From the NCBI RefSeq assembly GCF_001194135.2, contig NC_068989.1, positions 21,507,566 through 21,548,498 of the forward strand: 40,933 nucleotides of DNA. The letters are read 5' to 3'. Positions 1-40,933 of the stretch are shown one piece after another. The number at the start of each line of letters is the position of its first letter. The stretch's first letter is position 1. Under the pieces are notes generated by a model. That model made no database searches, was not told the origin of the DNA, and was given only the letters and a program-made list of their open reading frames with translations. This stretch comes from Octopus bimaculoides (lineage: Eukaryota). Made by a program: the position numbers and the translations under genes.

Positions 1-57
<57 letters not shown>

Positions 58-358
58 AAGGCTCGGTAGGTAGCCGTAGATGTGAAAAAGTAGTGTTTAT
101 AGGTGCAGCACCAAACATTTCTCTGTACATACATAAATACATACATACGAGACATTAGGCTTCTCAAAACCAGAAAGGAAAAAGCTAATTCGAAAGGTGA
201 GAGCTAATTAGAATCCATCACTGGAACTGAAAAATCTGTAAAAGCTTCCAGAAGTTTATCATTTAAATTTATATGAGCATGTCTAAATATGCAGCTATAT
301 GCATGAGTATACATACATAGAGCAAAACATACAAATCTTCACATATACATACATACAT

Positions 359-392
<34 letters not shown>

Positions 393-759
393 GCACACGC
401 ACATACATACATACATACACACCCTGTTATTGATGTTGAAATTCCACTGAAGGAGCCTTGAATTTAGGTTAGAAACCGGCTCTTTCTCCATTGGAAAGAA
501 ATTTTGAAATAAAACTGAACAATGACATACATACATACATACATACATACATACACGAAGCGGCAAGTCGCGTTTTTGGCGTGGGAGACTTTATCGAAAA
601 CACGATGAATACTATCTCCAAATTTGGAGCCACAACTATCAGCCTTGTTAAATAACTGGTTAATCTTCAGATGAATAACTAAGGAAGCCTTTCATTCATG
701 ATCGTAGTGATTTTCGACTGAAACTTGAATTTAATATGCAGAGAGTTACTACAAACAAC

Positions 760-2340
760 ATGGCTAGACACAACAAACGACAACACAATCGAGGAACAGA
801 ACGAAAACAACAGCTCAACAGGTAAACAAATTCTTCGTAGTTGTAGTTATAGAACAGACTAATTACCAAACTCATTTCTCTTCGAGTTATGAACTGAATA
901 CTGATCTATTTAACTGCTAAAAAATGCGAAACAAAACACCACTGTTGGCTATATGAATCGATTGAAACCATATTGCGACGATCTGCATCCAGAATTAAAT
1001 CATTTTACTGCGAAGCAACTACACCAGCAGGCAACATTTGTAAAACATAGGAAAATGTTTAGTCACTGTAACTTTGTTAAAAAGTCGAAAATTAACCCTC
1101 TTCCCAGCTCTATAAATAAAAACGAAAATGTGATTGATGTAAGACCACCACGTAGTTTCTCAGCTAGCGACATTCCAACAGATTCCATAGTGCCTGCGAA
1201 CCAAACTACATTACTGGCTCAAGTAACTGACCACCGTCCCCCTACCACGACTATGGTAAATAGCAGGCACAACCGCAATGATTATTGTATTAGTAGTGGT
1301 AACCAGCATTATATACCAATAAAATGTACCATTACTAAAATTTCCGAGAAAAAAATAACTTTGGCTTTGAAGTATTCTCTCTACCAAAATAAGTAGAAGA
1401 CCACCAGGTATGGTATTAAAAGCTGTTAACGATATTAGTGATGAGTATTTACAGCAGTATGATGAACCCAAATCCTGGCAGATTAACGCCTGTTTGTAGT
1501 AACTCTCTGGCTACAAACCCCAAAGCAGTACATGAATGACATTCAAAAAGTAAACAAAACCGAAACAACAAAGAAATTAACATCATGGGTTTTGAAGACA
1601 GAGAAAATGATAACTGGTTTACGGGAGACCATCATTCATGTAATGATGCTTATTGCGTGCAAACAAGCACATCATTATACGTCCCACCAACAGAAAGTAA
1701 AGAAGGAGATAGAAATGATGTTTGGAGACAGAAAAAAGAGGGCACTCACCTGCAAACTGATTACCCTCAAACAGGAGTTAAAAACTGTCAGTGAAAAACT
1801 ACGATATCAAAAGAGAATAACCGAGAGAAGAACAATAAACAAAATATTTAACCGGAACCAGGCAGCAGTATATAGAGACATGAGAGGAGGAGCAGTGAAC
1901 ACCACAGAAGTTCTTTCACGAGAAGATATAGACTCCTTCTGGAGGAAAATCTGGAGTGAAAAGAAGGAATTTAATCAAGATGCTCTGTGGATGGAAGAAA
2001 TCCGAAGAAGTTGTTGTTCCTGCGTTATACACAAAACATAGAACATTGATGGTGAAACACTTGCAGCTGTAATCCAGAAACTCCAGGATGAAAAAGCACC
2101 TGGAAGGGACTCGATTGTTGGATATCGGTACAAGAAGCTAACCTACTACCGATCATATCTTATCAATCTGTACCAGTAAGCTCTCACTGGGAACAATAGA
2201 ACACCACACTGGTTAGCTTTAGCAGAGACAAAATTCATCTCCAAATGCAGAACCACCCACATGGCAAAAAAACTACCGGCCAATTGTATGCTAGAACTTA
2301 ATGTATAAGATATATACAGCATGTTTAAACCTCTTCCTCC
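760..2340 (+). mobile_element. Degenerate R4/Dong-like (R2-superfamily) non-LTR retrotransposon, N-terminus to start of RT
   Basis: GYMNRLK..DDLHPEL..FTAKQLHQQA; INKIFNRNQAAVYR; IDSFWRKIWS; KAPGRDSIVGY; KNYRPIVC*NLMYKIYT. Ends at a SINE. Confidence 0.8.
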
Positions 2341-2350
2341 AAGATCATTG

Positions 2351-2697
2351 TGCGTGGCACCTTGAGCAAGTGCCTTCAACTATAGCCTCGGGCCGACCAA
2401 AGCCTTGTGAGTGGATTTGGTAGATGGAAACTGAAAGAAGCCCGTCGTATATATGTATATATGTATATATGTATGTGCGTGTGTCTGTGTTTGTCCCCCC
2501 ACCATTGCTTGACAACCTATGCTGTTGTGTTTATGCCCCCGTAACTTAGCGGTTCGGCAAAAGAGACCGATAGAATAAGTACTAGGCTTACAAAGAATAA
2601 GTCTTGGGGTCGATTTGCTCGACTAAAGGCGGTGCTCCAGCATGGCCACAGTCAAATGACTAAAACAAGTAAAAGAGTAAAAGAGAGTAAAGAGTAA
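2351..2697 (+). mobile_element. SINE family A, 5'-truncated
   Basis: Same body as 15649-16081; (AAAAGAGT)n tail. Confidence 0.9.
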
Positions 2698-3090
2698 CAA
2701 TAAAAAATTTTCGGTTGGACATTTAGAGATGTTGATGGTTAAGGGGAGATAATAAGTGAGTTCACAAGTGATCTGAAAGCTATACCAAGTTGAAAATTTA
2801 TGCAGCCACCAATCAATCCCTTAATTAATCAGTCAGTCCATCAAATCAGTGAATTAATTAATTAATCAAACAATTTATTGCCTAAACAATGAATGAGTCA
2901 GTCAGCCAAACGATCAGTTAAATAAATTTCAATATATACATCCATATTTAATAAATAAGTATAAATTGTAATACTTGCAAAAATATGTATNNNNNNNNNN
3001 NNNNNNNNNNNNNNNNNNNNNNNNNNNNNNNNNNNNNNNNNNNNNNNNNNNNNNNNNNNNNNNNNNNNNNNNNNNNNNNNNNNNNNNNNN

Positions 3091-3448
3091 GAGTCAACAA
3101 CTAGGAAACCACAGGCCAGGCCAGAAAGACAACATGCTTAGAAATGAAGTAGTCGTACCTGGTCGTATGTCATGTATTATGTGGTTCTTCGTCACCCGGG
3201 TTTACTTCGGCTGGTGGCTACATCGCATCTTTGCACCGACTGTTCTAGTTGCCAAATTCACATTGTTTTCGTAGCCAACTTCACACTCTGCGTTCATTAC
3301 GTGGCCAACTGACACCGTGTGTTCCTTCACCAATTCAAATCGTCCACCTCACAGCAAAGACGCACAGAAAAAGGGAATGCGCCGCATGCTTCATATCAGT
3401 CACGTGATCAACAACGTTATTTCTCCTTCGTAACACTACCCACTCCCT
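3091..3448 (-). repeat. Polypurine tract and 3' LTR of the gypsy element (LTR runs into the N gap)
   Basis: AGGGAGTGGGTAG (3448-3436) is immediately followed by TGTTACG (starting at 3435), downstream of the integrase remnant. Confidence 0.7.
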
Positions 3449-4079
3449 AGCACTTTGTTGACCCGACAAAAGTGTTCATTTATAACTTCAGTCTTTACGG
3501 TGACTGTCTTGCTCTTACATTCCTTCTCCTCGATCTACAGTACTTTCATCAACAGATGTGTCCAGGGCGGTCCCTGCTGAACTGGCCAGGCCCATCGTAC
3601 TTCCACAGACGATTCACATACACATTCTTAGGACGTGCCGTCTTGCCTCCTCGAATCTGGTATGTCACTTCGGACGGTCAATTCAACACAGTATAGTGTC
3701 CTTCCCAAAGGCACTGCAGCTTCAGCGACTGTCCCTTCTTCCGTTGGGGATTATAAAGCCACACTTCATTTCCCTCCTTTAAAGTTGATCTCGCTAGCCC
3801 TGGCATCATGCCGACTTTTAATCACTCCACCACAAAACTTCAGAGATTCCCTAACTTGATGGTGTGCCTCTGTCAGTCTCTCTTGCAGATGTTTTATGTA
3901 ACTCTCTCTCTCTTGCAAATGTTTCACATAACGGTGCCAGCAACTTCCTCTAAGAATTTCTTCACGTGGTGATCTTCCCATCAACAGATCAACCAGGAGT
4001 CTCACCCCGTGGCCCAGCATCAGCTTTGCACGTGTATAGCCAGTAGACTTGTGCGTTTCCAAACAATATGCCATCATAC

Positions 4080-4986
4080 ATTCTATGTATTTTGCAAGTG
4101 TAATCTTTCAAAACCTGTCCATTCTCCGTTATCTTTACTTGACACGCTTGCAAAGAAGATTTCAGCTAAGAATTGCGAGTTTTGTAACGTGTCAGCTCAG
4201 ATCAAATTTGTGCTATTTTCTCATCGTATTTCTTTGAGGTTGTACTACATTCTTTCTTTCCAGCTTCTACTAATTATTTTCTGTGAATTGAGAAGCTTCT
4301 TTAATTCCACCATAATGTTATGATTTCCATCTTCAAAACTCAGCAGTTTAAATTTAAAATCTCATGAGTTGGAAGATATTTCCTCATACATAACAGCAAT
4401 CTTCTTACGCATGTTACGCTGCATCTCATCCCGTTTGTTGTTTGCCTGCAACATATTCACCTTTAGTTCGTTAATTTCCTGGATCAGCTGAAATTTACTT
4501 TCTGGCAGTCGGCTGTTGTCACACAGTTTTCCATTTTTTTTTTTTCACTAAAAAGTCTATTTTCTGGTTTCAGTTTTTCGTATCACATTCCTGGTGATGT
4601 TCAAGCTTCCTCTCACTAGCAACTTAAGATTTTAACGCTTCTGTTAAACGCTGTCTAAGCTTCTCTGACTTCGTTGAAAGATTTAGTCTCCTCTACAAAG
4701 TTTTGGCGGACATGTTGCAATTCTGTTCTTTTATCTCTCAGACATCTTTCCATACTGACTTTCCTTTCAGGACGTTCCATTTCTAAGAAATGGACCTTTA
4801 CACTTAGTTTTACAATCCTGACATTGAGAAGAGATTTCACATCATTTACCTCTTTTCTGGTTGCTTTGCCAACATCTTCCATCAAGCCAGTTGGTTGATC
4901 TGTTTTTGTTTTTGAATGGAAACGTCTTTGGACAGATCTTTATCTAGAATTGCATTTTCCACAATTTACGAAGCATTTTCCCTGTC
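4080..4986 (-). pseudogene. SCLT1: Processed, intronless fragment of sodium channel and clathrin linker 1 inside the gypsy element
   Basis: EDVGKATRKEVNDVKSLLNVRIVKLSVKVHFLEMERPERKVSMERCLRDK resembles human QDATIRTKKEVANTKKQCNIQISRLTEELSALQMECAEKQGQIERVIKEK. FEDGNHNIMVELKKLLNSQKIISRSWKE resembles MEDSNRNSIVELRHLLATQQKAANRWKE. I*SELTRYKTRNS*LKSSLQACQVKITENGQVL resembles LKSELSRQKLHTQELLSQLEMANEKVAENEKLI. Human sequence recalled from memory. Collinear, with stops and frameshifts. Confidence 0.82.
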
Positions 4987-5610
4987 TTCCACCAGATCTG
5001 TGCAACCAAGGCTTAGGCCTCCAGCAGAGAACACATCAGCTTGCCTCACTAGCTTCTGCTTCAACCGCAACATTTGAACGTCATCCAAGCACTGATAACT
5101 CGATGCAAACAGGTCTTGTAAATGCACTGGCAGACCCCACTTCCTCAGACTACACTCTTTCTCCAGGTACGCAGCCGACACTGCTCCTTGTCCACTGCCT
5201 GGCACAGTCCACAATTTGTCCTTTGCAAATCTTCTGTGCCTCCCATGAGAAATTGGCCGCCACAACCAGCACCTCGTCAGCACCTGTCTCCACCAGGGTT
5301 CGTTCCACCATCACCTCAGCCTTCATTTTGCTCTTCACGTTCAATCAGGGCATCAACTGGTTCTTTGAGTACAGTACAGTGCCCGGTAACACCATATAAC
5401 TGCTGTGATGACTCTGGTAGGTCTCGCTACTGTAACACCACGAGTCTCACAAAAGTCTGCCCCGAGGCCGAATCAATGACAAGGTCGACACTTCTGGTCG
5501 TCAGTCCTCCCCCCACCTTCGGAGGTGTCTTCATCTATGGTGTTGGGTGCATGTCTTCTTTCTTCTATTCCCTGGCCTCTTTGATGCAGCATCAACGAGT
5601 GTCAGCGTCC

Positions 5611-5763
5611 AACTGATTGTCATGTCAAATTCCCCTTTTTATACCTGTTGCTAGGCTCCAGCAGGCTGCCCCAGCAAGTTGTCACGTGACACTGTCTAAA
5701 CTTCCCGCTGCTAGGCTCCAGCAAGTAGCCCCAGCAAGTTGTCACATGACACTGTCTAAACTT
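5611..5763 (-). promoter_or_regulatory. TATA plus TCAGT initiator, preceded by a 60-bp tandem duplication (LTR-U3-like)
   Basis: TATAAAAA at 5643-5636 and TCAGTT at 5616-5611, with the A of TCAGT 29 nt from the first T of TATA. Near-identical 60-bp units at 5644-5703 and 5704-5763. Confidence 0.45.
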
Positions 5764-5862
5764 TAACTGACAATGGAGGGCGCGAAGCCACTTCAATGTC
5801 AGCCTGTCTCACCTAGGCATGTTATGACTTTCAAGCCATATTTGGTCTTCCCGCTTCAGCCA

Positions 5863-5870
5863 TATATGTG

Positions 5871-5943
<73 letters not shown>

Positions 5944-6041
5944 GCATATACATATATATATCTATACATATAAATATATAAATACATATACATACATATA
6001 TATATGTGTGTGTGTGTGTGTGTCTGTGTGTGTGTGTGTGT
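5863..6041. repeat. (TA)n/(TG)n microsatellite
   Basis: Seen directly. Similar tracts at 1-57, 341-421, 24942-25061, 27420-27520, 30627-30746 and 36730-37000. Confidence 0.95.
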
Positions 6042-6146
6042 GCCAAACAACTCAGCTCCCTTTTATACATAATCTAGGAAAGTAAGCAAATTAGAAAACT
6101 GCAAGAACATCAATGCTCTAATATCAAAAAAAAAAATAATACTTAC

Positions 6147-6688
6147 TTATTACGTGTTCCTTCAATATCGTTAGCTCCTTTTAACGCTTTAACAATTCGT
6201 ACAATCTGAAGATTGGTTTTCAACGGATATTCCTGTCCCGTTAAATTTATGAAATATTTCCATTTTTTATATTTTAACAAATCCCTCATGCAAATTAACT
6301 CAGCTTCCGTTTGAGAAAATACTCCCCATTCAACGTCGACAATGCGAGATGCAATATAAACATTAGGTAAACACTTTGCTATTGCTTTCATGTCACTCAA
6401 TATCAAAGGATTAGAACTTTTATCAACGTGAATGCAGTAGTAATTGTGTGGACGGTAAATGGCCCTCAGTAAGTTTTCAACTTGATCGGGTTTTTTGTAA
6501 AGGCTGATGGAATAAGCAAGAGGAAAGTCTTGTTCTTCTCCTGTAACATCCTTCAGAGTGATATACCTGCCACGTTTCCGAAATTCATCACAATTTTTGC
6601 TCAATTTTTTAGTATATTCTCCATTAGGTAAAGAAACGTGTGGATGTAAGGCAGAGTAGTTTTCTGCGTTCGACAAAGCAAATTCATC
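6147..6688 (-). CDS. GCNT: Catalytic-domain exon of a core-2/I-branching beta-1,6-N-acetylglucosaminyltransferase (GT14, Branch domain)
   Basis: Translation DEFALS...EEQDFPLAYSISLYK..QVENLLRAIYRPHNYYCIHVDKSS...SRIVDVEWGVFSQTEAELICMRDLLKYKKWKYFINLTGQEYPLKTNLQIV carries GCNT family motifs. Acceptor ttttcttttcacaccAG (phase 0) and donor AA|GTAAGT (phase 2). The paralog (GCNT1/2/3/4) cannot be assigned. Confidence 0.93.
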
Positions 6689-6879
6689 CTGGTGTGAAAA
6701 GAAAATTGATTTAAAGCTAAGCAAATGAGACACGCAAATGAAACACAAAAGGAAAAGTAACGCAGAAATAAATATAATGAATTAATAAGCAGACGCGGGC
6801 GTAGCTGCAAAGATAAAAGGTTCATTTCTCAGTCATGTGTTCCGAAGCTAAGCCCAGCTGCTTAGCAATTTGAAAATGT

Positions 6880-7100
6880 GTCTTCAACTATGGCATCGAG
6901 TCCCAAAAAGCCTTGTGAGTGGCAATGGTAAACGATAAATGAAAGAGACTCGTACACATGCACGCACGCAAATACACGCATTCACACTCTCACTCACACA
7001 TATATATATATACATACACGCACACATATACACATATATACACACACACACACACATAGATAGACACATCTGTGTGTGTGTATATGTGTGAGAGAAAGAG
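6880..7100 (+). mobile_element. Degraded SINE family A fragment
   Basis: AAAGCCTTGTGAGTGG motif followed by a TA/CA microsatellite. Confidence 0.5.
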
Positions 7101-7734
7101 AAAGAGAGAGAGAGAGAGATTGTATGTTTTTGTCTTGTCTTGTAAATGAGCATCACCGTCATACATGCAGTGTATTTTGTTTCCAGTCTTCCGGGTAAAC
7201 ATGTTTAGCCGCTGGGAAATATTGTTTTGACTTAAAACAATTGAGAGTTAGCAATGAGATCAGTATTCGGCCATAGAAATCTTGCCACAATGAATTTTTC
7301 GTATGTCTCATGTAAGCGTGGTAAGTAAACGTTAAAGCTATGATGATGGTGATGATGATAATGGTAATGATGATGATGAACAAATATATTGGTCAAATGG
7401 TTCTGGGGTGTATTAGTATGGTTTACAACCGATTTATATTCTTATACGATTGTGTACTGGCAATTCAATTACTATGTTTGTTAACGTATGTTTAGACTAG
7501 ATTTTCTGTTGTATGTTGTCATTTATATCAGATTTTTGCTTTTATATTCTTGAATGTACAGTATTTTCTTGGATGGTGTTCACAAAATGTTACTGTGACC
7601 TACAACTATTAATACAACTTTACATTTATCTCTTATATGTGATATCATATATGTGGTATCATTATATGTGTTCATATTATATGTGGCATCATTATATGTG
7701 TTCTGTGGTATCATTATTTTTACGGTATTACTAT

Positions 7735-7905
7735 CTTCTATGACATCATGATCTTCTATGGTAACATTATATTCAATGATACCATGAACATCTATGGTAG
7801 CATCATCTTCGATGAGAATATCATCATCTGTAATACCCTTATTTTCTATGACATCATTATCTTATATTTATCATTATCTTCTATAATACCATTATCTTCT
7901 ATGGT
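7735..7905. repeat. Degenerate ~18-bp minisatellite (TATGAYATCATTATCTTC-like)
   Basis: Recurring TATGACATCAT/TATCTTC units. Confidence 0.6.
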
Positions 7906-8850
7906 TTCGTTCGCCAAAATTTATAAATCCTGTTTTAGGAGATATGGACCGAATATTATCGACTACATCCTCCTTCTCTGCTACCTTTCTCTGCAGCACT
8001 AGCACTTCTCGGCTCACACAGTGAGAATATTTCTAGTCTCGAGCTGTGATTGACGTCTGCCAATCAAGGAAGATATGTCTGGGAACAACAGAGTTCATAA
8101 GACAGCCCAGTGCAGGCTTCGCACGTTAGTCATTTACTAGTCAGAAATACCATTTGCCATTTCACAAAATCTAACTGGATTTTGCCCCATTCCATCGTGA
8201 TTTGCGGCAAACCGCCGAGGTATGCATGAAAACTAAGTCTCCAGTGAAACACACAGATCCAATTTGAATCATAGAACATTTAAGACTGTATTGTACTTAA
8301 GCTACAATGAGTACCTCTTCTACCCAAGCCACTCTGTATACTGAATCTAAATGTGGAATCAAGTTTTTCTTATCAGACCTACTTTTCTTGCAATGCTATG
8401 TTCATTTTTTTTACCTCATTTAGTATCAATCAATCAATTCCCGCTACCTCTGCCTGCGTCAAAGTGTGCATTAACATAAGACAGTTGCCTCCATTATATT
8501 CGATCTTTGGCAAGAGCATTCAGAGAAACTATGTCAGGACTAGGGCTCACACAAAACCGATAATTCCCAAAACCGAGTTTAAGTACAAGTAATTCTCAAA
8601 ACCGGTTAAACACCGGTTTTCGTGGATTTAGAGCGGTGTCCCTGTAACGAAGAAGTTTGTCATATATTGTATTTTGTTTATATACATACACAGAGAAAGA
8701 GAGAAAGTAACAGTTTGACTGATATCCAGAAATATGTTGGTGGTGCCTGTATCTGTATCTATGTACAAACAATAACAAAAAATAATGGTATTTTATTTAT
8801 TTAATCAGGAATGCAACGTTTTTCCAAGTCGTTCTATTTTTGAGAATCAA

Positions 8851-9831
8851 TCAAGTTTCTTGACTTGCTTGACGATTCACTTTCCTTCGAAAATAATCTT
8901 TTAAAAAACACAATGCATTCAGTGTTTTACCTGACAAACTTGTCCTAATTTTTGTGTTGAAAAGTCCAGTAATTGAAAAAGCTCTTTCCGACTGGACACT
9001 AGTTACTTTAGTTGTAAACAATGCTCTATAAAGTTTATCAACCTTTTCATTTCTGTTCGAAGTTGCTTCAAAATATTCGAATTCTTTAGAGATTTCAAAT
9101 CCATCTGCTACTATCTTAGGCTCTTCCTTCATTTTCTTCATTGCGCTTGTATATTCACGCATGAGTTCATTACCTTCGTAAGTAGATGGGACAACAGTAA
9201 CATTTGTTTTTAGGTCTCCTCCTATTTCATTTTCTTTGTATAATTCTGTTGTGTTCTCAGCGTCATGTTCAGGAAATTATCTCCTATATGTTTGATCAGC
9301 ATACTTCCTTAAATGTTGTTTCGTTATAAAAAGAAAAGGTCCAGAAATTAATTCATCTTTAAACTTCCTTGGATTATGTAAATACCTCAAGGGAGTCAAG
9401 GTTTCAACATTTCTTCTCTTATATCTATGCATAAGCCTTTCACGAGCCAAAGGGTTGCCGACGATATTAAGTTTATTCAATAAAAATTCTATAGAATATT
9501 CCGCTTTCAGTAAATCCATATCATCAGTGCAAATAACCTTCAAAATAATTTCTACTGGATGCAGAATTTCATATAGTAAATTGAGAGATTTCCACTCTTC
9601 GTCAGCCACAGCATATGTGGAAAGTACTGCTCGTAGAGCATTAGGAATGCAGCTTTTCAATTTCAAAAATCTCTCAATCATATGGAATATGCTATTCCAC
9701 CTAGTTCTGCAATCCAGTATAAGTTTATATTCTCTGTTATCAAAGTTCGCTCGTACAAAATCTTGCAAAATTTCATTTTTTGTAGGAGATTTACGGAAAA
9801 GTTTTGAAATTTTTCTTACCTTATTTAAAAC
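8851..9831 (-). pseudogene. hAT transposase C-terminal half; one in-frame stop at 9277-9279; 5' part in the N gap
   Basis: VLNKVRKISKLFRKSPTKNEILQ, LILDCRTRWNSIFHMIERFLKL and the dimerisation motif VTSVQSERAFSITG. The ORFs 9277-9768 and 8851-9162 share one frame. Confidence 0.9.
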
Positions 9832-10694
9832 NNNNNNNNNNNNNNNNNNNNNNNNNNNNNNNNNNNNNNNNNNNNNNNNNNNNNNNNNNNNNNNNNNNNN
9901 NNNNNNNNNNNNNNNNNNNNNNNNNNNNNNNNNNNNNNNNNNNNNNNNNNNNNNNNNNNNNNNNNNNNNNNNNNNNNNNNNNNNNNNNNNNNNNNNNNNN
10001 NNNNNNNNNNNNNNNNNNNNNNNNNNNNNNNNNNNNNNNNNNNNNNNNNNNNNNNNNNNNNNNNNNNNNNNNNNNNNNNNNNNNNNNNNNNNNNNNNNNN
10101 NNNNNNNNNNNNNNNNNNNNNNNNNNNNNNNNNNNNNNNNNNNNNNNNNNNNNNNNNNNNNNNNNNNNNNNNNNNNNNNNNNNNNNNNNNNNNNNNNNNN
10201 NNNNNNNNNNNNNNNNNNNNNNNNNNNNNNNNNNNNNNNNNNNNNNNNNNNNNNNNNNNNNNNNNNNNNNNNNNNNNNNNNNNNNNNNNNNNNNNNNNNN
10301 NNNNNNNNNNNNNNNNNNNNNNNNNNNNNNNNNNNNNNNNNNNNNNNNNNNNNNNNNNNNNNNNNNNNNNNNNNNNNNNNNNNNNNNNNNNNNNNNNNNN
10401 NNNNNNNNNNNNNNNNNNNNNNNNNNNNNNNNNNNNNNNNNNNNNNNNNNNNNNNNNNNNNNNNNNNNNNNNNNNNNNNNNNNNNNNNNNNNNNNNNNNN
10501 NNNNNNNNNNNNNNNNNNNNNNNNNNNNNNNNNNNNNNNNNNNNNNNNNNNNNNNNNNNNNNNNNNNNNNNNNNNNNNNNNNNNNNNNNNNNNNNNNNNN
10601 NNNNNNNNNNNNNNNNNNNNNNNNNNNNNNNNNNNNNNNNNNNNNNNNNNNNNNNNNNNNNNNNNNNNNNNNNNNNNNNNNNNNNNNNNNNNNN
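9832..10694. other. Assembly gap
   Basis: N run. Other gaps: 2991-3090, 25012-25021, 29383-30189, 32736-32913, 38251-38437, 39389-40063. Confidence 1.
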
Positions 10695-12629
10695 GCCAGG
10701 GGTTAGCGAAGGAAATGACAAGGTGCTGATCTAAGGTTCAAGGGGAGAGAAGGTAAGAATATGTTGATATGTTGCGATATGTTTCAATGAAACAGACAGC
10801 ACTTTCAACTAAAGGCGACCGACAACAGTTCAGTTAGTTCAGTTTCAACGATATTTCTTCAAAAGAAAAAAATGAAGAAATGTTTTGCGAAAAAAAAAAA
10901 ATAGAAACAACAAGCATTAAAATCGGTTTTGGCAAATCCGTTTCGGTTTTACTGATCATAATATAAAACCGGTTTTAACCGGTTTTATAAAACCGGTTTC
11001 GAGCCCTAGTCAGGACCTATACATACTGTGATGTTTCCTCCCATCTTTTAGGTTGCCGTCCTGTTTCTCTTTCCATTAGTCAGCCTTCCAAACTGGTGTT
11101 AACAACTAGAGCTCCAGTATGCTTTCTAACTACTGCTAGACTTTAAAAAGAAACATATGTGAGGTAAAGTACAATGGAAAATTAAATCAAGCTCTTTTTT
11201 AGACGACATGTATGATAGCTATATAGGTCTTTAAAATGAAGCTTCATGCCACACAAATACCTTATTTGATATAGGTATGTTGAAAATTAATATGGATTTA
11301 TTCAGGGGATTGGAAAAAGTTTTTGCTCCAACATATTCCCGAAAAGTTTTTGAACTATCAATTGAAAGTCACTAATCAAGCAATATAAATAAGACCATAT
11401 AAGTAAAGTGTCTCCACTATTAATAAGGCACATCGATCACAGAGAAAATATTCAAAATCAACCCTTGAGTCATAAAAAGAGAAATCTCTCAAGGAGACTC
11501 GAAATCTCTCAAGGAGACTCATAATCTCTCACTAATTTTTTTCCAAACGCTTACTCCATTTACAATTTATATAATTAGAGTGTTTTAATGTTATGTATAA
11601 ACTGTAAACCTTCTCTTCTATACGGTTGATTTGTAAATATTTGCAAGCGATAATATCCAGAGGTAAAAAATCTACTAACAAGTTTTCGCAAATTCTGCCA
11701 AAGCATAAACTTGAGTCTAAGGTAAGGCAAATGTGAAAACGCTGCTATAAGATGACACAAAATAAGTAAAACTGAAAATATACAATAAGATACAAATATC
11801 AAAACTAGAGATTTAGACTAAACCCATCTCTACAAATGCTTAAGAGTAGATGAGACTGATAAAATATAATGCTCAGAAATTAAGAGAAATAGGAAAGATT
11901 ATTAGAGAAGTATTATTAAAAAATAAATTGCAGGTTAAAAGTAAGCTCGTGTATATAAATCTTCCGAGTATAAACTACAGCTTCAGAAAAATAAACTGGA
12001 AGCAAATATTAAAATTAATATGCAGAAACTACATTTTATTTTCCGGGCTGAGATTCGAAACCGAATCTAAGGATTCTCGCTCGCCTGATTCACGGTTAGG
12101 CTGACTTGGCGAAAAAAAATTTCTTTATCGTGTCTGAAAGTGATGGATGAGTTTCCACTCGAACTCCAACCTGGGCAGTCACGGAAAGTTCAGATGGACA
12201 ACAAGTGACCTAAATAAGTACAAACTGCTCTTATGGCATATCTATCCTTCTAGCTAGGATAGCCATTATAATTACGGTTGCTTTAGACATATGCCAATTA
12301 GCAACATAGCAGTGACCGCTGACACAAGACAGTAGCAGTTGCAGACCACGAACAGACGAAATAGAAAAACAACACAACACGACCAAATGACAAATGCACA
12401 CACAGACACAAAATATACCTTGTACTATCTCGTCACATCAACATTCTCTTTCCTCCATTTTTACTTTGCCAACTCGAAGTAGTTGGTAACTTTAAGTAGC
12501 GGCAGATTTGGTCATATTTCAAATCAAGCTCTCTGTATCTAACACGTAAATGCAACTGTTAATCAAATAAATTATGAAAACTGCATTTCTATTCTTTTTC
12601 ATTTGTTTTCCTTTGGTGTCGGACCAATA

Positions 12630-13000
12630 CGCCTACCATCATCCTGCTACACGCGCCAACTTACACTGAACCATCAACAGCATCACATTTCGCTATCCGA
12701 ACTGGAAAATTGCTGCGATTAATCGCCATGTCTCTACCAGAATACAACCCAGCGGCGAATTCAATCTCGGTTGACATGGTATTCCAGGCAGCGATCCCTT
12801 CTACCAATCCTTTCCTTTCGTCGCCCAGCACTTCGGAAATTGCGGACTTGCGTTCATTGGTGGCGCAACGGGCATCACAAATACAAGCCCTGACCGAGCG
12901 GATACAAGCCCTAACCTTTGGTCTCCCCCATCGAAGTAGCAGCCGTGGTCAATATCCTGCAAGTCTCTACAGAAAGGAAACAAGCTGGAGTTAAGGTCAA
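12630..13000 (+). mobile_element. Probable Ty3/gypsy gag fragment
   Basis: LP...ISLSELE.. followed by SEIADLRSLVAQRASQIQALTERI..HRSSSR, resembling the C-terminal part of gypsy gag. No pol nearby. Confidence 0.4.
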
Positions 13001-13379
13001 TAACGCCTCTAAAGTTCTTGGCTTAATGCAGAAACAGGGGGCTGATTATAGTCGCTTAATACGCACAAATAACTACATCACTGAAAATCATGAAATAACT
13101 CATCCTCCCACCCAGATGATATCGACAGAATACTCCTACTCCATGCACAAATGTTTGGTTTTGTTACAAATAAAAAGCTACAGCAAAATAACAATAGTTG
13201 AACTAGAAAATACTTAGAAGCGAAAGAGAATTGATGGGTTTACTAAGGAAAGATGAAAGCATACAGTCTTTGATTTTTTGTTTCTTTAAATATAAGCAAT
13301 TGATAAAATACAAAATGAAGACTAACTATACAGAAGTTCAAGATTTAGATTAAAATATAACAGCAACAGCTAATAAAGT

Positions 13380-13600
13380 TTTAAGACTTGACATAGAGGA
13401 GAAATAAACCAGAAAAAGTTAACAATGGCTTGAAATTACTGGGCTAAACAAGCAGAAACAAGAAGTTTGTGTTTAGCTGCTCAACAGCAATGCCAAACTA
13501 CAGTGGAATAAGATGCTAACTTTAAGTACAGACTATGCAATCGATAAAAAGATAATTGACCTCATCAGCTTTGACTACTCAGCCGTTGTACAGATACAGT
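13380..13600 (+). mobile_element. Short degraded R4/Dong-like fragment
   Basis: AETRSLCLAAQQQ...KYRLCNR resembles the LKxETE...AAQDQ...CRLC region. Confidence 0.45.
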
Positions 13601-14800
13601 CGAGTCGATGTGTTTGTCCCAGGTTATATTGCTAGGTCGTTGTCATGATCCTACTTGATATATGTTTGTAACGCTTTTTGTCCGTTTTCACAAAGATACT
13701 GCAAAGGTGGTGACAAGCCAAGATTCAATGTTAGAGCCAATATCTCTGGTTGTGATCATTATATTTTGTTTCCTATGTATTGCATCACGACCCAACAGGT
13801 AGGCCTATAGCACACGGCCTGTACTTGCTTCTTCGCCTCATCTTAATTTTAAACATAGGCGCATTCTAACAAATGTCTGTTTCAGTCAAGAGATTAAACA
13901 TCTTTCCATACATCGGCTACAACTATCTCTCGGTTTATTTTCGAGAATATATGGAAATTCCCTCCCGCGAATTCAAAAGTAGATATGTCACCTCTCATGT
14001 CAGCCTTGCAAGCGAAAATTGAATAAGGTGCTATTTTTCTAACATATCACATCTGTTTCGTCCCTTTTTTTTTTATTGTCTACCCCATATCGAGGAGTTC
14101 TTTATGATCTTCGACTGTTACAAAAAAATTGTCGTTTTTGATATTGTTCATTCTACTAGTTTGTAAATGAAAATTATTGTTTCAACACTTATCTTTTGTT
14201 CATTATCGAACATCTACATGATCAGTCTATTTAGTTTTCACTTTTTGCTAAAAAAAATTAAATAACTGTTTTGCTGTTGGACAATAGCTACAGGGCCTGT
14301 TTGTTTTACCCTGACTGGGCTCCGTTACTTTGAGTAAGATACTGGCGATTGCTTGTTGATACTTAGATAATACAAGAGCAGTTGACAGGCATTGAGTAAA
14401 GGAGATAATTGACGGATAGCAAAGGTGGTAGAAAACAAAGAAGCTAAGAGACTGGCAACATAAGAGATTAGAAATATACAATAGAGGAGATAAGAGCAAA
14501 ACAACATCACAATTAATAACTGACAGCAATGTTGGGTGATATAAAAGGCAGAGAATACGATAAAAGAGAGACATAAGAATAAGTAATGAATAGTATATAC
14601 AAGTGATAGATTTACTGTACAAACTGAAAATTAATACGTTGTTTTGTTGTCGTGTAGAATGACAAGGTAACACCTTTTCGAGTAATAAATTGCCCTCAGA
14701 TAGTTTCCAATGCCGATAATGAACGAACATGTTTCAACTTATTGATGGAAAGCTTAAGATTAGGAATAGATCAGATCAACGGTAAAACAAAGATGTTTAC

Positions 14801-14972
14801 CTGTCTTACGAGTGCTGCACAGTCAAACGGATGTCTGGAGGTATCAGCATGTAGTACATTATTTCTGGCTCCTAGATACAGATTTTTGATGATTACGAAA
14901 TAAGTAAATATACAAAGAAATAACACGATGAAAATAAAACTGGTCCTCAGGGAGCAAGAGATTGTCTTTGAA
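14801..14972 (-). CDS. GCNT: Upstream GCNT exon encoding the type II membrane anchor and stem
   Basis: Acceptor ttttcttttttttctcAG and donor CAG|GTAAAC. Encodes SKTISCSLRTSFIFIVLFLCIFTYFVIIKNLYLGARNNVLHADTSRHPFDCAALVRQ, with a hydrophobic TM. The phase-0 join gives FDCAALVRQ|DEFALS, matching the GCNT stem motif (human GCNT1 INCTKVLQGDVNEI, from memory). Confidence 0.78.
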
Positions 14973-15229
14973 CTGAGAAAAAAAAGAAAAATATAAGGTG
15001 AAAATGCAATAAAAAGAAAAGATATTTGATTAGTTTTCAATCAACTTGGAAAATAAAACTAGACAGACATTTCATTCGTAGAAAAACTATATGTGATTAA
15101 CACTTGCTTTAATATTTATATTTACTTATTTAGGTAAATAAATAATTCAATGCGTCAAATATTTTTCCTATAATGAATTACATGTATATTGGGTTGACCT
15201 ACAGATACATGCATATTAAGTTGACCTAC

Positions 15230-15237
15230 ATGTCCAT
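15230..15237 (-). CDS. Candidate first coding micro-exon of GCNT (ATG GAC AT)
   Basis: ATGGACAT|GTAGGT gives the phase-2 donor needed by the 14972 acceptor (M-D-I-SKT...). TATAAAAG lies at 15275-15268 on the minus strand. Very short, so it could be chance. Confidence 0.3.
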
Positions 15238-15239
15238 TC

Positions 15240-15463
15240 GGGTTTAGTCGACACCAAACTTCAAGCACTTTTATAAGTAGCTAACATCAGGCTTGGTCTT
15301 GCACATGCGCACTTGTTAGATATTTCACTCTTCAACGTACTTCAAAACGAACTTTCGATAAGACAGGTTGTATTTTACGTGCTTGATATCTCTCCGAAAG
15401 TGGAGAACCATAGCGAACATTATCGAAACCTTATGCTTTTTTATTCTAAACAAAAGCAAGAAA
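15240..15463. promoter_or_regulatory. Possible bidirectional promoter
   Basis: Non-repetitive interval between two divergent ATG+donor candidates. Contains minus-strand TATAAAAG, an NRF1-like GCACATGCGCAC near 15301, and a YY1-like AAAATGGCG. Confidence 0.3.
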
Positions 15464-15479
15464 ATGGCGGAAACTTGCG
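15464..15479 (+). CDS. Candidate first coding exon of an unidentified divergent gene (MAETC...)
   Basis: AAAATGGCG start context followed by a phase-1 donor TGCG|GTAAGA. No securely identified downstream exon. Confidence 0.3.
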
Positions 15480-15648
15480 GTAAGACAGACGCTGTGTATG
15501 GACAGAATCCTGTTATGGGACGTGTGTACCACTTTTCAACACTAAATTAATGTATTTATGTTTGCATTCGAAGGCTGTTTGCACTGATCGCAAGCCTCTG
15601 CCTCTATCTCTTCTTAGGTATGTCAGATGAATAGTATTTTAGAGTGTG

Positions 15649-16081
15649 GGCGCAGGAGTGGCTGTGTGGTAAGTATCTTGCTTAGGAACCACATGGTTCT
15701 GGGTTCAGTCCCACTGCGTGGCACCTTGGGCAAGTGTCTCCTACTATAGCCTCGGGCCGACCAAAGCCTTGTGAGTGGATTTGGTAGACGGAAACTGAAA
15801 GAAGCCCGTCGTATATATGTATATGTATATATATATATATGCACGTGTTTGCATGTCTGTGTTTGCCCCACCACCACCACCACACACACACACACATCGC
15901 TTGACAACTGATGCTGGTGTGTTTACGTCCCCGTAACTTAGCGGTTCGGCAAAAAGAAACCGATAGAATAAGTAATAGGCTTACAAAGAATAAGTACTAG
16001 GCTTACAAAGAATAATTTGCTCGACTAAAGGCAGTGCTCCAGCATGGCCGCAGTCAAATGACTGAAACAAGTAAAAGAGTA
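15649..16081 (+). mobile_element. SINE family A, full length (tRNA head, CORE-like GCACCTTGGGCAAGTG, central microsatellite)
   Basis: A/B-box-like head TGGCTGTGTGG / GGGTTCAGTCCC. Copies at 2351, 22754 and 32565. The tail unit GAATAAGTA..AGGCTTACAAA is duplicated. Possibly one of the described octopus tRNA-derived SINEs (inference). Confidence 0.9.
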
Positions 16082-16299
16082 TGCTCGATGAAAATATATA
16101 ACTACGGTAAATATGTGCGTGAGTGTGTCTCTGTGTGTGGTGGGGGTGTACAGAAATCAAGTACTCACCTTAATCGTGGCGAATATGCAAAGCATTTCAT
16201 GATGAAAATACCTTATGCGATTTTTACCTGCGAGTAGAGAAGACTTGAATTATTAATTTATAAAAGTGAAAAAAACTTAGGCAGATAATTTTGATTTAC

Positions 16300-16720
16300 G
16301 AAAACCAAATTGGCATTTCAAAATTTCAATTTAACCCCAACTTCACCCAATTTCTTCATGTTTCTTCTATGCCTCCTCTCTGTGCCATTTCTACTGTACT
16401 GTATGACTTCTGCTACTTGCAGCTAGTTGAGCTCACCTTACTTCCTCTCAAACATTCCCATCCCACTTGCCTCTTCTCTTCTCAGCATCCCTCTTATGTC
16501 CGCCACCACCTACAAGGTCTCATATTTATCACTATGCTCAGTCCTTCCTCTCAGGAAATCCTTCCCTGCTCATGTCTTTCCCACAGATGTTGGTTTACAA
16601 AGGTTCACAAGGAACATCAATGGCTTTTATCATCAACCTCACTCATCTAGTTGGTCCGTGAAGGGCATGGGCACTGTCATTTCTTTCAGACCCAATATGG
16701 ATAAATAATAAAACAAAACA
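16300..16720 (-). mobile_element. Probable degraded RTE LINE 3' coding remnant
   Basis: Weak similarity to the RTE post-RT region. Same strand as, and downstream of, the 17370-18420 fragment. Confidence 0.3.
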
Positions 16721-17369
16721 AAAAAATCAAACCAAAACTAAGCTAAAAGACGCTTGCTCAAGTTGTGGTGGAGTTGGATTGAACTCAACACTAACATGTC
16801 AGGATTATGAAGTGAACTTGTTAACCACGTGGTTATGTGCCCCTCCCCCACGCCTGAGATGTAGAAGTAAAACTGTACTTGTAGTGGGCAGATAATGTAA
16901 TTGGTAGGTTTGGGTCCAGCTGAGGTAAAAATAATAAACTGTATGGAACTGAAGCTGGCAGAATGAATCAGAAGAGTTATTTCCTAAATGATACGGAAGG
17001 AAAAAAGGGCACAGAAGTGAGGGGTGGGATGCGAAAAACAGAAATTTTGAGGAAATTTTCCATTGTATGAAACAAAAAAAGATTAGAAACAACGTGAAGG
17101 AAACCTGCCCACCTCAATTTTCCTTTTCCGTGAGGTATGGAACTTTGAAGGACTGTTGTTTCAAAAATTCTGCCCAGAATGGCTGGAGTGCCAGACTAAA
17201 TGCTTTGTTCTATTTAGTTATGTTTCTCTGCATTCTGAGTTCAAATCCCATGTAAGTCAGTTTTACCTTTAATCCAACAGGTATCAATAAAATAAATCAC
17301 ACAAGAATAACTTGCCAATAACAAACACATTTCTCCATTCTTTTTGATTATCTTTATTTTTCTATTGGA

Positions 17370-18420
17370 AAATGGAATTATCACATACACTCCTCTTCCT
17401 TTTGTTTTTGTACAAGTGCATTATAGATGCATCTTTGAACTACTGGAGAACAGATCCAATTTCCCAGATAAGACAGATTAATTTGCACAACTTACTTACA
17501 AGACGTCTGCTACCATGCTTGTACACCTTTATGGGAATATCGTGTTGTTTAAGAGCTTTACCACTGGAAAGTTTTTTGATAGCAGTACTTATCTCTTCCA
17601 AGGAAGTATGCTCTATTAGTTCTTTAATTATAGATTACTGGGGATTTTGTTGATTACATCAGCAGTGGATTCTTGATTTGATACAGATTGAAAATGTTCA
17701 GCCCATCTTTTCAGAATTTCATCTTTTCTACTTAAGAGTTTTGTTTCATCTTTTTTTCGGTCAAACACATTTTTCAGAATGTTATACAGTTTTCTCAAGT
17801 TGTGAGAATTAGCAGCCTGTTACAATTCTTGGACTTTTTTTGTTCACCAAACTTTTCATCTTATGCAGTTTTCTGCATAGTTTTTCTAGAGGAGATGTAC
17901 TGGAATCTATATGTTGGCGAGTTTTTGTCTGAGATCCATGTCTTGTGTCTCTTGTGCAAAGTTTCTAGGAGAGGTTTAATTTGAGAATCGTTCTTGTTGG
18001 TGTTTGTGTTTCACAAATCTTAGAACTACTTCGGCAGGTGTTTTGATGTTGTCACGAATATTGTGTCACAACAATTCAGGCATTTCTCTAATTCTGGAAG
18101 CTTTGAATTTAAATGGATTTCAAACTTTTTTGTCGTTTCTGGATTTTTTAAAGAAGCAACGTTTGTTCTCGGATGTAAACTGGATTTCTGTAGCTTCTTT
18201 GCATACGATTTTACAAATACCTTGCTGTGAACAATTCTGTGATCCAAGTAACACTTGGGAATTTTGTGAGTTCTGGTTAATCTGAAATCACTGCAATCCT
18301 TGTTCTTAGTTATAACATAGTCCAGCATGTGCCAGTGACCAGATGAAGAATGCTTCCAGGTGCTTTTGTATTTGGTGTAGTTCCAGTCCATCTAGAGGTT
18401 ATGTACCTGTAGAAGAGGTC
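17370..18420 (-). mobile_element. RTE-clade LINE fragment (end of APE endonuclease to start of RT)
   Basis: KSTWKHSSSGHWHMLDYVIT..LTR..CYLDHRIVHSK; DEILKRWAEHFQ; FKDASIMHLYKNK. Confidence 0.8.
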
Positions 18421-19410
18421 TTACTGACCACCAGAAGCCGAATGCCACTCAAAAAGATTGTTGGTCGGTACCAGTTTCTCAACTGAGAGGAAGATGGTTT
18501 TATGCCTGATGATGGGAGGTTAAAGTATAGTAGAAGTATGGTCATGGGTGTTCTGCTATAGAGTAGATACATAGCTGCCCTATATTATATAAGGATGGGT
18601 AAGAGTAGCTGGAAGGAAGATGGGGTTGTGGTTGATGATAAATATCAGTATGGAGGGAGAGCTATACTGCAAATTTCATGCTGTTAAGGCAACTTCCTAT
18701 TGTCTACTATGATATTACATTTTTAATGGAAGTCATACACTAATAATTATGACATTATAGTGATGCTTCTTTACTTTCCGAGTCTCGAAAAACGGACAGT
18801 GCCTTTGGCTTTTGCAATCCCTCTTAAATCAGTGATCTTAAATGCACTGTAAGATTTCATGGCAGTACATACACAATTCAGCCAGAGATGCATATAAAAA
18901 AATAACCAGGCTGGTGTAGCACATACAAAAGCTGAGATACATTGAAAAATACACGCGGAGATTAAATCAATTTTAGTGCAGGATATGAAACCTTGAAATG
19001 CAGTGTAAGATTTCATTGCAATACATACACAGTTCAAGCAGAGGTTTTTTTATAAAACAATTACCACGCAAGTGTAACACATACAAATTAACGCAGGCAA
19101 GTATACAAAAGATGGTAAAAATAAATCACGAAATTAACGTAGACAAGTATAGAAAATAAAATAGAACAGAATCGTGAAAATAATCACAGGTAGTAAGTAA
19201 AAATATCCAAAAACACAGCAGCCAAGTTAAAGAGCCATCCGAATAAACCACGGGTGGTTGGAAAATGCATTTAGTAGAGATGACCCGGAAGTTGTTGCTC
19301 TTCCGCAAACAGCAGTACATTTCTTGAGCTAAATACATGTCAATGATTGGTTAAAATTACCCACATACGACAACTTTAACACAAAATAACTTCTAAACAA
19401 CTAAAAAGCT

Positions 19411-20400
19411 CTTAAATCACACACAAAAAATGTTTTGTTCTTTTTCGGTTTTTTCCCAGTCGTATGAATTCTCGTGTATTGAATACAAATTCGCAAAAAT
19501 TTTCTGAAAATTCCAAAAAATAAAATATGAGGGGTTATATGAGGTGCGTAGAGTAGAATTCCGCCTGGCTCTCTTTCTGATACATTTACACACAATGCAA
19601 TTAAAGAGAAGAAATAATTGAAATTAGTAATCACTTATTTCGCCCCAGTTTAGAAATCAGTTTTTGAAAATTGGAAATTATCAAATTGGATATTAATGTG
19701 AGTAAAAGATTGATGTGTAGTTCACTACTTACTTACTCTTTCGTAAAACAAGACCAGTTTTCAATGCCTCACTGAAATAATGAAGTTTACGAGTAGCAAT
19801 ATTTGTTTATTGGGGGGCTGCGCGCGCGCGCCTTTAATTCCAAGCGGTTAATTTAAGGTCATGCGTTGATAACAGGACTTTGTTAAGTTATGCGTTGATA
19901 ACAGGACTTTGTTAAGTTATGCGTTGATAAGAAGATCCTGAACAAGAAACAATAACTTCTTTGTATTAATCTTTTCATCCCTCTTTATATACATTCATAC
20001 TCTCTCTCTCTCTCTCTCTCACACATACACACACATACACAAACATACACAAATACACACACACGCACACATCCACAGATACATACATACATTCTAAAGC
20101 ATTTTGTCGTTTTCCTTTCCTCTGTCGTTGTCCCATAAACAGCTACAATTAATTCCCAAGGGAATTGCAGCCGCTTTTGGGACTGGGCAGCAAACCACTT
20201 TTCATCTGAATGAAGTTGCTTCGCTAATGTAGAGAAATCTATTGTTATTTATCGAAGAGAATCCATTACATTTCTTAAGATATGTTTGTATATTGAAAGA
20301 GAGCTTCTGCATGCAAGATTGCTATGAGGTGGTACCTCCTTCTATTGAGTGTCCCATACCCTTCAAAGCAGGGCCCCCGATATCGAAGGGACCCGAGGCA
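19411..20400 (+). repeat. Unclassified interspersed repeat, copy 1
   Basis: Collinear with 32999-34402, e.g. GTCGTATGA..ATACAAATTCGCAAAA.TTTTCTGAAAATTCC, CAATGCCTCACTGAAATAATGAAGTTTAC and CTGCATGCAAGATTGCT. Confidence 0.8.
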
Positions 20401-20485
20401 ACTGTTGTGACTTGACAGACAGTACAAACCCGCGGTACACTCAATATCTTCAATCGACAACATCACACTATTGGATATTGTGGGA

Positions 20486-20492
20486 CGTCTTC

Positions 20493-20530
<38 letters not shown>

Positions 20531-20541
20531 TAATAATAATA
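20486..20541. repeat. (AAT)n microsatellite
   Basis: Seen directly. Confidence 0.95.
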
Positions 20542-20548
20542 TCAAATG

Positions 20549-20800
20549 ACATGACTGTTGTGAGTAAAAAGGTTGAAAAAAAATCATCAAGTACTCCGAA
20601 CTGAAAGTGGAAGTGGCAAGATTGCATGGAATGCGAGAGGGCAATGTAAAAGTGATATAGGCAGTAATCAGAGCGTTGGGCTCAATCCCATTGAAACTTC
20701 AAGACTTCTTAAGGCAACTGGATATCCCATGCAAGAAAGATTGATGTCTTGCAAAAAGCAGCCTTACTGTAACCCATTTTTTATATCAAGACAAAACAAT
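20549..20800 (+). mobile_element. R4/Dong-like C-terminal REL endonuclease fragment
   Basis: KIIKYSELKVEVARL...VIRALGSIPLKLQDFLRQLDI...QKAALL. Starts right after an (AAT)n tract. Confidence 0.7.
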
Positions 20801-21330
20801 ATACATCATAGCACCTCCAATCAGTTAAGATAGGAATCCATGAGAACCACTGTCTGGTACTGCATCAGGGCAGTTATTATTATTAAACAACTCACCTGAT
20901 CTACCCCTTCCCGAGTCTGACCCAAAAACGGCCATAGAAGTAAACAAAGAGTGAAGGGGAATTCCCAAATGGAAAAAAATGCAAAAGGACACCATCCAAG
21001 CTCCTCCTCACAACAAACACACACGACCACCAACTGCATCACCCGCATTACCACCACCAATACCACTACCAGCACCACACAAAAACCACCATCGGAAACA
21101 ATAACCCCTAATGAAATACATACATGAAAATATCAACATAACACCAAAAGATGAACCCCGAATGAAATACATACATGAGCCCCTAATGAAACAATGAACC
21201 CCTAATGAAATACATACATGGAAATATCAACATCACTCCAAAAGATCTTCTGTGCACTCCACCTAACGCTCCCATCTCACGTACAAATACTTAGTGTATC
21301 TAAACATTTCGCCCGGTGCGCTAATGATTC

Positions 21331-21562
21331 TTATTTCTTTATTGCCCACAAAGGGCTAAACATAGAGGGGACAAACAAGGACAGACAAATGGATTAAGTC
21401 GAACACATCGACCCCAGTGCGTAACTGGTACTTAATTTATCGACCCCAAAAGAATGAAAGGCAAAGTGGACCTCGGTGGAATTTGAACTCAGAACGTAAC
21501 GGCAGACGAAATACCGCTAAACAGTTCGACCGGCGTGCTAACGATTCTGCCAGCTCGCCGCC
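21331..21562 (-). mobile_element. SINE family B (tRNA head plus Meta-domain-like core)
   Basis: Minus strand GGCGGCGAGCTGGCAGAATCG...GAGTTCAAATTCC..CTTTGCCTTTCAT.CTTT.GGGGTCGATAAATTAAGTACCAG. The Meta assignment is from memory. Confidence 0.85.
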
Positions 21563-21756
21563 TTAATAACAGTAATAAGTTTTCTCTCACCAATGTTAAA
21601 AGCTTGGTAACACTCTTCCTCTCTATCTTCCTTCACAAGTATAACAAGATGCATTAAAATGTTCTAACGTCCTCTTGAACGTTATATGCACAGATATATT
21701 TTAATTATTTTTCTCTTATTTATCAACGTTAGAATCATAGATACATTTTTATTTTA

Positions 21757-22560
21757 CTAGCGGGACCCGTGAATATTTCACAGAATTAATAGTAAACCTA
21801 TTGAGTAATTCCTGAAAACTTTATCGAAAAAAACCTGAAAGTGTAGCCTGTGTTGTGTCTGTATCAATGATAGTCGTTCATCTGCTATTCATTGAAAAGT
21901 GGAGGATATTGGAATACCATGATTATTTAATGCACCTTATATATATACTTTATATACTTTATGCACAATTTTATAAACTTAATACACAGCACTCATAAAA
22001 TAAATATTCTCTCTTATTTTTTCCATTTTCCCCATAAACAGATAAAATTACATTTTAAAATTTACATAGTCACAATTTCTGATATAGAAAACAAAAGTTT
22101 TATAGTAAAAAGATAATTTTATATGTAAAATATAGAGGTCACAATTTCACGGGGGTAAACATTTAATGCAACATGGCATACTCTAAAAACCACATTGTTG
22201 GTAACTTATAAGCCAAAACGATGGGTCAAAGCCAATACACATTTGCGTACACCTTTCAATCCAATACTTCTTTAGAGACTATGGTCTTCATGGAAGTTCT
22301 CCCTCTTCTTTTCTCTTGTTTGTTAGTGCTAATAACTTTAACTCTCACATAAGGTAATTTGCGAGCCCTTGAGAATGCAACATACAGCTGACCATGGCCG
22401 AATAAGGTCCAGACAAGAACAACCCCACTTTACCAAATGTCTGACCTTGTGATTTATTGAGTCATTGCACGTGGGAGACGAACGGGAAACTGGTTTCTTT
22501 CTAAAGCGGGCGGCAAGTTTGGGGTGCGGATACATTAAGTGATAGGTGATATAAAAAAAA
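21757..22560 (-). mobile_element. Helitron 3' remnant
   Basis: PIF1 helicase end [50 protein letters not shown] (frameshifted). Terminal hairpin CTGTGAA-ATA-TTCACGG at 21783-21767, then CTAG at 21760-21757 followed by T. Confidence 0.85.
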
Positions 22561-22753
22561 AATGGTTTGATTAAAAAGAAATTACTTTTCACTTTGCACT
22601 CACCATCGCCACTTCCACCACCAATGTCACCACCACTTTCACCACAATCATCTCTCTCTTCCTCTCACTCCCCTCTCTCTTCCTGTCTCTCTCTACCTCT
22701 CTCCCTTCCCTCTTTCTACCTTTCTTTAATCTCACCACCAGAACATCACCTAT

Positions 22754-22971
22754 CTCTTTTACTCTTTTACTTGTTTCAGTCATTTGACTGAGGCCATGCT
22801 GGGGCACTGCCTTTAGTCGAGCAAATCGATCCCAGGACTTATTCTTTGTAAGCCCAGTACTTATTCTATCGGTCTCTTTTTGCCGAACCGCTAAGTTACC
22901 GGGACGTAAACACACCAGCATCGGTTGTCAAGCGATGTTGGGGGGACAAACACAGACACACAAACATATAT

Positions 22972-23023
<52 letters not shown>

Positions 23024-23196
23024 ATATACATATATACGACGGGCTTCTTTCAGTTTCCGTCTACCAAATCCACTCACAAGGCTTTGGTCGGCCCGAGGCT
23101 ATAGTAGGAGACACTTGCCCACGGTGCAACGCAGAGGGACTGAACCCGGAACCATGTGGTTGGTAAGCAAGCTACTTACCACACAGCCACTCCTGC
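22754..23196 (-). mobile_element. SINE family A, full length
   Basis: Reverse complement of the 15649-16081 body. Confidence 0.9.
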
Positions 23197-24029
23197 TAAA
23201 ATTATATTCCTAACTCTCCTCTGTATCATTACCTTCAACTAAGTTTTTTTAACCACGTAATAGATATTACTACCACATGTCATGGACGCTTCTCTCTCCG
23301 TCTTTTCTCTCTCCCTCTCTTTCTTTCTCTCTCTTTCTGCCTCACTCTTCACCTTATCCCCTTTTTCTCGAATCACATGAAAGCGTCTCCGACGGGTTAA
23401 GTAACATAATGACAAGCAGAATTATTATATGACTTTTTTTCACAGATCAACGTTATACGCTTGTTCGCTCGCGATGCATTCACCTATTTCCTTCTCCACC
23501 ACCTATACGGGAAATCATTCTAATCATTGTTCTCTCCCCTGATGTATAATAACTATTTCATCCCTCATTTTTGTAGTATTTCTTTCTTACAAATCATGCA
23601 CTTCTTGTACCAGATAAATCTATTTCCCACCAAACCCTCTCTGTTCTAAGTCACCTAAGACGGAAAAGAAGAAGTCTGAGCACACACCTATTATTAGGAC
23701 TAAGAGAACCAAAATGTCACCAAGAACTATTCAAACTCCTCCCCCACTACTCTTCCTATTATGCCTAAAACTTTAAGGCAATCACCCGAAGGCTGTAATA
23801 TGAGAGAAGCTAGAAATATGAAGCAAAGAGAAGGGGAGAGAGTGAAAGAGAGAGACAGAGAGTTAGAGAAGGAGAAAAAAAGAGACGGAGTTAGACCGAC
23901 AGAGAGAAAGAGAAAGAGAGAGAGAATGCGAGCAGGTGCAGAGAACTGAGGTAAGAGTACCGAAGCAACACCGGATGCCCCAATCTACCCCCTTCTAAGA
24001 AGTCACAACCGAGGAACCTTAATATCTAT

Positions 24030-24226
24030 TTCAAATTTATGCACAAGGCCAGCAACTTTGTGGAAGGGGATAAGTCGATTACATCGACCCCAATGCTTAA
24101 CTGGTACTTATTTTCTCAACCCTGAAAGGATGAAAGACAATGTTATCCGAGACAGAATTTGAACTCAGAATGTAAAGACAGACGAAATGACACTAAGCTA
24201 AACGAACAACTCTGCCAACTCAACGC
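24030..24226 (-). mobile_element. SINE family B, degraded
   Basis: ACATCGACCCC..ACTGGTACTTATTT..GAAAGGATGAAAG..ATTTGAACTCAGAA. Confidence 0.8.
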
Positions 24227-24243
24227 TTTATTAAAATTATAGA

Positions 24244-24337
24244 TGCCCCAGGTGAGGATCGAACTCACGACCTTCATATTCCTCTATATAATAATTTGAT
24301 GATGAGACTGACGTGCTCCCTACTGTGCTACCGAGGC
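24244..24337 (-). tRNA. Elongator tRNA-Met(CAT)-like gene with a 21-nt insert in the anticodon arm; probably a pseudogene
   Basis: GCCTCGG TA GCAC AGTAGGGA GCAC G TCAGT CTCATC [21 nt] A TATGA AGGTC GTGAG TTCGATC CTCAC CTGGGGC A. Acceptor and T stems intact, two D-stem mismatches, TTTT terminator 7 nt downstream (24236-24233). Confidence 0.8.
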
Positions 24338-24360
24338 ACACGAGGAGTCTTAACTTTGGC

Positions 24361-24568
24361 TTCAAATTTTGGCACAAAGCCGGGAATTTCGGGGAAAGGA
24401 TAAGCTGATTACATCGACCCCAGTGTTCAATTGGTACTCATTTAATGAACCCCGATGAGATGAAAGGCAAAGTCGACCTCGGCGGAATTTGAAGTTAGAA
24501 CGTAAAGACGGACAAAATGCCACTAAGCATTTTGCCCGACGTAGTAACAACTCTATCAGATCGACGCC
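24361..24568 (-). mobile_element. SINE family B
   Basis: Same core: GATGAAAGGCAAAGTCGACCTCGGCGGAATTTGAA. Confidence 0.85.
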
Positions 24569-24971
24569 TTAAAAGAAACCTCAATATTAAGAATGCAAAC
24601 GGCATTGAGAGCAGCCTTTAGTCAAATAACTTAGGCCTTTTTGGTAGCACCTGGTAATCCTCAAACGGATCATGTCTCGAAGAGCAAAACAAATAAAAAT
24701 GGATGCCTTCTCAGCATGTGATTCATCAATACTAATAACGCAATTCTAAAGGAGTAAATCTCGAAAATTATATTTGGATAAGTTGTGCTCGTGAGTAGCG
24801 AACAGTAGACAACCAAGAAAAAGGACAACTTTGAAATAAGCCAAACACAGTAGGAGAAATCCCGGTTTGAGGCGGTTTAACTGCCTTATAAAGAAGGCAG
24901 ATGGAGCCCCTCTGAATCTTGGCTGATAATCTATCTAGTTTCTCTCTCTCTCCCTCTCTCCCTCTCTCTCT

Positions 24972-25011
<40 letters not shown>

Positions 25012-25021
25012 NNNNNNNNNN

Positions 25022-25062
<41 letters not shown>

Positions 25063-25129
25063 ACTTAAACAACTTCTATGGGTAAAATGTCTGAAAGAAA
25101 TATGACAACGGTGTAAATGGAACTGGGAC

Positions 25130-27420
25130 CAGCGTTGAAGGTCCCGTGCCCCACAGACATCCTATTGAGCGGCAGGATGGACCCGTTTGTCAACTTGTGA
25201 CTAGCTAACATACAAGAGTTATGAAAAAAGCAGAGCAAAGAATTAAATACAATTGTTATGGAGTGCTACTATAGGAGCCAACCCATAGATGAAAATGGAG
25301 TACCATTAATAGGATAAAATGAAGCATGTACCATGATTAGCTACAACGTGGGATATCTGAAACCACAGAACAATGATAATGCAACCAGGTCTGAATGATT
25401 AGAATGAAAGGTATTTAACAGATTAACCCTGAACGTAATTCAGAGAAGAGTATATGAAGACGACGACAATGCAGAAGAACGTAATATTGATCATAAAGAA
25501 GAGCTGACCGAGACTATATCAGCTCCTCAAACAGTAGAACAAATATAAATCAATTTGCCTGAGATGTCAATCTTAACTGACACATCCATCAGAGATGGAG
25601 AAAAAAAGAATTGTAGATCGAGTAGTGGAGTTAGTAAGGGTGAAGATTTTTGGAGTGAAATATGACTTTAAGAAAAGCCGATAGAAGCTGATGCAGCAAA
25701 TAGGAAAAGTAAACAGGATCTTAAAGTAATATACACACAAATAATATTACTGAAACTAATAGATAAATAAAGGTAGCAAGTAGAATGATAGTAGAAAATA
25801 TGGATTTAAAGTGAGATGTTTGCTAAGCGATAAAAGTATACTGAACAGAAGGATTGACAATGAACCATTATGGAAGAGGGGATCCTTGGATTTATAAAAA
25901 AAAAAAGAATACAGTGATCTGTTAGGATTAGACAAAAGAAGGAAGAAAGAACTGAAGAATATGTGCAAATACATGTTGAAAGAAAGGTATGGTATTGATT
26001 TCAAAGAATTGCTAGTAGTCATCGCGGAATTAAACATCGTGTGCAAGCTAAGAGGACCAAAATCACTCGATATGATCGGAGAATCAAACAGTATAGACAA
26101 AACAGACACTTCAAAATTGAACAAAAATGATCTTATACGGAAATATGTTGTTGTTGTTGTTGTTGGCACTCCGTCGCTTACGACGTCGAGGATTCCAGTT
26201 GATCCGATTAACGGAACAGCCTGCTCGTGAAATTAACGTGCAAGTGGCTGAGCACTCCACAGACACGTGTACCCTTAACGTAATTCTCGGGGATATTCAG
26301 CGTGACACAGTGTGACAAGGCTAACCCTTTCAATTACAGGCACAACAGAAACAGGAAGTAAGAGTGAGAGAAAGTTGTGGTGAAAGAGTACAGCAGGGTT
26401 CACCACCATCCCCTGCCGGAGCTTCGTGGAGCTTTAGGTGTTTTCGCTCAATAAACACTCACAACGCCCGGTCTGGGAATCGAAACCGCAATCCTATGAC
26501 CGCGAGTTCGCTGCCCTAACCACTGGGCCATTGCGCCTCCACAATACGGAAATAAATGGAGTAACAAAAATACATGCGCCCTAAATGCGGAAGAAAGTCA
26601 AAGATTCTGAAACAATATATAAGGGAAAAGGAAACACACAACGCTAATGTAGTGTGACCACACAACATGAAAGAAATAAGACATTAGGATAAGTAACGAG
26701 GATGTACAACGATTTGGAGTGGTGATACTAAAACAGAGGTAAAGTCCAGTAAGTGGATAGTGTGAAGTTGACGACAGGAGAGGTAATGAAGAAATAGCCA
26801 AGAAAGGTTACAGGTATCTGGGCATATTGGAAGTTGGTGAAGTGATAAAACGCCAAATGAAGATATCCTATCAAGAGTATTACAGAAAGCTGAAATTGAT
26901 TTTGATAACTAAATTAAATGGGAGGAATGAGCATAAATTCATGTGCAAGTGTCTTCTTAAAATATGGGGCAGTAGTACTACAATAACGAACAGAAGAACT
27001 ACATTCCTTGTGAAAGAAGACTACTGACAATACACGGTTCATCACATCCGAAAAGTAATGTCGACAGGCGACGCTTTGCGAGAGAGAAAGAAGGGTGGGG
27101 ATTGCTAAGTTGTGAGGATTGTATTCAGACAGAGAGAAACTTGTTATACAAAGAATGTAAAAGAATAATTAAGTGTACAGGGAAGTCAGGGGTGTTGCGT
27201 ACGAAAAACAGCCAAGAGAAAATGAATTACAAAAGAGACAGAAACGAAATGGGGACACAACTGAAAGGATAAGAAGGTGCACAGTCAGTTCTTGAGAAAG
27301 TTATCGAAGAACACAGACCCAATATAGCTGTGGCTTAAGAAAAGCAACCTGAAACGGAGGCCTTGATAAGTGCATCAATGAAACAAGCATTAAGAGTTTG
27401 TTATTTCAAGTACAAAATTG
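25130..27420 (+). mobile_element. Highly degenerate R4/Dong-like non-LTR retrotransposon interrupted by a SINE
   Basis: EPLWKR, GYRYLGILE..YQEYYRKLKLILITKLNGRN, HPKSNVDR...EKGGGLLSCEDC, and KVHSQFLR..WLKKSNLK motifs across frames. Confidence 0.7.
26146..26543 (-). mobile_element. SINE family C, full length (tRNA-Arg-like head, (AAC)n tail), with TSD
   Basis: Head GGAGGCGCAATGGCCCAGTGGTTAGGGCAGCGAACTCGCGG..GGTTTCGATTCC. 11-bp TSD ATACGGAAATA at 26135-26145 and 26544-26554. Confidence 0.9.
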
Positions 27421-27451
27421 TGTGTGTGTGTGTGTGTGTGCGTGTGCGTGC

Positions 27452-27485
<34 letters not shown>

Positions 27486-27869
27486 GTATGCATGTATGTT
27501 TCTGTATGTGTGTGTACTATATATAGTAAAAATTTATCTGGGACAAGTGAATTAGGCCCAGAAATTAGGCATGAAAAATTACATCAATACACCAAATTTG
27601 AAAATTTTCACTTAATTTTGAAATTTCAAAAAGTGCAGCCAAACAGAAAAGAAAGACAGGCAGGCAGGCAGGCAGACAGACAGACAGGCAGGCTGACAGG
27701 TAAATAGATAGACAGAGACGCGCGTGCACACACACACACATTTTATTCACTATCCCTAGGGTTGTCAAGTGAGTAGAATATGCTTTGCTGAAGAATTCTA
27801 ATAAAGCCGAAACATACTCATTACTATCACCAATTGGTTTAATAGGCTAAATCCACTCCAATCTGCGTT

Positions 27870-28060
27870 GTGTGCATATGGTCAGAAGTATTTCTTGTGA
27901 CCTTTCACGTTCTCTGTTCAAATCCCACTGAGGTCGACTTTGTTTTCATCCTTTCGGGGGCAATGAAATAAGTATCGGTTGAGCACTGGTGTAGCACTGA
28001 AATCGATGTAACTGACTTGCCGACTTTCCCCAAAATTCAGGCCATATGTGTATAATAGGT
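27870..28060 (+). mobile_element. SINE family B, degraded
   Basis: GTTCAAATCCCACTGAGGTCGACTTTG..TTTCATCCTTTCGGGG. Confidence 0.75.
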
Positions 28061-28293
28061 AGAATTATCTTAGATATGTGTGATCCTGTTGTTTAGAAAT
28101 ACGGTTCAATGAAGATGTTTTATAAGGCAATCGAGCTGCAAGAAATCACAGTTAAATCTCAATCAATTCATACCTCTCCGCATATGAAAGAAAGGAGCAT
28201 TGGATAATGAAATTCTTGGATACACTGTGTTTGAAGTACATAAAAGATGAGAGGATCCCTGCTGGAAAACTTTTGATTACTGTTCAAAGTTCT

Positions 28294-28295
<2 letters not shown>

Positions 28296-28343
<48 letters not shown>
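28296..28343 (+). repeat. 48-nt poly(A) run
   Basis: Seen directly; may be the tail of the degraded element immediately upstream. Confidence 0.9.
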
Positions 28344-28346
<3 letters not shown>

Positions 28347-28667
28347 AAGCTAACCTATTGGCTAAAGAAGAATAGAAAGAGTGTATATATTGTACATATT
28401 TATATAGGGGTAAACATATATATATTCATACACTCACGCGCACATACACACAAATTATACTCTACTGACAAGTTCAAGTCTCACCACAGTCGAGTTTATT
28501 TTTCCATCTTTCAGAGGTCGGTAAAATAAAACGCCAGTCAAATTTTGGGATAGCCAATGTAATCAACAAACACACTTCCCTCAAGAAAATATGTTATCCT
28601 TGTACCTATATCAGGAATCATTTTAGATACATGTCTGAGAAATTTGATCCATTATTCTTTTTTGAAA

Positions 28668-28699
<32 letters not shown>

Positions 28700-29297
28700 A
28701 ATTATTAGTTTTAATATTCCCCAACATTTCAGTTTTGCTTCTTGGATAAATTTCATAGTTTCCAGTTTCAGACGAATGGCGTCAGTGGAATATGGCTGAA
28801 ATGAAATTTAGTTCAGTTCAGGAAGTAGAAATAATAAGGTCAGGACGGAGTGAGTCTTCACAGCATTTTCGAGAAATAATGACGTATTTAGGTTAAGGCT
28901 AAGGGCAATATTTTTTTTTTTTTTTAGGAATTAGAAGTATCAAATGTACTGCTGCTGATTTTTTTTGGTGAAGTTTCGGATCATTCTTCCCCACTCCTTC
29001 TACTTTTAGCAGGTCTAATCATTGCATACCTGTCTCCACGTGGTTGTATAGTTGTCTTTAACAACGGTTATATTCATACAAAGTTATAATTTAACACTAT
29101 AATAATACAAGCTTTCTATATTTCATTGTAACAATGTGTGTGGATACATTTAAGAAATCTATTTTTAACCGCTTTCAAATATTTCAGACATGTGAAAGAA
29201 AGTGTGCTATTGTTTAAAAGAAGGTCATACTTGTTAATGGATAAATTAATATGAATACGATTCTAGGAAGCAGTCAGATCTGTTTGAATTCATCCGT

Positions 29298-29382
29298 CTC
29301 GTGGAGCTTTAGGTGTTTTCGCTCAATAAACACTCCTATGACCGCGAGTCCGCTGCCCTAACCACTGGGCCATTGCGTCTCC
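29298..29382 (-). mobile_element. SINE family C, 5' fragment with an internal deletion
   Basis: Matches 26426-26540 but lacks the ACAACGCCCGG..CGCAATC segment that contains the B box. Confidence 0.8.
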
Positions 29383-30688
29383 NNNNNNNNNNNNNNNNNN
29401 NNNNNNNNNNNNNNNNNNNNNNNNNNNNNNNNNNNNNNNNNNNNNNNNNNNNNNNNNNNNNNNNNNNNNNNNNNNNNNNNNNNNNNNNNNNNNNNNNNNN
29501 NNNNNNNNNNNNNNNNNNNNNNNNNNNNNNNNNNNNNNNNNNNNNNNNNNNNNNNNNNNNNNNNNNNNNNNNNNNNNNNNNNNNNNNNNNNNNNNNNNNN
29601 NNNNNNNNNNNNNNNNNNNNNNNNNNNNNNNNNNNNNNNNNNNNNNNNNNNNNNNNNNNNNNNNNNNNNNNNNNNNNNNNNNNNNNNNNNNNNNNNNNNN
29701 NNNNNNNNNNNNNNNNNNNNNNNNNNNNNNNNNNNNNNNNNNNNNNNNNNNNNNNNNNNNNNNNNNNNNNNNNNNNNNNNNNNNNNNNNNNNNNNNNNNN
29801 NNNNNNNNNNNNNNNNNNNNNNNNNNNNNNNNNNNNNNNNNNNNNNNNNNNNNNNNNNNNNNNNNNNNNNNNNNNNNNNNNNNNNNNNNNNNNNNNNNNN
29901 NNNNNNNNNNNNNNNNNNNNNNNNNNNNNNNNNNNNNNNNNNNNNNNNNNNNNNNNNNNNNNNNNNNNNNNNNNNNNNNNNNNNNNNNNNNNNNNNNNNN
30001 NNNNNNNNNNNNNNNNNNNNNNNNNNNNNNNNNNNNNNNNNNNNNNNNNNNNNNNNNNNNNNNNNNNNNNNNNNNNNNNNNNNNNNNNNNNNNNNNNNNN
30101 NNNNNNNNNNNNNNNNNNNNNNNNNNNNNNNNNNNNNNNNNNNNNNNNNNNNNNNNNNNNNNNNNNNNNNNNNNNNNNNNNNNNNNNNNTGACCGCGAGT
30201 TCGCTGCCCTAACCACTGGGCCATTGCGCCTCCACTGTAGTGCTGTATGACAAGTCAAATGAGGAACTCGTCGAAGAATTGTGCACTTGAGCAGACACGG
30301 TTACAGTGGGTTCAGGAACGTACACCTATATACAAGGATGGTATAGTTGCTTGTTGCTGATCCAGAAGCTATTCTCAAGAATAATGAAATTCAAGGATGA
30401 ATTTAAATATTGGAAGACAAAAATAAAAATGGATATAAGTGAGCTACCAGGCTACATAGATTATATGGACCTTCTAACGGAATATATGAATGACATTTTT
30501 TCTGGAATTCAGATCAAAGTAAGGTATAAATGAAATCGCTTGGAGGTGGGGCCGAAAAGCTTTTACTCTTTTACTCTTTTACTTGTTTCACTTCCAACAA
30601 ACGTCGGGTACAGCAGCTAGTGATAACACACACACACACATGTGCACACACATACACGCATGTACATGTACGTGTGCGCAATCGCGTG

Positions 30689-30749
<61 letters not shown>

Positions 30750-30919
30750 ACATAACAGAAAACTGTAAAGGACGAACATTAATAAAAATACTAAATATTC
30801 TGATTGTCTCTGCTGTGTCCTCGTCCTACTTAGGGAAAGTAATTGTGTTGAGTGATTAGTTAGAAAGGAACTTGTTTAGATCTGTACCAAGCAGGAGTCT
30901 GTGAGCTTGATAATTTCAT

Positions 30920-31318
30920 TATTGTTGATGGTGGTAGTGGTGGTAGTGGTATAGTGGTGATGGTTGTGATGGTGATGGTAGTGAAGTTATCAGGCGGTTG
31001 TGGTGGTGATTGGGTTCGACGTGGCAGTGGAAGGTTTTGGCGGCTGTAATGGTATCGGGAGGGTAGAAGTGTCTGAGGATATGGTGACAAGGGCAGTGGT
31101 ACTGACGGTAATTAGTGGTGGTGATTGTAGTGAGTGGTGGTGGTGGTGGCGGTGGTGGTGGTGTTAGAGTGGGAGGAGGTAGTGGAGAAGTCAGTGGAGG
31201 AGGCGGTAGGCAAGCTGGCGACAGTAATTGTGATGTCAGTGTTGTTGCTGTTAGTGGTGGTAGTGACTGATTGTCGAGTGGTGGTTGTATCTGTATGGCA
31301 GTGGTAGTGATTGTGGAG

Positions 31319-31366
<48 letters not shown>

Positions 31367-31615
31367 ATGATTTTGATGATGAGGCCGCTGGTGGCGGAGA
31401 TTATCGCGGAAGTGGTGGCAGTGAGTGGTAATTGTGTACCGAGTTGGCGGTGGTAGTAACGGTAGACTGTGGTTGTGATGTGGTGGCAGTAATTATGTTC
31501 GAGGTAGTAGTGAAAGTGGTAACTCTGATGGTGATAGTTGTAGTGGAGACGGGAACGGTGATTGTGAAGGTAGTAGTAGTAGTAGTAGTAGTAACAGCAG
31601 CAGCAAATGGGCTAA
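30920..31615. repeat. Degenerate (GGT/AGT/GAT)n trinucleotide low-complexity tract
   Basis: Seen directly; includes pure (AGT)n runs. Confidence 0.9.
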
Positions 31616-31624
31616 ATTGATACT

Positions 31625-31910
31625 ACAAAAGGATGCTACAAATGGCTCTAAATGTGAAATGGGAGAAACAAATGACAAATGAATTGCCTTTATTGAGACC
31701 TGTCGAAGGTTAGTGAGAAGATCACACAAAACAGCTGTGACTATCTCATTACTGCGTGCGCCACCCTAAGCTGGAAGCCTCCAAATTAGTCTTACGAAAC
31801 CCCAGAGAAAAAGATCGTCACACATCGACAACTTGATTGCAGACACTAGCCTGGAATATATCCAGAACCTCGAAGCAGAGATGATAGACCGAGAACTGTG
31901 ACAGGTAGAC
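31625..31910 (+). mobile_element. RTE-X-like LINE 3' coding fragment
   Basis: RMLQMALNVKWEKQMTN; HYCVRHPKLEASKLVL; IDNLIADTSLEYIQNLEAEMIDREL. Confidence 0.7.
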
Positions 31911-32564
31911 TTTGTTGCCGTAATAATAAGTAACCCGGCCGTAATAATAAATATTTCCGAAAGTTTGTGTTCCCGGTTTCCAGTAAGGAGTAATGGGACA
32001 CAATGAGTAACATTTACTGCATTTTTTGTTTTGAGAAAAAAAGATTTTTTTATACATATTCACTATCCAACAAATACTACATCAGCTAAGCAAATGACCT
32101 TCTCTAAATGCATTAAAAACACGATAACATACTTAGAACACTATTTCAGAAAATTACCTCCGTTCTCTTTGAGTATATAAAAGACAAAATTTAGATGGGG
32201 TAAAATGAGTAAGACACGATAAAAGTAAACTTGCTTTTTCAATTCTCCAGAAATGCATTTGAAAAAACTCATGCACATCAATATCTAAATCAAATGAAAG
32301 GGAATCATGGTAAAATGACATTATATGAAATTAACGAAACTTGACTAAATAAAAAGACTCAACGTAAAATATTCTCTTCTCTGTAACTTCTTCATGATCA
32401 GCTGGAGTGGCTCTCTAAGGAATTCTGGTTTAAGCACCCCATATAACTTTTCAAGTTTTAAAATTTTTTGGAATTTTCAAAACACACGAGGATTCATACA
32501 ACTATGACAATTTTTTTTTCTTTTTTTTTTAATTTTTCGAATTTTTTTTTTTTAATTACAGACA

Positions 32565-32735
32565 GTCGCAGGAGGGGCTGTGTGGTAAGTAGCTTGCTTA
32601 CCAACCACATGGTTCCGGGTTCATTCCCACTGTGTGGCACCTTGGGCAAGTGTCTTCTACTATAGCTTCGGGCCAACCAAAGCCTCGTGAGTGGATTTGG
32701 TAGACGGAAACTGAAAGAAGCCCGTCGTATATATG
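32565..32735 (+). mobile_element. SINE family A, 5' half ending in the N gap
   Basis: Head and core match the other copies; the gap begins at the central microsatellite. Confidence 0.9.
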
Positions 32736-32998
32736 NNNNNNNNNNNNNNNNNNNNNNNNNNNNNNNNNNNNNNNNNNNNNNNNNNNNNNNNNNNNNNNNN
32801 NNNNNNNNNNNNNNNNNNNNNNNNNNNNNNNNNNNNNNNNNNNNNNNNNNNNNNNNNNNNNNNNNNNNNNNNNNNNNNNNNNNNNNNNNNNNNNNNNNNN
32901 NNNNNNNNNNNNNAAACATCAATACGTCAAAATCACAAAGAAACAAGGAGGGTATCAGGTGGTCGTGAGATGTGCTAAAAATAACAGCTAAATAGCCC

Positions 32999-34402
32999 TT
33001 AAATCAGACACAAAAAACCTTTTTTTTTCTTTGTTTTTTTTTTTAATAGTCGTATGAGTTTTCATGCATACAAATTCGCAAAATTTTCTGAAAATTCCAA
33101 AAACTAGAAAAACTTATGAGATGTTACATGCGCTACTTAAAGCAGAATTCCACCTGGCTCTCTTCCTGATATATTTATACACCATGCAGTTAAAGAGAAA
33201 AGACTATTGAAATTAGTCATTACTCCTTTGGCCCCAGTTTAGACATCAGTTTTTGAAAATTGAAAATTATCAAATTAGACATTAGTGTTGAAAAAAATTG
33301 ACTTGGAATCCAACAGAGAAAAGAATTTGGATTGTTTAAACATCAAAAATTATCTAGATATTTTATTAGCAACATCAATTACAATTTGGTCGAAGATGAG
33401 GAAAATTTTCTTGAAAAGGAGTACATATTACCTGACTGTTTCAAACTGTCACAACTGCAACAACTTTGGTGGGCAATTTTTACTCCCACAGATGATGCAA
33501 GAGTACAACATAGTGATGCAACACTTGCATTGTTTGAAACAGGTAGTAAGAAAATAACGAGATATTAGTAATTACTCATTTTGCCCCTGTTACCAATTTT
33601 ACCCCACTCTCCTGTAATTATTTCAAGTATTTGACAAAATGACGAAAAATATTGAAAAAAGCAATAACTCTAAAGCTGGGAAAAAATGCTTTGAACTGTT
33701 GTGACGTGTAATTATATAATTAAAACTAAATTCAAAATTTAATTTTAGGAACATATTACTGAGTTGCTCTTTTGTAAAATAAGCAGTTTTCAATGCCTCA
33801 CTGAAATAATGAAGTTTACAATGGCAATATGTGTATGCGTATTTGTTTGCATGTGTGTGTGTGTGTGGGGGGGAGTTTAATGCATTGCAAGTAATCTGAT
33901 GTATCTGAGCTAGATACAATAAATAACTTCTTTCTATTAATCTCTTTATCTATCTTTATATACACCCATACACACACTCTCTCTCTCTCTCTCTCTCTCC
34001 CTCTCTCTTTCACATACTCACACATAAACACACACACACACACACACAAACACAAACATTCACAGATGCATGCATCCATTTTTTGGAGTGATTTGTTGTT
34101 TTCTGTTAATGTCCGAAAAGGAACTACAATTAATTCCCATGGGAATTGGGGCTGCTTTAGAAATAGAGAATAGGTAGCAAAGTGGTTTTTCTTTTCAATT
34201 GAATGAATTGATGTTACTAATGTAGTTAAAGCTATGGTTATTGATCAAAAAAGAATATCCATTACATTTTTTTTTTAGATATGTCTTTTGTATTGAAAGA
34301 GAGCCTCTGCATGCAAGATTGCTGAGAGATGCCCTCTGTATTGAGCGCTACATACGCTTCATAGCAGGAGGGTCCAATATCTTTTGGATACCCGGGGGTT
34401 AA
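32999..34402 (+). repeat. Unclassified interspersed repeat, copy 2 (about 450 bp longer)
   Basis: Same blocks as 19411-20400 plus an extra segment at ~33300-33760; ends in GGGGGTTAA. Confidence 0.8.
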
Positions 34403-35649
34403 TGCTCTCTTCAACTCCCTATAAATCCGGCCCTGCAGCTACCTCCAAACCTACTGTATCTTTTACTGAATCTGCCACTATTACTACTTAGGCTAACACA
34501 ACAACGACTACAACAACCGATAGCATTGCTGCTACAGTAACTTATAGCCATTTCCTCTACAGTTACTATTACTAATAGCCACTCTAGCGCTGCTACCACT
34601 TCTAATAGCTGCACCTGTTTCTGCTGCTGCTGCTACTATGACCTAGCAACATTCACAAGGTAATTAAATTTCAGCATCATGTAATTTCTGTAAGAAAAAC
34701 GTGAACTAAAAGAACTGATATAATGAAAAGTCAATTCAATTTCAATTTATTTTCCCTTTTATTTCAGAATGACTAAATCATCTTTTTAAACGATTGAAAA
34801 TGCTAGCATATCTTGATAAAAATGTAAATATTTTCTTCCTTTTATCAATGATAAAGTTCTCAAAGCATTTTATTATTTTTTTTTGTCATGTGTATGTATG
34901 TATGCATATGCGTATGTGTGTGTTTGTATGTGCATGTGTGTGCACGTGTGTATATAGAGAAATATGTATATATATGTATTATGTATGTATGTATACACAC
35001 ACACACACATAAGAAAATAAGAAAATAGAGAGATAATCGAATCAATAATTATTTATTAATTATAAAATAGGACATCATCTCTGACAGCTGTTTCGATTCA
35101 GGACATTTAGAAATTCATTAGTATAATTAGAAACATTTTAAAGTTGAATCTCATCTGAGGTGGTTAAAGATATACCTTTAGATTTTCATGTTCCAGTGTG
35201 TTGAGTGTACGGCTCCAAACCGGTAACTGATATATGTTATATAGAAAGAACATGGTATGAACCCTACAAAGGGGAGGAAGGTAGTATATTTATCGAAGTT
35301 ATAATAAAAAATGAAGAAAGAAAAATAAAGAATAGGATATGGTATTAAAACAATATATTCTGTACCATATCCTATTCAATCTACGTTAAACTTAGTCATC
35401 CAAATAGAAAGATGGGAAATGTACCATCAAAATAAATGAACTGATTAACAACAGGCAGTTTTCTGTACCACATTAAAATAGAAAGTAACTCCAAAAGCAG
35501 GGGGCGAACATTTTTGTCTAAAACAAATTTATCATGAGTCCCATTACAGTGCCAGCAAGCATGCGAAACTTTTATCGATACTTCCTAGTAAGTTACTTTC
35601 TAAAAGTGCCACATGTAAAAATCGATAATATAAAGTAGAACTCTTATAG

Positions 35650-36720
35650 GAAATTATTTCAACTTTGCCTTAAAGCACTGGGGGTTTTAAAAAATCTGCC
35701 GGTTGCACAGCAACGTAAACATACACCAGTATCACAGTCCCGAAAAGCAAGTGTAAAGATTACAGTAAGATAGTTTGAAAATAGAGTCGGAGCAGAAGTA
35801 TTTGTTAGTTTACTAATGAAATTTGCTCTTGCTTTTGTACCATCAAAATATATACTGATTTTAGTGGACAGCCAACAGTTCTTCAATGCAGAGTGCATTT
35901 CTATTTACCGTATTAATACATTTCTACTGTAAATATTGCACAGTTAAAGTCACGTCCGCAGTCCGTTTCTCTGCTCTATGGCCACAATGACTTCCCAGTA
36001 AGACAGATGGATATACACGTGAGATAAGTTTATTCAGAAGATCCCTCGAAAATATCTTCCTACTGTGCAGAAACAATGAAATATTTCAATAGTGTCCACC
36101 TTCTACTTTGTTACTCGTATCCTCACACAGTAACAGTCTATTCCTGAGGAACAGGCAATTCCCCTGCCCCACCCCACATATCAAACTTCAACTATTAATC
36201 GGTGAATGGCAGCTGCGAGCTTATTACCTCCATATACAAGAATTTTCTGATGGGATTCAATCAACGCCGGAGGCAATACTATTTTTCGTTTCTTCAATAA
36301 TGTTATGGTCCATCGCTTGAATGATCATATTGCGGAGAAGGAAACTGGTTGTCTCTTCATTCAGGATCGAAGGATTTCTACAACGGTCCGTGAATTGTTT
36401 AGTACAGTGTTTCATAATATCGTTCGATTCGCGAAAGTACTTCGTTCCTTCTTTGTCAATAATGAGTGGCAGATGTGAATTTTGTAGCCCATGTACTTAT
36501 TCCATCAGATCATGTGTTACCAATAGCTTTCCTATCCGCTGTTGCCTGCATTTCAACAGCTTTTCCTGCCCATCAGCTGTCCTTCATTAATCTAATCTTA
36601 CACTGCAAGTTACCTTTCGTAGTAGCACCTCTATTTTCAGTGCATTTTTCAGAGTTACAGGAATATCCAATTTCAGGAGCTTACCAAACACTTTGTTCCT
36701 TTCTTGAACATCGCTTCAAA
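35650..36720 (-). mobile_element. RTE-clade LINE fragment (RT N-terminal half)
   Basis: WAGKAVEMQATADRK; ASGVD*IPSE..YGGNKLAAAIHRLI; GKIFSRDLLNKL..VL..SHCG.RAE motifs. Confidence 0.7.
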
Positions 36721-36954
36721 GTGAGCGTCAATTATAAGTGTATCTATATACATATGCACATATGTATACACCAAACGAGCGCACACGCACACATACATAC
36801 GCATGCATACATACATACATACATACATGCATATATACATGGATAAGCACGTCCATGCACACATGCATGTATACATATATCTATGTATGTAAGTGTGTAT
36901 GTATATATGTATGTATATACATTCATATATCTATCTACCTATAACTGTTAAAGA

Positions 36955-37005
<51 letters not shown>

Positions 37006-37444
37006 AAGGAGAGAAACAAATTTCAAAGGTCGGTGTATATATTCATTCAATCCATTTCAAATTATCGAAATTCTCTACAATATACAATATACATAGATGT
37101 GTTCACATATATATTATAATAACAAATGAAAAAATGTATTGTAAATAAATAATGACAAGGTAAAAAAAAACGCACAACGTATTCTGAGTGTACAACCGGA
37201 CGGGAGACAGACACAGAAGGTCCCTAATTCTTTATCAGTTATCAACCAGATGGTATTATTCAGATTCATACCTTCATTGATAAAACTGAGAACTCTCCAT
37301 GCTGGTGGTGCCCGCGATAGTTGCGGAGAATATAGGGAAGGCAAACAAAACCATACAGAGTGGACATACGAAATTGAATAAATGTAATTGGAGACGATGG
37401 ACAAAATTGTAAACTGTGACGAAAACGACAAAGATCCTAAGTAT

Positions 37445-37555
37445 CAGGCTTTAAAAAAAAAAGGCTTTGGGGTCTATTCATTCAACTAAAAATTCAAGGC
37501 GGCATCCCAGCATGGCCGCAATCTAATGACTAAAACAAGCAAAAGATAAAAGATA
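37445..37555 (+). mobile_element. SINE family A-related 3' tail
   Basis: AAGGCGG..CCAGCATGGCCGCA..AATGACTAAAACAAGCAAAAGATAAAAGA. Confidence 0.6.
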
Positions 37556-38437
37556 TATGCACCCTTTTAGGAAAACCCGATGAAGGTATGATTTAGCCCC
37601 AAACATTCGGTGGCAATAATGATTAAATTTGTAGCCCGAATAATTACAGAAGCTTCTGAGTTATCTTCTAGCTGGAATATCTTCAATAGGGCACTCTCCT
37701 ACTACAATGATGCTGTAGTTAATATCATCTTCAACGAAAAATTAGTCTATACAGATAAGGCCCTATCCACCACACACAATTTTCTTATTCTTAGAAACAG
37801 AAAGAGAAAAAAGAAATTAATCGGGATTAATTCGCTAAACAGACGAATAATATAATCAAAAGTTTCTGAACATTAAAAAGAGTTAATTCCTCATGCACAT
37901 ACAGATATCTTCTATCTTTTATCTTTTACTTGTTTCTCCCTCTTCTTGCTCTATTAGAGAATTTGAGTAAAATTATATTAATGTGTCCAACTGATTAAAA
38001 AATTCTATTTATTTGTGCAGCTGAGTATAGCCCTGCATTTAAATTGATGTAATGATTGCATTGTTAAATTAAATGGAGCCGCTTGAAACAGTCGTACTGC
38101 ATCACTTCTTGATATCCTGTTGCTTATTTTGATTTTATTCACCTTACTTTGAGTCGCAAGGATAATATCACACTAGCTTGGTGCCTCAACTTAAGTACCT
38201 AATTCAAATGAATCTCAATTATTTTTATATATATATATATATATGTATATNNNNNNNNNNNNNNNNNNNNNNNNNNNNNNNNNNNNNNNNNNNNNNNNNN
38301 NNNNNNNNNNNNNNNNNNNNNNNNNNNNNNNNNNNNNNNNNNNNNNNNNNNNNNNNNNNNNNNNNNNNNNNNNNNNNNNNNNNNNNNNNNNNNNNNNNNN
38401 NNNNNNNNNNNNNNNNNNNNNNNNNNNNNNNNNNNNN

Positions 38438-38468
<31 letters not shown>

Positions 38469-39219
38469 TAATTATGTATTGTTATATTAGCAATACATAA
38501 TTATACAAAAATTACAGATTATATATATATATAAAAGATAATAAGAGTGAAAAAACTACAGAAGGCTTGTGTTACATGGTTAAAGTATATATTTAAATTA
38601 TGTCAGAAAAATGTTAGAAAAATGTCATAAAATCTTTTTGGTATATAAACATTGTACTTTGAGAAATAACCCGTTTATATACCAATGTTTATATACCAAA
38701 AAGATTTTATAACATTTTTCCAACAATGCTAATAGTGGTATTAATGGTGAATAACAGAGAGAAGAAAAAAAAAAAGAGGAAAGAGGAAGACGCAGCAATA
38801 CCAGCCAGACTGAAACTTTTATTTGAATGTCTGTAGGATGGGGTGGGGGAGAAGAGAGAGAGAGAGAGAAAATGCGCGTGTGTGTGTGCGAGAGAAAGAG
38901 AGAGAGAGAGAGAGAGGATGAGTGTGTGGTTGGGGTGAGTAACGAGAATATATTTGATAGGAGTACGATTTTAAGAGACGATATACCTGAATGATATTTC
39001 TCCATGAATCGGGCCAGATTCTTATTCACGCGAAATTAATCGTTCTAGATTCAGATATTCCAATAGCATTACTTGGTTGACCTTGACATTTTTCAATAGC
39101 TTATGGAGCTTTCGTCCGTTACTGTTAACTTCATATTTTACAGCCATCAACATGCCCTTGCTTTTCTTCGCCTCCCTCTCTCCTGTGCTTATCCATCTCA
39201 ACATCATTATTATCATTAT

Positions 39220-39350
39220 GCTGCCGAGGTCGGCTTTGCCTTTCATCCTTTCGGGGTTCGATAAAATAAGTACCAGTTGAACACTGGGTCGATGTAATAG
39301 ACTCATTCCTTTCCCTAAAATTTCTACCCTTGTGGCAAAATTTGGAACCA
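39220..39350 (+). mobile_element. SINE family B, 5'-truncated
   Basis: GCCGAGGTCGGCTTTGCCTTTCATCCTTTCGGGGTTCGATAAAATAAGTACCAG. Confidence 0.85.
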
Positions 39351-40129
39351 TTATTTTTTTTTCGCCCTTTTCAAGCCTAGCCAAGCTCNNNNNNNNNNNN
39401 NNNNNNNNNNNNNNNNNNNNNNNNNNNNNNNNNNNNNNNNNNNNNNNNNNNNNNNNNNNNNNNNNNNNNNNNNNNNNNNNNNNNNNNNNNNNNNNNNNNN
39501 NNNNNNNNNNNNNNNNNNNNNNNNNNNNNNNNNNNNNNNNNNNNNNNNNNNNNNNNNNNNNNNNNNNNNNNNNNNNNNNNNNNNNNNNNNNNNNNNNNNN
39601 NNNNNNNNNNNNNNNNNNNNNNNNNNNNNNNNNNNNNNNNNNNNNNNNNNNNNNNNNNNNNNNNNNNNNNNNNNNNNNNNNNNNNNNNNNNNNNNNNNNN
39701 NNNNNNNNNNNNNNNNNNNNNNNNNNNNNNNNNNNNNNNNNNNNNNNNNNNNNNNNNNNNNNNNNNNNNNNNNNNNNNNNNNNNNNNNNNNNNNNNNNNN
39801 NNNNNNNNNNNNNNNNNNNNNNNNNNNNNNNNNNNNNNNNNNNNNNNNNNNNNNNNNNNNNNNNNNNNNNNNNNNNNNNNNNNNNNNNNNNNNNNNNNNN
39901 NNNNNNNNNNNNNNNNNNNNNNNNNNNNNNNNNNNNNNNNNNNNNNNNNNNNNNNNNNNNNNNNNNNNNNNNNNNNNNNNNNNNNNNNNNNNNNNNNNNN
40001 NNNNNNNNNNNNNNNNNNNNNNNNNNNNNNNNNNNNNNNNNNNNNNNNNNNNNNNNNNNNNNNAAAGACAGAGAGAAAAGGACAAAGTAAAAAATATAAA
40101 AGTAAACAAAGAAAATAAAGGGGGGGAGA

Positions 40130-40933
40130 AAATTTACAGCGACAATGCTCTTCCCAATATGTGTAACGTACCAGTTAAGACAATCTTTTGCACTTCCTGC
40201 ATGGATGGTAAGCCAGGGATCATAAATAATTTTCATCCCCTTTTTGATCAATCATTCCAAGTGCTTCTACAATCACTGGTATTGTAACCGTCTTGAGATG
40301 CTAAATCTTTTCGATTTCGATTAGCAAATCTTTATATTTTCTGAGTTTATCAAATTCTTTTGCCGAGATATTATGATCACAGGGTATGCTCATGTCAATC
40401 AATAAACAGACATTATTGTTTTGTTCTTTCACAACAATATCTGGTTTATTAGCTTTGATGGTCCGGTCTGTATATACTGGAAAGTCCCAAAGAATCGTTA
40501 GATTTTTTTCTCCCTCAGTTGCAACCTCAGGGTGGTGCTTGTACAATTTGTCAGCAGTTTTGATTTTATAATGCTGACACATTATTCATTGTAAATATTG
40601 GCCAACTCTGTCATGTCTTCATTCGTACTCTACAGGTGCTAAAACCTTACATCCAGAGATTAGGTGGTCCACTGTTTCAATCCCATCGTTGCAGTATCGG
40701 CACTTTCTGTCTACACCATTTTTCATTACATGGGCTTGATAGTTCCGAGACAATAAGCTCTGATCCTGAGCAACCAAGATAAAGTCTTCACTCTTTGCTT
40801 TTAGCCCTGAGCTCCATAGCCACTGATGGGTTTGTTTCTGGTCGACATCGGCTTGTTTGCTACGGGCCATAAATTTGCCATGCAGAGGTTTTGTTTCCAC
40901 CTATCAGCCAATTCTTCAAACGTATTTTTCTTT
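40130..40933 (-). mobile_element. R4/Dong-like non-LTR retrotransposon 3' end (CCHC knuckle plus REL endonuclease)
   Basis: KPLHGKF..QAQDQ-like VAQDQSLLSRNY..CRYCNDGIETVDHLISGC; TILWDFPVYTDRTIKANKPDIVV..LIDMSIPCD..KEFDKLRKYKDLLIEI. Stops and a frameshift present. Confidence 0.9.

Follow-up and report, generated by a model that had tools for sequence, protein, structure and literature searches.

A stretch of the Octopus bimaculoides genome (the window; 40,933 nucleotides in full) carries on its minus strand, at 5545-3091, what is probably a decayed, 5′-truncated and non-autonomous Ty3/gypsy-type LTR retroelement with a captured piece of SCLT1 (that is, sodium channel and clathrin linker 1, a centriole gene of the host). 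We think it likely that this chimera arose through LTR-mediated retroposition by double template switching, with subsequent mobilization in trans, the switches themselves being read from the architecture of the element.

Architecture of the chimeric element

Along the minus strand, the element consists of a protease (PR) remnant, a linker, the SCLT1 insert, the C terminus of the integrase (IN), a purine tract and the start of an LTR. The features are given below in window coordinates; L001 denotes the second copy of the chimera (Octopus vulgaris, OX597830.1) and P0001 a 144-amino-acid ORF over junction 1 that is annotated in O. vulgaris.

About 5331-5545, minus strand: aspartic protease (PR) remnant, with LVIDSASGQTF at 5483-5451
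4990-5334, minus strand: PR–RT linker, the final pol sequence ahead of the insert, ending in FSAGGLSLGCTDLV(E); P0001 aligns across it
4987-4989, minus strand: junction 1, a GAA codon that fits both pol (TDLVE) and SCLT1 (..IAEDRKN)
4079-4986, minus strand: SCLT1 insert of 908 nt, intronless and in sense orientation, equivalent to Argonauta residues about 298-618 of 692
4078, minus strand: junction 2, a lone T that separates the final SCLT1 codon (ATG, 4081-4079) from the first recognizable integrase codon
3552-4077, minus strand: integrase C-terminal remnant, opening with MMAYCLETHKSTGYT from 4077, about 36 amino acids past the end of the rve core
About 3695-3600, minus strand: Integrase_p58_C/SH3-like domain within the integrase remnant
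3436-3448, minus strand: polypurine-tract-like AGGGAGTGGGTAG, directly 5′ of the LTR (L001 counterpart, AGGGAGGGGTAG)
3091-3435, minus strand: 5′ part (345 nt) of the presumed 3′ LTR, starting with TGTTACG at 3435-3429

This order of parts had been claimed in a first-pass annotation of the window, and every listed part is present and in its place; the span that it gave for the insert (4080-4986) agrees to within 1–3 nt with tblastn using the Argonauta SCLT1 protein (P0026).

The reading frame of the PR remnant is shifted, and about 255 nt present in L001 (L001 9575-9828) are missing from it; its DNA is 82.5% identical to L001 9393-9574. It is homologous to an O. bimaculoides protein named ‘aspartic peptidase DDI1-type’ (P0002), which matches Pfam Asp_protease_2 weakly (E 5.7e-4, under the cut-off); a Pfam search with the PR remnant of the window gave no match. 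At the other end, the integrase tail aligns to P0052 from residue 107, the rve core of that protein stopping at residue 71, and scores 28.5 bits for Integrase_p58_C (cut-off, 27). Inside the integrase remnant a stretch of 30 nt is duplicated in tandem (3877-3932) and the reading frame shifts once, near 3770; a double stop lies at 3551-3546. The polypurine tract (PPT) and LTR start are kept in L001 (81.7% over window 3472-3322), and the presumed 3′ LTR of the window copy breaks off at a 100-N assembly gap (2991-3090). No LTR pair and no further copy was detected in the window or in L001, and no target-site duplication was detected around the whole element in either copy.

The window copy is 5′-truncated and has no gag. 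The sequence 5′ of the recognizable element (5546-5860, minus strand), which may or may not be part of it, resembles neither the gag side of L001 nor the piece of 3′ LTR. Within it, positions 5644-5763 hold two 60-nt tandem units that are 90% identical and both contain the palindrome GTCAC(G/A)TGAC; after them comes TATAAAAAG. Equivalence of this repeat to a 62-nt repeat of L001 (8283-8406) was considered and rejected, the two being unrelated in comparison.

The gene order fits that of Ty3/gypsy (gag-PR-RT-RH-IN): PR lies upstream, and the integrase C terminus comes last, adjoining the PPT and the start of the LTR. The integrase C terminus is of the gypsy/Tf2 type, and its relatives (P0050-P0055) carry rve, SH3_Tf2-1 and Integrase_p58_C. 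Upstream of PR, L001 has a CX2CX4HX4C knuckle (CWLCRKPGHKKQEC) that was spotted by eye only and gave no match in a Pfam search. RT has been lost from both copies, and in the window RVT_1, RNase_H and rve domains are absent from all minus-strand frames of 3091-5900. A protein query of PR plus linker, aimed at an intact member of the family, returned P0001 and P0002 only; a query spanning junction 2 and IN returned only IN-tail fragments of 35–45% identity, none of them with SCLT1; and exact look-ups of P0002 and of a window ORF that spans junction 1 found no record.

Identity and boundaries of the insert

In an exhaustive phmmer search of 1.8 billion proteins, the best match of the insert is a protein of Argonauta hians (E 3.4e-111, 74% identity); chance similarity is excluded because of this E value in a search of that size. 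The next matches are named SCLT1 in a hemichordate, amphioxus, a gastropod, a cnidarian, a priapulid and mammals (six phyla), with E 2e-22 to 7e-6 and alignments at the equivalent region (about 335-650). They include a 688-amino-acid mammalian protein aligned at residues 359-650, in keeping with the match to human SCLT1 (about 335-655) that had been proposed at first pass. With P0026, tblastn gives five collinear HSPs over window 5003-4079 (joint E 1.4e-102) that span Argonauta residues about 298-618. The top match (P0003) was considered as a possible retrocopy in Argonauta itself and rejected as such, being a 14.5-kb multi-exon gene model. A word-indexed search with the stitched insert gave no match, its list of 600 candidates apparently swamped by coiled-coil words, and missed P0001 as well.

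For intron positions, the structure of the parent gene was taken from Argonauta and the gastropod Gigantopelta. Within the captured interval the SCLT1 gene of the octopod Argonauta has eight canonical GT–AG introns, seven of which occupy the same positions in Gigantopelta. Judged by these two genes, this speaks against the intronless parent that the first-pass annotation had named as a way in which its reading could fail. The window insert is continuous over all eight exon–exon joins and L001 over the first five. Judged by the Argonauta gene, the insert appears to be a spliced copy of an intron-containing parent gene.

Both breakpoints can be placed within a few bases. The insert lies in the orientation of pol, begins 33 nt into one exon and ends within another. 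At junction 1, where the linker end (..SLGCTDLVE) is located at 5007-4987, the fusion is in frame with pol in both copies and identical in L001/P0001, and pol and SCLT1 may overlap by only 3 nt (GAA). Across junction 2, the integrase is read in the +1 frame with respect to SCLT1. The flanks are discontinuous parts of the element (that is, the upstream one ends at TDLVE before RT and the downstream one resumes 36 amino acids after the rve core). There is no poly(A) or A-tract at junction 2, no target-site duplication brackets the insert, and the last 74 SCLT1 codons and the UTR are absent from it.

Two short motifs near the junctions were considered and rejected. In SCLT1, GGAAAC(G/C)CA closely follows the breakpoint on its 3′ side; in the integrase it lies 3′ of the junction at a distance of 17 nt, and as switch microhomology it fails on these 17 nt of integrase sequence (TATGATGGCATATTGTT) between junction and motif. 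TGGAA, found near both junctions, is not a target-site duplication because the two flanks derive from different parts of pol.

The first-pass annotation had described an insert free of introns, in the orientation of pol and with no poly(A), and had argued against a simple insertion into an intact element. The description holds, to which the kept frame at junction 1 can be added, and so does the argument, given that poly(A) and target-site duplication are lacking at the insert, the gypsy flanks are non-contiguous, and RT, RNase H and rve are gone. The three outcomes that it had named as speaking against capture (no significant SCLT1 match, a parent gene intronless over the interval, or a poly(A) or target-site duplication around an insert with contiguous gypsy flanks) were all examined, and none refuted the interpretation.

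The second copy and the decay of both

Two copies of the chimera are known (n = 2), one in the window and one in O. vulgaris. L001 has the same junction 1, PPT and LTR start, and is 77–82% identical to the window copy in nucleotide sequence, at a non-syntenic locus with which the window has only dispersed repeats in common outside the element. The chimera therefore spread after it had formed, as the common junction 1 at non-syntenic loci indicates, and the first-pass view of a non-autonomous chimeric element that had transposed is backed by this copy. The same annotation had looked to further copies with both junctions preserved, and here the outcome is divided: junction 1 is identical at the O. 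vulgaris locus, whereas junction 2 is not common to the two copies because it has been deleted from L001, where an internal deletion starts at SCLT1 codon ~515 and stops shortly before the PPT. Junction 2 is known from the window copy only. Secondary deletions thus happen in the family, and a later deletion could therefore also have produced junction 2.

The window insert is broken up by six in-frame stops and at least four frameshifts, and several small deletions are present as well. Between the two copies, substitutions fall evenly on the three codon positions (0.23/0.16/0.20), whereas in comparison with the Argonauta gene the third codon position dominates (0.47–0.50). Both copies are decaying neutrally.

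Origin of the chimera and comparison with known systems

Under double template switching, an SCLT1 mRNA would have been co-packaged into a virus-like particle, in which RT, during minus-strand synthesis, would first have copied U3, the PPT and the integrase C terminus. It may then have jumped to the SCLT1 mRNA at codon ~618, copied this back to codon ~298 and returned to the element RNA at the PR/RT boundary to complete a cDNA that would have been integrated. The stretch reaching from where RT begins to the end of the integrase catalytic core, which in typical elements we estimate at about 2.5 kb, would in this way have been replaced by ~0.96 kb of spliced SCLT1 mRNA (codons ~298-618 of 692). 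The chimera would have retained gag, PR, PPT and LTRs and so have been transcribed, and the proteins of an autonomous relative may have remobilized it in trans, yielding at least two dispersed copies that later decayed neutrally. In its spliced and partial mRNA that replaces part of the internal ORFs, and in a junction found at two loci, the structure fits the published criteria for LTR-mediated retroposition (PMC5131818).

The intronless insert could instead have been made by a LINE, if a 5′-truncated SCLT1 pseudogene landed in sense orientation in gypsy pol at the PR/RT boundary, a single later internal deletion took the SCLT1 3′ end, the poly(A), RT, RNase H and the integrase core, and the product was mobilized in trans. 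We consider this unlikely, if conceivable. Internal deletions are known in the family (L001), junction 2 is documented in one copy, and LINE retrocopies typically lose their 5′ part from an arbitrary point within an exon; moreover, zf-RVT remnants of non-LTR retrotransposons lie within the same window, and LINE machinery therefore existed in the genome. Yet this course needs two independent events that left no poly(A), mRNA 3′ end or target-site duplication, and would have had to hit both the pol frame and a domain boundary exactly at junction 1. The sole A-run (A12, ~4545-4534) was tried as a poly(A) tail and rejected, as it lies inside the collinear SCLT1 alignment and codes for KENENMK of SCLT1. 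Metazoan cases of the same architecture have, in addition, been attributed to template switching (PMC5131818).

Template switching during reverse transcription must also be weighed against an origin at the DNA level, in which a double-strand break in a gypsy copy was repaired with SCLT1 cDNA as filler, or ectopic recombination with an SCLT1 retrocopy took place, the product being duplicated or mobilized later. Filler-DNA repair can also yield an intronless fragment in place of internal sequence, the joins having a short stretch of homology or none, and the junction sequence does not separate an RNA-level from a DNA-level join. However, such an origin needs free cDNA or an earlier retrocopy, neither of which is evidenced, and would make a coincidence of the sense orientation and the kept frame; the product, furthermore, kept its cis requirements and reached a second locus, as expected of cDNA made in a particle. 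We therefore hold it to be quite improbable.

As to what the captured segment may have done, it is very improbable that the SCLT1 coiled coil was expressed from the LTR and aided the spread of the chimera (for example, through particle trafficking), or that the host co-opted it, with intact and constrained copies in octopods. That a gag–PR–SCLT1 fusion serves, or once served, as a functional or domesticated coding sequence beyond being cargo is scarcely credible: although junction 1 is in frame and the ORF over it is annotated in O. vulgaris, the stops and frameshifts of the window insert, the evenness of copy–copy substitutions over codon positions and the out-of-frame integrase at junction 2 have already largely refuted this for the window copy and L001. 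The window assembly is gap-rich (seven N runs), but the same junction in an independent chromosome-level assembly (O. vulgaris) and the strength of the SCLT1 match leave a negligible probability for an assembly artefact or chance similarity.

LTR-mediated capture of mRNA has already been documented in flies, vertebrates, plants and yeast (PMC5131818), and the closest published cases are the LTR-mediated retrocopies of metazoans, such as Drosophila CG17604_r (Tan et al. 2016, Genome Res 26:1663; PMC5131818). In common with these, a partial intronless mRNA takes the place of some of the internal ORF sequence in an LTR retrotransposon, discontinuous pieces of the element form the flanks, poly(A) is lacking and the insertion is genic, the window element probably sitting in an intron of a Branch-domain gene. 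Unlike the fly cases, which are young and polymorphic, the octopus copies are old and decayed (~20% apart), and where microsimilarity and an LTR pair are features of the former, the octopus case rests on architecture. The host here is a cephalopod mollusc, from a group outside the scope of Tan et al. 2016, in which the term ‘mollus’ is absent (PMC5131818).

Maize Bs1 (Johns 1985; Jin & Bennetzen 1994; Elrouby & Bureau 2001, 2010; as cited in PMC5131818) is, in the account given there, likewise a non-autonomous, RT-less LTR element with transduced host exons and few copies of one structure; it contains pieces of three genes and is reported as expressed, whereas the octopus element has one gene fragment in two copies without signs of constraint. 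Chimeric pseudogenes of yeast Ty1, as summarized in the same paper, are also partial mRNA retrocopies flanked by element sequence, and template-switch capture of partial mRNA into Ty cDNA has been shown experimentally (Derr 1991; Schacherer 2004; PMC5131818). The Ty1 events were induced and their junction microhomology is known, whereas the octopus events are natural and ancient.

With LINE-mediated processed pseudogenes the insert has in common that it is an intronless copy of a host mRNA; these, however, keep the mRNA 3′ end, poly(A) and target-site duplications and are truncated only at the 5′ end, none of which is true here. In acutely transforming retroviruses, spliced host sequence, often fused in frame to gag, takes the place of replication genes, and the resulting viruses are defective and helper-dependent. 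The octopus element resembles such oncogene-transducing retroviruses in having spliced host sequence in place of replication genes. Classical models for the latter, by contrast, invoke read-through transcription from an upstream provirus, one subsequent recombination and a captured gene selected for its function; the retrovirus is moreover an infectious virus, whereas the octopus element is intragenomic.

A literature search found no report of an LTR-retrotransposon template-switch chimera in cephalopod molluscs, and the octopus chimera is apparently the first cephalopod example of mRNA capture by LTR template switching. Knowledge of the mechanism is unchanged by the case, and the copies seen are dead. 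Octopus annotations may contain chimeras of this kind as hypothetical proteins, of which P0001 is one example. The case is unusually easy to read, with breakpoints placed to within a few bases, eight missing introns and the same junction at a second locus, and it adds cephalopod molluscs to the lineages in which this RNA-based route to gene duplication and exon shuffling is documented.

Layout and setting of the chimeric element

The minus strand of window positions 5900-3091 carries stops and frameshifts in all three frames and is thus non-coding by the usual test, and the protein-coding relics within it are still recognisable and follow a fixed order, on the downstream side of a Core-2/I-branching-enzyme exon that has the same orientation.

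Features of the element and the upstream exon
6146-6748, minus strand: Core-2/I-branching-enzyme exon, 201 codons open (Pfam Branch, E 3.3e-26)
~5545-5331, minus strand: relic of a retroviral-type aspartic protease, in frame pieces (LVIDSASGQTF at 5483-5451)
5334-4990, minus strand: linker ending ..FSAGGLSLGCTDLVE
4986-4079, minus strand: heptad-rich sequence (SCLT1 insert)
4077 onward to the double stop at 3551-3546, minus strand: integrase remnant reading MMAYCLETHKSTGYTRAKLMLG...
3448-3436, minus strand: purine tract AGGGAGTGGGTAG
3435-3091, minus strand: LTR block beginning TGTTACG, broken off by a 100-N assembly gap (2991-3090)

Given that the exon closes with a GT donor (AAG/GTAAGT at 6143), the element probably lies within an intron of the Core-2/I-branching-enzyme gene. 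Two 60-nt tandem units (5644-5763, minus strand; 90% identical), each with a GTCAC(G/A)TGAC palindrome, are followed on that strand at ~5635 by TATAAAAAG; the arrangement looks promoter-like, and the units show no relation to the gag side of a second copy of the element in Octopus vulgaris or to the 3' LTR piece. Between the 5' side of the element and the host exon, a long microsatellite stretch of (TA)n/(CA)n (5861-6050) may mark the point of truncation. Elsewhere, the window contains the C-terminal remnant of a hAT transposase beside an 863-N gap (8854-9162 and 9280-9768, minus strand; Dimer_Tnp_hAT, E 1.3e-7), a non-LTR retrotransposon relic with a zf-RVT domain (40622-40900, minus strand; E 1.4e-6) and two stretches that are LINE-like by eye only, with no Pfam match (1532-2038, plus strand; 18029-18391, minus strand).

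The 3' piece matches Integrase_p58_C at 28.5 bits (Pfam gathering score, 27), and its closest relatives in a collection of 5.8 billion proteins are integrase C-terminal fragments with rve, SH3_Tf2-1 and Integrase_p58_C. Its BLASTP alignment with one integrase relative (P0052) starts at residue 107, past an rve core that ends at residue 71, so of the integrase only the part beyond the catalytic core is kept. Within this remnant, a 30-nt tandem duplication (3877-3932; ..YVKHLQERES / YIKHLQERLT..) accounts for an insertion of 13 residues in the comparison with P0052. The 5' piece shares homology with an O. bimaculoides ‘aspartic peptidase DDI1-type’ protein (P0002), which matches Asp_protease_2 and gag-asp_proteas weakly in Pfam. 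When 3091-5900 was searched against Pfam in all three minus-strand frames, no RVT_1, RNase_H or rve domain appeared. With the protease upstream and the integrase last, abutting the purine tract and LTR start, the order is that of Ty3/gypsy (and retroviral) elements, not copia. Neither an LTR pair nor an element-level target-site duplication was found in the window or at the O. vulgaris locus.

Identity of the insert and loss of introns

The stitched 299-aa translation of the insert gave no match in a word-indexed search; searched exhaustively with HMMER against 1.84 billion representatives, it matched 24 proteins, led by a 626-aa protein of Argonauta hians (E 3.4e-111, 74% identity, query 2-299 versus residues 240-552). 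The next matches, proteins of 650-730 aa aligned over ~335-650 (E 2e-22 to 7e-6), bear the name ‘sodium channel and clathrin linker 1’ in a hemichordate, amphioxus, a gastropod, Nematostella, Priapulus and mammals. In tblastn, the full-length Argonauta protein (P0026, 692 aa) placed residues ~298-618 at 5003-4079 in five collinear HSPs, spread over three frames with six in-frame stops. On these similarities we identify the insert as SCLT1, as the first-pass annotation had claimed, and the human residue range given there agrees with a 688-aa squirrel-family protein aligned at 359-650. In Argonauta hians, SCLT1 is represented by two gene models, each on its own contig (L002 and L004; 692 aa and a partial 626 aa); as both are multi-exon, haplotigs or a recent duplication may account for them.

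The first-pass annotation had also taken the fragment to be spliced, which holds: when the exons of the Argonauta gene (L002) were mapped by demanding exact translation and GT/AG borders, the captured interval contained eight introns (137-1499 nt; after residues 315, 348, 372, 397, 446.67, 511, 556.67 and 603), and a three-way nucleotide alignment shows the window passing all eight exon-exon joins uninterrupted. Seven of these positions are also exon borders in a gastropod, Gigantopelta aegis; the intron after residue 315 (L002 12806-13229) has no counterpart there, the region being a single exon (L003 13134-13340). The seven common positions indicate introns older than cephalopods and expected in the Octopus parent gene, in which, judging from Argonauta and Gigantopelta, they are almost certainly present.

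Junctions and a second copy

Where the linker joins SCLT1 (junction 1), the window sequence is ..ACAGATCTGGTG GAA GACAGGGAAAATGCT.. against ..GACATTGCT GAA GACAGGAAAAATGCT.. in Argonauta SCLT1, and the pol reading frame runs on into SCLT1. SCLT1 identity starts at or within the GAA codon (4989-4987), 33 nt into an exon. In gypsy elements, ‘T.LVE’ is normally followed by ‘H.I.T’, the start of the RT region; given this, the shared GAA and the start of SCLT1 there, the partners may overlap by ~3 nt. At junction 2, observed in one copy only, SCLT1 ends ..AAAATACATAGAATG (4079), followed by a single T (4078) and integrase ATGATGGCATAT.. in the +1 frame relative to SCLT1, and the Argonauta gene reads on past this point as GAAACCCATTTAAG. 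The fragment stops 74 codons short of the SCLT1 end and has neither 3' UTR nor poly(A); its sole long A-run (A12 at ~4545-4534) falls inside the collinear alignment, at a point that codes for KENENMK in the parent, and no direct repeat was found around the insert.

A search with the flanks led to a 144-aa ‘hypothetical predicted protein’ of O. vulgaris (P0001), which reads through an identical junction 1 (..FSAGDLDLRCTDLVEGRENAQQIMGNAILDKDL..). Its locus (L001, OX597830.1) aligns with window positions 5510-5328 (82.5%) and 5334-4392 (77.5%) and then jumps to 3472-3322 (81.7%); a deletion specific to L001 extends from SCLT1 codon ~515 to just before the purine tract. L001 retains 255 nt of protease missing from the window and, by eye, a CX2CX4HX4C knuckle upstream. 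Outside the element, the 40.9-kb window and the 20.4-kb L001 have only dispersed SINE-like repeats in common, so these are not orthologous loci; that two unrelated loci in independent assemblies have junction 1 in identical form shows that the chimera multiplied after its formation. These repeats (~350-450 nt; window 2351-2697, 15653-16081, 22750-23207 and 32569-32735; L001 19616-20036) are common to both sequences at 82-92% identity. In L001, LTR similarity ends at 10949, beyond which the opposite strand has reading frames that look mariner-like by eye (10949-11600), suggesting insertion of a DNA transposon into the LTR. Codon positions contribute evenly to the differences between the two copies (0.227/0.161/0.204), whereas those between the copies and the Argonauta gene fall mostly at third positions (0.47-0.50); constraint acted on the parent gene and not on the copies.

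Origin of the chimera

We consider it likely that the chimera arose by LTR-mediated retroposition through template switching, in which the first RT switch would correspond to the integrase/SCLT1 join and the second to the SCLT1/linker join. The main alternative, a 5'-truncated LINE retrocopy inserted into pol, whose 3' end was later lost along with RT, RNase H and the integrase core in one internal deletion, seems to us unlikely; it draws on the single known copy of junction 2, on L001, which proves deletions of such a kind in the chimera family, and on the non-LTR RT remnants in the same window. An assembly artefact is ruled out by the recurrence of junction 1 at unrelated loci in the two assemblies.

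In full-text literature searches, LTR-mediated gene capture turned up neither for cephalopods nor for SCLT1, making this a new instance of a known phenomenon: a clean example, and probably the first from a cephalopod. LTR-mediated retroposition has been described for Drosophila, mosquito, zebrafish, chicken and mammals, with yeast Ty1 and maize Bs1 as earlier examples (PMC5131818). In the model proposed, RT, while synthesising the minus strand inside the particle, switches from the element RNA to a co-packaged mRNA and back again; the hallmarks are a partial internal mRNA fragment, an internal ORF that is replaced rather than interrupted, the lack of poly(A), and later non-autonomous behaviour with several insertion sites (PMC5131818). 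The architecture of the Octopus chimera, mechanistically expected and now inert, agrees with this description point for point.
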